Position numbers and translations under genes: made by a program
The notes under the pieces: generated by a model
The model's input: the letters and a program-made list of their open reading frames with translations, nothing else
What the model was told of the DNA's origin: nothing
The model's database searches: none
Assembly (NCBI GenBank): GCA_963666055.2
Contig: CAXWPH010000015.1
Location: 224,001 to 288,000, forward strand
DNA from: Acidobacteriota bacterium
GTDB taxonomy: Bacteria; Acidobacteriota; UBA890; WLXD01
DNA: 64,000 nt
Reading direction: 5' to 3'
In this document: piece by piece, positions 1 through 64,000 of the stretch
Layout of the letters: each line of letters starts with the position of its first letter
How positions within the stretch are numbered: position 1 is the first letter of the stretch

Positions 1-303
1 GAGATGACGTCGAGCGCGCGGCGTCGCTCCTGTTCCGAATAATCCAGCCACGCGAAGCTAGAAGTCATCGCCTCAGATCCGTCTAGGCTCCGGGAAAGGC
101 TGCCGTCGATTGACCCTGTCTTTCGGAGCGGCGCTGATGCCGGTTCGGTGGCTCGAACTCCATCTGAAGCGCAGATGGTACCAGCCGCCCTTGTTGAGCA
201 CTTGGGCTGTCGGGTTGTCCTCGTGGAGCCGCTGCATAATCATCACGTGCGCTGCGCCCCTCGAAGCTCCGCGCGTCGAGAGCGTCTGACTGGCGCGGCC
301 CTG

Positions 304-329
304 ACTTTCGATGCCCCCGGTTGAACAGG
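304..329 (-). other. cos-like packaging motif, copy 3
   Basis: + strand actttcgatgcccccggttgaacagg is nearly identical to 8321-8346 and shares its core with 12458-12486. Confidence 0.45.
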
Positions 330-638
330 CATACGCAGGTGCGCGGAGACGCCGGCCGGCGGCCGACCAGAGGCAGGGTAAGCGCAAAACGGCCCGCGAG
401 ACGCTTCAGCAGCGTATACACAGGCGAAAACCTCGGGCGGTGATGCGGGATCCTCCCCCATTGTGGCTGCGTCTGTCGGGGTTGTGGAAAACCTCCACCC
501 GGACAAGACAAGAATCCGGCGCGCTGCCAGCGCTCAAGAGCTAACGATCTCCTCCAAGAGCGCTCTGGTCGATGAACCGCAGTCCAACCGCCGGCACGCC
601 GCGGGTCCGAAACCACCGCCGTGGGCCGTGCGTTCGCT

Positions 639-1007
639 CTAGAACGCGATCGCACCTGCCCTCAGCAGATTGGTCAGGTGGGCAACCACGTTCGACTTCC
701 GTCTCTTGAAATAGAAAACTCGTCCTTGCTCATTGTCGCTCACGTGATAGCAATTCCAGCGCTCCAGCCCCATGTCATTGAGCCGTCTATCCAAGTCCTC
801 CAGATCAGCGTTTGCTACCTTGAGTGACGTGTACTCGATGGCCCAGAGGTCCTGGAGCTCTTCTGCCGACAGGTCACGCAATTCGCCTGCCCTCGTCCGC
901 GCGTCATCAATTATCTCCTGAGCATCCTCTCGCAACTCAGCCAACGGAGCCTGCTGACACCCGACAGAAAGCACCATCATTGACACGACAATTCGTATGG
1001 TTCGCAT
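639..1007 (-). CDS. Hypothetical lipoprotein, DUF4177-like C-terminus
   Basis: Lipobox-like LSVGC after a hydrophobic stretch; EY...LNDMGLERW...YFKR pattern resembles DUF4177. Confidence 0.6.
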   Translation of the reverse strand: MRTIRIVVSMMVLSVGCQQAPLAELREDAQEIIDDARTRAGELRDLSAEELQDLWAIEYTSLKVANADLEDLDRRLNDMGLERWNCYHVSDNEQGRVFYFKRRKSNVVAHLTNLLRAGAIAF

Positions 1008-1155
1008 ATCGTTCTCACCCTATGTAGCCAGTGACAGTGACCTGACCCCGCGGTTAGTACCACGTCGTATCTCAGTAACTCGGTGCTGACAAGAGGACGT
1101 TGAGGCCGGCGAAGCGGAACGCAGCCGGGTTCAACAACAGCGCCTTGATCGGCCC

Positions 1156-1414
1156 TCAGGCTCGCCCACAGAGCGCCACGTTCACTACCTGGAGCGGGTA
1201 TGCGTCGTGTGCCACGTGGTACGCCACCGGGTTGAGCACGATGCTCGTCTTGCCCCATTGGCTCGATTCCCATCACGACGACGTGTCGATGCCGGGCTCG
1301 CGGAAGGCGTCGAGGACGCCGCGTTGAAATGGCGCGTGTCGGAAACGGTCCGCTGGCGCGGCAGTTCGAGTGCGCGGGCCCAGAGGTCGCGGTGACCTCG
1401 AGCTCGGCGCGCAC
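1156..1414 (-). pseudogene. Phage terminase large subunit (lambda GpA-type) N-terminal fragment
   Basis: Stitching frames gives TSGP...APFQRGVLDAFREPGI-HVVVMG-SSQWGKTSIVLNPVAYHVAHD, matching the GpA adenine-binding (PYQ) and Walker A (SAQVGKT-like) region; frameshifted and truncated. Confidence 0.7.
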
Positions 1415-1500
1415 CGCCTTCGGGCCGCCCCATGTGCGCGGCTCGTGCCACCCGGCTTGAGATCGTGGCCGGCCAGGCGAGCATGATCGTCTTGCAGCTG

Positions 1501-1622
1501 ATGGTGCGGTTCATCGAGGAGCATCGTGACGGCTACTCGGTTGAGCCGATCTGCGCGCAGGTGCCGATCCACCTCGTCCAGGTACTATGAGCACAAGAGT
1601 CGTCAGGCAGATCCCACGAGCG
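1501..1622 (+). mobile_element. IS3-family orfB N-terminal remnant
   Basis: MVRFIEEHRDGYSVEPICAQVPI then, after a frameshift, RYYEHKSRQADP, the typical start of IS3 OrfB. Confidence 0.75.
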
Positions 1623-1936
1623 CATCGGGGCGGCACAGGAACCTCGCCGCCGCGGGCGCTTCCCTTGGTTGCAATGCAGGCCGGACGCTGACTCTCGCCC
1701 GCCATGCCGGCTCGCTACGCATGCGGACAGTTCGCTACCCGGAGCGCCGTGGCGCGGGTGCGCTTCGGGCCAATAGCGGTTGTAGGAGCGCGCGCGAACT
1801 GATGGCATGATGGCAGTCGCCGCCAGCCTTGCAATTGCGGCGAGCGTGCTACTCGCGAGCACTGCAATCTCGGCACAGGAGGACCTCAACGTGACGCTCT
1901 GCCCTTCCCCACCTTCGTAGCTTCACCCGACGCTGA

Positions 1937-2359
1937 ATGCCATACCGACCGATCTCGACGCGGCTACTCCGAGTAGAGGAATTCCAACGTGCCATCCAGG
2001 GGCTTCAAGTTGGCGACCGGTTGCGTATCACCAGCTTCGACGAAAGGCCTGTTTCGGCCGTAGTGTACACGCGCGGCGGGGGCTTCTTGGGAACGGGCCG
2101 CCAGGTCGGCTATCTGAGCAACGCAATTGCACGAAAGGTCGCGGAGTACGAGAGCAGTGGCGGGTTCGTCTATGCAGTAGTTACAAAGCGCTTGCCGCTG
2201 GGCGCTGAGATTGACGTTTGCTTCACTGACGATGTGGCCGAACTGATGCCCGCATCGAAACCGGGATACGATGCCGAGATCGCCGGCGGGTGCGGTTTCC
2301 TGCTGGTCTTGGTCGTCCTGGTCGTCCTGGTGACCGCGCTGCTGACCTGGGCCTGTTGA
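1937..2359 (+). CDS. HIRAN-like domain protein with C-terminal transmembrane helix
   Basis: LQVGDRL...AVVY...QVGYLSNAIARKVA resembles the HIRAN fold signature; hydrophobic tail FLLVLVVLVVLVTALL. Confidence 0.55.
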   Translation: MPYRPISTRLLRVEEFQRAIQGLQVGDRLRITSFDERPVSAVVYTRGGGFLGTGRQVGYLSNAIARKVAEYESSGGFVYAVVTKRLPLGAEIDVCFTDDVAELMPASKPGYDAEIAGGCGFLLVLVVLVVLVTALLTWAC

Positions 2360-2429
2360 CGTGGCGTTCTCACGGTCGGCGGCCTCCGTGTCGCGGGATC
2401 CGGTGGCTTCAGGCAGCCGATCGACAGGC

Positions 2430-2615
2430 TATGGCGGTCATTCCAGATTGCTTCGAGAATCTTGTCCTTGTGAACGCGGATGGCCTCGAGCAACTCCGGG
2501 ATCGGAGGGACGTGGCACGGAGATGCAGCCTTCGCCCGCACGCGTGCATGCTGATGCCTTCCGTCCGGGCTCGTCGGATCAATCGCTCGGCGACACTCAA
2601 AGCGAAACACTCCAC
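2430..2615 (-). pseudogene. Small prophage/satellite protein, TubC N-terminal-like, frameshifted
   Basis: LIRRARTEGISMHACGRRLHLRA + frameshift + PIPELLEAIRVHKDKILEAIW. Confidence 0.45.
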
Positions 2616-2686
2616 TCGGCATCTGCCTGAGCCGGTTCCGTGTTCGGGCCCGCTTTCTCGGCACTGTTCGCGGAAGGCATCCTTTC

Positions 2687-2757
2687 AACCGGTACATCCG
2701 GTACAAGCCCTGTCGGCCGAGCATGGTCTGTACCGGCTGTACCGCTTGTACCGGATG
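2687..2757. repeat. Iteron-like inverted cluster: CCGGTACA x2 facing TGTACCG x3
   Basis: Perfect 14-bp inverted repeat catccggtacaagc (2695-2708) / gcttgtaccggatg (2744-2757), plus extra 9-bp-phased copies. Confidence 0.75.
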
Positions 2758-2815
2758 AGTCGGTGCCGGTATGGGTGCAACTACCCTCCTCCGGGGCGTG
2801 GCGTTCCCACGCCTC

Positions 2816-3112
2816 GCGGTTCGCGACTGGCTCGGTAGGCTCGGCGTGGGGACGCTGTTGATCGAGCCGGGCTCGCCTTGGGACAACGGTTACGTGGAGA
2901 GCTTCAACGGCAAGCTCAGAGACGAGTTGCTGGATAAAGAGATCTTCTACACGCTCGCCGAGGGCAAAGGCCTTGGGTGCAGGGCTGGCGCCGTGAGTAC
3001 AACCAGGTGCGGCCCCATTGCTCACTCGGCTATCGGCCATCCGCACCCGAAATGACGTTGCCAGCTCCGATTCTATGAGTTACGAAACGGCCCAATCACC
3101 TGGGGCAGGTCA
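2816..3112 (+). mobile_element. IS3-family transposase C-terminal remnant with right end
   Basis: VRDWLGRLGVGTLLIEPGSPWDNGYVESFNGKLRDELL, frameshift, WRREYNQVRPHCSLGY; ends in ...tggggcaggtca, an IS3-type terminal repeat ending CA. Confidence 0.85.
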
Positions 3113-3278
3113 CAGTTCGATCCCAACCGCATTGGCGCCCTCAGCTGTTCGACCATCGCATCGCCTCCAGCAGCCCTTCGAGGTGCGCCATGCACTCGCA
3201 AATCCGGCGAGCACGCGTGGCTAGAATCTCAACCAACAGAATCAGTGACTTGCATGCCAATGTGGGAGCTGGCAGGCG

Positions 3279-5543
3279 CTACCAGTCGAACGAGCGCGTC
3301 ACCTTCAACGTTAGGGTGCGGTCGTGGCGGCCGAACTGGAAGCCATCGTACTCGCCGGCCTGACGGTACACCAGGTAGATATCGTCGCCGATGCGATAGA
3401 TGTAGCGCAGACGCGCGAAGATCGACACGGTGTTGAAAAGGTTGTTGTACTGCACCAACGCGTCGGTGAGCCAGCGGTCCGAGAAGCTGTAGCTGGCGCG
3501 TGCGTTGAGCAAGTTAGAGATGAAGCTGCCGCCCGGCAGGTCGATCTTGTTGTAGCTGAAGGCGGGGGACAGCTGCAGCTTCTCGCTGAACCGAATCGTC
3601 ACTTCCGGTGATAGCGACAGGATCGTGCCGTCAAAGAATTGACCGAACGTGCCCATCGTGGCGGCGCTGATCCTGCGCCCGTCGAAGGTGAACGCGAACA
3701 CGTCCAAACTGTTGAACTCGTACTCGCCGGGAGGGATCGTCACTTCCGGATGGATCTGGAAGGGGAAATCCAGTCGCTCGAAGGTGTTGAGGTAGGCGAC
3801 GCCGATCGCATCTCCGGACTCGAAGTTCAAGAACGCTCCTGCGGACCCCTGTCGCGTCACGAGGTCCCCGCGCGTGTCGTGAAAGGTAGTAAAAAAGGTG
3901 TCGAAGGTCACCGAACGTAGCCACGAGACATCAGGCCGAGGGTTGAATGACGCTAGGTAGTCGCGCCGCACAACGTCCTCGCGAAGAACAAATCCCAGGT
4001 CGCTGCGGAAGCCGGGGTCGATGCGCATCACATCGACGCTGGCGGTCCACAGATCGCTTTGCCACCCGATGCGGAACTGGCCGGCGTACTTGCCCTCCTC
4101 GAGGTCGTCGTCGATGGCTCGGGCACCGAAAGCCGAGATGTTGAGGTTGTCGAGAAACGTGAAGCTGACGTCGGCGCCCACCACCGTGTTCGTGTGCCCG
4201 TCGGGTCCTTCGACGTTGGTCACCAGCGCGCCGACGGACGATCGCTCGAGGACATCCTGTCGCCAGCGCAGGGCCGTGTAGTTGCGCCCCTCGCCGAACT
4301 CCGAGTCACCCGTACGGACGTGTAGGAAGCCGAGGTTACCGCTGCCGATCTTGCCGGTCATCTTGGCGCCGAAGTCGATCGGTAGCGGCTCGCCGAACTC
4401 CGACAGCCCGATGTTGCGCGAGTGGAACAATTGAAGCACCGGCGCCTCGAAGCCGCCGGAAAGACCGGACTGCTGCCCGAAGCTGAAGTTGTTGGCGCCC
4501 TCCAGGAAGAAGTCGCGTTTCTCAGGGAAAAACAGGTCGAAGCGTGTCAGGTTGACGCGTTGCTCATCGAGCTCGACCTGGGCGAAGTCGGTGTTGTAGG
4601 TCAGGTCGGCGGTCAGGTTCGAGGTGAGCTGGATCTTGAGATCGTCGATGCCGAGCTGCTCGTCGACGTTGTTGGTGCGCCCGGGGTCCTCGAACAGCGA
4701 CGTGACGGTGCCAAGAAAGTAGGGCCTTAGACGGAAGCGCTGGGTGACCGACAGGTTCTCGAAGCCGCGCAGGTCGCCGGCCTGCGACACAGCGATGAAC
4801 TGGAAGTCGCGCCGGTAGTTGCTCCAGGCCACCTGCTCGTTCTTGCGCAGGATCTGGCGCTCGAAGTCGACACCCCAATCCGAGGCACCTGCCGAGTAGC
4901 GCAGGATCCGCAGCGGGATCACCAGCTCGGCCTCCCATCCACGCGAGGTGATCTGTGCCGCCGCTTCCCAGGCCTCGTCCCAGTTGGAGTTGACCTCGCG
5001 CTCGTTGCGGATGGTGGCATCGTAGCGCGTGCCAAGCGGGTTGACGGTGAACTGGAACGCGCTGCGGCCGTCGTTGAAGGTATCGAGCAGAACGGTGAAG
5101 GTATCGTCCGACCTACGGAATTGGTGCCCGATCGCGTCGCGTCGCAGCTCGGTGGCTATGATGGCGCTCGGGTCACTGTCGTAGGCGATCAGGCCGACAT
5201 AGAGGTTCTCGTCGTCGTAGAGAATACGGACCTCGGTGCGCTCGGTTGCAGGCTGACCTTCCCGCGGCTCGCGTTGCAGGAAGTTGGTGGCGACATCGGC
5301 CAGCGTCCAGCTGGATTCGTCCACGATACCGTCCATCACGGGCGGCTCGACGGCGCGGACGACGTTCATGCTGGCAGCGGCGCTATCGGGTGCGGGCGCG
5401 CCGTCCGGCTCCTGAGGCGACGATCCTACCGCCGGCACCGGGAAGGCTGCCGAGATCGCCAGGCTCGCCAGTGTGAGCGACGCGAGAGCACAATGCCATC
5501 GCGCCCGTCCTCGGCACCACCGAGTCCGACCGTTTCGAGCCAC
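3279..5543 (-). CDS. Exported CBM9-like + DUF5916 outer-membrane protein (start uncertain)
   Basis: PVMDGIVDESSW, TEVRILYDDENLYVG, GWEAELVIP, TYNTDFAQVELD, FFPEKRDFFLEG; C-terminal aromatic residue. Confidence 0.85.
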   Translation of the reverse strand: MARNGRTRWCRGRARWHCALASLTLASLAISAAFPVPAVGSSPQEPDGAPAPDSAAASMNVVRAVEPPVMDGIVDESSWTLADVATNFLQREPREGQPATERTEVRILYDDENLYVGLIAYDSDPSAIIATELRRDAIGHQFRRSDDTFTVLLDTFNDGRSAFQFTVNPLGTRYDATIRNEREVNSNWDEAWEAAAQITSRGWEAELVIPLRILRYSAGASDWGVDFERQILRKNEQVAWSNYRRDFQFIAVSQAGDLRGFENLSVTQRFRLRPYFLGTVTSLFEDPGRTNNVDEQLGIDDLKIQLTSNLTADLTYNTDFAQVELDEQRVNLTRFDLFFPEKRDFFLEGANNFSFGQQSGLSGGFEAPVLQLFHSRNIGLSEFGEPLPIDFGAKMTGKIGSGNLGFLHVRTGDSEFGEGRNYTALRWRQDVLERSSVGALVTNVEGPDGHTNTVVGADVSFTFLDNLNISAFGARAIDDDLEEGKYAGQFRIGWQSDLWTASVDVMRIDPGFRSDLGFVLREDVVRRDYLASFNPRPDVSWLRSVTFDTFFTTFHDTRGDLVTRQGSAGAFLNFESGDAIGVAYLNTFERLDFPFQIHPEVTIPPGEYEFNSLDVFAFTFDGRRISAATMGTFGQFFDGTILSLSPEVTIRFSEKLQLSPAFSYNKIDLPGGSFISNLLNARASYSFSDRWLTDALVQYNNLFNTVSIFARLRYIYRIGDDIYLVYRQAGEYDGFQFGRHDRTLTLKVTRSFDW

Positions 5544-5938
5544 ACGGCAAGCTCGCGCGCCACGGCCAGCGTAGCGGAAGCCGTGGGCCCCACCGGCACA
5601 AGCGCCCCCGCTGGTGAGGAAGCTTCCGTGCGGGCCCCTTTCCCACGTCGGCTCTTCGACCTCATGAGTTCCAGTTGCCCCTTTGGGGTCGTCAAGAACG
5701 GCGTGTAGAGACATTCTTCGCATTCTGTGTTCCTGCTGAACAAGGGCTTTGTTCCGAGTCGCACGCAGAGCGTGCCCAACCGCTGGTTTCGGCGAACGTA
5801 CCGTCACTCGCTCGATCGAACGATACGGTCGTCTCGAGCCTGTTTCGGTGCGCTTCATGCCACGGTCGTTTGCCGTCACGCATCACGGTCGTATTGTTGA
5901 GCAGTTACGAGCGGCGCGCACGACGGCTGTAACGGATC

Positions 5939-7066
5939 ATGAGGGGTATGCAGTTGACCAAGACGTCGCTGGACTCGGTGCGATGGCGCTTGCTGTACGC
6001 CATCACCGCGTGGGCAGGGATCGCCACGCTACTGCTTGCGACGAGCTGGGGCGACGAGCACCGTAACCGGCTCATCTGGGCGGTCAGCGACTCGCTTGGT
6101 CTCGCCATCTGGGCACTCCTCGGTGTGGCCCTCTACCCTGTCCTGGCGGCGCCGTGGTCCCGACGCGGAGCTTGGGCGCGGAGAGTGCCTCTGTTGCTGC
6201 TTGCCTGGCTCTGCGGAAGCCTGGCAGGACACATGGTCGAGGTAGTAGTCGATGTGATCTGGCTCGATCTGCAGACGGGTCAATGCGGCGTGGCCTGCTC
6301 CATATTGCGCCGATTCACCCACTGGGGACTCCTGCCAGTACTGTTTCTACACCTACCCGGGTTTGTCGGCCTGCTTGCTCTGTGCACAATCGTGGTGTTG
6401 TTGGACCGCTCTCGCCAGCGAAAGGCTTCGCACGCTGTACTGATGGCGGAGCTTGCGGACGCTCGTCTGACGAATCTGCGCGCCCAGCTGCAGCCACACT
6501 TCCTGTTCAACACGCTCAACACTGCCGCCAGCCTGGCGGGCACCGACTCGCGAGCAGCGATCGAGTTGCTGTCGGAGTTGAGTTCGCTGCTCCGCAGGGC
6601 GTCTTCGGCAGGCGACAGCCACTTCGCTACGATTGCGGAAGAGGTCGCCTTCCTCCGCAGCTACATTGCGATCATGCAGTATCGCTTCGGCGACCGCATC
6701 GTGGTTGATGTGCATGTCGACAAAGGTATCGAGTCGGGGCTCATTCCTGTTCTGACGCTTCAGCCTCTAGTGGAGAACGCATATGTACATGGGCCTGGAG
6801 CCTCGCCGAGCGGGGGCAGAATCCGCGTGAGCCTCGTCCGCTCCGGACAACGGATCAAACTGAGCGTCACTGACGAGCTGGCTGGGGCCCCCGGTGTGAG
6901 TGTCACGTCCGGCCAGGGCGTAGCACTAGAGAACCTCGAGGCGCGTTTGTCGCACCTGTACGGCGCCGAAGATGCCTCGTTACAGACGACGTCAAAGGGG
7001 GATGCGGGATTTATCGCTACGGTGGAGGTGCCGTTTGTCATCTCCGAGGAGGAAATTTCACCTTGA
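5939..7066 (+). CDS. LytS/YehU-family sensor histidine kinase
   Basis: N-terminal TM helices; LRAQLQPHFLFNTLN H-box; LQPLVENAYVHG; GVALENLEARL. Confidence 0.92.
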   Translation: MRGMQLTKTSLDSVRWRLLYAITAWAGIATLLLATSWGDEHRNRLIWAVSDSLGLAIWALLGVALYPVLAAPWSRRGAWARRVPLLLLAWLCGSLAGHMVEVVVDVIWLDLQTGQCGVACSILRRFTHWGLLPVLFLHLPGFVGLLALCTIVVLLDRSRQRKASHAVLMAELADARLTNLRAQLQPHFLFNTLNTAASLAGTDSRAAIELLSELSSLLRRASSAGDSHFATIAEEVAFLRSYIAIMQYRFGDRIVVDVHVDKGIESGLIPVLTLQPLVENAYVHGPGASPSGGRIRVSLVRSGQRIKLSVTDELAGAPGVSVTSGQGVALENLEARLSHLYGAEDASLQTTSKGDAGFIATVEVPFVISEEEISP

Positions 7067-7851
7067 GCGCATCCAAGCCGATCCGCGTTCTCGTTGTGGA
7101 TGACGAACAGCCAGGAAGGCAACGCCTAGTTGACTTGCTGGCTCAGCGGGGCGATTGCGAACTGGCGGTAGTCTGTTCGGATGGCAAGCTCGCTTCAGCC
7201 GCAATCAACGAGCATGCTCCAGATCTCGTCCTGCTGGATATCCAGATGCCAGGACTCAGCGGTCTCGAAGTCGTGCGGCGTCTGGGTGGCAACGCACCAC
7301 ATACGATCTTCGTCACAGCATATGCGGAGCACGCACTGACCGCCTTCGAACTGGCTGCCGTCGACTACATCCTGAAGCCTTTTACCGAAGATCGGTTCAA
7401 CGCCAGCGTTGATCGTGCGATCGAGCTGATCCGCTCGGCTCGGACAGGCGCTCGGCTGGCGACACTCCAACATCTGCTGAAATCGCGGGACGGGCGAGTT
7501 GACACTCACGACCGACCGTGGCCGCAACGCGTCGCTGTCGAGAGCCGAGGGAAGCTTCGCATTGTTGCCCTCAACGACGTAACCCACATCACCGCCGATG
7601 GCCCCTACGTGAACCTCCATGCAGGCGATACCACGCACTTGGTCCGTGTCCGGATCAAGGATCTGGAAACAAGACTCGATCCTCAGTCGTTCTGGAGAAT
7701 CCATAGGTCTACCATGGTGAACGTAGATGCGATCGAGTCACTGAACGCGCTGGGGGCCGGAGACTATGTCGTGCGCCTCAAGTCAGGCGAGGAGCTGCGG
7801 CTCAGTAGAACCTTCCGCGACGAGTTGTCGAGTCGCATGGCACTGCTATAG
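7063..7851 (+). CDS. LytTR-family response regulator
   Basis: VVDDE, LLDIQMPG, FVTAY, YILKP receiver motifs; FWRIHRSTMVN LytTR domain; 4-nt overlap with the kinase. Confidence 0.93.
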   Translation: MSASKPIRVLVVDDEQPGRQRLVDLLAQRGDCELAVVCSDGKLASAAINEHAPDLVLLDIQMPGLSGLEVVRRLGGNAPHTIFVTAYAEHALTAFELAAVDYILKPFTEDRFNASVDRAIELIRSARTGARLATLQHLLKSRDGRVDTHDRPWPQRVAVESRGKLRIVALNDVTHITADGPYVNLHAGDTTHLVRVRIKDLETRLDPQSFWRIHRSTMVNVDAIESLNALGAGDYVVRLKSGEELRLSRTFRDELSSRMALL

Positions 7852-7994
7852 CTGAGTCGCCGCCGCAGCGCGTCGATGGCATCGCCTCCAACGCCGGCAG
7901 CCTCGAAGTGATGGTTGGCGTGCCGATCACTGGACGTCGGCGTCGCCTTGCCCGGCAGCCAGACGGTACCAGCAGACGGCGTCGGCATGGCTCC

Positions 7995-8251
7995 TCAGGT
8001 GTAGAGCGATCGCCCCGGCGTGCTTGCGCTCGTGGGCACTGCCGGCAGATCGGGTGGATGGTGTCGCGGTCCCAGAAGCGCTCGGGAGCTAGGTGGGCGG
8101 GTTCGATGTGGTCGAGCTGCTCGGCACCGACCGTGAAGCCCGCCTCGGCGCAGGGACGGCACAACGGCTCGTCTCGGGGGATTCCGGCGCGCCACCGGCG
8201 ATACCGGCGATGCCACCGCATTCTTCGGAGAGTTTCGGTCTCGGTCGGCAT
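7995..8251 (-). pseudogene. Phage-type HNH endonuclease with a 1-nt insertion
   Basis: EPLCRPC...LDHIEP...ICRQC; removing one base of the G run at 8034-8036 restores CHERKH; 3' end approximate. Confidence 0.8.
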
Positions 8252-8320
8252 GCTCTCAGTCTAAATGTGTGTGTGTAAATGTACTGGGGGGCGACGGTAT
8301 CCGGGGGTCATGGGGCTGGA

Positions 8321-8346
8321 ACTTCGATGGCCCCCCGTTGAACAGG
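8321..8346 (-). other. cos-like packaging motif, copy 2
   Basis: Minus strand cctgttcaacggggggccatcgaagt, 70 nt upstream of the HNH start. Confidence 0.5.
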
Positions 8347-8569
8347 AATGCCCGGGCATGGACAGACGCCGGCGGTACCTTTCACCGACTCGGTCGCTGG
8401 GACCCGTCGAGCGACTTCACGAGATCTGCTACTGGAGCGGACGGGACGCCCCGCCCGGCGTCCCCGTTGCAAGTAGCGCCGACGGCAAGTGAGCACCGTG
8501 CCCGCTACCCGTCCCCCCGGGACGGTGCGCTTCCAATGTGCTGCGTCGACGGGATCTCGTCCCCAGGGC

Positions 8570-10516
8570 TCAATTCACGCCGCCTTCACTTGTCTGGCGC
8601 AGTGCAGCGAGCACTCGCTCGGGCGTGAACGGTGTTTGATACAAACGGATTCCCACCGCGTCGTGGATGGCGTCGGCGACGGCCGGCGCGATCGCCGGGC
8701 AGGGCATCTCGCCGACACCCCGTGGACCGTTGTTCGGGTACGCCTGCAGCCAGGCGATGTCGATCTCGGGAGTGTGACGAAAGCTGGGCACTTCGTAGTC
8801 GCCGAACACACGCGCATGGACCTGATGGCGATCGGCGACGAGATTCTCCACCAGGCAGTATCCGATGCCCCACATGATCGCCCCGCGGACGTTGACGGTG
8901 CAGTTGCGCCGATTGATGACCGTACCAATGTCAAGTGCACAGCAGACACGCTTTACCCGCACGACTCCCGTCTTGCGGTTAACCTTGACCTCGACGAAGA
9001 AGACCCCGAGCTCGCGCGCCCCGTGATTGATGACAGACACACCGAGCCCGTGATCCGGCTGCCGCATGTACGTGCTGTACCGGATCAAATCGGCGCCTGA
9101 ACTCAACAGCTCGTTGAACGCTTCGAGCTGCACGTTGCGTCTTCGGAACTCGACCCGGTCGATCCCGGCCAGCTCCGCTAGATGGCTCATGTGGCTCTCC
9201 ACTGCGAAGCTGACCTGCATGAAGCTAGTACCGCGGACCACCGCGTGGCGCAAAGGCAGCTGGGTCTTGTACAAACGCGTGCGCGAGTTGGGCACCTTGT
9301 AGGTATCCAGCGTGCCGTGACCCGTGTCGTTGATGATGTCGATGTGACGGGTATCAATGGTGCCGTCGGCATTAAGGGTGCTGCTGATATCGATCACACA
9401 CGGCTCTTTGGCGCGCGCCCGGCCGACGAACTGGTCCGCACGGCTGTAAACGTACTTCACCGGCGCCCCGGCAAACCGCGACAGCTCCGCCGCCTCGCCG
9501 CCGACGGTGTTGGAGATCTTGCCTCCGTAGCCCCCGCCAACAGGCATGCCGGCCACCCGCACCTTGCCCGCACCTAGGCCGAGGCGCCGAGCGATCAAGG
9601 CCCGTTGCAGGTGGGGTCCCTGGCTTGCCACCCACACGGTGGTGCCGTCCAGCCGCACGTCAGCGACAGCGCTGTCAGTCTCCAGCGGTGCTTGCGTGGT
9701 GAAGTGCGTGATGTACGTTTCGCTCAGGCGCACGCCGCCACCGGGTCCAGGAGCATCGACATTCCCTATATTCTCGATCTCGGTGACCAGTTGAGCGCCC
9801 CGACGGATGTCGCGTTCGAGATTGAGCTTGGCGCGGCCCGGAGGCTTGCGCCAGCGAGCGGTGATTGCCTTCAACCCCAGCTCGACGGCGTGGTAACTGT
9901 CGCCGATCACTGCGGGGCGGCCACGGACGATTCCTACTTTGGCTACTCCGGGCACCGTACGCGCCCTGTCCAGGTCAGCCGAGATAAGAGGGCTCAGGTG
10001 CTCGTGATACGGCGACCGAAGGTATGCACCGTACAGCAGCCCGCCGGGACCGAGATCTCCGACATACTGCTGCGCACCGGTCACGATGTCGCGAGCCCGG
10101 ACATCGTCCAGACCTCTGTCCACGTACGACCCGGACAGCTCCTGGCGCGCTGGCGGCTCCAAGTCCACGAGCACGACACTGGAGACAACCAGCTGGCTCA
10201 TGCCCACGGTCATGCTCGGGTCTGAGGCCGACACGACACCGCCGCGCCGGACCTGGACTTGCTCCGGGTCCAGTCCCAGAATCTCTGCCCCGGCCCGCCG
10301 CAGCGACATCGAAGCGGCCAGCGCAGTTTGCCAAAACCCCCATCCCACCTGCTGTGTGGCACTGCTGCCCTCGGTAGTTCCATCGTCCGGACACAGCTCT
10401 GTGTCGCCCATCACCACGTCGACTGCCTTGGGCGATATCTCGAGTGCCTGGCTGACGAGGGCGACGATGACTGTCTCCAGACCCTGGCCGATCTCGGTGA
10501 TCGCCAGGCCCGGGAA
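8570..10516 (-). pseudogene. 5'-truncated xanthine dehydrogenase/isoquinoline oxidoreductase-family molybdopterin subunit
   Basis: TEIGQG...VVMGDT, VGGGYGGK, FAVESHM, GVGEMP, AVGIRLYQTPFTPERV; in-frame stop at 10517-10519 with no proper N-terminus; no 2Fe-2S partner nearby. Confidence 0.8.
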
Positions 10517-10677
10517 TCAGACGATCAGCAGCACGGATCGCCCGACTAGAGAGTCTCTACCGCTTCAATGCCCAACCCTTGGGCAAAACACCGAGCCACT
10601 GAGACAGGACGTGGTATTAACCGTGGGGGCTGGTCAGTCTTCGTCCAGGCTTGAGCACACAGGGGAGTATTCGAGCG

Positions 10678-11373
10678 ATGTTTTTCTTCGATCCGACGTA
10701 TCTGGTGTTCATCCTACCGGGATTGGCTCTGTCGCTCTGGGCAAGCTTCCGCACGAAGTCGGCATTCCGGAAATATTCGAAAGTGCGGTGTGCGCGCCAC
10801 CTCACCGGCGCCCAGGCCGCCCGCCTCATGCTCGACCGCGCAGGGCTGCACGACGTGAGCATTGGGCGGTCACACGGCGTACTCTCGGACCATTACAATC
10901 CGGCCACGCGCCGCTTGGCATTGTCGAAGGACGTCCACGATGCCGCCTCGATTGCGGCGATCGGCGTGGCCACGCACGAAGCCGGCCATGCCATACAGCA
11001 TGCGGCCCACTACGCCCCCCTCTGGCTGCGGAGCACACTCGTGCCCACGGCCAACATCGGTTCGTCGATCGGCTACGTCGTGATGATGATCGGACTGTTT
11101 ATGGCATCGCAGTCTTTGGTGGCCGTTGGCGCGGTCCTGTTCTCGGCGGTCCTTCTGTTCCAGGTGGTGACTCTTCCCGTGGAGTTCGATGCCACCGCTC
11201 GCGCCAAGAAACTCGTGGTGGAGTACGGGATAATCAGTGAGCACGAGCGGGCGGGCATGGACCGCGTGTTGAACGCCGCCGCGCTCACCTACGTGGCCGC
11301 CGTGGTCAGCACGCTCCTGACCCTGCTCTACTTCTTGATGCGGGCTGGCTTGCTAGGCGGCCGGGACGACTAA
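10678..11373 (+). CDS. Membrane zinc metallopeptidase (YugP/Zn_peptidase_2 family)
   Basis: LSDHYNP, VATHEAGHAIQH, TLPVEFDATARA, AAALTYVAA. Confidence 0.93.
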   Translation: MFFFDPTYLVFILPGLALSLWASFRTKSAFRKYSKVRCARHLTGAQAARLMLDRAGLHDVSIGRSHGVLSDHYNPATRRLALSKDVHDAASIAAIGVATHEAGHAIQHAAHYAPLWLRSTLVPTANIGSSIGYVVMMIGLFMASQSLVAVGAVLFSAVLLFQVVTLPVEFDATARAKKLVVEYGIISEHERAGMDRVLNAAALTYVAAVVSTLLTLLYFLMRAGLLGGRDD

Positions 11374-11659
11374 CGGTGCTTTCCGAGTAGGTTGTTCACA
11401 TCGGGGCCTTCTGAGACCAATGGGGTAACCGGGACCAACCTTGGTGTGCCCATTGCGGTGCTGCCACCGCGGATCTTCCGCGTCGGCGCCAGCGTGAGTT
11501 TCTGAGGCGCACCGTGCTGATCTGAGCTGTCGGGTCCGGGCGGGTGGCGGCGTCCCATCGTGTATCGCGGCCTGGCCTCTCGGCTCCTACCTGAGCGAGC
11601 CCGCATGCGCGTCGGCGGGGGAGGTGCAGAACTCGGGATTGGCGGGGCCGATTCCAAGA

Positions 11660-11775
11660 CCCGGTACGAAGAAGCTGCTCCAGGAGAGAAAGCAGATCGA
11701 AGAGGAATTCGGTGACAGTCTTACCTGGCACAACGCCGAGAACGCTCAAGCGTGCCGAGTGTATGTTCAGAGGGG
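11660..11775 (+). pseudogene. DUF4268-like fragment
   Basis: KKLLQERKQIEEEFGDSLTWHNAENAQACRVYVQR; no start or complete domain. Confidence 0.55.
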
Positions 11776-11799
11776 CACCGTGATCCGTACTGCCCTGCG

Positions 11800-12055
11800 G
11801 CGGGCCTCCCGGCGGAGCGCATCCACCAGGAAGAGCTGTCGATCCGCGTCAAGCGCCGCTGCAAGTGGAACGAGCCACAGGCGAATGTCGCTGCCGGCTC
11901 TAGCGCGCCGAACGAGCGCTGGAGCATGGCCTTCATCACCGACCAACTGCACAGCGGCCGCTAGTTCCCCATGGTGACGGTCGTGGATCACTTGACTCGT
12001 GACTGCCCGGTGCTGGAGGCCGGTGTGTCGATGAGCGGGCAACTAGTGGCAACGT
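11800..12055 (+). mobile_element. IS3-family integrase-core remnant
   Basis: EELSIRVKRR...APNERWSMAFITDQLHSGR*FPMVTVVDHLTRDC; internal stop and first catalytic D lost. Confidence 0.8.
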
Positions 12056-12204
12056 GCATAAGCGTCTGTCGGTGCAGCGGCCCGTCACTGAAGGGCTGGC
12101 CGGCGAGTGGACACTCGGTGATGGTCAGCTTCTCGAGTCAGTAGATGGATGCGGCGCGGACTCGGGGCCCTCGGAGCGGCAGCGGGAGTCATTTGCCCGC
12201 CAGC

Positions 12205-12385
12205 TCGACCAGATGTGGTCGATGTGCTCCGCTGCGACCGTGAATCCCGCTTCGGCGCAGGAACGGCATAACGGCTCGTTCCGGAGGATTGCGGAGCGCC
12301 ATCGCTGGTAGCGGCCGCTCGATCGCATCCGGCGGACGACTTCGGGATCTGTCGGTGTTTTTCGGGGTCTCATTCTCGTGGACAT
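12205..12385 (-). pseudogene. HNH endonuclease, 3'-truncated paralog of 7995-8251
   Basis: RYQRWRSAILRNEPLCRSCAEAGFTVAAEHIDHI aligns with RYRRWRAGIPRDEPLCRPCAEAGFTVGAEQLDHI; similarity stops after DHI. Confidence 0.8.
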
Positions 12386-12457
12386 AATATGCTCAAAATT
12401 TTCCGTTGCTTACAAGTCGTAAGGCACTCGACGGTCTAGAGTGGTAGCCCGCCGTTT

Positions 12458-12486
12458 ACTTTGATGCCCCCCCCCCCCCCCCCCCC
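12458..12486 (-). other. cos-like packaging motif, copy 1, with 20-nt G run
   Basis: Minus strand G20-catcaaagt followed by ctctagaccg...gaaaatttt, about 73 nt upstream of the HNH start. Confidence 0.5.
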
Positions 12487-12886
12487 TAAACGACTGTGCC
12501 CTATAGGGTTACGCGGGTGGACGGACGGCGCTAGAGCGCGCGCGAGCGTGGGCCCATAAATGCGTGTTAGGGGCTCGAGATCTCAGCAGCGTGGTGGTGG
12601 CCAGCTGGCGCAGTCGGCGCGCGGTGGTGGCCTCGACGATCGCCCCTGTACCACATGTACCACGTGGTCCTGTTTTGGACGTATGGGCGCGGGCCCCCGT
12701 CGTAGGTGGTGCAATATTCGAGGGCCTGGGGATCTTCTCGCCTAGTGTGGCTCCAGGCGGAGCGCGAGGCCCATAGCGCCCTAAGTGGGCCTCGAGCGCG
12801 TTAGGCGGGCCCGTGGTGGCGCACCACTCGGCGCGGCCGGTGGTGGTGTGCCGATGTGGTGCTCGAGCGCCGGCGCGAACGCCTAA

Positions 12887-13243
12887 TCAGATGGTCTCTA
12901 CCGCCTCGATGCCAGCGGCCTCTAGCAACCGCTTGACCAGCCAGCCGAGTTCCCCGCCATTGTCCTGTGTCAGCGCATCCACGACCGCGCTCTCGTCGTC
13001 GCACACGTAGGCGGCGAAGCAATCGAGCTCGCCGTCCCGACGAGAGCGGCCGACGACGTGTAGCACGAACGGACGCGGGCCGCTCGCCGACGCGCAGCGG
13101 TACAGCGCGAGGCTCGTTGACGCCGAAGCGCTTGCGGTCCGCGCACGATGCGTGGCATCCGCCCTCCGCATCAGCTTCGTGGCATGCAACGCCATGCCTG
13201 CCGACTCTTGCTCTACGTACTCACGTACCGTCAGCGGCGCCAA
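12887..13243 (-). CDS. Hypothetical protein coupled to rep
   Basis: 118-aa ORF overlapping the rep stop, preceded by gaggag; no recognised motif. Confidence 0.5.
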   Translation of the reverse strand: MAPLTVREYVEQESAGMALHATKLMRRADATHRARTASASASTSLALYRCASASGPRPFVLHVVGRSRRDGELDCFAAYVCDDESAVVDALTQDNGGELGWLVKRLLEAAGIEAVETI

Positions 13244-15081
13244 AAACTCCTCGGGCTACAACGTCGTAGGCTCCCAGCTCGGGGACCTCGACCCTCTTCA
13301 CGCTTGGTGTTGGCGCCGAGCGTGCCGAGCGCGGTACCAGTCGACTCGCCTGCGCCGGTAGGCGGTCGCGGCAGTTGTTCGGGCGGCGCTCGGCGGCCCG
13401 CGATCGCTTTGTCCCCGGCAGGCGTGTCGGCGGCGAGTGTGTGTGGGGGAGTACTCCTGTCGGACCGTACCCTCTTCGGGTCATTATGTGTACCCAAAAA
13501 CCTCATGTGCGCCATGGGGAACTCAACGATGCTCCTGTGCTGCATGGGGAACTCGATGATGCACCCGCGCGCAGGCTCGGCAGCCGGAGCATTGGCTAGA
13601 GGACCTGGTGCAAAGCGCCGGCAGCGGTGCTCAAGGCGATCGGCTTCGCGTTCGATCCGGAGCCAGCCGAGGCGCACGGCGCGTTCGATCGCTGGTTTAC
13701 ACCAGCGCGGCGTACCGACCAACGCGCGCAACGTCGAGGCCGGCACGTCGGGTCGCCCTTGCCGGCACCGGGCAAGCGTATAGCCGACGACGCGCCGGAA
13801 CGCGCGCCGCAATGCCCGGTGTGGCATCTCGGCCGCGTCCGCCTCGAGCCGGGAGCGCACGTCGTCAGGCAGCTGCTCGAGCTCGGCTGCGGCGATCTCC
13901 CGGAGCTTGTGAGGCATCGGCATCATGGCCTCGGTCGCGGCGGGGTTGCGCAGCAACTCGGCGCCGCGTGCGTAGGATCTCGTGCAGTCGGCTCGCCAGC
14001 CGCGTAACTCGGCCCACGTGGCGCCCTGGAACGTGATCGCGTCGAAGGCGGTGAGCGTTGCATCCAGGTCGAGGCCCACGGCGTGCGCGAAGTGCCCGAT
14101 GGCGCGGGCGGTTGCATTGCGGTAGCCCGGTTCCACCGATCCGGAGCGCAGCAGTTGTGCGATCTCGCGCGGTCGATCCCAAGCCAGCGGCCCGACGGAT
14201 CCGAAGCGCGGCCGCTCACCGCCCGCGGCTTCCGCGAGCTCGTTCCGCTCGGCGCGTGCCTCGGCCGCGGCTGCGATCGCCTCCAGCGGCGATGGTGCCC
14301 GATTTAGGCAGGTCTCCGCACCCGGACCTGCGGCGAAGGATCCGCGAGTGTCCTGCGCCATCCTCGGGACACGAATCGGACACCTGCGCACCCGGAGCCG
14401 GTCGCAGTTGCCGCGCAGCTTGAGAATCGAGCGCAGCTGCTCGGCAGGCGATTCCTTAAGCTCCGCACCCGTGACAGGGTCGAGCCGGGCGGCGTCAAGG
14501 CCGGCCGGTAGACGACAAGCACCCACCAGGATCTCGCACCACTGCCCCGGCGGCGCCCCCGGCTTGGCGCGCAACAGACGCCGCACGTGCTCGGCCGCCT
14601 CGTCCGCCGGCATCGGCCGATCCAGCAGCACGTATACGTGCATCGATTGCTCGCGGTTGCAACTCGGCCGCGTGGCGAACCACACGGGCACGCCGGCGGC
14701 GCGGATCTCGCGCAGCGCTTCGTGTCGTGTCTCCGGGTCGCAGAGGTGCCGTGGCCCGTCGTAGTCGATCACCAGGTGACGAACGCGCCCACGCGCATCT
14801 TGCAACGGCGCGCCGAGCACCAGCTGGTGCAACCAGTGAGCCGCGGCGAGCGGCGGCAAGATCACCAGCCCACGGTGCCAGGACACTTCCTTGTTCCATT
14901 GGCCGCGACTGTCGCGGATCGTCTGAAAGAACCTCGAGGCCGCCGAGGTGTCGTCGCCGACGTGCGGTACCAGCTGGAGCAGCGCTTCGGTTACCAATTC
15001 CGGCGTCAGCTCCGCGGCGAAGCCCTCCGGCCACCGGTGCGGAAAGCTCGGCAGCCGCGCCAGCACTGCCCGCGGCAGCAC
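13231..15081 (-). CDS. Primase-type replication protein (AEP + PriCT + winged helix); start uncertain
   Basis: HLVIDYD (DxD), SMHVYVLLDRP (His motif), CRLPAG, GYRNATARAIG (PriCT-like), LRALVG...AIERAVRLGWL (wHTH-like); the listed 782-aa ORF wrongly runs through the tRNA. Confidence 0.7.
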   Translation of the reverse strand: MLPRAVLARLPSFPHRWPEGFAAELTPELVTEALLQLVPHVGDDTSAASRFFQTIRDSRGQWNKEVSWHRGLVILPPLAAAHWLHQLVLGAPLQDARGRVRHLVIDYDGPRHLCDPETRHEALREIRAAGVPVWFATRPSCNREQSMHVYVLLDRPMPADEAAEHVRRLLRAKPGAPPGQWCEILVGACRLPAGLDAARLDPVTGAELKESPAEQLRSILKLRGNCDRLRVRRCPIRVPRMAQDTRGSFAAGPGAETCLNRAPSPLEAIAAAAEARAERNELAEAAGGERPRFGSVGPLAWDRPREIAQLLRSGSVEPGYRNATARAIGHFAHAVGLDLDATLTAFDAITFQGATWAELRGWRADCTRSYARGAELLRNPAATEAMMPMPHKLREIAAAELEQLPDDVRSRLEADAAEMPHRALRRAFRRVVGYTLARCRQGRPDVPASTLRALVGTPRWCKPAIERAVRLGWLRIEREADRLEHRCRRFAPGPLANAPAAEPARGCIIEFPMQHRSIVEFPMAHMRFLGTHNDPKRVRSDRSTPPHTLAADTPAGDKAIAGRRAPPEQLPRPPTGAGESTGTALGTLGANTKREEGRGPRAGSLRRCSPRSFWRR

Positions 15082-15379
15082 GGCGCACAGGCCGCCCGTG
15101 AGCTCTGGGTGCTGGTGCTCTAGGTTGCGTAGGCGCCGGTAGCGCGTCGGCAGCCGCGATGGCCAGCACGGAGACAAACCCGCCGCGGGGTTGTCGATCG
15201 CTGCGGCGGCGCCAGGATTCTCATTACGGCTTGGTGTCCAGCATGACCACGATCCAGTCGTTCCTAAACTGGGTCTCTGGTACCCATGAGTTCTTGTCTG
15301 GTATTGTGTCTGTAATTGTATGCACCTTGAGATCGTGTCTTGGTATCTTGTTTCATTGCAACGACTTAGAGAAAATAAG

Positions 15380-15477
15380 TGGCGGAGGGGGTGGGATTCG
15401 AACCCACGTGCCGGGTTTTTACGCCGACAACTCGATTTCGAGTCGAGCGCGTTACGGCCGGACTTCGCTACCCCTCC
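15380..15477 (-). tRNA. tRNA-Ser(CGA)
   Basis: GGAGGGG/CCCCTCC acceptor stem, CTCGA-ctCGAaa-TCGAG anticodon arm, long variable arm, GTGGG-TTCGAAT-CCCAC T arm, encoded GCCA. Confidence 0.97.
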
Positions 15478-15688
15478 GGGCTGGCAGTCGAGCCCGCCTA
15501 GGATAGCATCGGGTGACGTTTTCGCGCCCCGCATCCACGCCCTCGGGTGGCGCGGGAAAGCCTCTAAGAAGCTCCCCATATTTCTTGGTCGCGTCGTTGT
15601 TGCTCGGGTCGATCGCCGGAGCTTTTCCGACTACAACTGGGGCCTGTGGGCAGTGTGGTTAACGCAGCCGGAATAGCGCTTCACTGGC

Positions 15689-16633
15689 TCAGTAGCCGAA
15701 TACCACCATCTGTTCGCCGCGTTGCTCGGTCAGCGACTGGAAGTGCGCCACCAGCCGGTCGCGGCGCTCGAGGAGCGCGGCCAGCTCACCGTTGCTTAGG
15801 TAGTCGCTCACGGCGTCGCTGATTGCCTCGGCTGTCAGGGCTCTCAAGTTGGTCCAGAAGGTACGCTCGATTGCCTGCAGCGGCGTCTCATCGAGGCGCG
15901 TGGATACGCGAAAGGCACGCGAGTGATCGGTGAGCCACACCCGCCAACTCGGGTCGTACAACAGGTTTCTGCGGTTGCGGTCGCCGTTGGCGATGAGCGC
16001 ATCGAAAGTGTTCATCGTCGCGAGCTGCTTGTTCCAGCGTTGCGACGAGGGGTCGACGAGCTGGCGCGTTACGCGCTCCGATTCGCTGAACGATGTTGGG
16101 ATGACGATCTGCAAACTACCCTCGACCGGGCCGATGTGTCGGCTCACCGCCGGTGGCACCTGATGCAACCCGAGCAGGGTGCTCAGCTCGTACGCGGCGC
16201 ACTCGAAAAGGCCGCTGTCGCGGAAGTGCACCTCGCTGCTGCCATCCGCAAATCGTGCCACCCCGAGACGATCCTCGATGCTGCGGAAGACGGCATCGAG
16301 CTCCACGTCGCCCTGCCGAAGGCGGACTAGATAGGTTCCGCGTCCGAACTCATCGGCGTCGTTGAAGGCGATTGGCCGCCCGCCCTCGTCGTAGCGGCTC
16401 CGCGAGACGATCTCGGCGGAGCGTAGGAACTGCAACACGTCGGCGTCCGACTCGAACGGCAGCGGTGTTCCGTCGGCGTCGGTGAGCAGGCGCGTTGGCA
16501 GCTGCGCTGTCGGCGCCCTGCCAAGTGTGGCGACGGGCTGGACGACCGTCGTGGGTAGCAGGCTCGTAGCAGGTGGAAGAGCGAAGAGTCTCGGCGAGAG
16601 GCTCACCGTCGACACGGCGACCGAGAGCGCCAT
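15689..16633 (-). CDS. Exported atypical kinase-like protein (PI3/4-kinase/Fam20-like fold)
   Basis: ECAAYELS, GLHQVPPAVSR, GSLQ, FDALIANGDRNRRNLL, WLTDHSRAF. Confidence 0.7.
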   Translation of the reverse strand: MALSVAVSTVSLSPRLFALPPATSLLPTTVVQPVATLGRAPTAQLPTRLLTDADGTPLPFESDADVLQFLRSAEIVSRSRYDEGGRPIAFNDADEFGRGTYLVRLRQGDVELDAVFRSIEDRLGVARFADGSSEVHFRDSGLFECAAYELSTLLGLHQVPPAVSRHIGPVEGSLQIVIPTSFSESERVTRQLVDPSSQRWNKQLATMNTFDALIANGDRNRRNLLYDPSWRVWLTDHSRAFRVSTRLDETPLQAIERTFWTNLRALTAEAISDAVSDYLSNGELAALLERRDRLVAHFQSLTEQRGEQMVVFGY

Positions 16634-16683
16634 GTATCTCCTGAGACGAAGCGACGATCTCGACGATCGAGACGTCGGACCTG

Positions 16684-18792
16684 CTAGTTGCCCAGGTGCT
16701 CGTTCCACCAGGTCAGCTCCTCGAAGTACCGGTGCACCATGTCCCAGGGACGCCAGCCACCATGATAGGAGTCGGGATAGCGAACCATCCTCGCCGGCAC
16801 CCTCTGCTTGCGTAGCGCCGTATACATCTGCTCACCCTGTTCGATCGGCACGCGGTAGTCGCTCTCGCCGTGAATGATCAAGGTCGGAGTCGAGATGCCA
16901 TCAGCGTGCTTGATGGGCGATTGCTCCCACAGCAGATCGCCGCTGCGTTGTTTCCAGGGCGGTCCATAGAATTCCGACTCCTTGGTGCGCGGAATGTCGG
17001 CGGTGCCGTAGTCGCTGAGCCAGTTGGAGATCCCGGCGCCGGAAATCGCCGCTGCGAAGCGGTCAGTATGGGTGATGATCCAGTTGGTCAGAAAGCCGCC
17101 ATAAGAGTAGCCGGATACTCCCAGACGCTCCTCGTCGATGGCGAAGTTCTGCAGCGCGTAGTCGACCCCCGACATCACGTCTTGGTAGTCGAAGTTGCCC
17201 CAACCGCCCCAGGTGGCCCATAGAAAGTCCTCGCCATATCCGCTGGACCCGCGTGGGTTGGTGTAGAGCACCACAAACCCCTCCTTCGCCCAGAGCTGAA
17301 ACTCCAACGAGTAGCGCTCGCCGAAGGCGCCGTGCGGTCCGCCATGGATATTCAGGATCAGCGGGTAGGGGCCTCCATCCGGTGTATAGCCCGGCGGCAG
17401 GATGACCCAACCCTCGATCGGCGTCCCATCGTTACTGGGGTATTCGATCGGACGAGCGACCCTCGGCGTCGTGTTCGCGATCAGCAGCTCGTTGAACCGA
17501 GTGAGCTGGGTCTCTCCGTTGACTGGCCGCGTCACGTAAAGCTCCGCCGGCGACGTGCTCGTGGTGGAGGTGTAGGCGAAGGTGCGCGGATCAGCGCTGA
17601 AGCTCATGCCCGCGAGCCATCGCCGGCCGTCGGTGAGCTGCTGAATGGCGCCACCGGCAACCGGCACCGAGAAAAGATGGTTCTGGCCGCCGATCCCGCC
17701 GCTAAAGCGGATCATGTCGTCGGCACCGACTTCATGGGCACCGGGTCGGAGGTCCCAAGACGCAGTGAGGTTGCGGGCCTCACCGCCGCCGACATCGAGC
17801 GCGTACAGGTCGGTCGGTGCTCCGCGGCCGCGCTCTGCTTCGATGACTGCGTCGAGCCCCTCGACGCCGCGGTAGACCACCGTCGAGCCGTCGGAGCTCC
17901 ACTGCGGCCGACTGTTGACGAATCCGTCGTTGGTGAGTCGTTCGATACTGCGGGCGAAATCGACCGACCAAAGGTCATGCCGCGGGTAGGTGAACTCGTC
18001 GCGCTGATGCTCGTCGGCAGCGAAGACGAGCCGCTCGTTGTCGGGGTGCCACGCTATGTCGCTGACATCGAAGCCCAGCTGGGTCAGCTGGCGCGCCGGC
18101 CCGCCGGCGCGCGGAACCAGGTACAGCTCGCGCGGCGGTGACGCCAGCGGATCGACCGGGTCGGGGAGGTAGCCGCGGCGGTCGAACCGGTACTGTAGCC
18201 AGTCGTAGATCAGACCATTGAAGCGATCTCGTAGCAGCTGCTCGAGCTCGGAAGCTCGTTCATAGCTTCCACGTCCTGAGCGCGTGCGCGCCGCCGCCTC
18301 GCCGGTTGGCGGGGTAGCCTGCGTATAGGCGATCCAGCGTCCGTCTGGGCTAAAGACCGGGTTGCCCTCGACGCCCTCGATCTGAAACGCTTCGCCGCCC
18401 TGCTGCAAGTCGAGGAACCAGATGCCGCCCGGTACCTCCTGGGTGGCGCCGCGTCCGGAGGTGAATGCGAGCAGCCGTCCGTCGGGGCTCCAGATCGGAT
18501 TACTGGCGTCGAAGGCGGCGCTGGTGAGTCGCCGGGGCGGGGTCACGTCGCGTGGATCGGCAAGCCAGAGCTCGCTCCGCCGCGCATTCTCGGCCTCCAT
18601 GGCCATAGTTCGAACGAACGCCACCGCGCTTCCGTCGGGTGACACGGCGGGGCTGCTCACGCCGACGAGCTCGTAGTAGTCGGTCAAGCTCACGGCGCGA
18701 GTGGCAAACTGGGTGCTGCCATCGGTGCTGATAGAAACAACGGCGCTGATCGCACACGCGATTACGAGAGCCATGCGGTGTCGCCGGATCAT
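16684..18792 (-). CDS. S9-family peptidase (dipeptidyl aminopeptidase/acylaminoacyl peptidase)
   Basis: Signal peptide, PD40 (SPDG) repeats, IHGGP, GYSYGG nucleophile, HGESDYRVP, YPDSYH. Confidence 0.95.
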   Translation of the reverse strand: MIRRHRMALVIACAISAVVSISTDGSTQFATRAVSLTDYYELVGVSSPAVSPDGSAVAFVRTMAMEAENARRSELWLADPRDVTPPRRLTSAAFDASNPIWSPDGRLLAFTSGRGATQEVPGGIWFLDLQQGGEAFQIEGVEGNPVFSPDGRWIAYTQATPPTGEAAARTRSGRGSYERASELEQLLRDRFNGLIYDWLQYRFDRRGYLPDPVDPLASPPRELYLVPRAGGPARQLTQLGFDVSDIAWHPDNERLVFAADEHQRDEFTYPRHDLWSVDFARSIERLTNDGFVNSRPQWSSDGSTVVYRGVEGLDAVIEAERGRGAPTDLYALDVGGGEARNLTASWDLRPGAHEVGADDMIRFSGGIGGQNHLFSVPVAGGAIQQLTDGRRWLAGMSFSADPRTFAYTSTTSTSPAELYVTRPVNGETQLTRFNELLIANTTPRVARPIEYPSNDGTPIEGWVILPPGYTPDGGPYPLILNIHGGPHGAFGERYSLEFQLWAKEGFVVLYTNPRGSSGYGEDFLWATWGGWGNFDYQDVMSGVDYALQNFAIDEERLGVSGYSYGGFLTNWIITHTDRFAAAISGAGISNWLSDYGTADIPRTKESEFYGPPWKQRSGDLLWEQSPIKHADGISTPTLIIHGESDYRVPIEQGEQMYTALRKQRVPARMVRYPDSYHGGWRPWDMVHRYFEELTWWNEHLGN

Positions 18793-18899
18793 GCTGAGCT
18801 CCCCCGGGTTTGTAGGTTCGCGCCCGCCCGGATTATAGGCGAGCCGATCGCAGGAATCCCGGGACCGTGACCGGCCCGGACAACCGAGCCGAGGGAGAG

Positions 18900-19682
18900 A
18901 TGACGATGGACGGGATCACGGCGCTCGTTACCGGCGCCTCCAGCGGCATCGGGTGCGAGCTGGCCAGACTGTTCGCCGCCGACGGCCACGACCTGGTGCT
19001 TACCGCGCGGCGCGAGAGCCGGCTCCAGCAACTGGCTGCCGAGCTGTCTGATGCGCATCGTGTGGAGGTGGCTGTGATCGCCGCGGACCTGGCCGCGGCC
19101 GGTGCGGCGCGCGCGTTGCACGAAAGTGTTCAGCAACGTGGCCTGCAGATCGATGCCGTCGTAAACAACGCCGGGTTCGGGTGTTCTGGAAGCTTCGCCG
19201 ACACGGATCTCGATCGCCAGCTGGAAATGATTCAGGTCAACATCAGCTCCCTCGTCGAGCTTACCGGCCTGTTCCTACCGGCGATGCGTCAGCGCGGCCG
19301 GGGCTGGATCATGAACGTGGCTTCGACGGCGGCTTTCCAGCCCGGGCTGCTCATGAGCGTCTACTTTGCCACCAAGGCCTTCGTCCTCCACTTCAGCGAG
19401 GCGATCGCCGAGGAGGTAGGTGACGCGGGCATCGTCGTGAGTGCTTTTTGCCCTGGTCCTACGCTGAGCGAGTTTCGCGCCGTGCTACATGGGCGCGATG
19501 ATCTTCCGGTGCCAGCGGGCGTTCCCGACGCGGCAACGGTCGCCGCCGCTGGCTACGCGGCGCTTTGGCGTGGGCGGCGGGTGTTCATACCCGGGCTCAA
19601 GAATCGCCTGATGGCGCTGTCGGTTCGCTGCGCGCCGCGTGCACTCGTGGTGCGCGCCGTGCATCGGATGCAACAACGGTGA
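18900..19682 (+). CDS. Short-chain dehydrogenase (DltE-like)
   Basis: TGASSGIG, NNAG, YFATK. Confidence 0.93.
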   Translation: MTMDGITALVTGASSGIGCELARLFAADGHDLVLTARRESRLQQLAAELSDAHRVEVAVIAADLAAAGAARALHESVQQRGLQIDAVVNNAGFGCSGSFADTDLDRQLEMIQVNISSLVELTGLFLPAMRQRGRGWIMNVASTAAFQPGLLMSVYFATKAFVLHFSEAIAEEVGDAGIVVSAFCPGPTLSEFRAVLHGRDDLPVPAGVPDAATVAAAGYAALWRGRRVFIPGLKNRLMALSVRCAPRALVVRAVHRMQQR

Positions 19683-19709
19683 TACAGAGCGCCAGGCTGG
19701 GACGAGGCT

Positions 19710-20693
19710 TCAAGGCGTGATGCGAGAGAGCATGCCGCGCCGCAGGGGGATGTAGAAGCCCCAGTAGAAGGGCTCCTGATCGGCGCCCCTCGGGAACCAA
19801 AGGCCGACGATCTGCTGGTTCAGCCACGGCAGTCCTTCCACCCAGTGGGGACCGAGCGTGCCGGCCGAGTCTGAGAAGTCCCCGCGAAATACGCTCGTAG
19901 GGGCGTCTGCGCTGCGACAACCACCGCAGGAAAGTTGGCTGGGACGCCGAAGCGCTCGAGGGTGCTGCGGCCGGCATCGCTCACTGCCAGGCGAAACTCC
20001 GCCGGCACGCTCGTGCCGGATCGAGCCGACACGACGTCGAACCGATAGTTGAAACGCATCCCGAGGGTCACGTCGTCGGTGATCTGACCGGCGTCGCGGC
20101 TTTCGATCGTCAGGCCCGGCGCGTTGATCTCGAGCCCGACGCGCAACACGAACAGGCGGGTGACCGCCCGGTCCAGCCGCTCCAGTCGAGCCCGAAGAGG
20201 TCTTGTAGGCGTGCGCGAGACTGGCCAGAAGTCGGTGACGCGAAGGTGTTGAACTCGGCCACAATGTGGCCGCCGCGCGCGCCGAATTCCTCCACAGCAT
20301 CTACCTCACGGTCCTTGAGGCCGCCATAGATCAGCGCCGAGTAGTCGAGCCCGGCCATGCTGGGCCGATCGCTCTCGTAGTCGCCACGATAGACACCATA
20401 GCTGTCGGCAAGGTAGAGCATGTTGGCGTTGGCCAGGTGGCGCGGCTCGAGATCCTCCCAGGTGCCGTGGTTCACTGTGTCGTCGGGATCCGGGTTGAAC
20501 CCGATATAGTCGCGGTCCAGTTGCCAGCCACGCTCCCCCACCGCGTCGCCCACCTTGTCTCGTCGACCACCAGCACGCGCCATGGCGAAGCGTCTTTCAG
20601 GTACCAACGCAGCGGCGCCGCGCCACAACTGAAGACGGTTGCCAGCATCAGGCCGATTCCCACCCACACGACGATCCGACGCAGTACCTTCAT
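19710..20693 (-). pseudogene. Conserved hypothetical exported protein broken over several frames
   Basis: Contiguous segments MKVLRRIVVW...VLVVDET / RDYIGF...YLADSYGVY...LIYGGL...AEFNTFASPT...WSGWTGR / FNYRFDVV...FPAVV...YFAG / DFSD...FYWGFYIP. Confidence 0.7.
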
Positions 20694-21364
20694 GAGGCTC
20701 CCCCCTCGACCAACCGTAATCGGACCGTAACCTCCGTTCCGTCGACCGGCAATACGCCCGGGCGCACCGTGAAGTGCGGCCCGCCGGCAACGAAGTCGCG
20801 CACCGTATAGCGCGCGTTGCCTACTTTGCTGCCCGGGCACGAATAGAGGCAGACGACGCAGCCGGAGTGCCAGGCATCGATATTGCCGCGATGGCCGCCG
20901 AAGCGCATGTCGAAGCCGCGATCTCCGGAGTCGTCGAGAAACTCGTCGAGCGCTAGCGGCTGCTCGGATCCCGGCAGCAAGAATTCCAGCTCGACCCTGG
21001 GACCCTCGATTGTTCGATCGGGAGCCGCCGCCGCGGTGTCATGGCGTTGCTCCCAGGTGTCGATGGAGAGCGCGTCGCCGGGCGCAGCGCCGAGTGACTC
21101 GAGAGCGTCGATGACTTGAACGTCACTTACACCAGCGACAAAGAGCGCGTGGTCGGTGGCTCGCCCACCGCGCCACACCACGAGGTGGTAGCCGGCGGTG
21201 TCTCCCTGCGCAAAGGCGCTCGACTGCACTGTAGCCAGAAACTCGACCGCGTTGCCGTCGACGAGCCGGACCACGCCGGTTGGCGTCGGCACGCACGATC
21301 CGAGGCTCAGGGCGGCTGCAATCGTAGCGGCAAGCAGCCAACGGTCTGGCGTAGATAATCTCAA
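20690..21364 (-). CDS. YdjY-like lipoprotein
   Basis: Lipobox LGSC; ALESLGAAPGD; FGG...SGCVVCLYSCPG Cys cluster. Confidence 0.75.
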   Translation of the reverse strand: MRLSTPDRWLLAATIAAALSLGSCVPTPTGVVRLVDGNAVEFLATVQSSAFAQGDTAGYHLVVWRGGRATDHALFVAGVSDVQVIDALESLGAAPGDALSIDTWEQRHDTAAAAPDRTIEGPRVELEFLLPGSEQPLALDEFLDDSGDRGFDMRFGGHRGNIDAWHSGCVVCLYSCPGSKVGNARYTVRDFVAGGPHFTVRPGVLPVDGTEVTVRLRLVEGGAS

Positions 21365-21421
21365 GCAGCCCTCCCCGCGTTGGGACTCTCTGTCCTCATC
21401 AATACTAGGCTGAGCGCAGCG

Positions 21422-21838
21422 ATGATCGAATCACTGTTTTTGGCCCTGGCACTGATTGGCCTGCTGGTGTCCACCTACTTCACCGCGGTGGCGTTGCGCT
21501 GGATGCGGCCTGATGCGCAGTGGATCCCGCCGTTCTGTCGACTCGACGAGGGCACTTGCACGTTGGTGGTGTTCACCCCGCAAGCGCGGATATTCGGTGT
21601 GCCCAACTCGTTGCTGGGACAGGCGTACTATCTGGCGCTGCTCATCGGTGTGTTGCAAGGTGCCGCCCTGCAACGGCCGTGGGTGTACGGCTACCTGGCC
21701 GTTGCGGCCGCGACGGTGGTGCTGGCCGCATATCTGTCGTATTCGCTGGTCTACGTGCTTCGTGTCCGCTGTACGTTGTGCTTCACCAGCCACGCAATCA
21801 ACACAGTGCTCTTCGTGTTGCTGTTGGCGACGCTGTAG
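21422..21838 (+). CDS. Vitamin K epoxide reductase (VKOR) family protein
   Basis: CRLDEGTC loop cysteines, IFGVPNSLLG, CTLC active site, four TM helices. Confidence 0.9.
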   Translation: MIESLFLALALIGLLVSTYFTAVALRWMRPDAQWIPPFCRLDEGTCTLVVFTPQARIFGVPNSLLGQAYYLALLIGVLQGAALQRPWVYGYLAVAAATVVLAAYLSYSLVYVLRVRCTLCFTSHAINTVLFVLLLATL

Positions 21839-22717
21839 CTATGGGGTCAGCAGATCTGCGAGGCCGAGCGATACCAGGCCGACCGCTACTCCAACGAACA
21901 CGTCAACCACATAGTGATAGCGGCCGTACACGGTGCTCACGAGCATCAGGCCGCCGATCACGCCGCCGGCGAGGGCGCCGCTCACCCCCCAGATTCGCCA
22001 GCACCAGACCATGAAAACCAGGCAGGTAGAGCTGTGGGCGCTGGGCATCGCCCCCCCTTTGTGTGCGGTCGAGCTCCACATGACACGGTTCGTCCAGGCG
22101 GTGACCAGGTATCCCGGCAGCCGCCGTTCGGACTCGGGAAGCAGGCCCTCCGAGACCAGCGCCCAGCGCGGCCCCCAGAGCGGCATCCAGGGATAGGCGG
22201 AGTAGCTGATCACGTAGCCCAGACACACGGCCAATCCCATGGCTTCGAAGCGCCGGAAATCGCCTGCCGCGTACAGCGCGACGCCGAGCACTGGCGTATA
22301 GAGCACGTACAGCCAGTAGGAGATGTGCATCAGCTCGTTGAGCCACGCGGGGCGGTCGAGGGCGAGCCACAGGCTGGGATTGCCGAATAGTCGCTGGTCC
22401 AAGTCGATCAGCGGCCGGTCGTACGAGAACTCCGGTGGATAGAAGAGGTGCAGCGTGTGCCCTGCCCAGGCGTACGCCAACCAGAAATAGATGATTGGCA
22501 ACCACAGGCGCGCCAAGAGGAGGGCGCTACCGGAGCCTTCGGGATTGCCCGGCGCCACGCTGGCCAACCCGGCGAAGCCGATGGCGACGAAGAAGTTCAC
22601 TGCATGAATGCGCCGTCGAATGGGCACCGGACGGCGGGCCAGCGCATGGTGCAACGAGTTCACCGCTGCGAAGGGGATGGTCAGCAGGCAGAGAAGGGTG
22701 CCGATCTGCAGCGACAA
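21839..22717 (-). CDS. PAP2-superfamily membrane phosphotransferase (AUR1/PAP2_3-like)
   Basis: MPSAHSS and STVYGRYHYVVD motifs; multiple TM helices. Confidence 0.85.
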   Translation of the reverse strand: MSLQIGTLLCLLTIPFAAVNSLHHALARRPVPIRRRIHAVNFFVAIGFAGLASVAPGNPEGSGSALLLARLWLPIIYFWLAYAWAGHTLHLFYPPEFSYDRPLIDLDQRLFGNPSLWLALDRPAWLNELMHISYWLYVLYTPVLGVALYAAGDFRRFEAMGLAVCLGYVISYSAYPWMPLWGPRWALVSEGLLPESERRLPGYLVTAWTNRVMWSSTAHKGGAMPSAHSSTCLVFMVWCWRIWGVSGALAGGVIGGLMLVSTVYGRYHYVVDVFVGVAVGLVSLGLADLLTP

Positions 22718-22994
22718 GACAGGAGGCTCCGCAGGACGCGCTCGACGCGGCGCGAGCGCGACGTGATTCTATTCGTTGTGGTACCGGCGGGGTGCCCCAA
22801 GAGCTGGTGGTGAGCGCACAGCGGAACCTACGGCAGCACTCCGGCGCGCGAAGATTCACCATCGGACACAGCGTTTGCCTCTGGACAGCGCTCCGTCGCC
22901 TTACTAACCTGAATAGGAGAACCGGGGCGGTCGAATACACTTGCGCCGCCAGCCGCGGGGGCAGGCTGGCGTGGCACGACAGATCGGGGTGGGA

Positions 22995-23837
22995 ATGTTC
23001 GACTCGCGTTGGAAACGTGCGGCAGCAACCTGTCTGCTCGGTGCGTTTGTCTTTTCCGTACCGGCACAGGCGCAGGATTTGGGCGGAGCGCCGAGCAAGG
23101 CTTGGACGAACGAGGCGCAGCTCGCGCTGGTCAGCGCCTCCGGAAACAGCGCCGGCACGACGCTGGCGGTGACCGATCGGTTCACCATCAACGGAGACTA
23201 CTCCGAGATCATCATCTTTGGAGAGGTCTACCGCTCGACCTCCACGCAACGCGCGCTGGTGAATCGCCAGAACGGTACGGTGCGCGAGACGCTTACCAGC
23301 GAGACGACGGCGCAGCGCTACGAGTTTGGTGTCAAGTACCGACAGAACTTCGTCGGCAACATCTTCTGGTTCCTCGGCGGCGACTGGTTTCGGGACCGCG
23401 CCGCCGGAATCGACAACCGGCTGACGGGCCACGCTGGCCTGGGCGTTCGTTTTCTCGAGAACGCCCGCGCCTCGGTCGTGGGTGAGGCCGGCATCGGCCT
23501 GACGCGTGAGACTCAGGTTTCCGCACCGCTGGACAACTATGTGGCCGGTCGTGTGGGCCTCGACATCAAGATGGGGCTTTCCTCCACTGCCGAGCTCAGC
23601 TTTGGCGGTGAGTTTCTCACCAACCTGCAACACAGCACCGACTACCGTTTCAACGGCCGCGCAGCGATCACCGCGCACATGAGCGAGCTCTTCGCGTTGC
23701 GTATCAGCGGCATCCTGCGCACCGACAACGTACCGCCGATCCTGATCATCGATAGCATTCCGAACAATCCGCCGGCACCGTACATCGTCGGACGCAGCGA
23801 CCGGTTGATCATCGGCTCGGTGGTGATGACGTTCTAG
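22995..23837 (+). CDS. DUF481/YdiY-like outer-membrane beta-barrel protein
   Basis: Signal peptide, ASGNS, DRAAGID, C-terminal F. Confidence 0.8.
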   Translation: MFDSRWKRAAATCLLGAFVFSVPAQAQDLGGAPSKAWTNEAQLALVSASGNSAGTTLAVTDRFTINGDYSEIIIFGEVYRSTSTQRALVNRQNGTVRETLTSETTAQRYEFGVKYRQNFVGNIFWFLGGDWFRDRAAGIDNRLTGHAGLGVRFLENARASVVGEAGIGLTRETQVSAPLDNYVAGRVGLDIKMGLSSTAELSFGGEFLTNLQHSTDYRFNGRAAITAHMSELFALRISGILRTDNVPPILIIDSIPNNPPAPYIVGRSDRLIIGSVVMTF

Positions 23838-23984
23838 TGGACTGAGTCAGGCCACTAGCTGCTAGCCGACTGTTGCGCTAGCTCTCGGTCCAGTCCATGG
23901 TCGGCGCGCTCACCGGCATACAATACCGCCGAGCCGCGGCGACAGCCGCCCGGCGTCGACCCCAGGTCCTGGCTAGGAAACTGC

Positions 23985-24593
23985 ATGCTTGACCGTTCTC
24001 GAAGCGCCTATCGGTTCTTTCCCTTGCTGTTGACGCTCGCCGCATTCGGCTGTGGGCCGGCAGAGCTCGGCACGCCGACCGCCGATGAGATCGAGGCGCT
24101 GCTCGACGCCACCTTCCCGCGCGCCGCTGGCCAGGTGCAGGTGCGCGACATCGAGCGAGCCGACAGCAGCGTGCGCGCCAGGGCGGACTACGCCGGCTCC
24201 GATGTAACGCTGCTGCTGGTGGTCGGCGAGTCGTCGTGGATCGTCGACGGGGCCGAGATGGGCGGCAACACCTACACCACCGATCAGCTGCAATCCATCG
24301 GCAACTCGCTGGCCCTCATGCAGGAGGTCTCCGATGCGCTGGCGGTGTTCCGTGCCGAGACCGGAGCGTATCCGCGGCTCGAGGACCTGGTCGGCCTGCG
24401 TGAGCTGGTCCCCGATTATTACTCCCCCTCAGATACCGGCTTCATCGACGGGTGGGGCAACGGCCTGCGCTACCGGATGCAGGAAGATGAATACACGCTG
24501 ACGTCGGATGGTCCGGACGGGCGCAGTGCTACCACCGACGATCTATTCCTCATTACCGGACCGGGCGAGGAAGCAGCGGGCGCCGAAGACTAG
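23985..24593 (+). CDS. Lipoprotein with GspG-like C-terminal domain
   Basis: Lipobox AFGC; ALAVFRAETGAYP, DGWGNGLRY, LTSDGPDG, TTDDL. Confidence 0.7.
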   Translation: MLDRSRSAYRFFPLLLTLAAFGCGPAELGTPTADEIEALLDATFPRAAGQVQVRDIERADSSVRARADYAGSDVTLLLVVGESSWIVDGAEMGGNTYTTDQLQSIGNSLALMQEVSDALAVFRAETGAYPRLEDLVGLRELVPDYYSPSDTGFIDGWGNGLRYRMQEDEYTLTSDGPDGRSATTDDLFLITGPGEEAAGAED

Positions 24594-25078
24594 GCTGGTT
24601 TGCAACCCGCGTCGGCGGCGGCGCGTAGCTCTCTGAAGAAGGCGCGCAGGAGCTCGCCGCACTCATACGGATGCGTCGCGTGCCGCACCTCGCGTAGATG
24701 CGGCGCCAGCGCCGGGTCGGGAAGCTCTATCGCCGAGCCGCAGGCCCCGAAACGCGGATCCCGCGCACCGTAGATAAGGCGTTCCACGCGCGCCATGATG
24801 ATCGCCCCCAAACACATCAAACAGGGCTCCAGCGTTACCACCAGGGTCGAGCCGTCGAGGCGCCAATCACCGGCGACGCGACCTGCCTCCCGCAACACCA
24901 GGATCTCGGCATGCGCCGAGGGGTCGTCGAGCTGCTCGGTGCGATTATGGCCGTCCGCGACAGGCTCGTTGCCACGCAGCAGGACGGCGCCGACAGGCAC
25001 CTCGTTCTCCTCCGACGCCTGGTTCGCCTGGGCGATCGCCAGGCGCATCCACGCGTCGATGTCGAGAAGACGCGTCAT
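24590..25078 (-). CDS. tadA: tRNA adenosine(34) deaminase
   Basis: EVPVGAV, DPSAHAE, TLEPCLMC, GARDPRFGACGS, LLRAFFRELR. Confidence 0.92.
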   Translation of the reverse strand: MTRLLDIDAWMRLAIAQANQASEENEVPVGAVLLRGNEPVADGHNRTEQLDDPSAHAEILVLREAGRVAGDWRLDGSTLVVTLEPCLMCLGAIIMARVERLIYGARDPRFGACGSAIELPDPALAPHLREVRHATHPYECGELLRAFFRELRAAADAGCKPA

Positions 25079-25126
25079 GCGGAGCAGACCATCCCACTTC
25101 CCCGCCGGTCTGCCAGAGAAACGAAG

Positions 25127-25200
25127 CGCGCCCCGGAGGACTCGAACCTCCAACCTCCTGGTCCGTAGCCAGACGCTCTGTCCAATTGAGCTAGGGGCGC
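25127..25200 (-). tRNA. tRNA-Arg(ACG), CCA not encoded
   Basis: GCGCCCC/GGGGCGC acceptor stem, TCTGG-ctACGga-CCAGG anticodon arm, GGAGG-TTCGAGT-CCTCC T arm. Confidence 0.97.
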
Positions 25201-25342
25201 ACTTGAAGAAAAAGCTCGGACCGAGTCGGCAAGCATAGCATCGCGGTTTTGGGGCGGCAAAACGCACCGGCATTCGCCGCGCCCCAACCGCCGGTAGTCG
25301 GCTCGGCCCTGCTAAGCTTAGGCGCAGCGGGGGTGGGATTCG

Positions 25343-26158
25343 ATGCGATCGAGACTCTTGATCGGCTTGCTCGTGGTCGTGGCGGTGGTGCCGGCGCAGG
25401 CGCAATCCGAGCTCGATACGCGGCTGCGAATGGCGCTGTTCAAGCTCCAACAGGGCGACGCGATCAATGCGCTGATCGATATCGAGGCGATCCTCGCCCG
25501 CGACGATCACTATTGGCCTGCTTACTATCATCTGGGCCGCACGCAGGTACAGCTCGGCGACGATCTCGGGGCCAAGGCCTCGTTCCTCCGTGCCGCGGAG
25601 CTCAACCCCGGCAACGCGGAGCTGCACTATCTCATCGCCACCGTGGGGTGGCAGCTGGCCGACTTCGAGGCTGCCTGGACGCACGGGATCGCCGCCATCC
25701 AGGCCGGCTACGATCGGCGCCAGGTCGAGCAGCTGTTCAAGGAGCTGCGCCACTACTCGGACGAACCCGCAGACTTGACACGCCGGCTCGCGGCGCCGGG
25801 CGTGGTAGTGGTCGAGCTCGGATCCGACGATGACGAGTATCAGGACGGTGGCGAGCTGACGTCGGTAGCGCGCCAGCTGCGTTCAGCGATCTTCCGCTCG
25901 CTCGAGTTGGCCTCGGTACAGGAGGCAAGTCTGGCCCGATACCGCGTCGAGCTCGAGCGTCGCCCTGCAAGTCAGCTCGACGATGCACCGGGCGTCGGCG
26001 TCGCCACGTCTTCGTTCCGCGCCGTCCTGTTCGCCGTGGCCGACGACTCCCACCTTGGCGAGTATGTCATGCGACTCGACGCCTCGGCGGATGCCCCCGA
26101 ATCGATGTTCGAGATCAGCCATGTGGTTGCCAAGCTCGAGGCAGCTATCGCTCGGTAG
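25343..26158 (+). CDS. Exported TPR protein
   Basis: Signal peptide AQA; AYYHLG...AAELNPGNAELHY TPR pattern. Confidence 0.8.
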   Translation: MRSRLLIGLLVVVAVVPAQAQSELDTRLRMALFKLQQGDAINALIDIEAILARDDHYWPAYYHLGRTQVQLGDDLGAKASFLRAAELNPGNAELHYLIATVGWQLADFEAAWTHGIAAIQAGYDRRQVEQLFKELRHYSDEPADLTRRLAAPGVVVVELGSDDDEYQDGGELTSVARQLRSAIFRSLELASVQEASLARYRVELERRPASQLDDAPGVGVATSSFRAVLFAVADDSHLGEYVMRLDASADAPESMFEISHVVAKLEAAIAR

Positions 26159-26196
26159 CCCGTCACTCCAGTGGCCAGTCACGCAGGAGCCAAGCG

Positions 26197-27540
26197 TTGA
26201 GCATCGGACCCTACGCCACGTTGATTCGCGGCGGCACCTTGATCCTCCCCGACGGCGATCTCGGCGTTCGTGCCGAGTCCGGGGACCTGCTAATGGAGGC
26301 CGGCCGGATTACCCGCCTGGGTGTAGTCGATGATCCGCCCGAGGGGACCCGTGTCATTTATGCCAGTGGGTGCGCCGTGTTGCCGGGATTCGTGCAGACG
26401 CACGTGCATCTCTGCCAGACGCTCTTTCGCGGCATCGCCGATGAGTTGCCCTTGCTGACCTGGCTGCGCGAGCGCATCTGGCCGCTCGAGGCGGCGCACA
26501 CCCCGCAGTCGATGCGCGCCAGCGCTCGCCTGGGGGTCGCAGAGTTGCTGCTGAGCGGCACCACGGCGATACAGACGATGGAATCGGTGCACCATACGGC
26601 AACCGTCATCGAAGTACTGGCCGAATCGGGGATGTTCGCGGTTACCGGCAAGTGCCTCATGGACGACCCGGGAACCTGCCCGCCGGAGCTGCTGCAGCCT
26701 ACCGAGACGGCGCTGCGCGAAGCGGTCGATTTGGCCGAATGGTGGGACGGATCAGATCACGGACGTATCCGAATATGCCTCGCCCCGCGCTTCGCCGTGA
26801 GCTGTACCGACGCATGTATGAGCGAAGTGGGGGCGCTGGCGGCGACCGGCGGCTGGCGGGTGCACACCCATGCGTCGGAGAGCCGAGATGAGGTGACGCT
26901 GGTCGAGCAACGCACAGGGCGGCGCAACATCCACTATCTCGCCGACATCGGGCTGGCGGGGGCGCACGTCGGGTTGGCCCATTGCATTTGGGTGGACGAA
27001 GACGAGGTCGAGACGCTGGCACGTACCGGCACACACGTGCTGCACTGTCCGAGCAGCAACTGCATGCTGGGCTCCGGGATCGCTCCGTTACCGCTGCTGA
27101 TAGAGCGCGGGGTGTCGGTGAGCCTCGGCGCCGACGGCGCCGCCTGCAACAACACGCTCGACATGTTCCGCGAGATGCGCCTGGCGACGATGTTGCAGAA
27201 GTCGATTCACGGCCCTCTCGTGATGTCCGTTTCGACGCTGCTGGACATGGCCACGCGGCGGGGCGCAGAGGCGCTCGGTTGGGGATCGGAAATGGGTGCG
27301 CTCGTACCCGGATCGAGGGCCAACGTGGTGCTCGTCAGCCTGGACGGCACGCATGCCACGCCAGGCCCCGATGCGTTGTCAACGCTGGTGTACTGCTGCC
27401 GAAGTGCCGATATCCGCGCCGTGTGGCTTGCCGGTGAGCAGGTGGTCGCGGAAGGCCGCTTGGCGGTGTGGGATGAGGAAGAGATTCGCCGCGACGCGAA
27501 CCGCGAGGCCCAGGCCCTGGTCGAGCGGGCGGGGATCTGA
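26197..27540 (+). CDS. Amidohydrolase, 5'-deoxyadenosine/MTA-SAH deaminase family
   Basis: PGFVQTHVHLCQ, HTHASE, AHCIW, HCPSSN, LGADGAACNN. Confidence 0.9.
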   Translation: MSIGPYATLIRGGTLILPDGDLGVRAESGDLLMEAGRITRLGVVDDPPEGTRVIYASGCAVLPGFVQTHVHLCQTLFRGIADELPLLTWLRERIWPLEAAHTPQSMRASARLGVAELLLSGTTAIQTMESVHHTATVIEVLAESGMFAVTGKCLMDDPGTCPPELLQPTETALREAVDLAEWWDGSDHGRIRICLAPRFAVSCTDACMSEVGALAATGGWRVHTHASESRDEVTLVEQRTGRRNIHYLADIGLAGAHVGLAHCIWVDEDEVETLARTGTHVLHCPSSNCMLGSGIAPLPLLIERGVSVSLGADGAACNNTLDMFREMRLATMLQKSIHGPLVMSVSTLLDMATRRGAEALGWGSEMGALVPGSRANVVLVSLDGTHATPGPDALSTLVYCCRSADIRAVWLAGEQVVAEGRLAVWDEEEIRRDANREAQALVERAGI

Positions 27541-27639
27541 CGATCTCTCGGTGTGCTTCGATCAGTTCGGCGCTGCCAGGGCTCGGCTACGTACCCCGGC
27601 GACATGCGCTCCGAGTCATAGCGCAGAGGTTCGTGCTCG

Positions 27640-29988
27640 TCAGCGTCGCGGTGTTGGCGTCGCCTCCAGGCTGCGAAGAAGATTGATGACTTGAGGATCC
27701 CGGGGCGTGAGAGCGAGCAAACGACGCGCGTAGTCGAGGGCGCGGTTACCGTTGCCAGCATCGCGGGCGAAGGAGACCAACGCAAGCAGGATGTCGCGGT
27801 CGCTGGGGAAGCGCTCGTGAGCCTGATCCAGCACCCGGAGCGCGCCCTCGACGTCTCCGGAGGAGTGTGTCGCCACACCCGAGACATAGGCATATCGCGG
27901 CACGGTCGGCGCCAGCTCGGCGGCGCGCCGTAGGGGCTCCAGAGCGTCTGCGCGGCGTTGCCGGCGAACCAGGGTCAAGCCGAGGCTGTGGTGCAGCGCC
28001 GCTTCGTCGGGTGAGCGCTCGATTGCGAGGCGTAGGAAACGTTCTCCCTCACCGTCGCGGCCTTGGGTCCGGTACAGGTCGGCGAGGTTCAGGTAGGCGG
28101 GAGCGAAAATCGGGTCGAGCTCGAGCGCACGCCGATAATGGCGCTCCGAGGCCGCGGGATCGTCGCGAACGAGAGCCAACCAGCCGAGATTGACCTGTCC
28201 CTGCGGTTCGTCGGCGTGCAACGACAGGGCGCGCTCGTACTCGCCCAGCGCTGTCTGTAGGGCGGGGCCAAGCTCCCGGACCACCGCCTCTGCCGAGAGC
28301 GACCCGAGCGCCTGGGCTGCTGCCAGCCGAGTCGAGAGCATTGGGTCTCGTAGCAGCGGAGCCAGCGCACCAGCTGCGGCGCGGGGACTGGCGCCGGCAA
28401 GTGCTTCGACAGCGGCTCGACGCACCAGCGGATCGCGGTCGCGGAGCGCACCTTGAACGACGGGCAAGGAGGAGGGTGTCAGGTACGGGGCCAATAACTC
28501 GAGCGCGGTGGCACGCACGATCGCCGGGTAGTCATCGTTGCGCGCCACTTCGACGAGGCGTCCCTCGGAATCCCGGAGGCCGGCCCGGCCGGCCGAGATC
28601 GCTTCGGCCCACTCCGGCCCACGGGTGCGACCTGCGCCGTACCAGCGACGTATTGCAGCGGATGCCCACTCTGCGCCCTCGGCCCTGTGGCAGTCATCAC
28701 ACGCGTTGGGAACACCGATGGACACGCTCTGGTCTGGTCGCGGAACCCGGAAGCTGTGATCCCGGCGTTCGTCGACCACCATGTAGGTGCGCGACGGCAT
28801 GTGGCAGGAAACACACGCTGCCGCCTCCGTGCCCGCCTCGTGGAAGTGGTGCGCGGGGCTATCGAACTTCGTCGCCTGGTGGCACTGATTGCACAGGGCG
28901 TTGCCCTGCGCGTAGACCCGCAAGTCGTGGGGCTCGTGGCAGTCACTGCAGGTCACACCGGCGGCGTACATGCGGCTCTGTACGAATGATCCGTAGACGA
29001 ATACCTCGCCGAGGATCTGGCCGTCGGCGTGATACAAGCCCTCTTCCAGCAGCGCGAGCCGGTGGGTGTTGGCGAGGGGTTGCCCGGCCTGGTAGTCGTC
29101 GGTCAGCGTTCCACGGCGCGAGTGGCACCGACCACAAGCTTCGACTTCCAGCTGCGTTGCGCGAGCCGGTGTGCGTGTTGCCAGCCCGGTTCCAGGATCG
29201 ATGTTCCACGACGGACTGCCGTTGCTGAGATCCACCACCAGCTGCATCGCGGCGGCGTCGAGGCCGGCGGTGACAGCGCCGCCGTCGGCCCAGTCAGCGT
29301 GCCCTGACCCAGGTCCGTGGCAAGCTTCGCACGAGACGTCGATCTCCGAGAACGTGGTCTCATAGCGTTGCTCGGCGGCCACGAAGCTCTTTCGAAGGTT
29401 GGTGGAGTGGCATTCAGCGCACATGCGGTTCCAGTTCTGGTCGATTCCAGTCCAGTGCAGTCGATCGCCAGGCTGCAGCACCTGATCGGGGTACAGATCG
29501 AACCAGCGCTGCCCCCCTTGGTTCTCTGAGCGGGCATCCCAGGCGATTCCGAGCGCCTGGTAGCGTCCTCCCGGAAGCTCGATGAGATACTGCTGCAGGG
29601 GTTCGACCCCGAACGTGAAAGTGATCGCGTAGTCGTTTAGCTGGCCTCTCGGCCCGACCGTCCGCACCGAGTAACCTCCGTCGACGCGTGAGAAGCGCGT
29701 CGCCGCACCGTCGTGGGTGAACGTGGCGTCGTCGAAGTTGCCGAGTACTGTGGTCGCGGTGGCGCGTTGCATGGCGCGATCATGGTGTGAGCCGGTCCAC
29801 CGATCGGTTTCACGCGCGTGACACTCGGTGCACCGAGCTCGGCCCACGTATACGGCCGCTGCCGCGTTGGATCGTCTGGCACCGCGCTCGAGGGTTGCCG
29901 GGTCCGGGCTCGGGCTACACGCGACGTAAAGCAGAAGTACAACCGACGTGGCGGCACAGCGCCGCGCGGAACGCACATCGTGTGACAT
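27640..29988 (-). CDS. Octaheme cytochrome c with HEAT and TPR repeats
   Basis: Eight CxxCH motifs (CTECH, CAECH, CEACH, CGRCH, CSDCH, CNQCH, CVSCH, CDDCH); lipobox-like YVAC; DRDPLVRRAA HEAT; C-terminal TPRs. Confidence 0.92.
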   Translation of the reverse strand: MSHDVRSARRCAATSVVLLLYVACSPSPDPATLERGARRSNAAAAVYVGRARCTECHARETDRWTGSHHDRAMQRATATTVLGNFDDATFTHDGAATRFSRVDGGYSVRTVGPRGQLNDYAITFTFGVEPLQQYLIELPGGRYQALGIAWDARSENQGGQRWFDLYPDQVLQPGDRLHWTGIDQNWNRMCAECHSTNLRKSFVAAEQRYETTFSEIDVSCEACHGPGSGHADWADGGAVTAGLDAAAMQLVVDLSNGSPSWNIDPGTGLATRTPARATQLEVEACGRCHSRRGTLTDDYQAGQPLANTHRLALLEEGLYHADGQILGEVFVYGSFVQSRMYAAGVTCSDCHEPHDLRVYAQGNALCNQCHQATKFDSPAHHFHEAGTEAAACVSCHMPSRTYMVVDERRDHSFRVPRPDQSVSIGVPNACDDCHRAEGAEWASAAIRRWYGAGRTRGPEWAEAISAGRAGLRDSEGRLVEVARNDDYPAIVRATALELLAPYLTPSSLPVVQGALRDRDPLVRRAAVEALAGASPRAAAGALAPLLRDPMLSTRLAAAQALGSLSAEAVVRELGPALQTALGEYERALSLHADEPQGQVNLGWLALVRDDPAASERHYRRALELDPIFAPAYLNLADLYRTQGRDGEGERFLRLAIERSPDEAALHHSLGLTLVRRQRRADALEPLRRAAELAPTVPRYAYVSGVATHSSGDVEGALRVLDQAHERFPSDRDILLALVSFARDAGNGNRALDYARRLLALTPRDPQVINLLRSLEATPTPRR

Positions 29989-30159
29989 GATCGCCCTAGA
30001 GTAGACGACTCGGTGCGCCTTGCCTGCAGCGTGCGCATGACCGGAACACTTCTCCGGCACGCGCTTCAAGTTTTGACAGCTTACGACCACAAGATCACGT
30101 TCTGAGGTTCTCGTGCAGACCGTCCCGGACTCCGTACCGGCAAGTATGCGGTTGGACCA

Positions 30160-30762
30160 TTGAGCGATCGTCCCGTACGCACCACTCTCTGGCGCGAGCC
30201 GCTGCTACATTTCGTGGTTGCCGGGTCCGCCCTGTTCGCTTTGTTCGCCCTGCTGGGCGAGCAGGAAGCTCGCGACGATCGCATCCTGGTGACCAGGAGC
30301 GACGTCGAGCGGCTCGCCGAAACATGGCGGCTGCAATGGGAACGCTCCCCGACCGAGGCAGAGCTGGTGCGCCAGTTGGACGCGTTCGTTCGAGTGGAGG
30401 TGCTCTACCGCGAAGCCGTGGCTCAAGGTCTCGGTCAGGGCGACGCCATCATACGGCGCCGCCTCGCACAGAAAATGGACTTCGTTCTCGAGAGCATGGG
30501 CGATCAGAGTCCGCCCGATGATGAGGAGCTGCGGCGTTTTCTCGCCGCCGAGCCGGGGCGCTTCCGCGTCGATCAGGACGCGCCCTTCCCGGCGCTCGAT
30601 GACGTACGCGACGCGGTGCTGACCGCCTATCTCCTGGAGCAACGGCTCGAGGCCAAGCGTTCCGCATATGCAGACCTGCGAGTGCGATACGAGATAGAGA
30701 TAGAGGATCCCGCTCTACACGATCAGCTCGTCACGATGTGGTCTGCGGGGCCGGACCGGTGA
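30160..30762 (+). CDS. PpiC-type PPIase-related protein, short form
   Basis: REPLLHFVVAG, EVLYREAVAQGL, DAIIRRRLAQKMDF; central rotamase region appears absent. Confidence 0.8.
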   Translation: MSDRPVRTTLWREPLLHFVVAGSALFALFALLGEQEARDDRILVTRSDVERLAETWRLQWERSPTEAELVRQLDAFVRVEVLYREAVAQGLGQGDAIIRRRLAQKMDFVLESMGDQSPPDDEELRRFLAAEPGRFRVDQDAPFPALDDVRDAVLTAYLLEQRLEAKRSAYADLRVRYEIEIEDPALHDQLVTMWSAGPDR

Positions 30763-31751
30763 GATCTGCCCCGATCATAGGATTGCTCGCTATCCTTGTC
30801 GGCGCCGCTCTGCCGGCGCTCGCGCATGAGGTTCGTCCCGGCTACCTGCAGCTCCGCGAGATCGCTCCGAACGCTTACGCGGTGCTCTGGAAGCTCCCCC
30901 TGTCAGCAGCGGCGGGGCAGCGTCTGGCACCGGTGCTGCCGCCGAACTGCCGTCCCACGAGCGAGGTCGTCAGCTGGCGTGGCCCGGTTTCGATCATCGA
31001 GCGCTGGACCGTCGCTTGCGACGGCGGCCTGCAGGGCCGACCCCTGTCGATTGATGGCCTGGAGGCGACCCTGACAGAAGTGTTGGTGCGCGTCGAAGAC
31101 GCGGACGGCGCGGCGCGCACCGCGATGTTACGGCCTCAAGCTTCGTCGATGGTTGTTGCTGCCGAACCTTCGACGCTTGCTGTGGCCCGCACATACACGC
31201 GGCTGGGTACCACCCACATCCTGCTCGGTATCGACCATTTGTTGTTCGTTCTGGCATTACTCCTGTTGGTGAAGAAGCGCTGGGTGCTGGTGAAAACCAT
31301 CACTGCGTTCACCGTGGCCCATAGCGTCACGCTAGGCTTGGCGACGCTCGGTTTCGTGCGGATTCCGTCCAGTCCGGTCGAGGCGGTGATCGCGCTCAGC
31401 ATCATGTTCCTCGCCGCTGAGCTCCTGCGGTCAGCGCGCGGTGATGCGACCCTGACGGTGCGATACCCGTGGATCGCCGCGTTCGGATTCGGACTGCTCC
31501 ACGGGCTCGGATTCGCCGGTGCCCTCACGGCGCTCGGATTGCCGGCCGGTGATATCCCTGTGGCCCTGCTGTTCTTCAACGTCGGTGTGGAGCTCGGCCA
31601 GTTGCTCTTCGTCGCGGCGGTGCTGGTGCTGGTAGGGGTGGCTCGCAGGCTGCAGATAGCGTGGCCCGAATGGGCCGTCCCCTTACCTCCTTACGCTATC
31701 GGCACGGTCGCCAGCTATTGGTTCATCGGTCGATTTCTCGCGGTGTTCTGA
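30759..31751 (+). CDS. HupE/UreJ-family membrane protein
   Basis: AHEVRPGYL, HILLGIDHLLF, TAFTVAHSVTL, FGLLHGLGFA, FNVGVELGQ. Confidence 0.92.
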   Translation: MRSAPIIGLLAILVGAALPALAHEVRPGYLQLREIAPNAYAVLWKLPLSAAAGQRLAPVLPPNCRPTSEVVSWRGPVSIIERWTVACDGGLQGRPLSIDGLEATLTEVLVRVEDADGAARTAMLRPQASSMVVAAEPSTLAVARTYTRLGTTHILLGIDHLLFVLALLLLVKKRWVLVKTITAFTVAHSVTLGLATLGFVRIPSSPVEAVIALSIMFLAAELLRSARGDATLTVRYPWIAAFGFGLLHGLGFAGALTALGLPAGDIPVALLFFNVGVELGQLLFVAAVLVLVGVARRLQIAWPEWAVPLPPYAIGTVASYWFIGRFLAVF

Positions 31752-31777
31752 GGCGTGCTCCGCGGCGAGTCGGAAGT

Positions 31778-31956
31778 CTAGCAGACCGTGGTGAAAGTGT
31801 GGTGGGTCTGGCGACAGGGTCTTGCGAAGTGGAGGCAAGGAGAGAGGAGGAGGCGATGATTACCGCATCGTTGACGAGGAACGACGCAGCATACGCGCGC
31901 AACCCCCTGTCGCCCGAAGGGTTACGGCCCACCACACTTTCACCACGGCCTGCTAG
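31778..31956. repeat. CTAG-ended MITE/REP-like element, 179-bp copy
   Basis: About 29-bp terminal inverted repeats ctagcagaccgtggtgaaagtgtggtggg / cccaccacactttcaccacggcctgctag; near-identical to 49160-49436. Confidence 0.9.
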
Positions 31957-33245
31957 AGGTCGAACGCCATTCGCCACTGGTAGATCGAGGTCGGGTCGGT
32001 GCCGAGATCGTTGATGTCGGCGCGCGTGTAGTTGAACATCAACCGCACGTTGGGGTTCCAGTACCAGTTGAGTCCGGCGGTGAACGCTGCGAGCACACCG
32101 AGCCCCGTTTCTGTGCCCTCGCTCAGATCGGCGCGAGCGTAGCGCGCCGCGATCTCCCAGGCTCCGGAGCCACCGTCCAGGAAGTTGTGCTTCGGTTTCA
32201 GCCGATCGAACAGAGTTCCTGTGTAGGGTCGGGACTCCCCGGTGATGAAGTAGCTTCCCTGCACGTACCAGCCGTTGAGCGAGGGATCGTTGCGCTCGAC
32301 CGATTTCACCCACGCTTGCACGTACTCTCCCTGTAGCCCGAGGGAGCCGACGTTGGCCGACACCTCGCCCTGCAGGTAGTCGGCCGAGGTCGCCGGGACC
32401 ACGAGCTGCACGAGCTTCGGAGCTGTGTGCACGTCTGGACGCAGGTCGAGCGTCAAAGCACCGTCGACGAGCTTGTGCGTATAGGCGACTCCCAGGTGCA
32501 AGAGCTTGCGCCCGTCGTCCTGCAGGATCGGCGCGTGGGTGACACGGCCGCTGAGGTTGTAGTTGTCTCCCACCGCTGCGGCGAAGCCGTCGGTCTGGCG
32601 GAACACCCCTGCCGACCAGCTGGTGCGCCCGCTCATGACCTTCTCCACCCGTACCCCGAAGTTGCGGTCGGGTGAGAAGACGATCGCCAGCGAGCGCTCC
32701 ATGAAGGTGATGAAACGGCTGCTGGTCTGCGCCTCGAGGCTCCACGGCTCCTTCTGGTGGCCGAGGCGCAACGTCATCGGAAGATTCCGCACTCCGAGGT
32801 ACATGTCCCTGACCTCGGCCTGGCCACCGGCGAAGTCGAGCTCGAACTTGTAGTCCACGCTGCCGTACATGTAGCCCAGAAGGTGCAGCCTCCCGCGGCG
32901 CACCTCGGTGGTGTTCTCGAGCTTGCCGAAACGGCCGCCGAAGGCGTCCTCGTCGGCGAAGAACGCGGTGTCGAGGTGAACGCGGCCGCCGATCTGGAGC
33001 TGAAACCGCTGGTCGGCGGTTTCCATGCGCAGGCCATCGTGCCAGAACACGCGGATGTCGTTGGGGTCCTTGTCGGGTTCTTCCTGCTCGCCGGCGACCC
33101 GCAGGGGGCGCTCCGGACGATGCCCTGCAGCGTCAGCGCTTCCTGCGTTGCTCTGAGCCAGCACCGCGCCCGGGACAGCGAATGGCAGCGCTGCGACGAT
33201 GAGAATCCTGAGAAGCTTCGCTGGCGCCGGAATCATCGAGCTCAT
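31953..33245 (-). CDS. OprO/OprP-family porin
   Basis: GGRVHLD, EVRRGRL, TSSRFITFMERS, GWYVQGSYFITGESR, WEIAARY, GLNWYWN. Confidence 0.9.
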   Translation of the reverse strand: MSSMIPAPAKLLRILIVAALPFAVPGAVLAQSNAGSADAAGHRPERPLRVAGEQEEPDKDPNDIRVFWHDGLRMETADQRFQLQIGGRVHLDTAFFADEDAFGGRFGKLENTTEVRRGRLHLLGYMYGSVDYKFELDFAGGQAEVRDMYLGVRNLPMTLRLGHQKEPWSLEAQTSSRFITFMERSLAIVFSPDRNFGVRVEKVMSGRTSWSAGVFRQTDGFAAAVGDNYNLSGRVTHAPILQDDGRKLLHLGVAYTHKLVDGALTLDLRPDVHTAPKLVQLVVPATSADYLQGEVSANVGSLGLQGEYVQAWVKSVERNDPSLNGWYVQGSYFITGESRPYTGTLFDRLKPKHNFLDGGSGAWEIAARYARADLSEGTETGLGVLAAFTAGLNWYWNPNVRLMFNYTRADINDLGTDPTSIYQWRMAFDL

Positions 33246-33300
33246 GACCTTCTTATCGTACCGAAGTCGGCGCCCACCAATCGGCATCGAATCGTACTGA

Positions 33301-33332
33301 CATCTGATGATTAGCTTGTTAGCATCTGATGC
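33301..33332. promoter_or_regulatory. Probable vapBC operator: two CATC-T-GATG palindromes
   Basis: catctgatg at 33301-33309 and 33323-33331, abutting the antitoxin ATG. Confidence 0.65.
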
Positions 33333-33569
33333 ATGGCAAGGACCACGGTGGATATCGATACGCCGGTATTGCAGGAGATCAAGAAGCTGCAACGTGCCGA
33401 AGGTAAGTCACTTGGACGGCTCGTATCGGATCTCTTGAGCGAGGCGCTCGCGGGGCGCACCAGCAATTCTGTTGTGCGAGAGCTGCAGAGGACGGTGCAA
33501 GACATGCGTGCGCTCGTCGACATCGGCGACAAGGACGCGCTGCACGCCGCTCTCGACAACGACTCGTGA
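33333..33569 (+). CDS. vapB: VapB-type antitoxin
   Basis: MARTTVDID...GKSLGRLVSDLL RHH-like; overlaps the PIN gene by 4 nt. Confidence 0.85.
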   Translation: MARTTVDIDTPVLQEIKKLQRAEGKSLGRLVSDLLSEALAGRTSNSVVRELQRTVQDMRALVDIGDKDALHAALDNDS

Positions 33570-34003
33570 GCTTTGCCGTCGACGCCAACATCCTGCTGTA
33601 CGCATCCGACACCGGCTCGCCGTTTCACCAGCGGGCAGGGGAGTTCTTGCGCCAGCGGGTAGGTGGCGCCGAGCTCTTCTGCCTCGGTTGGCCGACGCTG
33701 ATGAGCTATCTGCGCATCGCCACCCACACCCGTATCTTCGCAAACCCCCTGACACCGGCGGCGGCGGTCGCCAACGTGGAGTCGCTGCTGTCACTGCCCA
33801 ACGTGCGCGTCCTGGGCGAAGGCGACCGATTCTGGGAGTGCTACGGTGAGGTCACCCGCGGAGTCGTGGTACGCGGCAACCTGACGCCCGACGCACATCT
33901 GGTCGCCCTGCTGTTGGAGCATGGTGTGCCGGTGCTGTATTCCAACGACACCGATTTCAGCAAGTTCTCGGGAATCCGCGCGCTGGATCCTTTCGCGTCC
34001 TGA
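33566..34003 (+). CDS. vapC: VapC PIN-domain toxin
   Basis: VDANILLYA, GNLTPDAHLVAL, SNDTDFSKF. Confidence 0.92.
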   Translation: MSFAVDANILLYASDTGSPFHQRAGEFLRQRVGGAELFCLGWPTLMSYLRIATHTRIFANPLTPAAAVANVESLLSLPNVRVLGEGDRFWECYGEVTRGVVVRGNLTPDAHLVALLLEHGVPVLYSNDTDFSKFSGIRALDPFAS

Positions 34004-34070
34004 AGCATCGAACGCCTGGCTCGCCTGGCCTGCTAGGCTATGCCGGCGTTCCCACCGACTCTGAGCCCGT

Positions 34071-35027
34071 ATGACCTTTCTCGCTCTCGCCCTCGGTCTG
34101 GTTGCCCTTTACTGGGGTGCGGAGTGGCTTGTTCGGGGAGCCTCGCAGATCGCGCTGTCTCTGCGAATCTCCCCGCTGGCGATCGGTCTCACCGTGGTGG
34201 CTTTCGGTACGTCGATGCCGGAGATGGTGGCCGGCGGTGTGGCGGCCTGGCGCGGTAACACCGACATCGTTCTTGGCAATGTCTTGGGCAGCAATATCGC
34301 CAACATCGGATTGATCCTGGGGATCGCGGCGCTGCTGCGCCCGATTCCGGTGCACACACGATTGCTACGGCGCGAGATGCCACTCATGCTCGCAGCCACG
34401 GTGCTCGTATACGTGCTGGCTAGCACCGGTGAAATTGGCCGTATGGCCGGCGTCGGTCTGCTCGGCGCCCTGCTGGGATTCACCTGGCTGACGCTGCGCT
34501 GGGCGCGCCGCGAGACCGGGCTTGCGGGCCCGGCAGCAGACGACGAGGGTACCGGAGCGGCTCCAGGTTCAACCGCTCCGGTCCGTCTGGGAATCGAATG
34601 CGGCCGGGTCATTGTCGGTCTCGTCGGCCTCGGCGTTGGCGCGCAGCTGCTGGTCGGCTCGGCGCTGACGCTGGCGCGTGCGTTCGGCGTCAGCGAGTTC
34701 GTGATCTCGGTGAGCGTGGTGGCGCTGGGGACGTCGCTGCCGGAGTTGGCGACCTCGGTAGTGGCCGCGCTGCGTGGCGAGACCGACGTGCTGGTGGGCA
34801 ATATCGTCGGCAGCAATATCTTCAATCTGCTCGGCGCGCTGGGCGTCGGGGCGATGATTCGTGCGCTCCCGGTTGCCGGCGAGATCGTCGCCTTCGATAT
34901 TCCGGCGGTGCTGGCATTCAGCGTTGCCATGACCGTCGGCCTTGGATTGCACCGGGCCATGGTGCGCTGGGAAGGTGCGCTGCTGCTTGCCGGTTACGCC
35001 GCTTACCTCGGCAGGCTTGTCCTGTAA
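34071..35027 (+). CDS. Calcium/sodium antiporter (YrbG family)
   Basis: Two alpha repeats GTSMPE...GNVLGSNIAN and GTSLPE...GNIVGSNIFN. Confidence 0.93.
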   Translation: MTFLALALGLVALYWGAEWLVRGASQIALSLRISPLAIGLTVVAFGTSMPEMVAGGVAAWRGNTDIVLGNVLGSNIANIGLILGIAALLRPIPVHTRLLRREMPLMLAATVLVYVLASTGEIGRMAGVGLLGALLGFTWLTLRWARRETGLAGPAADDEGTGAAPGSTAPVRLGIECGRVIVGLVGLGVGAQLLVGSALTLARAFGVSEFVISVSVVALGTSLPELATSVVAALRGETDVLVGNIVGSNIFNLLGALGVGAMIRALPVAGEIVAFDIPAVLAFSVAMTVGLGLHRAMVRWEGALLLAGYAAYLGRLVL

Positions 35028-35155
35028 ACAAACGGGTGCGCGGCGTAAATTGGCCGGACGGCTCCCGACTACGTGGAGCGCGCCCCGCGCCTGGACTATT
35101 GTGGGAACCTTGCAGGCGCTGTTAGCCGACCCCTAAGGGAACTTCTGGAGGACCC

Positions 35156-36766
35156 ATGCGACGCACCACATCGCGGATCGTCACGCCCCTCATCCTGTTG
35201 CTCGTTGCCGCGCTGGCGCCGGGCGTTGCAACGAGCCAAGAACAAGGCCTGGGCGAGGTGGAGTTCGCCAACTCGGGGGCGCCGGAAGCCCAAGAACAGT
35301 TCACTCGTGGCCTGCTGCTGCTGCACAGCTTCGAGTACGACGATGCCCGCGAGGCGTTTCAGGCGGCCCGGGAGATCGACCCTGACTTCGCCATGGCCTA
35401 CTGGGGCGAGGCGCAGACCCACAACCATCCGATCTGGCAGCAGCAAGATAGGGACGCGGCGCGCGCCGCGCTGGCGAAGCTCGGCCCGACGGCCGAGGCG
35501 CGTTACGCCAAGGCGGGCACCGAGCGCGAGCGCGACTACCTGCACACGGTCGAAGTGATGTACGGCAACGGCACCAAGCGCGATCGCGACTACGCGTACA
35601 GCGACGCCATGCAGCAACTCATGCGCAAGTACCCGGACGACGCCGACGCGCGCGCCTTCTACGCGCTGTCGATCCTCGGCACCTGTCACGACGGCCGTGA
35701 TGTGAAGCGCTACATGAAGGCCGCCGCCGTCGTCGAGGAGGTCTACGCGAGCAACCCCGAGCACCCGGGTGCGCTCCACTACCTGATCCACTCCTACGAC
35801 GATCCGACCCATGCGCCTCTGGGGCTGCGGGCCGCGCGGCTGTACTCCGAGGTGGCACAGCGCGCCGGTCACGCTCTTCATATGCCGACGCACATCTTCA
35901 TCGCGCTGGCCATGTGGGATGAGGTTGCGGGGCTGAACGAGGAATCCTGGCAGGCCTCGTTGCGACGCCAGCAGCGCAAGGGCCTCGGCAAGGCTTCGCG
36001 TGGCTATCACGCCCGGATGTGGGAGCATTACGCCTTCCTGCAGCAAGGCCGCTATGACGCGGCGCGTGCGTTGATCGACGAGTTCGTTGCCGAACTGGGG
36101 ACCGACGGCGAGAGCCCCGGGTTGCGCGGCGCGCTCGGCGCCATGCGCGCGGCGCACATCGTCGCCACCGGTGGGGATGATCTGGCCGCTATCGCCAGCG
36201 ACCTCGATGTTGGCGGCGCCACGCGGGCAAGCCATCAGTACGCTCAGTTGGTCGCCGCACTGGCGCGCGGGGGTCGCGGTGCCGCGGAGGCTGCGCTGCG
36301 CGATGTGTCTGCAATGCTGGGCAGCTCCGATGGCGGCGATTGGCGGGGACGCAATGCCCCGAGCCGTATCGTGGAGCTGGAGATGCGCGCGTTGCTGGCG
36401 CTGGATGCAGGAGATACGGACGGCGCCATCAAGCAGCTCGAGGAGGCGACAGCGATCGAAGACGAGCTGCCGTTTACCTTCGGGCCACCGGTGCCGGTGA
36501 AGCCGGCCCATGAGTTGCTGGCGGATGTCTTGCGCCAGACTGGCGACGCGGCGGCAGCTATCGCGCACTACGACCGTGCCCTGGAACGCACCCCGGGTCG
36601 CGCGCTTACTATGCTGGGGCTGGCGCGTGCCGCCGGCGCGGCCAACGAGAACTCACGCGCTGCCACAGCGTACGCACAGCTGCGCGACAGCTGGGCCAAT
36701 GCCGACGCTGACCTGGCCGATCTAGCCGAGATCCGCGAGGCAACGGCGACCAGCGACGAGCGCTGA
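35156..36766 (+). CDS. Exported TPR-containing protein
   Basis: Signal peptide; GLLLLHSFEY, DPDFAMAYWG, HPGALHYLIHSYD, HALHMPTHIF. Confidence 0.85.
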   Translation: MRRTTSRIVTPLILLLVAALAPGVATSQEQGLGEVEFANSGAPEAQEQFTRGLLLLHSFEYDDAREAFQAAREIDPDFAMAYWGEAQTHNHPIWQQQDRDAARAALAKLGPTAEARYAKAGTERERDYLHTVEVMYGNGTKRDRDYAYSDAMQQLMRKYPDDADARAFYALSILGTCHDGRDVKRYMKAAAVVEEVYASNPEHPGALHYLIHSYDDPTHAPLGLRAARLYSEVAQRAGHALHMPTHIFIALAMWDEVAGLNEESWQASLRRQQRKGLGKASRGYHARMWEHYAFLQQGRYDAARALIDEFVAELGTDGESPGLRGALGAMRAAHIVATGGDDLAAIASDLDVGGATRASHQYAQLVAALARGGRGAAEAALRDVSAMLGSSDGGDWRGRNAPSRIVELEMRALLALDAGDTDGAIKQLEEATAIEDELPFTFGPPVPVKPAHELLADVLRQTGDAAAAIAHYDRALERTPGRALTMLGLARAAGAANENSRAATAYAQLRDSWANADADLADLAEIREATATSDER

Positions 36767-36860
36767 GCCCGGTAGCAAGATCACCTCGGCCGCGAGGTCG
36801 CGGCCGGCGAGGCACAGGTATGCTTTGCCGCACACAGCTGTTGCACCCTCGTCCTGGTGA

Positions 36861-36885
36861 AACTATAGTTATAACTACTCTAGTT
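36861..36885. promoter_or_regulatory. AT-rich palindromic site upstream of padR (candidate operator)
   Basis: aactatagttataactactctagtt contains overlapping palindromes aactatagtt and agttataact. Confidence 0.5.
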
Positions 36886-36947
36886 TCTGACAAGTCATTC
36901 TTCACGCCTGTGGCCGGGGCTTCCGGGTCGCCGGACCTCCTGGAGCT

Positions 36948-37325
36948 ATGCTCTCCGTGCAAGGTAACGCCATCACAGAACGATCGGCGGAGTCCCTGAT
37001 TCCGCTCAGCAACCTCTCGTTCCACGTGCTGTTGGCGTTGGCCGACAAGGCCGCCCACGGCTATGCCATCGGCAAGGAGATCGAGGCGCGATCACGCGGC
37101 AAGCTGAAGCCCACCACGGGGGCTCTGTACCAGGCGCTCCACCGCCTCGACGCCAGCGGCCTGGTGGCGTCAGCCGGTGCTCCCGCGGGTGCTACCTGTG
37201 ACCCGCGGCGCAAGTACTTCTGTCTCACCCTGCTCGGGCACGAGGTTATGAATCTGGAGGCAACTCGACTCGCGGAGCTGGTGGCGGCCGTACGCGCCAA
37301 GTCCCGGGCACCCGAGCGCTCCTGA
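36948..37325 (+). CDS. PadR-family transcriptional regulator
   Basis: HGYAIGKEI, GALYQALHRL, RRKYFCLTLLG. Confidence 0.9.
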   Translation: MLSVQGNAITERSAESLIPLSNLSFHVLLALADKAAHGYAIGKEIEARSRGKLKPTTGALYQALHRLDASGLVASAGAPAGATCDPRRKYFCLTLLGHEVMNLEATRLAELVAAVRAKSRAPERS

Positions 37326-37334
37326 GGACTCGCC

Positions 37335-39995
37335 GTGAGCCGATTGCTGTTTCGCCTCCTGGTGGCGCTGTATCCGCGCGGCGTTCGACGCGATTACGGC
37401 GCCGCCATGCTCGAAACGCTGCATCAGCGCCTCGCCGAGCGCTTGGCGCGTCCGATTCGGCAGCGGCGCCTCGTCTTCGTAATTCGCGAGTCGGCCGGGT
37501 TGCTCACTGGCGCCGCGCGGCAGTGGGCCGATGCGCTATGGCGCGGCATTCTCCCAACCAGCGCTCACCGTTCCCCAAGGATCGTGCGTGTCATGTTCGG
37601 CTTTCCGCAGGACCTCCGATATGCGTTCCGAGACCTGCTCGGCAACGCTTCGTTTTCCGTCGTTGCCATCGTTACCATTGCGCTCGGGGTGGGCGCTAAC
37701 ACGGCGATCTTCAGCGTTGTCAACGCGGTCTTGCTGCAGCCTCTACCCTACGCCGAGCCCGATCGTCTGGTCCGCATCTGGCCCGGCGAAAACGTCACCA
37801 AAGCGCTCCATCAGCGGCTGCAGAAGGAGTCGACCGTCTACATCGACACCACAGTCTGGTCGGGCTGGGGCTTCACCATAACCGGCGTCGAAGAGTCCGA
37901 GTCGGTCTCCGGTGGCGTGGTGGCCACCAACCACTTCGACGTGCTCGGCGAGCAACCTTTGCTCGGCCGTTCGTTCCGTGCCGAGGAATCGATTCCCGGC
38001 AATCACGACGTGGTGGTGCTCAGCCACGGCCTGTGGCAACGGCGATTCAGCGCCGATCCCGACATCGTCGGTCGGAGAGTGGACATTGGCAACGAACACG
38101 CCACATCCCGGCGCGTGATCGGGGTGATGGGCGCCGATCAGCGGCCCCTGGGCGAGGAGTGGGAGCTCTGGACGCCGCTGCCGATCGACCCTGGCCGGGA
38201 GGACGACTACTACCACTCGTGGTACTTGCAGGCAGGAGGTCGGTTGAGGCCGCAGGCAAGCGTTGCCGAGGCGTCGGCCGAGCTCGCCGCGTTGCTCGTT
38301 CGGCTCAGAGCCGACGAGCGGTTGGGCCTGGACCGAAAGGATGATCTGCCGCTGGCGCGCGTCGTCGGACTGCACGAGCACACGGTGGGATCGGTGCGCA
38401 CGACGCTGTTGGTACTGCTGGGCGGAGTCGCCCTGGTGCTGCTTGTCGCGTGCACCAACGTTGCCAATCTGCTGCTGGCTCGTTCGGCAGCTCGTCGCCG
38501 CGAGCTCGCCGTACGCGCGGCGCTAGGCGCCGGACGCGGGCGCCTACTGGCGCAATTGCTCACCGAGTCCGGGCTTCTGGGTATGGTCGGGGGAGCGACG
38601 GGGGTGCTGTTGGCCACCCAGCTCGTCGGATTCGTAGCGCGGTGGATGCAGGGCACCTTGCCGAGGGCGGAGGCGATCACGGTGGACGTTGTGGTGCTCG
38701 CTTATGCCTTTTCCATATCCATCCTCGCGGGCCTCTTGTTCGGGGCTGTGCCCGCCTTTCGCACCATGAGCGGCGACTTACGAGAATCGCTCGGTGACGG
38801 AGCACCCGGTGGTGGAGGCAGCCTCGCGAGTATGCGCACGAACCAGGTCCTGGTGGTTGCGGAGGTGGCGCTGTCGTGTGTGCTCGTGGTGGCGGCGGCA
38901 TTATTGGTGCGCAGCCTGACGCAGCTGTGGGCGGTGCCGGCGGGATTCGATGCTCGCGATGTGGTGACCATGCGCGTCACCGCTCCGGGCTCGCGCTACC
39001 CCGAGGGCCCGCAGCAGCGCCAGTACTGGGCGCAGGTGATGGAACGGATTGCCGCCGCTCCGGGCGTGGAGAAAACCGGCGCGATCCACCTCTTGCCGCT
39101 TGACGCCGGTAACTGGAGCTTTTCGTTTTTGGCCGAGGGACAAGAGGCGGAGGAGGGGCACCCCTTGCCGGTGGCCAACTTCCGTGTGGTGGCGGCGGAC
39201 TACTTCCACACCATGGCCATCCCGCTGGTCGACGGCCGGTTGTTTGACGAGCGTGACGGACCTGATTCTGCGGACGTGGTGATCATCAACCAGCGCTTTG
39301 CCGATCAGTACTGGCCGGGCGAGTCGGCGATCGGCAAGAACGTGGCGCTGTTCGGCAACCAGAACCGCGAGGTGGTGGGTGTGGTTGGCGACGTACGCCA
39401 GCTGCGGCTCCACTGGCCGGCGTTGGTGAGTGTGTATCGGCCGACTGGCCAACATCCGCTGGCCAGCATGGTGGTGGCAGTACGCTTGCAACCGGGAGCC
39501 GCCATCGCGCCGGTGTTGCAGGCGATTCGATTGCTGGATCCGCAGGTGCCGATCTCCGGCATCCAGAGCATGCGTGAGGTGATGGGCGGCTCGCTTGGCC
39601 GGGAGCACTTTTCCGCCTGGTTGCTGAGCGGTTTCGCGGCCTTGGCGTTGGCGCTCGGAGCGGTAGGCGTGTACGGCGTCATGTCCTACGTGGTCAGCTG
39701 TCGTACCCGTGAGATCGGCATCCGCGTGGCGCTCGGGGCGCCGGCGGGCACCGTGGTTCGGGACGTCATGGTTGGTGGGATGGGGCCGGTGTTGATCGGC
39801 GTCGTTGTGGGGCTCGGCGCAGCGCTTCTTGCCAGCCGGCTGCTGGCGAGCATGCTCTTCGGCGTCGAGCCCAACGACCCGGCGATCTATGCTGCGGTGG
39901 GGGCCACGATGCTGCTTACCGCTTTGCTTGCCGGTGTCCTCCCGGCCCGGCGGGCGGCGCGCGTCGATCCAATTGTTGCGCTACGCGCCGACTGA
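37335..39995 (+). CDS. ADOP-type duplicated ABC permease (MacB/FtsX x2)
   Basis: [64 protein letters not shown]. Confidence 0.93.
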
Positions 39996-40070
39996 TCGAC
40001 CGTAGCCCTCGGGTGCGCTTTCGTGACAGACTTGCCGCGTCGCCAGATCGCCCCACTACGGAAGACGACG

Positions 40071-41388
40071 ATGGCATGGAAACCAGTTGCCCCGATTGCC
40101 GCGGTGCTCGCGTTGAGCGCCATGGTCGGCGTCGACGCCGCCGGCCCGACTGTGGCTCGCGGGACGTCGGCCGCGGACGAAGTGCAGATGATCCCGGTGG
40201 AAGGCGAGGCGGCGCGCTACTGGACCCGCTGGCGCGGGCCATCGGGACAGGGTCTGGTCACCGGAGGCGGCTACGTCGACACCTGGTCGGACACCGACAA
40301 CGTGCTATGGAAGGTCGCTGTTCCGGGGCGCGGCAACTCTTCGCCGATCGTGTGGGACGATCGGATCTTCCTAACCAGCGCCACCGAGCGCGGAGCGCGG
40401 GTGGCCTTGCTGGCGTTCGATCGCAGCGACGGTCGTCTGCTGTGGGAGGCGGCGCCGGCGCGCGCGCCGGTGGAACGCGCGCACGAAAAGAACGGCCACG
40501 CGTCGGGGACGCCGGCCACCGACGGCGAGCGCGTCTATGCCTACCTGGGCAACCATGGCCTGATAGCGACCGACATGCGAGGGGAGATCGTCTGGCATCG
40601 CGACTTCGGCCAGATCCACGCATCGCACGGTACGGCGGGCTCCGTCCTCCTGTACCGCGATCAGGTGATCTTCTACCAGGACATGCAGCGCGGGTCGCAG
40701 GTGCGTTCGTTCATTGCCGCGTTGGATGCGCGCAGCGGCGAGACCGTGTGGTGGACGGACCGGAAAGAGGACACCGGCTGGGGAACGCCTATCGCCATCC
40801 GTGTCGGCGACCACGACGAGATCGTGGTCAGCAGTCAGTACATGGTCTACGGTTACTCGGCGAGCACCGGAGAGCAGCTCTGGAACGCCGGTGGCAACCT
40901 GTTCGAGGTCATTCCGACCCCCGTGGTCGGGCACGGTCTGGTGTTCTCCTCGTCGGGACGTGCCGGGCCGACGCTGGCGATCCGGCCGGGCGGGCGGGGC
41001 GACGTCACCGAGAGCCACGTGGCCTGGAGCAGCCCCAAAGGGTCGCCGTTCGTCCCCTCGACTCTGCTGTACGGCGAGAACCTCTACATGATCAACGACA
41101 TTGCTTCGGTGCTGACCGCCTACCACGCTCCCAGCGGAGAGGTTCTGTACCAGGGGCGGCTGGGGGCGGGCGCAGCGCGAGAGCTTCTCGGCATCGCCGG
41201 TGGTATTCGACGACAAGGTGTTCTTCACCAACGACGCCGGCGAGACGTTCGTGCTGGCGGCGGGCGACGAGTTCAGGCTGCTGCACGTGAACCGGATCGG
41301 GGAGCGCACGCTGGCGTCGCCGGCGCTCGTCGACGGACGGTGGTACGTGCGCACCGAGCGACACCTCCTGGCGCTGGGCGGCGCCTAG
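40071..41388 (+). CDS. PQQ-like beta-propeller protein; one frameshift at about 41162-41166
   Basis: WTRWRGP, GNSSPIVW, ASGTPATDG; removing one G restores LGRAQRESFSASPVVFDDKV...RTERHL. Confidence 0.85.
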
Positions 41389-41486
41389 CAGGCCACACTT
41401 TCACCACGGCCTGCTAGCGTCCCATCTTGTATCTGACCCTAACTCGCCGTAGCCAGGCCAGCCAAACTTGCACCGCGGCCTGCTGG
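41385..41486. repeat. CTAG element: 33-bp mini copy (41385-41417) plus right-arm copy (about 41424-41486)
   Basis: ctagcaggccacactttcaccacggcctgctag, then atctgaccctaactcgccgtagccagg...cggcctgctgg matching the right arm of 49160-49436. Confidence 0.8.
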
Positions 41487-41614
41487 TGGACCGACCGGCC
41501 GCGAACTGGTAGCGTCAGTGACGCTCCGGGTCTCCCCCAACAAGACGTCCGCTTTCCGGGTTCAGGGTTAGCAGGCCGACGTGCCAGCAGCGCAGATCCC
41601 GCCCTCTTCGTTGA

Positions 41615-43409
41615 TCATGATGACGAACGAGGGGCGTCGTGGAACTGTGAACGGTACAGATTTGCATAAAGCCCGTCACCCGCCAGCAGTTCGGCGTGGC
41701 GGCCGATCTCAGCGATGCGCCCATCGTCCATTACGACGATGACGTCGGCTCGCACCACCGTTGACAACCGATGCGCGATGACGATCGACGTGCGTCCTTG
41801 CAACAGGGTCCCGAGGGCCTGCTGAATGAGCGCCTCGGTTTCCGAGTCGAGCGACGAGGTGGCCTCGTCGAGGATCAGGATCTCCGGGTCACGAAGGATC
41901 TCTCTCGCGATCGCCAGGCGCTGACGCTGTCCGCCCGAAAGCCTCACGCCACGCTCACCGATGAGCGTATCGAACTGGTCGGGCATGCGCTCGATGAACT
42001 CGAGCGCGTTTGCGGCACGCGCCGCCTCGCGGATGCGCTCGATCGTGGCGCCCTTGGTGCCGTACGCGATGTTGTCGCCGACGCTCCGATCGAACAAGAA
42101 GATCTCCTGCGGCACCAGCCCGACGTGGCCTCGATACCAGCGCAGGTCGAGCTCACGCAAGTCGTGGCCGTCGATGCGCACGGTGCCGTGGGTCGGATCG
42201 TAGAAACGCGGCACGAGGCTGGCGAGGGTCGTCTTACCGGCTCCCGATCGTCCAACCACGGCTACCATGGTGCGCGCCTCGACCTCCAGATCGAGGCGTC
42301 GTAGCACCGGTTGGCCCGCCAGATACTCGAACTCCACCTGGTCAAACGTGATCGTGCCCGCGATTCGGTCGGGTCGCCGTCCGTCAGGTGGCGAGACGAT
42401 CTCCGGCGCGGTGTCGAGCACCTCGTAGATGCGCTCCAGCGAAGCTAGCGAGCGCTGCAACCGCGGATTCAAGCGCGTCAGTCGGCCGACCGCGCCGAAC
42501 ATCTGCATCCGGTACATGAAGAATGCGAACAGGCCTCCGACGGTGAAGTCGCTGGTGACGATCAGGTAGACACCGCCAAGCACGATGATCGTCGGCGCCA
42601 CGCCGCCAATTAGACTGAACACGTTGTTGGTCCACAACGAGAACATGTCGCGCCGCACTTGCGCTCGCACGCTGGCGTGCAGCACGTGCATGAAGCGCAG
42701 CGACTCGCGTCGCTCCGATGCCGTCGCCTGTACCAGTTGATGGCCTGAGAGCGACTGATGCAGCGACTGGCTGACGATCGTCCATTGCTGGCGCGTTGTC
42801 TTCGAAAGCAGTCGCAGGCGCGGCGAGATGAGGAACTGAAAACCGAAGATCACCACGGCCAGCAGCAGGCCGCCGCTCGCCATGCGCCACTCGATGTAGA
42901 AGAGCATGACCATGTAGCCGAGGCCGCGAATGACGTCGACAGCGCCGCGGGCGAAGGTGTCGGCCATGACGCCCTCGAGGTTGTCGACGTCGTCCATCTG
43001 GCGCGACATCAGCCAGCCGGTCTCCTTGTCGTTTGTAGTACCGCAGCGACAGGGCCTGCATGTGGAGGTAAAGGCTGACCCGCAGGTCGCGGAGGACCTT
43101 GTTGTGGAGCAGTGCGGCGGCGTAGCCGATGCCGAGCCCGAGCAGCACGCTCAGGGCGGTCATGGCGATCAGCACGAGGCCCCAGAAGAGCACCTCGTCG
43201 GGGCTCGATCGCTCGACCGCATCGTCCACCACGCGGCGCACGATGAGCGGCGATACGAGCGACAGCGGCGTGCTCAACAGCAACAGGCCGAAGATCGTCC
43301 ATGCGTACCTGCGGTGCGGACGCACCCACGGCCAAAACCGCGCTACCAGTGGCCAGGCGCGGAGCTTGGTATCTTCCGCGGTTCGTGCTGCCGACGGCGC
43401 CTCGGTCAT
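41615..43409 (-). CDS. MsbA-like ABC exporter (permease + ATPase); one frameshift at about 43032-43034
   Basis: GRSGAGKTT, LSGGQRQR, ILDEATSSLD, IAHRLST; removing one base gives YYNDKETGWLMSR. Confidence 0.88.
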
Positions 43410-43533
43410 GCGGCGACCATAACAGCCGGGCTCATTGCGGCGCTGTCGGTCGCCGCAGCACGGCGCCACGGAGCGTCGATGCGCCCGTGTGCCTTATGCT
43501 GTAGAAACGTTCCACCACAGGAGTGTTGTTACC

Positions 43534-44511
43534 GTGACGAGTCGACGACCGGGTTCGAGCTCTTGGTTCCTGCGGGGGGCGGGTGCCCTGGCCCTGGTCT
43601 TGATCGCCGCCGCGTTGGTGCCCGCGGCCCAATCGGAGGACACGCGCGAGCGCATGGCGCGTGCCGCTCAGCTGGCGCAGGCGGACCGACTACCGGACGC
43701 GTTGGCGGAGCTCGATGCGGCAATCGCGGCCGAGCCGAATTGGTGGGAAGCTCACTATCAGCGAGGGCGCACACTGGGATTGATGGGCCAGCTGAGCGAG
43801 GCGGTGAGCTCGCTGTTGCGCGCTGCTGAGCTGAATCCAGGGGCACCGCACGTGCACCAGCTCGCAGCGGTCGCCGCCTGGGGTGCGGGCGATAGCGAGG
43901 TCGCCTGGGATCAGGTCATCCTCGCCTACCTCTCGGGCGGCGATGTCACCTCCCAAATCCAGCGAATGGCACAAGCGGGGCCGCCACCCGACGATTTCCA
44001 GGAACGCGTCATGGCGCCGCGCGTCTACGTGCCGGAGTTGGATCTTACCGAGATCGAAACTCGTGCCGAGGGGCCCTTTGATCGCAACGTCATGGCGCGG
44101 GGTAACACGCCTTCGCCCACCGGCCTACCGGTGAACGAAAATCGTAGCGGCATACCGGCCGGGATTCTCGGCCGCGAGCTGGTGCAGGAGACCCTGGCGG
44201 ACCTGCGCAGTGTGGAGCGGCAGTTCCGCGAATCGATCGCCGACTCGCGCGCCTATGGTCTCGTCGTCGATCCGGAGCTTGCCGAGTACGAGCTACGTAT
44301 CGCGGTCGACGAGCTCGCCGAGCGCCCCCCACGAGCGATGTCGGGCTACCTCGAGCTGGTAGCGCGCGAAAGCGGGGTGGTGGGCTACCGACGCCATATC
44401 GAGCTCGCCGACATCGCTGCCGGTGGCGTGTTGCGCGGCGAGGTAGAGCTCATCGTCGACGAGCTCGAGTCGTGGCTGAGGAAGATACGAGCGGAGCAGG
44501 ATCAAGGCTGA
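43534..44511 (+). CDS. Exported TPR protein, paralog-like to 25343-26158
   Basis: Signal peptide; AHYQRG...LRAAELNPG...AWDQ...PPDDFQERVMAPRV parallels FLRAAELNPG...AWTH...PADLTRRLAAPGV. Confidence 0.78.
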   Translation: MTSRRPGSSSWFLRGAGALALVLIAAALVPAAQSEDTRERMARAAQLAQADRLPDALAELDAAIAAEPNWWEAHYQRGRTLGLMGQLSEAVSSLLRAAELNPGAPHVHQLAAVAAWGAGDSEVAWDQVILAYLSGGDVTSQIQRMAQAGPPPDDFQERVMAPRVYVPELDLTEIETRAEGPFDRNVMARGNTPSPTGLPVNENRSGIPAGILGRELVQETLADLRSVERQFRESIADSRAYGLVVDPELAEYELRIAVDELAERPPRAMSGYLELVARESGVVGYRRHIELADIAAGGVLRGEVELIVDELESWLRKIRAEQDQG

Positions 44512-44563
44512 CTCTACGAGCTCGTCGACCGATCGTCCTCGCGGATACACGCCCTGCCGAAGC

Positions 44564-45433
44564 CTAGCGAAACCGCAGGCTGACCCCCACCATCGCCGTC
44601 CAGTCTGTGGCGGCTGCCGTGACGCCGCGAATCGCCGACAGGTCGAGCTGTAGATCCGGGCTCACTACCCAACTCACTCCGCTGTCGACGAACACCGCCG
44701 AGTCGCCGTTTATGGCATCGGGGGTGGTCGCGGCCACCTCGATGAAACCACCCCAGTCGTCGGCCAGCGCGAAGCCGAGCACGCCGGCGAAGAAACCCTG
44801 CGCGAACCGACCCTCGAGGCCATCGTCGAATGCGGAAACCACGCCGGCATTGAGCGAGATGCTCGCCGAGCCGCTCACCGGCAGATCAGCCGACAGTAGG
44901 GCCGCCGGTTGAAGCTGGCCGGGGCGAAGCGCCGGGCTGCCGATCGGTAGGGCGGTTGACAGCAACAGCGCCAGCGTCGGGCCGGTGCTCTCGGTCAGTT
45001 GCCACTTGGCTTCGACGGTGGGCGCAGCGACGCCCTCGGTAGTGGTCCGGGGCACGTCGGCGCTGCTCTCGCGAGTCACCACCAGCCCACTCGTCTTCAG
45101 CCGCATCTCGAGGCGATCCGACACGCCGTATCGCAGCACCAGCGGCGTGCTGAGGCCTTTCGACCGGTGATTACCCCGGCGAGACCAGTCGATGGCAATG
45201 CCGCTCTCGATCTGCAAGATACCGGTCCCCACGACGTAGGGACCGCACCAGAAACCGGGACGGTCGGTGCTCAGTGCCTCGACGATGGCGCTGCGCCGCG
45301 GCTCATCCTCCGCCGACTCGTCGGCTTGCTGGGCCGCCGCGATGCCAGGAGCGATCGCCACCGCAACTGCGACCAACAAGACGCGGGCCGGGCTCGGCAC
45401 GAGGGAAAGAGAATCCGCAGGCATGGCCAGCAA
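44564..45433 (-). CDS. Outer-membrane transporter-like protein (Phenol_MetA_deg-like)
   Basis: LSTDRPG, GILQIESG, LRYGVSDRLE, LQLD, C-terminal SLRFR. Confidence 0.75.
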   Translation of the reverse strand: MLAMPADSLSLVPSPARVLLVAVAVAIAPGIAAAQQADESAEDEPRRSAIVEALSTDRPGFWCGPYVVGTGILQIESGIAIDWSRRGNHRSKGLSTPLVLRYGVSDRLEMRLKTSGLVVTRESSADVPRTTTEGVAAPTVEAKWQLTESTGPTLALLLSTALPIGSPALRPGQLQPAALLSADLPVSGSASISLNAGVVSAFDDGLEGRFAQGFFAGVLGFALADDWGGFIEVAATTPDAINGDSAVFVDSGVSWVVSPDLQLDLSAIRGVTAAATDWTAMVGVSLRFR

Positions 45434-45698
45434 TTATACTCACTATCGACGTAAACTACTGATTCTAAGTGGCTTACATGTCTTCATAGTTAGACCGCGC
45501 GATTCTTATGCCTGCGTGGCGCCTGCCGGGGCTAATGCAACACCGATGAACATAGACCAGCGATCTAGAAGTGCCGTAAATTCCTCTATAACCAGTAAAA
45601 AGGATTTTAGTAGTCTATATACTTGTTAAACTACTCTTATACATTGTTATACTTATAAATACATACTAATACTTATAATCAGATAGCATGAATAAACT

Positions 45699-46124
45699 TT
45701 GAGTACGTTCGACACGTCAAAGACAAAACTGCTTCTTGGCTTCTCCTCTACCATCGGAGCCAGCCTTGTGGTTTTTCTGCTCTGCATCGCGTTCGCCGCT
45801 GTGTTTCCGAGACCTCAGGCCGTCCTTGCTAGAACCGTCGTCGATTCGGAGCAAGACAAGGCGGTGCGGATTTGTCGGCGGGCCATTGCGGCCTACCTAA
45901 AGCGTCCGATTCCGTCGGGCCTGCGGGGCGAGGACAAGCTCCGAGTTCTACCGGGAACTGGAACAGAGGTGCGAGGTCAGGTGGTCTGGACGAACCCGCT
46001 CGGGTACTCCGTACAGACGAGCTACGTATGCAGGATCCAGAAGCAGGAGCATTCCCTGTCGTTGGCGAAGCTGGTAATCACCACCAACCGTCAGCTAGCT
46101 CTACGTCCACCCTGGCCTCGGTGA
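45699..46124 (+). CDS. Hypothetical protein with N-terminal TM/signal segment
   Basis: 141-aa ORF, hydrophobic N-terminus, two Cys, NPLGYSVQTSYVC. Confidence 0.55.
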   Translation: MSTFDTSKTKLLLGFSSTIGASLVVFLLCIAFAAVFPRPQAVLARTVVDSEQDKAVRICRRAIAAYLKRPIPSGLRGEDKLRVLPGTGTEVRGQVVWTNPLGYSVQTSYVCRIQKQEHSLSLAKLVITTNRQLALRPPWPR

Positions 46125-46206
46125 CCCAGAACGCAACCTGAGTCTCGCTGAGGCGCCGGGCGCGAGGTCGACGTGACGGCGCCTGCAGCGCGACAGGGCC
46201 GGCCGA

Positions 46207-47703
46207 TCAGATGTTCATCAACGCTTCGACATCGGGATCGAGCACCGGCGGCGGCGACGCGTAGGAGATGCCGAAGAAAAGTAGCAGCGAAACCAACAGC
46301 GCCAGCGTGCCGCCGTGAATATTGTGCGGCAGCGAGATGTTGAATACCTCGACCGAGAAGTTGATGATCAGGCTGGTGGCGATTGCGGTGTTGGCGGCGA
46401 ACGCCGTGGCGCGCTTCCAGTTGAACCCGATGGCCACGACGGGCACCAGCGCGGCCCCGAAGGTCCCCCAGCCGAAGGCGCCCAGCAGCGCCACCAGCCG
46501 CGCGTTCTGGAAGTGGGAGTAAAGAGCGAAGGCGGCGGCGACTATTCCGATCAACACCGTGCCGGTGCGCGCCCAGAACAGCTCGTGCTCCAGCGATCGA
46601 CCGCGCAGCGCATGGGGAATGTCGTGCACGATGGCTGCGGCGCCGATGTTCAGGAAGCCATCAGCCGTCGACATGATGGCCGCGAACAGCCCGGCGATGA
46701 CCACGCCGGCGAGCAGCGGATGGGCGTAGTTCTGCAGGAATTCCGGCGCCGCTGCGTCGGCGGTCGCGAGCTCCGGATGCGCTCCCTGCAGCACCAGCGC
46801 GCGCATCACCAGACCGATGCCGATCCACAACAGCGAAGCGACCATGTAGCCAAATACCGTGAGCGCCGGTACCCAGCGGTAGTCACGTAGCCGGCCGATC
46901 ATCATGCCCTTGGTGAGCAGATGCGGCTGGCCCGCCACGCCTACCGCGAACATGAACATCCACGACAGGCAACCGATCATGCCCAAGGTACCCCATGGAC
47001 CCGCGGCTTCAGGATCGTCAAGTGCGATCGTCTGCATTACTTCCGTGGGCCCACCCGGAAGCGCCACCCAGGCGGCGATGAACACAAGCACGGCCGCTAC
47101 GATCATCACGGAGCCCTGGAAGACGTCGGTGTAGACCGAAGCGAGAATCCCACCGGTGACGCAGTAGAACAGCAACACCGACAGCGATACCACCACACAG
47201 GCCACCAGGCCGACATCGGCGAACGTGTCGGTGCCCTGCAGGATGCTCTGCAGCACGGTCGCCATGGCGAGGATCTGCGTAGCCAGGTAGCCCATCACGC
47301 CGAGCAGGATCGCCAGTGCGGTAAGCAGCCGTGTGGTCTCGTTGCCGTATCGCGCCGCGACAGCGTCGGGGAGCGACACGGTGTCGAAGAAGCCGGCGAA
47401 CATGCGCAGCCGTTTGGCGATGAGAAAGTCGTTGACTCCCCAACCGGCCGCGGCGGTGAGCACGATCCATATCGAGGCGACGCCCATCGAATACACCAGC
47501 CCTGGGCCGCCGACGAAGCCGAAGCCGCTCATCGTGCTCGAGAAGATCGCCAAGCCGGTGACCGCAATACCGATGTTGCGGCCGGCCATGAAGAAATCAC
47601 GCGTTGATCGCGTGCGCCGCATGGCCCACAGGCCGACCCCGATACAGGCGCCCATGTAGATAACGACGAACCCGAGAACGATCTCGGTACGCAGCGCCTC
47701 CAT
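46207..47703 (-). CDS. Sodium:solute symporter (PutP/PanF-like)
   Basis: DFFMAGR, MSGFGFVGGPG, GGILASVYTD, AAIMSTAD. Confidence 0.92.
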   Translation of the reverse strand: MEALRTEIVLGFVVIYMGACIGVGLWAMRRTRSTRDFFMAGRNIGIAVTGLAIFSSTMSGFGFVGGPGLVYSMGVASIWIVLTAAAGWGVNDFLIAKRLRMFAGFFDTVSLPDAVAARYGNETTRLLTALAILLGVMGYLATQILAMATVLQSILQGTDTFADVGLVACVVVSLSVLLFYCVTGGILASVYTDVFQGSVMIVAAVLVFIAAWVALPGGPTEVMQTIALDDPEAAGPWGTLGMIGCLSWMFMFAVGVAGQPHLLTKGMMIGRLRDYRWVPALTVFGYMVASLLWIGIGLVMRALVLQGAHPELATADAAAPEFLQNYAHPLLAGVVIAGLFAAIMSTADGFLNIGAAAIVHDIPHALRGRSLEHELFWARTGTVLIGIVAAAFALYSHFQNARLVALLGAFGWGTFGAALVPVVAIGFNWKRATAFAANTAIATSLIINFSVEVFNISLPHNIHGGTLALLVSLLLFFGISYASPPPVLDPDVEALMNI

Positions 47704-48245
47704 CAGCTCGGCTCGGTGGCGCGGCTGTCGGACCTGCCGCGCGCCGCCAGCAGGCGCTCATACTCGGCTTCGTCTTCGGGGGTCAGCACCCAGCGATCGA
47801 AGCCGGCGACAAACGCCACTGTATACATCGCCGATAGCGGCCAGAAGCCCAGCATCACCAGTGCAGTCGACGCATGCATACCCAGAATCAGGACGCTTTC
47901 GGAGCCGGCGGCATAGCTCCGGTAGGTGAGCACGATCGATGTCCAGAGGACGAGTTGAACGCCGGTACAGAGCACGAGCGTCGGTAGGAACCCCCGCAGC
48001 GATGACTTCTTCCGGACCCCGAGCGCCATCAGGGCGGCGAAGAACAGCAACTGGAGCGTTCCGAAAACCCAGCCGAGCGCCAGCGTAGAGTCGTGTCGTG
48101 CAGCGCCATCGCCGCCCGCGAACATTGCCCCGACCCGAGGGTGGGCAACGTGCTCGGCGATCTCGGCACCCGGTGCGAGCAGGATTGCGCCGACGACCAA
48201 TGCGGTCAGCAGCAGCGCAGCGAAGGTCAGCTTGGGGAGGCTCAC
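47703..48245 (-). CDS. Membrane protein coupled to the symporter
   Basis: Four TM segments; TGATG overlap with the symporter start. Confidence 0.75.
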   Translation of the reverse strand: MSLPKLTFAALLLTALVVGAILLAPGAEIAEHVAHPRVGAMFAGGDGAARHDSTLALGWVFGTLQLLFFAALMALGVRKKSSLRGFLPTLVLCTGVQLVLWTSIVLTYRSYAAGSESVLILGMHASTALVMLGFWPLSAMYTVAFVAGFDRWVLTPEDEAEYERLLAARGRSDSRATEPS

Positions 48246-48357
48246 GTGTTGGCGACCGATCTCGAAAAGGGTGACGCTACGTTATGCTGCGCAATCCGCG
48301 CCGGCGGCAGCGGAGCATCGCGGTTCCGGCAGCCATCGTCAAGGGGGAAAATCAAGC

Positions 48358-49137
48358 GTGTCGACTCCATCGGATCTCGCCGACAAGCGGGTCATCATCA
48401 CTGCCGGGGCGTCCGGTATCGGCCGGGTAGTCGCCGAGCGCTTCGTGCAGGCCGGAGCGAAAGTGCACGTCTGCGATATCGACGCCGACGCCCTGGCCAC
48501 TGCCGCGCAAGAGCTTCCCGGGCTCGGAGTGACGCGCGCCGACGTGGCTGACGCGGATCAGGTAGCAGGTTTTTTTGAGCAGGCGGTGGCCGGGCTGGGC
48601 GGGCTCGACATCCTGGTGAACAACGCTGGCATCGCCGGGCCGGTGGCGCCAGTCGAGGAGGTTTCGATCGAGGACTGGCGCGCCACCCTTTCGGTGAACC
48701 TCGACGGCGCGTTCCATTGCGCCCGCCACGCCGTACCGCTGTTGAAGGCCGCCGGTGGCGGATCCATCGTCAACATGTCCTCGACCGCTGGCCTCTTCGG
48801 ATTTGTCCGGCGATCGCCCTACGTAGCGTCGAAGTGGGCGCTCATTGGCTTCACCAAGACGCTGGCCATGGAGCTCGGGCCGTACGGCATCCGGGTCAAC
48901 GCCATCTGCCCGGGTAGCGTCGAGGGCGAGCGCATCGACCGTGTTATCGCAGCAGAGGCAGCCGCTCGGGATGTCTCGGAGCGAGAGGTTCGAGAAGAAT
49001 GGAAGGCGCACATGTCGCTGCGCACCTTCGTGACGCCGGACGACGTCGCTGCGATGATCCTTTTTGTTTGTTCTGACGCCGGTGGCCGCGTTTCCGGACA
49101 GGCGCTTGCGGTCGATTGCCACACCGAGAGCAAGTAG
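48358..49137 (+). CDS. SDR-family oxidoreductase
   Basis: TAGASGIG, NNAGIAGP, YVASK, VNAICPG. Confidence 0.92.
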   Translation: MSTPSDLADKRVIITAGASGIGRVVAERFVQAGAKVHVCDIDADALATAAQELPGLGVTRADVADADQVAGFFEQAVAGLGGLDILVNNAGIAGPVAPVEEVSIEDWRATLSVNLDGAFHCARHAVPLLKAAGGGSIVNMSSTAGLFGFVRRSPYVASKWALIGFTKTLAMELGPYGIRVNAICPGSVEGERIDRVIAAEAAARDVSEREVREEWKAHMSLRTFVTPDDVAAMILFVCSDAGGRVSGQALAVDCHTESK

Positions 49138-49159
49138 CCTACGGCGGCCAGATAACACC

Positions 49160-49436
49160 CTAGCAGGCCGTGGTGAGAGTGTGGTGGGTCTGGCAACAGG
49201 GACTTGCGAAGTGGAGGCAAGGAGAGAGGAGGAGGCGATGGACCCGATCGTTGACGAGGAACGACGCAGCCTACGCGCGCAACCCCCTGTTGCCCGAAGG
49301 GTTACGGCGATTTGGGGCCATCTGCGGCGTTGGCCTTCCTCGACGATGGCTAGGGCATCGCCTGTGTCAGGCCGTCTTGCATCTGGCCCCAACTCGCCGT
49401 AACCAGACCCACCACACTTTCACCACGGCCGGCTAG
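49160..49436. repeat. CTAG-ended element, longest copy (277 bp)
   Basis: Same terminal repeats as 31778-31956 plus an internal arm bounded by ggttacggcga.ttggggcca / tggccccaactcgccgtaacc. Confidence 0.9.
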
Positions 49437-50422
49437 AGGTCGACCAGAACCTTGCCGAAGACGCCCGCTTCAACCGCCTCGTGTGCCGCCACGATCTGGT
49501 CGAGGGCGAACCGTGGCCCCAGGTGGTGCCGCAGTTGGCCGGCCTCGAGCCATCGTGAGATATCAGCAACCGCCTGCATCTTGGTGTCGTCGGGCATACC
49601 GAACACCAGCACGTGCCGCACCGTGATGTTCTTGTATATCAGGACATAGAATGGCACCGACGGCTCCGGGTTGGCCTGCGACGCGTAGGTGGCGATCACG
49701 CCGTTGTTCCTGAGGGCGGCGACGCTGGCCTCGAGGTTGCCGCCAAACTCGACCTCGACGACGCGGTCGAGTCCGGACGCACCGACGAGCTCGCTGAGGC
49801 GCTCGGCGACATTTTCGGTGCGGTAGTTCACCACGTGGTCGGCGCCACCTTGGCGTGCTAGCTCGGCCTTGTCGTCGCTGCTCACCGTGGCGATGACCGT
49901 CGCACCGTCGAGCTTGGCGAATTGGACCGCGTAATGGCCCACCGCTCCGGCCCCTCCCGTCACCAGCACCGTCTGCCCAGCCACCGACCCGTCGGCGAAC
50001 ACGCAGCGGTGTGCAGTGAGCGCGGGGATGCCCAGACAGGCGCCGGCGTCGAAGTCGGCTACGTCGGGCAAGGGTACGGCGAGATCGGAAGCCACCACGG
50101 CGAGCTCGGCGGCGGTTCCGAAGGCGCGTTCGTACTGCGCCTCGTACACCCAGACCCGTTCGCCCAGGCGGGACTCAGGCACGCCGGCGCCGACCGACTC
50201 GATGGTGCCGGCACCGTCGAAATGTGGCACCACCCGTGACCCTTGGCTTGCGCCGCGCCCGCCAAGGCGTCGCTTCACATCGACCGGGTTCACGCCAGAG
50301 ACCGCAATGCGAACCTGCACCTCGCCGGCTTCAGGCTGCGGCGCTTCCAGCTCGCCGACGTCGAGTACCTCGGCCGCCGCACCGAATTGCTCGAACCAGA
50401 CCGCGCGCATCATCTCGGGCAT
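49433..50422 (-). CDS. NADPH:quinone reductase (zeta-crystallin/MDR family)
   Basis: SGVNPVD, DGAG, GGAGAVGHYAVQ, GKVLV. Confidence 0.92.
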   Translation of the reverse strand: MPEMMRAVWFEQFGAAAEVLDVGELEAPQPEAGEVQVRIAVSGVNPVDVKRRLGGRGASQGSRVVPHFDGAGTIESVGAGVPESRLGERVWVYEAQYERAFGTAAELAVVASDLAVPLPDVADFDAGACLGIPALTAHRCVFADGSVAGQTVLVTGGAGAVGHYAVQFAKLDGATVIATVSSDDKAELARQGGADHVVNYRTENVAERLSELVGASGLDRVVEVEFGGNLEASVAALRNNGVIATYASQANPEPSVPFYVLIYKNITVRHVLVFGMPDDTKMQAVADISRWLEAGQLRHHLGPRFALDQIVAAHEAVEAGVFGKVLVDL

Positions 50423-50427
50423 GATGA

Positions 50428-52074
50428 TTACTCCTGGCCAGCGGTAGTTTCCATGGCGCGCTCCATCTTTGCCTTCGCCACCATGTCACGGACATCGGCC
50501 CGCAGCTCCACGGCGTCATACACGATGCCGTCCTTGATCGTGTACTTGATACCGCCGACCCGCGCCACCGTGCCGTCGTCCATGAGCTTCACGGCGCCGG
50601 TGCCGTAGAGAACTTTGAGGTTCTCGAGGGGGTTTTCATCCACCAGGATCATATCGGCCAGATAGCCGCGACGTACGAGGCCGATCTCGAGCCGGTCGGC
50701 CTCGGCGCGTGGCTTGTTGATCTCCATCGCCGAGTGCATGGTCGCGGCCCGGATTACCTCGAGCGGGTGGAAGCCCGCCTCCTGGAGCATCTCCAGCTCG
50801 AGGATGTAGCCGAAGCCGTAGAGCTGGTAGATGAAGCCGCTGTCGGAGCCGGTGGTCACCTTGCCGCCGCGATCCTTGTACTCGTCGAGGAACTGCATCC
50901 ACACCCGGTAGAAGTTCTTCCAGGCGGTCTCGTCCCAGCTTGTCCAGTAAAACCAGTACGAGCCGTGCGCCCGGCGCGACGGCTGGTAGAAATCCCACAG
51001 CGAGGGCAGCGTGTACTCCTCGTGCCAGTCGGCGTTGCGGGCCCGCATGACGTCGCGGCCGGCGGAGTAGATCGTCATCGTTGGGTTGAGGTAGAAGTCC
51101 AGGTCGAGCATTTCCTGCATGACCGCCTTCCACTTCTCGCCGCCCGGTTTCACCAGCGCCCACTGCCGCGCCACCTGGCCGAAGCGGTGCTGCTCGTCCG
51201 AGTAGTTGTGGTCGACAGGGTACGGCTGGATGCTGGTGCCCTCGTACAGCGCTTCGAACAGGCCGTAGTAGTGGGTCATGGAGTCGAGGCCGACGCGGGC
51301 AGCATCGAGCGCGTTCATCTGCGTCACCCCCGTTTGCGCCAGGTGCGCCGTCGAGCCCATACCTTGCTTATGGGCTTCGTCGATCAGCGCCTCCATGATG
51401 TCGGGAGGGAGGGCACCCAGCTTGAGGCCGTCGGCGCCCTTCTGCGCCGCGTATTGCACCCACTCGCGGGCGCTCCCAGGGTCCTCTACCGAGGGTCCCT
51501 GGTAGTCGGCGCCGGAGCCGGGTAGCACAAAGGAGACCATGCGCGGCGCCACGATCTCGTTGTTCTCGGAGCGCTCCCGTTCGTGCAGCGAGAACTCGAA
51601 GTTGCCATGCCCGACGCCGCGCGACGTGGTGATCCCGTGCGACAGCCAGAGCTTGTAGCTGTACTCCGCCTCGGGCGCCTTGGTGCTGCCACCGGTATGG
51701 CCGTGCAGGTCGATGAAGCCCGGCAGCAGATACATGCCGGAAGCGTCGATCTCGTGGTCTGCATCGCCTGGACGCCCATCTTCGTCGATCGGCACGCCCG
51801 GGTAGCCGACGCTCTGCACCTGAGTGATGCGGTTCCCCTCCACCACCACGTCCACCGGTCCCATCGGCGGGCCGCCGGTGCCGTCGATCACAGTGACGCC
51901 ACGGATGATCAAGCGTCCGAAGGGGCCGATGCCTTCGTCAGGGCGGCGATCAGGAGCCGGAATCCTGCCGCCGAAGTCGTCTTGCTGGGCGCGCCCGGTA
52001 GCGGCAGCGGCGATTGTGGCGGCGAGCAACAGCATCAGGGCGATGACGAGCGGACGGCGTATTGTGGTGTGCAT
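50428..52074 (-). CDS. Exported amidohydrolase-family protein
   Basis: Signal peptide; PGFIDLHGH, GSDSG, ADMILVDENPL. Confidence 0.9.
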   Translation of the reverse strand: MHTTIRRPLVIALMLLLAATIAAAATGRAQQDDFGGRIPAPDRRPDEGIGPFGRLIIRGVTVIDGTGGPPMGPVDVVVEGNRITQVQSVGYPGVPIDEDGRPGDADHEIDASGMYLLPGFIDLHGHTGGSTKAPEAEYSYKLWLSHGITTSRGVGHGNFEFSLHERERSENNEIVAPRMVSFVLPGSGADYQGPSVEDPGSAREWVQYAAQKGADGLKLGALPPDIMEALIDEAHKQGMGSTAHLAQTGVTQMNALDAARVGLDSMTHYYGLFEALYEGTSIQPYPVDHNYSDEQHRFGQVARQWALVKPGGEKWKAVMQEMLDLDFYLNPTMTIYSAGRDVMRARNADWHEEYTLPSLWDFYQPSRRAHGSYWFYWTSWDETAWKNFYRVWMQFLDEYKDRGGKVTTGSDSGFIYQLYGFGYILELEMLQEAGFHPLEVIRAATMHSAMEINKPRAEADRLEIGLVRRGYLADMILVDENPLENLKVLYGTGAVKLMDDGTVARVGGIKYTIKDGIVYDAVELRADVRDMVAKAKMERAMETTAGQE

Positions 52075-52360
52075 GTGAGCTCCGGAAGAGTGGACGCGGG
52101 CGCAAGCGCCAGCCGCACGTGGCGACGGTGCCGTTCGAGCGGCCGGGCGCTAACTCTACTTAGACGCCGGGTGGGAGACAACGCCGCCGGGCCTGGCGTC
52201 GAGAGCGCAGGTCGTCTCTCATCGCCCTTGCCGGCCGAGCCGCCTGCCCCTTTGACCCTTCGCCCGGCCCGCGCGTACCATCCCGCCGTCCCTCAGACTA
52301 CTGCTGTCCGCGTCCGAACGTTGCTTGCGACGCCTCGCGGCGGACGAAGGAGACGGACCG

Positions 52361-52780
52361 ATGGAAGGAATCAACACGGGCAAGCTGATCATCAGCGGCA
52401 TCGTTGCCGGTATCGTGATGACCATCAGTCAGCTGGTGCTCAACGAGGTCGTGCTCGTCGAGCAGCAGCAAGCCGCCCTCGATGCCCTGGGCGTCGAGGC
52501 GGTGAGCGGGTCGCAGATCGGCATGTTCGTGGTCATGGCGTTTGTCGCCTCTGGCACGATGATGTGGCTTTACGTGGTCCTGCGGGATCGTTTCGGCGCA
52601 GGCCCCAAGACGGCCATGTGTGCCGGCGTCGTCGTGTGGGTCCTCTACTACTTCCAGGGGCTCAGCAATTTCTGGATCCTCGGCATGCTCGGTACGCCGC
52701 TCGTAGTCACAGCGCTCGTATGGGGTCTGGTCGAGCTACCGGTCGCAGCGATGGCAGGAGCCTACTTTTATAGCGACTAG
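52361..52780 (+). CDS. Hypothetical 4-TM membrane protein
   Basis: SD aaggag; INTGKLIISGIVAG, RFGAGPKTA. Confidence 0.8.
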   Translation: MEGINTGKLIISGIVAGIVMTISQLVLNEVVLVEQQQAALDALGVEAVSGSQIGMFVVMAFVASGTMMWLYVVLRDRFGAGPKTAMCAGVVVWVLYYFQGLSNFWILGMLGTPLVVTALVWGLVELPVAAMAGAYFYSD

Positions 52781-52909
52781 TGATCAGGAGCACTAGCCGC
52801 CGTAGCGGGGCGCCGCTGGGGCGCGCGCCGGGAGGTGTCGACGCGTGCCGGGTAAGGTGCCAGAATCGCTCGGTGTAAGCCGCTGGACGGTCTTGGACTA
52901 CCCGTCGAG

Positions 52910-53809
52910 GTGCGTGTGAATAAGAGATCGTCGCGGCTCACAATCGTCGTGACGACGCGACGCGACAGCCAGTTTGGGCGCCTGCTCATCGTCGGTGCGG
53001 TGATCCTCGCCGCGTCGCATGCAACTCCCGTGTGGGCCCAGCATCCCTCTCCGACCGGGCGCCAGGAAAAGCCCGGTAGCCCGCCCGAGGCTCAGCGTCC
53101 GCTGCGCCAGCAACCCGACGACGCCGATGGTGTTGCCGGCGATGGCCGCCGCACGCTGGCGCGGCTGCCGCAGAACGTTGCGCGCGGCATCGGCGGGGTG
53201 TTCTCGTTCGACAGCCTCCTGCCGGTGCTGGTTGGTCTCGCCGCCACGGGTGCCGCTCGTGGGTTCGACGACCACCTGGCGTTTCCTGACGGCGCCAACA
53301 GCGACTTCGGCGAGCTCGGCAACGGTTTCGGCAACCCGGTCTTCGTGGCTGCGGCGGCAACCGGGCTGTTGCTCGGCGGACGTGCCACGAGCGCCGGCAG
53401 GTTTCGCGACGCCAGCTACGATCTCTTTACCGCCACGGCGGTGACCTTGCTGTATACCGAGACGCTCAAGAGGACGATCGACCGAACACGTCCAAGTGGT
53501 ACCGATAACAAATCGTTCCCCTCCGGCCACACCTCGAACGCTTTCACCTGGGCGACGGTGATCGATCACCACTACGGCAAGAAGCTCGGCTTGCCGATGT
53601 ACGCTTTCGCCACCTTGGTGACGGGATCACGTATCCACCGTGGCAGTCACTTCCTCAGCGACGTCGTCGCCGGGGCGGCGGTGGGGTTCATCGCCGGTCG
53701 ATCCGTCGTGCGCACCGCGGGCGAGCCTCTGGGCGGGCGCCGCGTCACGCTGGTGCCGGCCGTGGGCCCGAGCGGGCAGCGCGGCATGGTCGTGGTCGTG
53801 GCCTTCTAG
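52910..53809 (+). CDS. PAP2-family phosphatase (start uncertain)
   Basis: KRTIDRTRP, SFPSGH, SRIHRGSHFLSD. Confidence 0.9.
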   Translation: MRVNKRSSRLTIVVTTRRDSQFGRLLIVGAVILAASHATPVWAQHPSPTGRQEKPGSPPEAQRPLRQQPDDADGVAGDGRRTLARLPQNVARGIGGVFSFDSLLPVLVGLAATGAARGFDDHLAFPDGANSDFGELGNGFGNPVFVAAAATGLLLGGRATSAGRFRDASYDLFTATAVTLLYTETLKRTIDRTRPSGTDNKSFPSGHTSNAFTWATVIDHHYGKKLGLPMYAFATLVTGSRIHRGSHFLSDVVAGAAVGFIAGRSVVRTAGEPLGGRRVTLVPAVGPSGQRGMVVVVAF

Positions 53810-53830
53810 CGTGCCGTGGTGCAGGGTGGG

Positions 53831-55483
53831 TCATTCTGCTGGAGCCAGGCGCCGAAACAGCGCGTAGCCCTCGCGGCGCAGACGCAGCTCGAAGCCGGGT
53901 GGCGTGGCCGGTTGCTCGTCCGAGGCTCGTAACACGATCCCGGCGATGTCCCAGCGATCGATGATCCAGGTCAGCTGATCGGAGGTCAGCGGCGGGAAGA
54001 TGGCCGCCCGTCCCGTGAGCCAGGGGATCTCGAAAGCGAAGTCGCTTACCAGCGGGCCGTCGTCGGGCAAATGGTCGCGGATATCGTCCGCGAGCGTGGC
54101 CTAGTCGAGCACATGGACCGCCAACCCACGGCCGAGGAAGGCCGCCGGGGCGCGATGGGCGATGCGCAGATTCAGAGCCAGCGGGTAGACGATCAGAACC
54201 GTGACGACGACGGCCACTGCCGCCCGTCGTGCCGGGCTGCTCAACCGCTCCCAACCGGGAGCGAAACGCCTCGCCTGTCCGGCAATCAGTATGAGCATGA
54301 GCGGGTACAGCTGGTACAGGTAGCGAATGCGGACAAGGAAGAGCCAGAGCAGCGGAAAGGTCACCACGATCGCGGTGCTACTGAACCACAGGTAGCGTTG
54401 CTGCCAGGGTCGATCCACGGGCCAACCCAGCGTCAGCGCCAGGGCGGCGGTCACCATCAACATCGCCAGAAGCATCCCCGCCAGCGGCGGGTCTCCCATG
54501 ACGTTCAGGACCGCCGGTGTGCGCGACATGATGCGCAACACCTTGATCGCCAGCTCGCTGGGCCGCTCGGCGAAGTAATCCCATGGGTCCGGCGGATCGA
54601 GATCATGGCGCGGGGCGTCGACCTGGGGGTAGGCTTCCGTCTCCATCATGAAGTTGAGCGCGTAAGTAGAGGTCGAGGTCTCGAGCAAGCCGCTCGGGGT
54701 GGAGGCTAGCGCGCCGATGGCGAGTGAGGTGAGGGCCATACCGGCGAGCAGGACGCCGGCGGTGCGCAGTAGCCGGCCCGCCGTCGAGGCGACTGGCGAG
54801 GGCTCTTCAAGCGGCCACAGCGTCACCCAGCAGACGTAGGCGAGTGCCACCGGCGCATAGAGCAGGCCGTAGGTCTTGGTAGCACCAAGGGCCGCAAGCG
54901 CCACGCCGGCGGCCAGGCAGCGGATGGGCGTTACGCGCAGCAATGCCGCGCAGGCGAGCAGAAACAGGGCATCGAATTGCATCTCCGGCGCTGCCATGGT
55001 GGCGTGCACCAGGGTGGTCGACGTCGCCAGATAGATGCCCACCAGGAGAAGGGCGACGCGGGTCGATGCGAGCAGTTGGTGGGTGAGATAGCCGAACAGC
55101 GCGACCGCTACCGCAAGCCAAAGGATCGACACGCTCAACGCTGCGGCGTGGTCGGTGAATCCGATGCTCAGCGCCGCCGCCACCGCCAGCTGATAGCCGG
55201 GCGGACGGAGCAATTCGGGCATCGGAATCGACTCGATGTCATCCGCAAAAACCGGGTAGATCGTCGAGGTGACATAGCCGTTGCCGGCGGCGAGGTCGCG
55301 CGCCTGCTGAACGAACATCATCTCCTCGTTCACCAGGAAGCCGCGAGTCCACTGACGAGGGTAGACGAACACCATCGCCGCCAGGACGCCGACCAGCGGC
55401 AGCACGACGAACAGAGCGCACCGGGCTCGCTGCGCATCCCGCCTGCCGGATCCGGACGCGTCGAGGTGATGCCCGTCGGTCAT
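53831..55483 (-). pseudogene. GT-C (ArnT/PMT-like) membrane glycosyltransferase with in-frame TAG at 54101-54103
   Basis: NEE...ARDLAAGNG, RPPGY, many TM helices; frame continues VLD*ATLADDIRDHLP...VSDFAFEIPW to the stop at 53831. Confidence 0.7.
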
Positions 55484-55491
55484 GGTCTGTC

Positions 55492-56271
55492 TCAGAGGCG
55501 GCCGAGCAGCTGGCGAATTCGCAACTCCCACACCTTCCAGACTGCCTCCCAAACGATGCCGCCCGACATCTTGGAATGCCCCCGTGAGCGCTCCGTGAAC
55601 ACGATCGGCACCTCGAGGATTCTGAACCCGTGGCGCCAGGCGCGGTATTTCATCTCGACATGGAAGGAGTAGCCGTTGGAGGTCACGCGGTCCAGTTCGA
55701 TGGTCTGCAGCACGCGTCGATGGAAACACATGAAACCGGCGGTGGGATCCATGAGCGGAATCCCAGTGACTCGGCGGATGTAGATGCCGGCGCAGTACGA
55801 CAGCAACAGTCGTTGCAGCGACCAGTTGAGAACGCGAACACCGCCCGTGTATCGGGAGCCGATGGCCAGATCTGCTTCGCCGGCCTGGACCGGCGCCACC
55901 AGGCGCGGGATATCGAGTGGGTCGTGCGACAGATCGGCGTCCATCACGCAGATGTATTCGGAGCTCTCGAGCGCGCGACGGAACCCGTCGAGGTAGGACG
56001 GGGCCAAACCACGCCGGCCATCGCGCTCCAGTACATCGAGGCGCCCGCCGTAGCGCTGTTGCACCTCACGCGCGCGGTTGGCGGTGCCGTCCGGGGAGCG
56101 GTCGTCTACCACCAGAACGGAGGGCCGGAGCGGGATTTCGAGTAGCGACTCGAGCATCACACTGATGTTGTCGGCCTCGTTGTACGTGGGCACGATGACC
56201 AGAACACTTGCCTCGGGTTTATCGTCCCCTGCGCGCCGCGCGGATCCGTGATCGGTCTGTGGCTCGGACAC
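55492..56271 (-). CDS. ppm1: Polyprenol monophosphomannose synthase (DPM1-like GT2)
   Basis: VPTYNE, VVDDRSPDGT, MDADLSHDP, GSRY, GYSFHVEM, GHSKMS. Confidence 0.9.
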   Translation of the reverse strand: MSEPQTDHGSARRAGDDKPEASVLVIVPTYNEADNISVMLESLLEIPLRPSVLVVDDRSPDGTANRAREVQQRYGGRLDVLERDGRRGLAPSYLDGFRRALESSEYICVMDADLSHDPLDIPRLVAPVQAGEADLAIGSRYTGGVRVLNWSLQRLLLSYCAGIYIRRVTGIPLMDPTAGFMCFHRRVLQTIELDRVTSNGYSFHVEMKYRAWRHGFRILEVPIVFTERSRGHSKMSGGIVWEAVWKVWELRIRQLLGRL

Positions 56272-56354
56272 TCTGGTCTTCTGGCGGCGTATAGGGAGTG
56301 TGCGTAGGGAGCGAAGCGTTTGATGCCCAACAACTAGCTACAGTAGCTTAACGG

Positions 56355-58109
56355 GTGTCCTCTCATGCCGGGGCGCCCCGCTCACCACTTACCCGAGGGC
56401 CAGCCGCACCAATGCATCTGCTCGATCGCCTGACGCTCAGGACGCCTCTGGCCACGGTCGTCGTCCTAACTCTCCTGGTGACACCCCTCTATCTGGGGGC
56501 GCTAGGCGAGCCGTTGTTGTGGCAAGACGAGGGCACCACCGCGCTCGTTGCACGCCACATCGCCTCGGGTGCCTTGCCGGTGGTCGGGCACGGCGCAGGC
56601 TCGGCAACGCAGGACTTCGAGGCCATGCGCAGTCGGTGGGACCTCAATGTCGACAGCCCCTGGCTGCAGGACTACCTGGCCGCCCCGGCCTGGTGGGCAT
56701 GGCCGGAACCGCCCGATTCGCTAGCGGCAGCGCGTCAACTGACGGGTCTGCTGCGGCTGCCTTTCGCCATCATCGCGCTGCTACTCCCGCTCGCCACCTA
56801 CGCTCTGTTGCGCGTCGGGTCTGCGGCCGCGGACTCAGACCGCGACATCCGAGTAGCTCTGATGGCAGCAGCGCTGACCGCGACCTCGCCAATGCTCCTG
56901 CTGCACGCACGACAGGTCAGGTACTACGCTCCGGCGGCCCTCCTCACGGTGCTGTTGCTGGTCGCCTACCTGGGCCTGCGTCGCTCGCCACCACCGCGAT
57001 GGCGCCGTGCTTGCTTTGCCTTCGCGGCAGCGAGCGGGCTCCTGGTAACCGCCAACGATGCGGTTTGGGTCGCGGTAACGGTGGCGCTGGTGGTTCATTG
57101 GATGTTCTTTGGGCACCGTGACCTATCCTTACGCCGAGCCCTAGCGGCGCTCGCCTTGCCGAGCGCTCTGGCCGCCGCGTGGTTTCTCCTGGTGGCGACC
57201 GCCGACAAGTACAGCCGAGTCGAGCCCGCCGGGGTGCTCGACAATGCGTTCGCCTACGCGATCGAAGTAAATGCCCATGTGCTGCCCGTAGCGGTGCTTG
57301 CGATCGGAGCGTTCCTGCACCGAGGCCGAGTCGCCGAGCTGCTGCGCGCCCCCGCATCGACGAGGCGCGAAAGGCTCGATTTCCCGGTTCTGCTTGGCCT
57401 GACGATCGCAGCAGTGGTAGGGATCCACCTGTTCATCGACATCGTATTTCTCCGCTACCTCGTCGCCGTCGTGCCGCTGTGCGCTGCCGTTACCGCGATG
57501 CTCCTCGTACCGCCCGCCGCTCAACGGTCTATCGCGGGAGTCGGTTGGATCGTGCTTCTCGCACTGGCGTTGACCGACGTAGCCGGTTGGGTCTCGGACG
57601 CTCCGCTGCGTTACGGGCTCTCACGACGGTCGGTGCGGCGACACCAACATTGGACCATCCCGCATACGCTTTGGGGGCTCTCTACGCGTCTGCGCAGCGT
57701 TGGCGCGGGGCCCGTCAGCGGTGTTCTCGAGGTTCTCTACGAGGAGGGTGAGACGTCACATTCGATGGTAACGACATACGGCGACCAGCCGCTCAGCGTG
57801 CTCAGCTCCGTTGACGTGTATGGTGGGTTCTCCGGCGAGTATCCGCCGCTGGGAGTAGCCCCCGAGTGGATCTGGCTGCGCGCCTCGACCTCGGCCGATA
57901 TGGAGGGCAAGATGGGCGCGGCCGCTGCGTGGATCGCCGCGAATATCGACCTGACCTCGTACCAGTGCCGCAGGATCGAGGCTCCCGATCGTCAGTGGGA
58001 GTGGCGCCCGGACCCCGACATCTTCTGGACGCTCGGAGTCGACAGCCCTTTTTATTGGACGCGCGGCGACTCGGTCCCGAGCGTCCGGCTGTGTCGCCTC
58101 CTGAGGTAA
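56355..58109 (+). CDS. GT-C (ArnT/PMT-like) membrane glycosyltransferase
   Basis: LWQDE, RLPF, HARQVRYY, FLRYL; many TM helices; start may be ATG 56412. Confidence 0.8.
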   Translation: MSSHAGAPRSPLTRGPAAPMHLLDRLTLRTPLATVVVLTLLVTPLYLGALGEPLLWQDEGTTALVARHIASGALPVVGHGAGSATQDFEAMRSRWDLNVDSPWLQDYLAAPAWWAWPEPPDSLAAARQLTGLLRLPFAIIALLLPLATYALLRVGSAAADSDRDIRVALMAAALTATSPMLLLHARQVRYYAPAALLTVLLLVAYLGLRRSPPPRWRRACFAFAAASGLLVTANDAVWVAVTVALVVHWMFFGHRDLSLRRALAALALPSALAAAWFLLVATADKYSRVEPAGVLDNAFAYAIEVNAHVLPVAVLAIGAFLHRGRVAELLRAPASTRRERLDFPVLLGLTIAAVVGIHLFIDIVFLRYLVAVVPLCAAVTAMLLVPPAAQRSIAGVGWIVLLALALTDVAGWVSDAPLRYGLSRRSVRRHQHWTIPHTLWGLSTRLRSVGAGPVSGVLEVLYEEGETSHSMVTTYGDQPLSVLSSVDVYGGFSGEYPPLGVAPEWIWLRASTSADMEGKMGAAAAWIAANIDLTSYQCRRIEAPDRQWEWRPDPDIFWTLGVDSPFYWTRGDSVPSVRLCRLLR

Positions 58110-58174
58110 CCCGCCCGTCCGGTTCTCTGCTGGCGAGCAGACTCGCGAATCAGGTCTGATATGTTCGCAGTGCC

Positions 58175-58894
58175 ATGAGACGGACGATTGCAGCCTGGGC
58201 AGTCCATTTGCTAACCGCCAGTGGTGCGATCTGGGGCGTTCTGGCGCTCGACTCGGTGGCGCGTGACGATGCGCGCTGGGCGCTGCTCTGGATGGTGGTG
58301 GCAATGACCGTCGACTCGTTCGACGGGATGCTGGCGCGCGCCGTCGGCGTGAAGAAAGTCCTGCCCGGCTTCGACGGGACGTTGCTCGACGCCACGCTCG
58401 ACTACCTGAACTACGCCGTGGTGCCTGCCTACTTCGTATGGAGGATGGAGCTCGTACCGGTGACGCTCGGTCTGCCGATGGCCGTCGCGATTCTGCTCGC
58501 GTCGGCATATCAGTTCTGCCAGGCCGGTGCCAAGACCAGCGATCACTTCTTCAAGGGCTTCCCGTCATTCTGGAACGTGGCTGTGTTCTACTTGTTCTTC
58601 GCGCGCGTCGACGGTCGTGTCAACATGGCTATCCTGGCGATCCTGTGCGTCGGTGTCTTCGTGCCCCTGAAGTGGGCCTACCCGTCGCGCATGCTCGAGA
58701 TGCGCACGCTCACGATGTCGGTCACCATGCTCTGGGGTGCCAGCGTGGTGGCGATGCTGATCCAATACCCCGATCCGTCGCGCTGGCTGTTCTGGCTGTC
58801 GCTGTCCTACGTGGCATTCTACGCGGCGGTCAGCGTGTATCTGACCCAGAATGCGGCACGCCGAGTGTTCGCGGCGCGGCGCGATCGAGCGTGA
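58175..58894 (+). CDS. pcs: Phosphatidylcholine synthase (CDP-alcohol phosphotransferase)
   Basis: AVHLLTASG, DSFDGMLAR...FDGTLLDATLDYLNY, DHFFKGFPSFWN, FVPLKWAYPSR. Confidence 0.88.
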   Translation: MRRTIAAWAVHLLTASGAIWGVLALDSVARDDARWALLWMVVAMTVDSFDGMLARAVGVKKVLPGFDGTLLDATLDYLNYAVVPAYFVWRMELVPVTLGLPMAVAILLASAYQFCQAGAKTSDHFFKGFPSFWNVAVFYLFFARVDGRVNMAILAILCVGVFVPLKWAYPSRMLEMRTLTMSVTMLWGASVVAMLIQYPDPSRWLFWLSLSYVAFYAAVSVYLTQNAARRVFAARRDRA

Positions 58895-60371
58895 GCCGCG
58901 ACACCACGACGATTGTCAGCAGCCCGCACAGCATCGACAGGGTCTTGAACGGGAACAGCACGACACCGCTGGCGTCGATCATCGGGTAGGGCAACAGGGC
59001 CGGCAGGCCGAAGAGCGGCTCGCCACCGCCGAAACGCATGACGAACGACACCGCGAATCCAGCCATCGACCCGATGCGGTTGGCTCGCCGATCGTAAAGC
59101 GCCACCAGAAGCTGCGGAAACAGAATGCAGTAGACGAAGTCGCTCGACAGGTACCAAAGCGCGTAGACACTCTGTACGCGCAGCGCCAGGATCGTCGCCG
59201 ACACGCCCACCAGCACGATGGTTCGCCGGATCACGCGGGTGAGTTGATCGGCCGATACGTCAGGCTTCCAAAGCGGCCGGTAGACGTTCCAGGCACCCAT
59301 GGATGACGCTGACAGGATCGACGAGTCGACCGACGACATGACCGCGGCTGCGAGCGCTCCGAGCCCCAGCGCCGCGACCCACGGATCGGTCAGATAGCGC
59401 AATACCCACGGAAGGATCAGCGCCGGTTCCGGTGTCGGTACGCCGAGTGCTTCCCAGTCGACTGCCGCGCCGACGATGCCGATCAGCACGGCAGGTATCG
59501 CTGCGATCACACATACAGCTGCCCCGATCAGCGACGCCGTCCGCGCCGCCGCAGCGCTGCGCATCGCCAGCACGCGTTGGAAATAGCCGTGCCACGGCAG
59601 GCCGCCGAAGATCAGCATGAGCATCGAGTCCCACCAGCTCCAGTAGGAGTTTCCCCATGCCGGATCGCGCCACGACCCCCACGCAGGCATGAAGGACGCT
59701 GCCGGCCCCATGCGATCGACGTACGTTGCCCACACCTGGTCGATGCCGCCAAGCGCCTCGGCGGCGATCGGCGCCACGAGCCACAGGCCGCCGACGAGCA
59801 ACAGAAGCTGCACGACATCGGTCAGCGCTACGGCCCACAGGCCCCCGATGAGCGTATAGCCGACCGCGACGGCCGCCGACAGCAGAATGGACAAGGTGAA
59901 GTCGAGATTCAGCACGGTTCCGAATGTCGTGCCCAGCGCGGTGAGGATGGCTGCGCTCCAGAAGATCTCACCGGTCAACGCCGGCAGATACAGCAGCGCC
60001 GCCATGCGTCGCCCAAAGCGCTGGTGCAGCGGGTCGAGCATGGTAGTGAAGCCGTGGCGCCGCATGATGGGCGCGAAGAACAGACCGCCGACCACCATGC
60101 TGAGTGAATAGCCCCACGGCGCCTGCACCCATACCAGCCCACTCGAGTAGGCGGCCTCGGCCGATCCGTTGATGTAGCCGCCGCCGACCCAGGTCGCCGA
60201 CATGGTCAGCACGCCGATCCAGATCGGCAAGGCCCGCCCGGCCAGCAACATGTCCTCAGCGGTGCCGTGCGATTTGCGGCGGGCGGCGTATATCCCCACC
60301 GCGAAGATCAGCACGTAGAACACGGCCATGACCAGCACCGCGCCCCACTGGACGTTCGAAGGCTCAGACAT
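58830..60371 (-). CDS. High-affinity choline transporter-like sodium:solute symporter (CHT1/SLC5A7-like)
   Basis: ATWVGGGYINGSAE, QAPWGYSLS, TMLDP, GEIFWSAAIL, YFQRVL, AAVMSSVDSSILS, LWYLSSDFVY, RFGGGEP. Confidence 0.88.
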   Translation of the reverse strand: MSEPSNVQWGAVLVMAVFYVLIFAVGIYAARRKSHGTAEDMLLAGRALPIWIGVLTMSATWVGGGYINGSAEAAYSSGLVWVQAPWGYSLSMVVGGLFFAPIMRRHGFTTMLDPLHQRFGRRMAALLYLPALTGEIFWSAAILTALGTTFGTVLNLDFTLSILLSAAVAVGYTLIGGLWAVALTDVVQLLLLVGGLWLVAPIAAEALGGIDQVWATYVDRMGPAASFMPAWGSWRDPAWGNSYWSWWDSMLMLIFGGLPWHGYFQRVLAMRSAAAARTASLIGAAVCVIAAIPAVLIGIVGAAVDWEALGVPTPEPALILPWVLRYLTDPWVAALGLGALAAAVMSSVDSSILSASSMGAWNVYRPLWKPDVSADQLTRVIRRTIVLVGVSATILALRVQSVYALWYLSSDFVYCILFPQLLVALYDRRANRIGSMAGFAVSFVMRFGGGEPLFGLPALLPYPMIDASGVVLFPFKTLSMLCGLLTIVVVSRLTLDRAAPRTLGVPHSGSDTR

Positions 60372-60554
60372 CGACCAGTAGTGAACAACGGATCGCATGC
60401 TACGATCCAGCCGGGCGCTCGTTGATTTCGGGCGTCAGGGCAGTCGAGGTACCGAAATCGGGCTGCTCGGCAACAGGTTTCTCACGGTATCCGGAGGGAT
60501 ACGCGTGACGGTTCGGTCGAGGCTATGAGCGGCCTATTGAGCCGGGTGGTAATG

Positions 60555-60780
60555 GGAGCCGCCGATACGGACTCGCTCGAAAAGGAGGTGATCTAAGTGT
60601 TATCTGATAAACACGGCTTAACGGAGGTGGCAGCCCCGTAACGGGAGATCCTTCTTTCAGAGCTGAAGGCTCCAGCGTTTATTGGCGCTGCAGAGGGACG
60701 TGCCCCATAGCGGGGAATCCCACTGTCACCGACCAACAGCTATGGCAGGGCCCCGGCGCCGAACGGCGTCGGGGCCTTTG
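60555..60780 (+). ncRNA. Putative structured RNA with a 14-codon ORF (60597-60641); family not recognised, 5' end approximate
   Basis: aaaggaggtgatc SD, GTG...TAA micro-ORF, several stems, terminal hairpin. Confidence 0.5.
60747..60779 (+). terminator. Intrinsic terminator-like hairpin
   Basis: agggccccggcgcc-gaac-ggcgtcggggcctt followed by only a short T tract. Confidence 0.6.
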
Positions 60781-60870
60781 CCTTGATAGCCTCGGGGAGT
60801 CCGTAAGAGTTGTATGCACGGAGTCCCAACTCGCCGTATCCAGGCCCGCCACTCTTCCACCACGGTCTAC

Positions 60871-61791
60871 ATGCAGCGCGCCGAAGTCATCGTCAACCCG
60901 ATCGCTGGCCACGGTGCTCCGATGCGCGTCGCAGAGGAGGCCCGGATCCACCTTGAAGAACGCGGCTGGGAAGTTGACGTTCGACCGACCACCGCGGCCG
61001 GGCACGCGACGGAGCTGGCGCAGGCGTGTCTCGACACCGCCGACCTGATTGTCGTCGTCGGTGGCGACGGCACGGTACGGGAGTCAGTCGCCGGGCTTGA
61101 TGGTGCACCCGTGCCCGTCGGCTTCGTGCCGATGGGCAATGCGAACGTGCTGGCGCGCGAGTTGGATATCCCGCGGCGCCCCGAGCTTTCCATCCCGCTG
61201 CTCACCTCCGGGGAGCCGCTGGCGATCGACGTCGGTCGCGTTGATGGTTTGATCTTCCTGAGCATGGTCAGCGTCGGATACGACGGCTGGACCATCAGCG
61301 GCGTCGACCGGCTGCGTGGTACACGTCTCGGCGGGTGGCTCTATCGGCACGGCGGCTCGAGTGGTCTCTACGTGCTCGCCGGCCTTCCTCCGTTGCTGTT
61401 GAGGACCATTCCGAACCGCGTCTGCATCGAGGCTGACGGCAAGGTGCTGTCTCGACGTTACCCCTCCGCTGTGTTCAGCAACGCCGAGGCGTATGGGCTC
61501 GGCTGGGCGATGACCCCCGGAGCCGATATCCGAGACGGGCGTCTCGATCATCAGGCCAACCGCCGCTCAGCACCGTGGTTCGTGCTCTGGACCATTGCCG
61601 CTGCGATACTGCACCGCCGCGTGCCGGAGATGGTGGCAGAGTACGGCGGCGCCACGTCTTATCGGATCACCGCCAAACGGCCGTTCCGTTGGCAAGTCGA
61701 CGGCGACCCGATGCCGCCTCGGCGCGAGATCGAGATCGAGCTGCTGCACCGTCATGCGCTGATCGTCGCTCCACGCCCGCCTAGCATCTGA
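60871..61791 (+). CDS. Diacylglycerol/lipid kinase family protein (YegS/BmrU-like)
   Basis: IVNPIAG, VGGDGT, PMGNANVLA, QVDGD. Confidence 0.9.
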   Translation: MQRAEVIVNPIAGHGAPMRVAEEARIHLEERGWEVDVRPTTAAGHATELAQACLDTADLIVVVGGDGTVRESVAGLDGAPVPVGFVPMGNANVLARELDIPRRPELSIPLLTSGEPLAIDVGRVDGLIFLSMVSVGYDGWTISGVDRLRGTRLGGWLYRHGGSSGLYVLAGLPPLLLRTIPNRVCIEADGKVLSRRYPSAVFSNAEAYGLGWAMTPGADIRDGRLDHQANRRSAPWFVLWTIAAAILHRRVPEMVAEYGGATSYRITAKRPFRWQVDGDPMPPRREIEIELLHRHALIVAPRPPSI

Positions 61792-61841
61792 CCCCAACTC
61801 GCCGTAACCAGGCCCACAACGCTTGCACCACGGCCTGCTAG
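61781..61841. repeat. CTAG element, right-arm copy
   Basis: ctagcatctgaccccaactcgccgtaaccaggcccac...caccacggcctgctag. Confidence 0.8.
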
Positions 61842-61851
61842 GCTTGCGCCT

Positions 61852-62994
61852 ATGGCAGCTGTGAGCGTCTTCCTGGTGGCCGGGGCGCGGCCCAACTTCG
61901 TCAAAGTCGCGCCGGTGTATCGAGCGCTGGAGGCTAGCGCCGTGTTCGACGTGACCCTCGTTCACACCGGACAGCACTACGACGAGCGGCTCTCGGACAG
62001 CTTCTTCCGCGATCTGGATCTTCCACGGCCGGAGGTTCATCTCGAAGTTGGTTCTGGCAGCCACGGCCAGCAAACGGCGCGCATCCTGGAGCGTTTCGAA
62101 GAGCAGCTGCAGGAGCGACAGCCCGATCTCGTCATGGTGGTCGGCGACGTGAACTCGACGATCGCCTGCTCGATTGCCACCGCCAAGATGGTTTATCCGG
62201 ACGGGCGTCGGCCCCAGGTCGCCCACGTCGAGGCTGGGCTGAGGAGTTTCGACCGCACCATGCCGGAGGAGATCAACCGCCTGCTCACCGATTCGATCTC
62301 CGACTACCTGTTCATCACCGAGCCCAGCGCCGCGGAGAACCTGCGTCGCGAGGGAGTCCCCGACGCGAAGGTCTTCTTTGTCGGCAACGTGATGATCGAC
62401 ACGCTGCTTGACCAGGTCGAGCGGGCGGCGGCGCTCGCCGCGTGGACCGATCTCGGGCTCCAGAAGCGCGAATACGGCGTCGTGACCCTGCACCGCCCCT
62501 CCAACGTCGACGATCCTCAAACGCTGGCGGCGATTCTCGATGTCCTCCTGGAGGCGGCCGAGCGTCTGCCGCTGGTGTTTCCGGTCCACCCGCGTACCGC
62601 CCAGCGGTTGCGCGAGTTCGGGCTCGAGCAGCAGGTGTCTGGTCAAGACGGTCGCCTGCAGCTGTTGGAGCCTTTGGGGTACGTAGAGTTCCTCAGCCTG
62701 CTGAGCCGAGCTCGTGTTGTCCTTACCGACTCCGGCGGAATCCAGGAAGAGACGACCATCTTGCGAATCCCGTGTATCACCCTGCGCGACAATACCGAGC
62801 GGCCGGTGACCATCACCGAGGGGACGAACCGCCTGGCGGGGACGGATCGCGCCAAGATATTGGCCGGCGTCGACGAGGCCCTCGCCGGGGAGCCCGATAC
62901 CGCACCGAGGCCAAAGCTGTGGGACGGCCAGGCGGCCGGCCGCATCGTGGCGGTACTGGAGGCGGCGTTCGATCGGACTCTGGCGGGTGCCTAG
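61852..62994 (+). CDS. wecB: UDP-N-acetylglucosamine 2-epimerase (non-hydrolysing)
   Basis: GARPNFVK, HTGQHYD, HVEAGLRS, MPEEINR, TDSGGIQEE. Confidence 0.95.
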   Translation: MAAVSVFLVAGARPNFVKVAPVYRALEASAVFDVTLVHTGQHYDERLSDSFFRDLDLPRPEVHLEVGSGSHGQQTARILERFEEQLQERQPDLVMVVGDVNSTIACSIATAKMVYPDGRRPQVAHVEAGLRSFDRTMPEEINRLLTDSISDYLFITEPSAAENLRREGVPDAKVFFVGNVMIDTLLDQVERAAALAAWTDLGLQKREYGVVTLHRPSNVDDPQTLAAILDVLLEAAERLPLVFPVHPRTAQRLREFGLEQQVSGQDGRLQLLEPLGYVEFLSLLSRARVVLTDSGGIQEETTILRIPCITLRDNTERPVTITEGTNRLAGTDRAKILAGVDEALAGEPDTAPRPKLWDGQAAGRIVAVLEAAFDRTLAGA

Positions 62995-63023
62995 CAGGAA
63001 ACACTTCGACCACGGCCTGCTAG
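62991..63023. repeat. CTAG element, 33-bp mini copy between convergent stop codons
   Basis: ctagcaggaaacacttcgaccacggcctgctag; both flanking TAG stops lie in its CTAG ends. Confidence 0.8.
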
Positions 63024-64000
63024 CGGCCACCCTCCGATGCGGCGCCGCTCTGGCTCCGCAGACCGGCGAGCATGGCCCTGATCTGCTCCCGGTCGGGCAC
63101 CACGACGCCATTGTCGAGCCGGCCCGGCACTTCGCTGGCAGCCGCGATCTGCTCGATCTCTTCGGCGTCCCAGCTGACCGCGCCGGGCTCGGGAAGCATG
63201 CCGTAGTACGCCAACGTGCGTTGGAGCGCCGCCGCCAGGCGGTTGCTCAAGTTGTCGGCGGTGTCGGGGGATCTCGGCGACCGTTCCTCGATCGGCCCCG
63301 TCTGGAAACCCTCTTCGATGCTGTCCCCAAAGGCTGCCAGCACGGTCGTGAGTCCGTCCACGACGTGCTCGGGCAACGCCGACAGGCTGGCGCGAAGCAA
63401 CGACGGCAACAGGCAGGCGACGGCAAGCCCGTGCGGGACGCCGTGCCGCAGGGTGATCCCGTAGGAGATAGCGTGTGCTGCGGCAGTTCGCGTAAGGCTT
63501 ATCGCCATGCCGGCCAGCGAGCTTGCCTCCAGCATGTGGCCACGCGCCGCTATGTCGGTGGGGTCGTTGTCGACGACCGGCAGGGCTCGCCGGATTCTAT
63601 CGAGCGCCGCGAACGACAGCGCCTCGCTCAAGGCGCTGCGTCGCCGTGACCACAGTGACTCGACGGCGTGCCCGAGGGCGTCGGCCGCCGTCTGTGCCGT
63701 CAAGTTGGCCGGCATACCCACCGTGGCACGCGGATCGAGAACCGCGAGCTCCGGGCGGTTCAGTGACGTGTCGAGCGAGAGCTTGCGACCGGCATCGGTG
63801 TCCCAGATGGTTGCGAAAGGCGTGACCTCGCTGCCGGTTCCCGCCGTGGTCGGGATGGCGACGAAGCGCGGTGCGGCGCGAGCCCGCGGCTCGTGCTTCC
63901 GGTGAAGCAGCGACAGTGCGTCGGAGTCGCTGCCGGCGGCGCAGTTAGCCACCTTGAGCGCGTCGATGACACTGCCGCCGCCCAGCGCCACCACCGTGCA
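63020..64000 (-). CDS. Iron-containing alcohol dehydrogenase (5' end outside the window)
   Basis: GGGSVID, PTTAGTGSEVT, DALGHAVES, HAISY, HGLA. Confidence 0.9.
   Translation of the reverse strand, partial: CTVVALGGGSVIDALKVANCAAGSDSDALSLLHRKHEPRARAAPRFVAIPTTAGTGSEVTPFATIWDTDAGRKLSLDTSLNRPELAVLDPRATVGMPANLTAQTAADALGHAVESLWSRRRSALSEALSFAALDRIRRALPVVDNDPTDIAARGHMLEASSLAGMAISLTRTAAAHAISYGITLRHGVPHGLAVACLLPSLLRASLSALPEHVVDGLTTVLAAFGDSIEEGFQTGPIEERSPRSPDTADNLSNRLAAALQRTLAYYGMLPEPGAVSWDAEEIEQIAAASEVPGRLDNGVVVPDREQIRAMLAGLRSQSGAASEGGR

Follow-up and report, generated by a model that had tools for sequence, protein, structure and literature searches.

Remnants of probable PICI-type phage satellites at a tRNA-Ser(CGA) gene, with the integrase end 1.5 Mb away

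Phage satellites have been described mainly from Proteobacteria and Firmicutes. The accessible part of PMC10085698 places >99.9% of its PICIs in these two groups and gives up to five PICI per genome, whereas the host here is likely an Acidobacteriota and its genome holds about 10 relics. As excerpted there, gram-negative PICIs of the EcCICFT073 type have in common with our elements an integrase, an AlpA-type regulator, a primase or replicase and a cos-like site or terS. Tail and portal genes are absent from both, and our near-intact siblings measure about 7-10 kb. EcCICFT073 itself has two cos sites and no TerS according to the accessible parts of PMC6092414 and PMC10085698. For Acidobacteria(-ota), searching the literature on satellites and PICI brought up no relevant paper.

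The window is the whole stretch of 64,000 nucleotides that was analysed. Bare coordinates are window positions; C15, C14 and C10 are contigs of its own genome, G000, and G001 to G004 are congeners. We consider it probable that the window contains the decayed debris of several satellites, likely of PICI type, at tRNA-Ser(CGA), and that two chromosomal inversions have likely carried their integrase end to its present place, 1.5 Mb from here. What lies in the window is itself non-functional. The insertion site comprises the following features.

15380-15477, minus strand: tRNA-Ser(CGA), the integration target (ARAGORN)
15381-15393, minus strand: att core CACCCCCTCCGCC (attL)
15220-15379, minus strand: AT-rich arm of attL; a pair of ACAAT-x-CA repeats with 12-bp spacing gives putative arm-type sites
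14911-15408, minus strand: attL with a 5' piece of Rep, 498 bp, duplicated (99%) at tRNA-Ser(GCT), C15:2074314-2074811

The tRNA gene was present as the initial annotation had placed it. In three of the four congeners (G001, G003 and G004) the site is empty and a kinase gene follows, therefore the window content is an insertion. The empty sites, together with near-complete capsid-less elements of the same parts in congeners, support the proposal of satellite relics at the tRNA 3' end. Homologues were not confined to complete prophages or plasmids, and no relative without the phage relics carried the cargo in the same order. The attL is fused to Rep in five copies across two species.

No capsid, tail or phage integrase had been seen in the window, and none was matched when its ORFs were scanned (24 with Pfam, 20 with PHROGs). 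An intact integrase exists, but at the other end of the island: integrase, AlpA and attR were located at C15:1,744,136-1,745,921, 1.5 Mb from the window. The tyrosine integrase (C15:1744457-1745665) is of the P4 type, has 402 aa and is under purifying selection (dN/dS 0.16). It adjoins AlpA (PF05930, E 9e-21) and the same 13-mer as in attL (G000:C15:1745909-1745921). The junction of attR with the host was spanned by single contigs in the runs X1, X3 and X4. The ACAAT-x-CA pair of the attL arm resembles a pair in the integrase-side arm, with a genome background of 0.009 per 400 bp for a pattern that was defined after the arms had been inspected. Of the SatelliteFinder features of a PICI, integrase and regulator are thus supplied at attR and not by the window. 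No small terminase was assigned among the window ORFs; siblings L050, L007 and L048 have terS. In sibling L120 the core genes are co-located; here they are not enclosed by directly repeated att sites, since attL and attR lie in inverted orientation at a distance of 1.5 Mb. Since the two att sites face opposite ways, Int would invert rather than excise, and the window copy is likely immobile.

The host genes on both flanks are rearranged relative to the congeners. In G002, the same attR-integrase end is followed by the kinase gene which follows the empty sites in congeners. In G000, attR is followed by sequence that in G002 comes after tRNA-Ser(GCT); the kinase block is found behind the second copy of attL. 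C15:205144 adjoins C15:~1703000 in all three congeners checked. These junctions point to two inversions, which would have moved attL and attR apart and probably brought two islands together. The first (C15:1.746-2.073 Mb) may have been made by Int, acting on tRNA-Ser(GCT), with its 29 shared terminal bases, and a tandem attP-like junction, or by recombination between two attL-Rep copies. No attP junction was found among the loose ends listed from four runs. The second (about 0.23-1.71 Mb) likely used a 4.6-kb inverted block.

8525-13116, no strand: block duplicated in inverted orientation, copy at C15:1718153-1710586, 91-99.5% identity

This block is the sole long inverted repeat common to the two G000 islands. 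It carries a 2.8-kb deletion at 10499, has about twofold contig depth, and contigs end at 12213 in X1 and X3. The block is the likely but not pinned breakpoint: G002 has an attL-Rep of its own, followed by the cargo of window positions 3216-7986 with unchanged order, and this agrees poorly with a break at 8525-13116. An inversion likely fused two islands here, which would make the window a chimera. Of the earlier proposal that two or three satellites decayed in tandem, the decay stands and a simple tandem stack probably does not. It is highly improbable that faulty assembly of this metagenome-derived genome produced the duplications and rearrangements. Other exact repeats do occur in the assembly and gltX of C14 is ~75% identical to the congeners, but the copies differ (98.8-99.5%), each with its own deletions, and short-read contigs from two studies, one of which may be the window's source, agree on the repeat boundaries and the attR-gltX junction. 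The 498-bp attL-Rep repeat appeared as a separate repeat-length contig in X1 and X7.

The cargo and smaller features were assigned as follows.

11624-12038, plus strand: DUF4268 fragment and IS3 fragment
10678-11373, plus strand: cargo, neutral zinc metallopeptidase (PF04298, E 4e-79)
8570-10499, minus strand: cargo, 5'-truncated large subunit of a molybdopterin oxidoreductase (PF02738/PF20256), full 715-aa copy in L003
5939-7851, plus strand: cargo, LytS-like kinase with LytTR regulator; G002 has a 98% identical version, and G003 has one next to a cos-HNH relic
3279-5516, minus strand: cargo, CBM9/DUF5916 protein of a multicopy family
2816-3118, no strand: IS3 scar, with others at 1033-1146, 1432-1590 and 10589-10640
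2389-2640, minus strand: small ORF with weak TubC_N likeness

The IS3 scars were confirmed (rve_3, E 8e-13; many copies genome-wide). The TubC-N assignment of the small ORF was not borne out: it has no Pfam match, and a paralogue at C15:329705 scored 18 bits against a PF18563 cut-off of 26, a score that three further ORFs of G000 do reach. In G003, a satellite-like element has a homologue of the small ORF behind its Rep; in G002 the ORF abuts cos-like motif 3.

Next to the tRNA gene lies the replication region.

13231-15081 or further upstream, minus strand: Rep, a long ORF, likely with AEP primase, helical and HTH domains
12887-13243, minus strand: chimeric ORF whose 3' part (12887-13116) is the satellite-associated ORF113
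12638-12684, no strand: palindromic GTACCACATGTACC motif, also at a D5 element

The long Rep frame is present as annotated and stays open over 464 codons, without a stop in five of five copies and with a dN/dS of 0.27-0.52, indicating purifying selection. Its called start is the GTG at 15081; the ATG used in the L050 copy of G002 is out of frame in the window. The 3' ~100 codons vary among the copies. No match was obtained with the HMMs of Pfam and PHROGs or with PDB sequences, and no fold match was significant. Among 1.84 billion representatives, nothing beyond near-identical copies was detectable by sequence; INPHARED phages and IMG/VR gave no match, and one plasmid matched at E=1. The proposed primase nature is nevertheless favoured by a language-model search (Atlas score 0.96-0.97) and by weak fold matches. 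The top nine Foldseek ranks were CAPP, LigD Pol and HP0184, all at E >= 0.02 with a model pLDDT of 51.5, and in the VIA comparison AEPs reached Z 4.8-5.4, against a best Z of 6.1 to an unrelated fold. With the AEP primase-polymerases (AEP-TOTE, PriCT_1, RepB', LigD Pol, CAPP) Rep shares DxD and H motifs, visible as the candidate catalytic motifs IDYD and SMHVY, and it is predicted to have a similar beta-alpha core (residues 93-192) and a helical and HTH C-terminus. It differs from them in having no detectable sequence homologue beyond its near-identical copies. The models suggest that Rep is likely an AEP primase.

The ORF113 part is 87% identical over 76 aa to C15:1710467-1710805. The annotated palindrome is present, but its partner is not this Rep: at another place in the genome it accompanies a D5-primase element. 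Two more copies form an inverted pair straight after the D5 primase stop (C15:1709780/1709883), a possible ori of that element.

The packaging-like features in the window are these.

12387-12511, minus strand: cos-like motif 1 (G-run, AAAGT, AGACCG, TTGTAAGCAA), directly upstream of HNH1
12212-12385, minus strand: HNH1 (phrog_2323), cut short after 58 codons by loss of 144 bp
8251-8358, minus strand: cos-like motif 2, directly upstream of HNH2
8015-8251, minus strand: HNH2 (phrog_2323), a frameshifted pseudogene
254-341, minus strand: cos-like motif 3, truncated and fused to the terminase fragment; complete cos-HNH version in L044 of G002
166-291, minus strand: TerL fragment, 42 aa, phrog_38 type (E 0.009)

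All three annotated copies of the motif were recovered. The two HNH genes are indeed paralogues, matching phrog_2323 at E 6e-10 and 2e-13, but both are broken; the frameshift of HNH2 lies near CxxCH and a T replaces the conserved N. HNH2 also touches phrog_4581 (E 0.005) via its HNH part. The terminase piece had been called GpA. No GpA match was seen; the piece matched phrog_38 only, with 45% identity to a Terminase_6C-type TerL and no Pfam match.

The distinctive shared unit is the cos-like motif followed by HNH, and its unusual feature is that the motif stands directly upstream of HNH, in the slot that phages usually give to terS. The motif resembles the HNH-terS spacer in three of seven phages, where none of 200 shuffles was as good; the other four spacers did not stand out clearly from the shuffles (12-32 of 200). 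We call the motifs cos-like on this sequence likeness. G000 has about 10 loci with the unit and two sister species have 6-12 (12 matches in G002, 7 in G003); none turned up in 38 other genomes searched. Such a distribution, with very dissimilar upstream genes and an order reversed relative to the phages examined, could suit a selfish cassette that spreads in a homing-like way by nicking and recombination, with no packaging role. We think this very unlikely. The copies are diverged and under purifying selection (median dN/dS 0.36 over 55 pairs, mean dS 0.51), which fits separate arrivals on different elements better than recent copying; terminase genes follow HNH in some elements, and the nearest PHROG families and fetched INPHARED relatives are terminase-linked HNHs.

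Capsid-less related elements with exchangeable replicons are numerous in G000 and the two sister species, as compact units of 6-8 kb with the order int-regulator-Rep-packaging. Near-complete L120 of G002 has int, an ORF, alpA, a Zn finger, DnaB_N-AAA_25, ORF113, cos and HNH. In G002, L050 has int, xis, this Rep, terS and a broken terL, and L121 has cos, HNH, terS and terL fragments. L003 of G000 consists of Zn finger, D5, ORF113, cos and HNH, and L116 of G003 of cos, HNH and a terL fragment. If the elements were simply temperate prophages whose structural genes had been lost, TerL and TerS pieces of several types would remain, as found, and G000 does have a head protease and half a capsid gene at C10:28-30 kb; the SatelliteFinder authors caution that degraded prophages may mimic satellites. 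Against this improbable origin stand the repeated compact units with no tail, portal or lysis match among the ORFs scanned, and the absence of PF04860 from G000. The window ORFs gave no match to holin or capsid morphogenesis genes and one internal-virion match at E 0.08, while G000 had no portal or TerL_ATPase match. The TerL pieces and the capsid fragment could likewise derive from degraded prophages.

The order Rep-ORF-cos-HNH had been proposed as one undescribed satellite family, repeated two or three times at the tRNA. The same junction does occur at the tRNA-Ser(CGA) site of G002 (81% over 606 nt), the attL-Rep fusion recurs, and HNH-to-Rep-3'-end fusions at three loci suggest past tandem copies. 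However, the window has one full Rep, and motifs 2 and 3 have none. Only one of the four full Rep copies in G002 shows the window order, the others being followed by terS-terL, an unassigned ORF or HNH directly, and ORF113-cos-HNH also follows D5 or DnaB/AAA replicons. A family with this fixed order is thus unlikely. The order is a mosaic, with Rep and the ORF-cos-HNH tail from different parent elements.

Under the preferred reading of decayed, likely PICI-like satellites, cos and helper roles are predicted. In the intact ancestors, Int would excise the element and AlpA would activate it upon helper phage induction. Rep would replicate it (AEP here; D5, DnaB/AAA or DUF3631 type in siblings), and the capsid, the tail and, in most cases, the terminase would come from a cos-packaging helper. 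The HNH that the element itself encodes right after its cos-like site may have aided cutting there, like HK97 gp74. The AEP Rep would later have met the ORF113-cos-HNH tail when siblings recombined through stretches that they had in common, namely cos-HNH, cargo and IS3. The analysis turned up no helper phage, and IMG/VR and INPHARED yielded no close relative. A bolder version, which we hold only tentatively, sees an undescribed satellite lineage of an Acidobacteriota genus that has its own cos-cutting HNH in the phage terS slot, swaps at least four replicons including an orphan AEP, reaches about 10 copies per genome and, by means of its integrase and repeated modules, drives megabase inversions between serine tRNA genes. 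The locus shows that a tRNA island 'without integrase' can be half of an inversion-split element, a trap for window-based and SatelliteFinder-type calls.

Compared with known systems, the elements share a P4-type integrase (Arm-DNA-bind_3, Phage_int_M) and AlpA with P4-like satellites, as well as a Zn finger with D5 primase-helicase in L003, but differ in that none of the ORFs scanned with Pfam and PHROGs matched psu, sid or delta. In cf-PICIs, as far as the accessible part of PMC10085698 and the Pmp7 record OR544138 (an HNH-terS-terL example) show, HNH goes with terS and terL, as in siblings L121, L116 and L050. The window and sibling loci are without capsid, portal and head-tail genes, an intact terL is likewise missing (the sole TerL piece has 42 aa), and the order is cos-HNH-(terS), not HNH-cos-terS. 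The HK97-like cos module (gp74 HNH; accessible part of PMC11331095) has the same HNH family (phrog_2323/144, PF01844), and our motif resembles the HNH-terS spacers of Halomonas phage H4907, Pseudomonas phage Alize and Pmp7; here HNH lies downstream of the motif. From gram-negative PICIs, the elements differ by several unrelated replicons, including the orphan AEP, with the window copy broken, and by an HNH of their own right after the cos-like site. If real, this placement would give satellites a means, open to testing, of biasing cos packaging.

The tRNA-Ser(CGA) gene named in the initial annotation was found at 15380-15477 on the minus strand of the window, with ordinary-looking chromosomal genes to its right. 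The window corresponds to C15:224001-288000 of the source genome (G000), which comprises 5.7 Mb in 15 contigs. The three copies of the cos-like motif and the palindrome were all found in the window. Both HNH genes matched phrog_2323 but are broken, unlike the intact versions of 102-112 aa that exist in public assemblies. The supposed GpA terminase fragment was a piece of 42 aa of the phrog_38 type, and the ORF taken as TubC-N-like did not reach the threshold for a TubC_N assignment.

Features of the window
1-68 and L001:19301-19999, minus strand: DUF6361 gene (E 1e-34), with its start at 68, directly behind the TerL fragment
639-1007: lipoprotein-like ORF of 122 aa, without a family, single-copy in G000
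1937-2359: ORF of 140 aa with a C-terminal hydrophobic stretch, without a family, single-copy in G000
13231-15081, minus strand: Rep

The long G-run of the first cos-like motif (12467-12486, minus strand) was 4-11 bases shorter in the short-read contigs of three runs, reflecting either a variable tract or a homopolymer overcall. At 14320 within Rep, a contig of the short-read run X1 had a 1-base insertion that was absent from a contig of the run X3, possibly a frameshifted allele.

The occupied site was compared with the congeners G001 to G004. In G001, G003 and G004, the tRNA-Ser(CGA) is followed by a histidine-kinase gene, which corresponds to the empty site. In G002, which has this locus in two assembled copies, the tRNA is followed by the island end attL and Rep as in G000, and CACCCCCTCCGCC and a P4-type integrase precede the kinase gene. 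An attR had been expected to the left of the window, where the last 12-25 bases of the tRNA did not recur. The att core spans 13 bp and leaves out the terminal A of the tRNA, and its attR copy lies 1.5 Mb from the window. At C15:1744136-1745921 of G000, the core is accompanied by AlpA and the orthologous P4-type integrase, which is intact (402 aa, dN/dS 0.16), so the claim that no integrase is present was wrong. Both att arms contain two ACAAT-x-CA repeats, 12 bp apart, a pattern set after inspection. No attP junction was observed among the short-read contig loose ends listed.

Two candidates for an att partner of the tRNA-Ser(CGA) island were assigned to another island, namely an integrase relic at C15:206048-206649 and a degenerate tRNA-Ser(GGA) at C15:210220-210309 (L001:6220-6309). 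The latter is flanked by IS copies, has a broken tyrosine integrase 4 kb away and is likely the att of that other island; a similar tRNA-Ser(GGA)-like call was made in G002 (L122). In G002 at C9:80082-80546 (L046:15399-16058), the attL core, the arm and a full Rep are joined to part of hsdR, and no tRNA is present. A secondary-att integration into hsdR (C9:80.5 kb) was rejected here, since the hsdR homology begins about 17 bp beyond the arm match and the junction is not clean.

Between G000 and G002 the cargo (window 3216-7986 and 8525-12212) is 95-98% identical, and the dS was 0.024 for the kinase and 0.042 for the integrase, compared to 0.197 for a flanking core gene. Since cargo, kinase and integrase are much closer than the core gene, we infer a recent transfer between species.

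The attR in G000 is followed by host DNA that in G002 follows tRNA-Ser(GCT). At the tRNA-Ser(GCT) of G000, a second attL with 300 bp of Rep (99% identical) was found and then a truncated kinase block; the last 29 bases are common to both tRNAs. In G002, G003 and G004, the sequence at C15:205144 adjoins that at C15:~1703000 in reverse orientation. With segment A reaching to 205 kb, B covering 239-1704 kb, C covering 1746-2073 kb, and then D, the congener junctions read A,-B,-C,D compared to A,B,C,D in G000, which argues for two inversions, as judged from local junctions only, since the congeners are rearranged in further ways. Between the islands on either side of segment B, a single long inverted repeat was found, window 8525-13116, which is the likely inversion breakpoint; against this, in G002 the window cargo 3216-7986 sits behind that genome's own Rep. 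Short-read contigs from two studies, one of them possibly the source of the window, had the same repeat boundaries and bridged the attR to gltX. A second gltX and a second tRNA-Ser(GCT)/(TGA) pair were observed on C14 of G000 (L012:14727-16196; C14:547454-547823). This block is about 75% identical to the congeners, compared to about 91% for the C15 orthologues, and C14 is possibly a foreign contig or holds an old paralogous block.

The Rep ORF had no Pfam or PHROG assignment and a PDB sequence search gave no match. The ESM Atlas ranked AEP-TOTE, PriCT_1 and HTH_36 clusters at 0.96-0.97, and the top nine ranks of Foldseek were CAPP Prim-Pol, LigD Pol and HP0184 (E 0.02-0.06 with a weak model of pLDDT 51.5). 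In VIA-align the best match (Z 6.1) was to an unrelated fold, with AEPs at Z 4.8-5.4. A single-sequence model (pLDDT 39) had no fold match at E<=0.001. We consider Rep to be a likely, not a proven, AEP. It is a real gene, because all five copies (5/5) are free of stops over 464 codons, with a dN/dS of 0.27-0.52. A word search returned 7 matches, all of at least 86%, and an HMM search 6, with no distant homologue in either. Neither phages, IMG/VR and JGI metagenomes nor plasmids yielded one, the single plasmid match having an E of 1. Rep was present in 3 of 41 genomes, all of the genus of G000, and in 5 of 401 genomes with two marginal matches (E 6e-5 and 5.5e-4).

The HNH gene is expanded, with 12 matches in G000 (10 loci), 12 in G002 and 7 in G003, whereas 38 further genomes had none. 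Among 185,579 genomes, close relatives were found only at L128 and L129, on records of Acidobacteriota MAGs, which makes a host of this phylum likely. The HNH pairs, which are not independent, had a median dN/dS of 0.36 and a mean dS of 0.51. A DNA HMM of the cos-like motif, trained on 10 G000 copies, found 11 sites in G000, 10 of which are its own training copies. At 12 of 16 G002 and G003 loci it placed the motif upstream of HNH, two of these being near-identical to a training copy. The motif also aligned with the HNH-terS spacer of the Halomonas phage H4907, of the Pseudomonas phage Alize and of Pmp7 (0/200 two-base-block shuffles in each case); the agreement with four other spacers was weaker (12-32/200 shuffles). 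For the 10 HNHs of G000, a loose cos pattern, devised after inspection and with a background of 0.002 per 700 nt, lay upstream in 7 cases and downstream in no case; at 24 distant HNH loci, counted without the near-duplicates L134, L138, L140, L141 and L147, it occurred upstream at none and downstream at 4. A strict pattern had 0 matches across public genome contigs, a set that may not include the records of G000. The cos-HNH pair is followed by terS and terL fragments at L121, and by a terL fragment at L116.

The initial annotation had defined a satellite family by the order Rep-ORF-cos-HNH. Its class, phage-satellite relics, was right; the family definition was wrong, as ORF113-cos-HNH, where ORF113 is a satellite-associated ORF, also follows other replicons. 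In G000 (L003) it follows a Zn-finger/D5 primase, and in G002 (L120) a Zn-finger/DnaB_N-AAA_25 Rep, in one 7-kb run with a P4-type int and alpA. The window ORF upstream of the first cos-like motif is a chimera with ORF113 as its last 76 codons, and the window palindrome matches an inverted pair directly 3' of the D5 stop codon. The gene order in the window is therefore recombinant, and this order was also found in G002. ORF113 (L003:7467-7808) belongs to no Pfam or PHROG family and has 8 homologues at 40-95%; its Atlas neighbours are phage hypothetical proteins, which is weak evidence.

The Rep of the window was found in G002 (C9:2.214-2.221 Mb) in the order int, xis, ORF, Rep, terS and terL. 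This terL has an internal stop, and a remnant judged by eye to be tRNA-Leu-like lies next to the unit. Further integrase-Rep-terminase units lie on C2, C5, C6, C7, C13 and C14 of G000. No portal or TerL_ATPase match was found in G000, and the capsid is half a gene only. This HK97-type half gene lies with a head protease piece at L113 (C10:27954-31397), also in G002, and a terS-like gene is located 1.2 kb upstream, beyond an IS. At three loci (L007:14072-14315, L043:8360-8754 and L052:10010-10310) the 3' end of HNH continues as a 3'-end fragment of the AEP Rep, which suggests deletions between tandem elements.

Type I restriction-modification genes, GmrSD and Mrr were observed inside islands (L004, C15:1723001-1743000; L007:5372-6256), possibly as defence cargo. 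Dozens of copies of an intergenic MITE-like element of about 280 bp (L002:3776-4053), at 80-97%, were observed across G002, G003 and G004. ARAGORN called a tRNA-Pyl(CUA) at C5:65608-65685 of G000 and two tRNA-Sec at C6:7932-8029 and C13:66090-66187, in an 8-kb duplicated segment.

Among the results listed by a search mainly of open full text, none described cos-then-HNH satellites or Acidobacteriota PICIs; supplementary element tables or profiles could hold cases. A weak precedent for the order is gp1 of Bxb1, the first gene after the left end of this cos phage; it is HNH-like by eye, with an HHalign probability of 20% and no Pfam match.

PICI and P4-like elements occasionally carry an HNH (PMC10085698), Gram-negative PICIs use AlpA activation and cos packaging without TerS (PMC6092414), and HK97 gp74 stimulates cos cleavage (PMC11331095). 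By analogy with the latter two systems, the ancestral life cycle may be modelled on theirs. Compared to a PICI's five core components, as listed in PMC10085698, the split element has the integrase and AlpA and likely the primase, but lacks terS in the window, and no capsid modifier was recognised. Taken together, the island in the window is real satellite debris, decayed and rearranged. Its cos-HNH module, which is expanded, and its orphan Rep are new. By this comparison the split element would work like a PICI, but is not an intact member.

What the first reader, a model, noticed from the sequence alone, without database searches (positions are those of the whole stretch)
60555..60780. Unrecognised structured RNA with a 13-nt anti-16S match and a 14-codon ORF
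Seen: aaaggaggtgatc (60581-60593) is the full complement of the usual 16S 3' tail. GTG-ttatctgataaacacggcttaacggaggtggcagccccg-TAA encodes MLSDKHGLTEVAAP and holds a second GGAGGTG. The start lies in a gtgtt/aacac stem and the stop in a cccg-taa-cggg loop. Further stems follow (ttcag/ctgaa, cagcg/cgctg, ccatagc/gctatgg enclosing smaller hairpins), then a terminator-like hairpin. It matches no tRNA, tmRNA, SRP, RNase P or riboswitch that I can recognise. Inference: a stand-alone ribosome-binding RNA or micropeptide gene, or a translation-coupled attenuator for the lipid kinase-wecB genes.
Basis: partly seen in the sequence, partly recalled or inferred. Interest (0 to 1): 0.7.

Follow-up and report, generated by a model that had tools for sequence, protein, structure and literature searches.

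The report
Pseudoknotted double ribosome-site mini-mRNA
This is a conserved, single-copy gene for a predicted 300-370-base folded RNA with a long match to the tail of the ribosome's 16S RNA, a 14-codon reading frame and a second ribosome-binding motif just before the stop, so it likely works by gripping ribosomes rather than through its peptide; it is a larger relative of small RNAs already catalogued but unexplained.

Summary
The 13-nt 16S-tail match, the GTG-started 14-codon ORF (60597-60641) and the second GGAGGTG are real. The element is larger than reported: conserved core 60482-60783, predicted start near 60413. It occurs once in 12 of 12 good genomes of the order and in several other phyla, with changing neighbours, so it is not an attenuator of the kinase-wecB genes. 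Changes in the 16S-pairing stretch keep pairing (46 wobble-compatible, 3 breaking). The frame stays open (0 of 129 in-frame stops, about 50 expected), while the peptide drifts. RNA-library contigs cover it. No Rfam family reaches its cut-off. Intermediate members score against Ms_IGR-5, whose actinobacterial members share the same GAG-GTG-x-x-x-stop register (29 of 29). The ribosome-binding site is that of rreB/rreR/CC2171. What this form adds is a 5' pseudoknot domain, partly supported by covariation. Best reading: a stand-alone mini-mRNA that likely binds 30S tightly, is unzipped by rare translation and holds the terminating ribosome. Its physiological output is unknown. The scan has reported this RNA class before in five other genomes. 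Verdict: new variant of a known kind.

The parts
60398..60406 (+). Predicted extended -10 promoter box (TG-n-TACGAT); predicted start near 60413
   Evidence: TGCTA invariant in 10 of 10 aligned family loci. The sigma-70 consensus scan found no site. RNA contigs reach up to 60429. Inferred.
60413..60481 (+). Variable 5' leader, present in the window's family only
   Evidence: Poorly conserved. Partly covered by RNA contigs of X2-X4 and by the loose 5' ends of X6 and X12.
60482..60508 (+). Hairpin P1, start of the conserved core
   Evidence: 11 pairs, 4 with changes on both sides, 94.7% of cells paired in 12 sequences.
60509..60544 (+). P2 (60509-14/60539-44) enclosing P3, whose loop carries the 5' strand of pseudoknot PK1
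   Evidence: P2: 3 of 7 pairs covary at p<0.005 against a tree null; P3: 0 of 4.
60527..60578 (+). Pseudoknot PK1: GAGCG 60527-31 with CGCTC 60574-78, ending 2 nt before the 16S-pairing stretch
   Evidence: 1 of 5 pairs covaries at p<0.005. At least 5 Watson-Crick pairs in 119 of 129 loci, against 84.7+/-4.4 with swapped partners.
60545..60563 (+). Hairpin P4; its loop TGGGA (60553-57) is predicted to pair with TCCCA 60718-22 (PK2), tying the 5' and 3' domains around the ORF
   Evidence: P4: 6 of 6 pairs covary. PK2: 0 of 5 in the column test, but 5/5 pairs in 90 of 125 loci against 60+/-4.5 swapped.
60581..60595 (+). Extended Shine-Dalgarno (SD1): 13 perfect pairs plus G-U and A-U with the genome's own 16S 3' tail
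   Evidence: 46 wobble-compatible against 3 breaking changes in 33 loci found by BLAST or CM.
60597..60641 (+). 14-codon ORF, GTG start, TAA stop (MLSDKHGLTEVAAP)
   Evidence: 14 codons in 32 of 33 loci. No in-frame stop in codons 2-9 in 129 of 129 loci; shuffles give about 50.
60623..60629 (+). Second SD-like motif (SD2, GGAGGTG); GGAGG ends 11 nt before the stop, 8 nt before the last sense codon
   Evidence: AGGTGG kept in 33 of 33 loci. Same register in 29 of 29 actinobacterial Ms_IGR-5 loci. A role in ribosome binding is inferred.
60626..60730 (+). Long-range helix P6b: GGTGGCAG 60626-33 with CTGTCACC 60723-30; would hide SD2 and enclose the stop codon and variable hairpins
   Evidence: 100% of cells paired in 12 sequences, 2 pairs with changes on both sides. 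1 of 7 pairs at p<0.005 in 89 sequences.
60650..60663 (+). Pyrimidine-rich stretch that could pair with SD1 or with SD2
   Evidence: Chosen by RNAalifold as an anti-SD helix. No covariation in the wider set: 0 of 5 pairs either way. Unsupported.
60749..60784 (+). Terminator-like hairpin (60749-60/60765-76) with a weak T tract
   Evidence: 99.2% of cells paired. RNA contigs stop at 60741, 60750 and 60755. Not called by the consensus scan.
60784..60792 (+). Predicted separate extended -10 box for the downstream kinase gene (not part of the RNA)
   Evidence: TGATAGCCT here, TGCTAGGCT in L008-L010. Inferred.
60814..61791 (+). Downstream neighbour: DAGK/YegS-type lipid kinase (context only)
   Evidence: Pfam PF00781.
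58830..60398 (-). Upstream divergent neighbour: sodium:solute symporter (context only)
   Evidence: Pfam PF00474.

Best explanation
It is a conserved single-copy gene for a predicted stand-alone structured mini-mRNA that likely acts through how the ribosome handles it, not through its peptide. Shown: the 16S-complementary stretch, the open 14-codon frame, the second GAGGUG at a fixed distance from the stop, and helices P1, P2, P4, PK1 and P6b (partial covariation). Inferred steps: (1) the RNA folds closed, with PK1 abutting SD1 and P6b hiding SD2; (2) 30S binds SD1 over 15-18 nt and initiates slowly at GUG, as measured for rreB; (3) a ribosome that does elongate would unzip P6b; (4) with the stop in the A site, SD2 lies at initiation-like spacing (8 nt) from the P-site codon and would pair with the 16S tail, slowing mRNA release; (5) the opened RNA is then likely cleaved or refolded, so its level or shape would report translation capacity. 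The downstream target of that signal is not known.
For: Single copy in 23 of 26 genomes of the order and 12 of 12 good-quality ones. A relaxed double-SD pattern hits 66 of 401 phylum genomes once each, with 0 hits for the reversed control. Neighbours vary and are convergent in four loci. 46 of 49 changes in the 16S-pairing stretch keep pairing. The frame is open in 129 of 129 loci; the other two frames are blocked in 72 of 129 each. Codons 2-9 vary at all three positions, and AGGTGG in codons 10-12 is fixed in 33 of 33 loci found without the pattern. GAGG ends 7-12 nt before the stop in 11 of 18 rreR-like, 15 of 45 CC2171-like and 15 of 25 other rre-type ORFs, against 5.4% of 2447 long ORF ends, and in 29 of 29 Ms_IGR-5 loci. 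RNA-library contigs from 5 studies lie within about 60420-60755. rreB co-sediments with 30S, is weakly translated and is stabilised by loss of its start codon (PMC5711450). An SD upstream of the stop slows mRNA release 50-fold in vitro (PMC5737721, passages).
Against: No ribosome binding, translation, strand or RNA end was measured for this RNA; contigs cannot show them, and the runs were picked with this stretch. In a blind all-pairs test no predicted pair reached E<0.05 (best E 1.3). P3, PK2, PK3, P6a, P7, P8, P9 and the anti-SD helix had no significant pair in the targeted test. SD2 conservation may partly reflect the P6b helix. Only 2 of 20 rreB-like ORFs have GAGG before the stop, so SD2 is not universal. 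The plain MFE fold pairs SD1 partly (mean unpaired 0.40), so an exposed SD1 is an assumption that rests on PK1. Step 5 rests on rreB alone.
Confidence: 0.6

Rival explanations
1. It is a decoy that stores or guards 30S subunits (or shields the 16S 3' tail) and is seldom translated; the ORF is only a release mechanism.
For: Pairing spans all 18 tail positions, wobbles included, in 75 of 129 loci (partly forced by the search pattern). Single copy across phyla. Two SD boxes. rreB sits mostly on 30S.
Against: In Bradyrhizobium, 20-fold overexpression of rreB did not affect growth and ribosomes far outnumber the RNA (PMC5711450). No abundance data here.
Confidence: 0.15
2. It is a dual RNA: translation of the ORF frees or processes a piece that acts in trans as a base-pairing small RNA or protein ligand.
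For: A large conserved 5' domain that actinobacterial relatives lack (PK1-like pairing in 5 of 29 against 119 of 129). rreB gives stable 60- and 120-nt fragments.
Against: The conserved letters are mostly explained by internal pairing or 16S pairing. No target search was done.
Confidence: 0.12
3. The 14-residue peptide is the functional product, made at a low, tightly set rate.
For: The frame and its length are under selection. Codons 7 and 8 show synonymous variation for Gly and Leu. E-V-A/V recurs up to Actinobacteria. Hahn et al. describe RreB and RreR as conserved within their clades.
Against: Residues 2-9 vary widely, with no excess of third-position change. The conserved codons are fixed letter by letter. 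Length varies across the phylum. RreB and RreR were unstructured, and RreB overproduction had no growth phenotype.
Confidence: 0.1
4. It is a translation-coupled attenuator for the lipid kinase-wecB genes.
For: Short ORF, SD-like motif near the stop (a feature reported for leader peptides), alternative helices and a terminator upstream of the kinase in the window's family.
Against: Downstream genes differ across the order and phylum and are convergent in L042, L051, L052 and L056. The kinase has its own predicted -10 box. There is no run of regulatory codons, and no conserved antiterminator was seen.
Confidence: 0.03

Closest known systems
Rfam RF02471 Ms_IGR-5 (Actinobacteria sRNA; IGR-5 of Mycobacterium smegmatis, called validated but uncharacterized in bioRxiv 10.1101/2021.12.14.472595)
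   Same: SD1 GGAGGTGRTYY, a short ORF (12-13 codons there), GAG GTG in frame with GAGG 11 nt before the stop in 29 of 29 loci, a downstream CAGTCACC-type partner strand, and a terminator. 8 of 12 members of this family tested score 24-40 bits on the model. In 3 of 4 non-actinobacterial genomes the model's only genome-wide hit is this element.
   Different: The window's RNA does not score on the model. Ms_IGR-5 loci have a -10 box 15-17 nt before SD1 (29 of 29), hence no 5' pseudoknot domain; they use ATG/TTG/GTG at 10-13 nt spacing rather than GTG at 7-8 nt.
rreB (Bradyrhizobiaceae) and rreR (Rhodobacterales) small mRNAs, Hahn et al. 2016, PMC5711450
   Same: Extended 16S-tail complement running into a GTG start, a short ORF (14 and 18 codons), stand-alone unit, context not conserved between clades. 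rreR-like ORFs also carry GAGG or GGGG before the stop.
   Different: About twice the length (165 nt for rreB), with a 5' pseudoknot domain. The window's match is 13 perfect nt (15 with a wobble), not 16-17 perfect. No peptide similarity. Reported there only from Alphaproteobacteria.
Rfam RF01867 CC2171 (Caulobacter sRNA)
   Same: Same 5' ribosome-binding motif and GUG. 7 of 20 metagenome loci carrying that motif pass its cut-off, so CC2171 is an rre-type RNA. The ORF pairs with the 3' part and a terminator follows.
   Different: The window scores 12.5 bits against a cut-off of 75, only over the SD motif and terminator. CC2171-like ORFs are mostly 21-25 codons.
tmRNA
   Same: Similar size, pseudoknots around a short internal ORF, stop codon in a hairpin loop (resemblance recalled, not from a call).
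   Different: No tRNA-like domain; it has its own SD and start codon; the genome has a normal tmRNA.

Membership tests
Ms_IGR-5 (RF02471) | CM score at or above the gathering cut-off (45 bits) | tested here: not met
   No hit at the window at E<=10 or in the genome search. Related members reach 24-40 bits.
Ms_IGR-5 (RF02471) | Core motifs: SD1, short ORF, GAGGUGG 11 nt before the stop, partner strand before the terminator | tested here: met
Ms_IGR-5 (RF02471) | Transcript starts just before SD1 (about 185 nt, no 5' domain) | tested here: not met
   Conserved domain of about 100 nt upstream. TAnnnT close to SD1 in 4 of 33 loci here against 29 of 29 in Actinomycetes.
rre small mRNAs (rreB/rreR) | At least 16 nt of perfect complementarity to the 16S 3' end, ending in the G of the GTG start | tested here: not met
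   Window: 13 perfect, 15 with one G-U, and an extra A before GTG. Many homologs pair over 16-18 nt when wobbles count (99 of 129).
rre small mRNAs (rreB/rreR) | Short ORF with GTG start directly after the extended SD | tested here: met
rre small mRNAs (rreB/rreR) | Stand-alone transcript with own promoter and terminator | tested here: inconclusive
   Predicted -10 box and hairpin; RNA contigs confined to the element, but contigs give no ends or strand.
rre small mRNAs (rreB/rreR) | Co-sediments with 30S, weak translation, start-codon-dependent decay | not testable with these tools
   Needs gradients, reporters and half-life assays.
CC2171 (RF01867) | CM score at or above 75 bits | tested here: not met
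   12.5 bits; no match in the genome at E<=0.1.
tmRNA | tRNA-like domain and resume codon without SD or start | tested here: not met
   ARAGORN and Rfam negative in the window; tmRNA lies at G000:C15:77033-77387.
Leader-peptide attenuator | Conserved same-strand downstream operon linked to the leader codons | tested here: not met

The most novel reading that the evidence does not exclude
rreB, rreR, CC2171, Ms_IGR-5 and this RNA are one old, multi-phylum class of ribosome-directed RNAs, a counterpart for the ribosome of what 6S RNA is for RNA polymerase: one SD box loads the 30S and a second holds it at the stop. In this lineage a pseudoknotted 5' domain clamps the ORF into a loop and docks on the 30S platform, so one subunit could be kept and recycled on the same RNA.
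Probability: 0.2. Interest if true: 0.85.

Novelty: new variant of a known kind. Interest (0 to 1): 0.52.

Why it matters
Three separately catalogued, unexplained small RNAs (rre, CC2171, Ms_IGR-5) and this one share a design: a very long SD, a disposable short ORF and, in most groups, a second SD placed for the terminating ribosome. That gives a concrete, testable function for RNAs present once per genome in several phyla, including culturable Streptomyces, Mycobacterium smegmatis and Caulobacter. The form here adds a pseudoknotted domain beside the SD, which would be a natural cryo-EM target for how structured RNA docks on the bacterial 30S. The ten literature searches run here found no paper that links these families or describes the second SD or the 5' domain (listings only for most hits; one search was on recycling).

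Tried and rejected
Rfam at gathering score and at E<=10: no family. tRNA and tmRNA: none at the site. The promoter/terminator consensus scan missed both predicted signals. BLAST of relatives gave 16 of 61 genomes; 12 are the element, and the 4 of 11 weaker loci I printed were unrelated. The CM phylum search gave 29 of 151 genomes; the hits in 4 genomes (L060-L063) and a second hit (L064) were spurious on inspection. Two of 104 GTDB pattern hits lacked the SD and were dropped as false (L068, which has an in-frame stop, and L093); L059 was dropped for an ambiguous start, and 7 duplicates were removed before the counts. The RNAalifold alternative (anti-SD helix and 5'-3' helix) got no covariation support, so a two-state switch of SD1 is not claimed. 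The blind all-pairs covariation test was not significant for any predicted pair; its only E<0.05 pair lies at the alignment's ragged terminator end. Flanking genes had no near-identical RNA contigs, but lack of cover is not evidence, and runs with small word shares that I did not lay (X5, X7, X8, X10, X11, X13, X14) were not used. Viral scan with the family pattern: 6 hits, all glycine-rich repeats without the element. Of 52 neighbour ORFs given to Pfam, 30 had no hit, so those neighbours are unnamed. No protein homology search or fold was run: the peptide is below the tools' size limits. The original IGR-5 paper (Li et al. 2013) was not found or read; the supplement of PMC5711450, which holds its wider alignments, was not read and may list further rre lineages.

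Full report
Observation. The motif AAAGGAGGTGATC lies at 60581-60593. The genome's own 16S gene ends in its exact complement at G000:C15:2217330, and these are the only two copies. With one G-U the duplex is 15 nt. The ORF runs from GTG 60597 to TAA 60641, and a second GGAGGTG lies at 60623-60629. By duplex energy the site ranks only 17 of 1046 GGAGGTG sites, so the motif alone proves little. The region folds better than shuffles (z -3.9; z -4.5 for 60477-60783). Rfam gives nothing at gathering score and only weak hits at E<=10, one being CC2171 over the SD motif (12.5 of 75 bits). It is not a tRNA or tmRNA. It sits between a divergent sodium:solute symporter and a lipid kinase followed by wecB.

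Extent. BLAST of 61 genomes found the element in 12, the window's included. A TGCTA box at 60398 is invariant in 10 of 10 family loci, which predicts a start near 60413. Four RNA-library runs from three studies each hold one contig of 242-266 nt within 60429-60741. Three more RNA runs hold a close variant: contigs of 329 and 320 nt ending at 60750 and 60755, and one of 181 nt, while a run of unrecorded kind spans the whole stretch and may be the source DNA. The runs were selected with this stretch, and contigs give neither strand nor ends, so this is a hint of a discrete transcript, not proof.

Distribution and context. A covariance model of the core found one strong copy in 23 of 26 genomes of the order, 12 of 12 good-quality ones. 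It hit 29 of 151 phylum genomes, four of them spuriously. A relaxed double-SD pattern hit 66 of 401 phylum genomes, once each, with no hit for the reversed control. A GTDB pattern scan stopped at 104 loci; 99 have GGA and 3 have GGG before the pattern although this was not asked for, and 2 are false. Their record titles name Acidobacteriota (Thermoanaerobaculia, Vicinamibacteria), Binatia, Myxococcota, Nitrospirota, Krumholzibacteriia and Latescibacteria. Of 80 of these loci given to the model, 73 matched at E<=0.1 and 50 above 45 bits. The window's organism is therefore probably an Acidobacteriota. The kinase follows only within the window's family. Elsewhere the downstream gene is an M20 peptidase, a PALP enzyme, a histidine kinase, a DUF, or a convergent DHDPS, SDR or PepSY gene; 30 of 52 neighbour ORFs had no Pfam hit. 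This rules against a cis-attenuator.

What is under selection. In 33 loci found without the pattern, 46 of 49 changes in the 16S-pairing stretch are A>G or C>T, which keep pairing as G-U. The ORF has 14 codons in 32 of these 33; across the phylum it varies by a few codons. No in-frame stop occurs in codons 2-9 of 129 distinct loci; shuffles give 50.3+/-5.4 loci with a stop and the other frames 72 each (three loci and seven duplicates dropped; loci are related, so not independent). Residues 2-9 vary freely, with similar entropy at all codon positions. AGGTGG in codons 10-12 is fixed in 33 of 33 loci found without the pattern. So the act of translation seems selected, the peptide much less.

Structure. 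On 12 sequences my structure pairs 92.5% of cells against 89.4+/-0.4 for shuffles and 42-45% when slid. On 89 sequences with a home-made tree-aware null, P4 has 6 of 6 pairs covarying at p<0.005, P2 3 of 7, pseudoknot PK1 1 of 5 and the long-range helix P6b 1 of 7. P3, PK2, PK3, P6a, P7, P8, P9, the anti-SD helix and the alternative 5'-3' helix have none. In a blind all-pairs test the predicted pairs rank near the top, but none reaches E<0.05. Register-free counts favour both pseudoknots: PK1 at least 5 pairs in 119 of 129 loci against 84.7+/-4.4 swapped; PK2 5/5 in 90 of 125 against 60+/-4.5. These controls do not remove relatedness. The distant members keep the layout with different letters, for example CGGCG/CGCCG for PK1 and CTGGG/CCCAG for PK2.

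Relatives. Hahn et al. (PMC5711450; parts 1-4 of 6 read, supplement not) describe rreB and rreR in Alphaproteobacteria: a 16-17 nt 16S complement ending in a GTG, 14 or 18 codons, bound to 30S, weakly translated, more stable without the start codon, and no growth effect on overexpression. By my regex classes these are 20 rreB-like, 18 rreR-like, 45 CC2171-like, 9 of this family and 25 others. Seven of 20 loci tested pass the CC2171 cut-off. Unexpectedly, 8 of 12 members of this family tested score 24-40 bits on Ms_IGR-5 (cut-off 45), and in 3 of 4 such genomes this is the model's only hit. Ms_IGR-5 was found in 30 of 41 Actinomycetes genomes (one unpublished genome included in that tally only). 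In the 29 examined, the ORF ends in the same GAG-GTG-x-x-x-stop register, but a -10 box lies 15-17 nt before the SD and PK1-like pairing is seen in only 5. IGR-5 is described as expressed and uncharacterized (passages of 10.1101/2021.12.14.472595, PMC10454040, PMC8079986 and PMC8780764); CC2171 likewise (passages of 10.1101/2022.01.24.477521). The window's RNA itself fails both Rfam cut-offs, so it is a relative, not a member.

The second SD. GAGG ends 7-12 nt before the stop in 11 of 18 rreR-like, 15 of 45 CC2171-like and 15 of 25 other ORFs, but only 2 of 20 rreB-like; the control is 5.4% of 2447 long ORF ends and shuffle means of 0.2-1.5. Here it ends 8 nt before the last sense codon, the same spacing as SD1 to the start. 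An SD 9-14 nt upstream of a stop raises mRNA affinity 7-fold and slows release 50-fold in vitro (PMC5737721, abstract and passages). Neighbouring P6b pairs change compensatorily while AGGTGG does not, which suggests a second constraint. That this constraint is the 16S tail is inference.

Mechanism and rivals. The likeliest reading (0.6) is a closed mini-mRNA that binds 30S tightly, initiates rarely, is unzipped by the ribosome and holds it at the stop, with turnover or refolding as the read-out. Rivals: a 30S decoy (0.15), a translation-released trans-acting piece (0.12), a functional peptide (0.1), and an attenuator (0.03). No binding or translation was measured here.

Novelty. New variant of a known kind. 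The 5' pseudoknot domain, the link to Ms_IGR-5 and the second SD were not found in print in my searches. The scan's own notes report this RNA class in five other genomes. I had stated the rre reading before and found the second SD and the Ms_IGR-5 link. Those notes agree, but they are not independent support.

Noticed in passing
window 60784-60792: A conserved extended -10-like box right after the terminator suggests that the lipid kinase gene has its own promoter; TGCTAGGCT in L008-L010.
   Followed up: partly
G000:C1:73154-73185 (outside the window): A 17-nt perfect complement of the 16S tail, the best in the genome after the 16S gene itself, followed directly by its own complement so that it would sit in a hairpin.
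   Followed up: no
L038, L041, L042: In several genomes of the sister family the RNA lies directly downstream of a GreA/GreB-family gene on the same strand.
   Followed up: no
G057:C61:90025-90079, G040:C22:76195-76248, G317:C47:9088-9141; L203, L262, L267: Other double-SD mini-ORF types with ATG starts or 12-13 codons; L203 and L262 have promoter-like boxes right before the SD, so they seem to lack the 5' domain. L262 passes the Ms_IGR-5 cut-off.
   Followed up: partly
L329, L330, L332, L336, L341, L343, L345: Seven of 17 viral-collection contigs with the rre ribosome-binding site carry rreB- or CC2171-like ORFs; they may be host DNA beside prophages.
   Followed up: no
L066, L086, L090, L121, L166: Record titles (Fibrobacteraceae, Spirochaetales, Alphaproteobacteria, Enterobacteriaceae) do not fit the sequence type of these loci, which resemble the Latescibacteria, Myxococcota or Binatia forms; labels or bins may be wrong.
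   Followed up: no
L090, L094, L107, L119 and other Myxococcota-type loci: The stretch after the stop (ccgaat) complements the end of SD1 and the start codon, a clade-specific way to hide the start (by eye).
   Followed up: no
window 15380-15477 and 25126-25200, minus strand: tRNA-Ser(cga) and tRNA-Arg(acg) genes.
   Followed up: no
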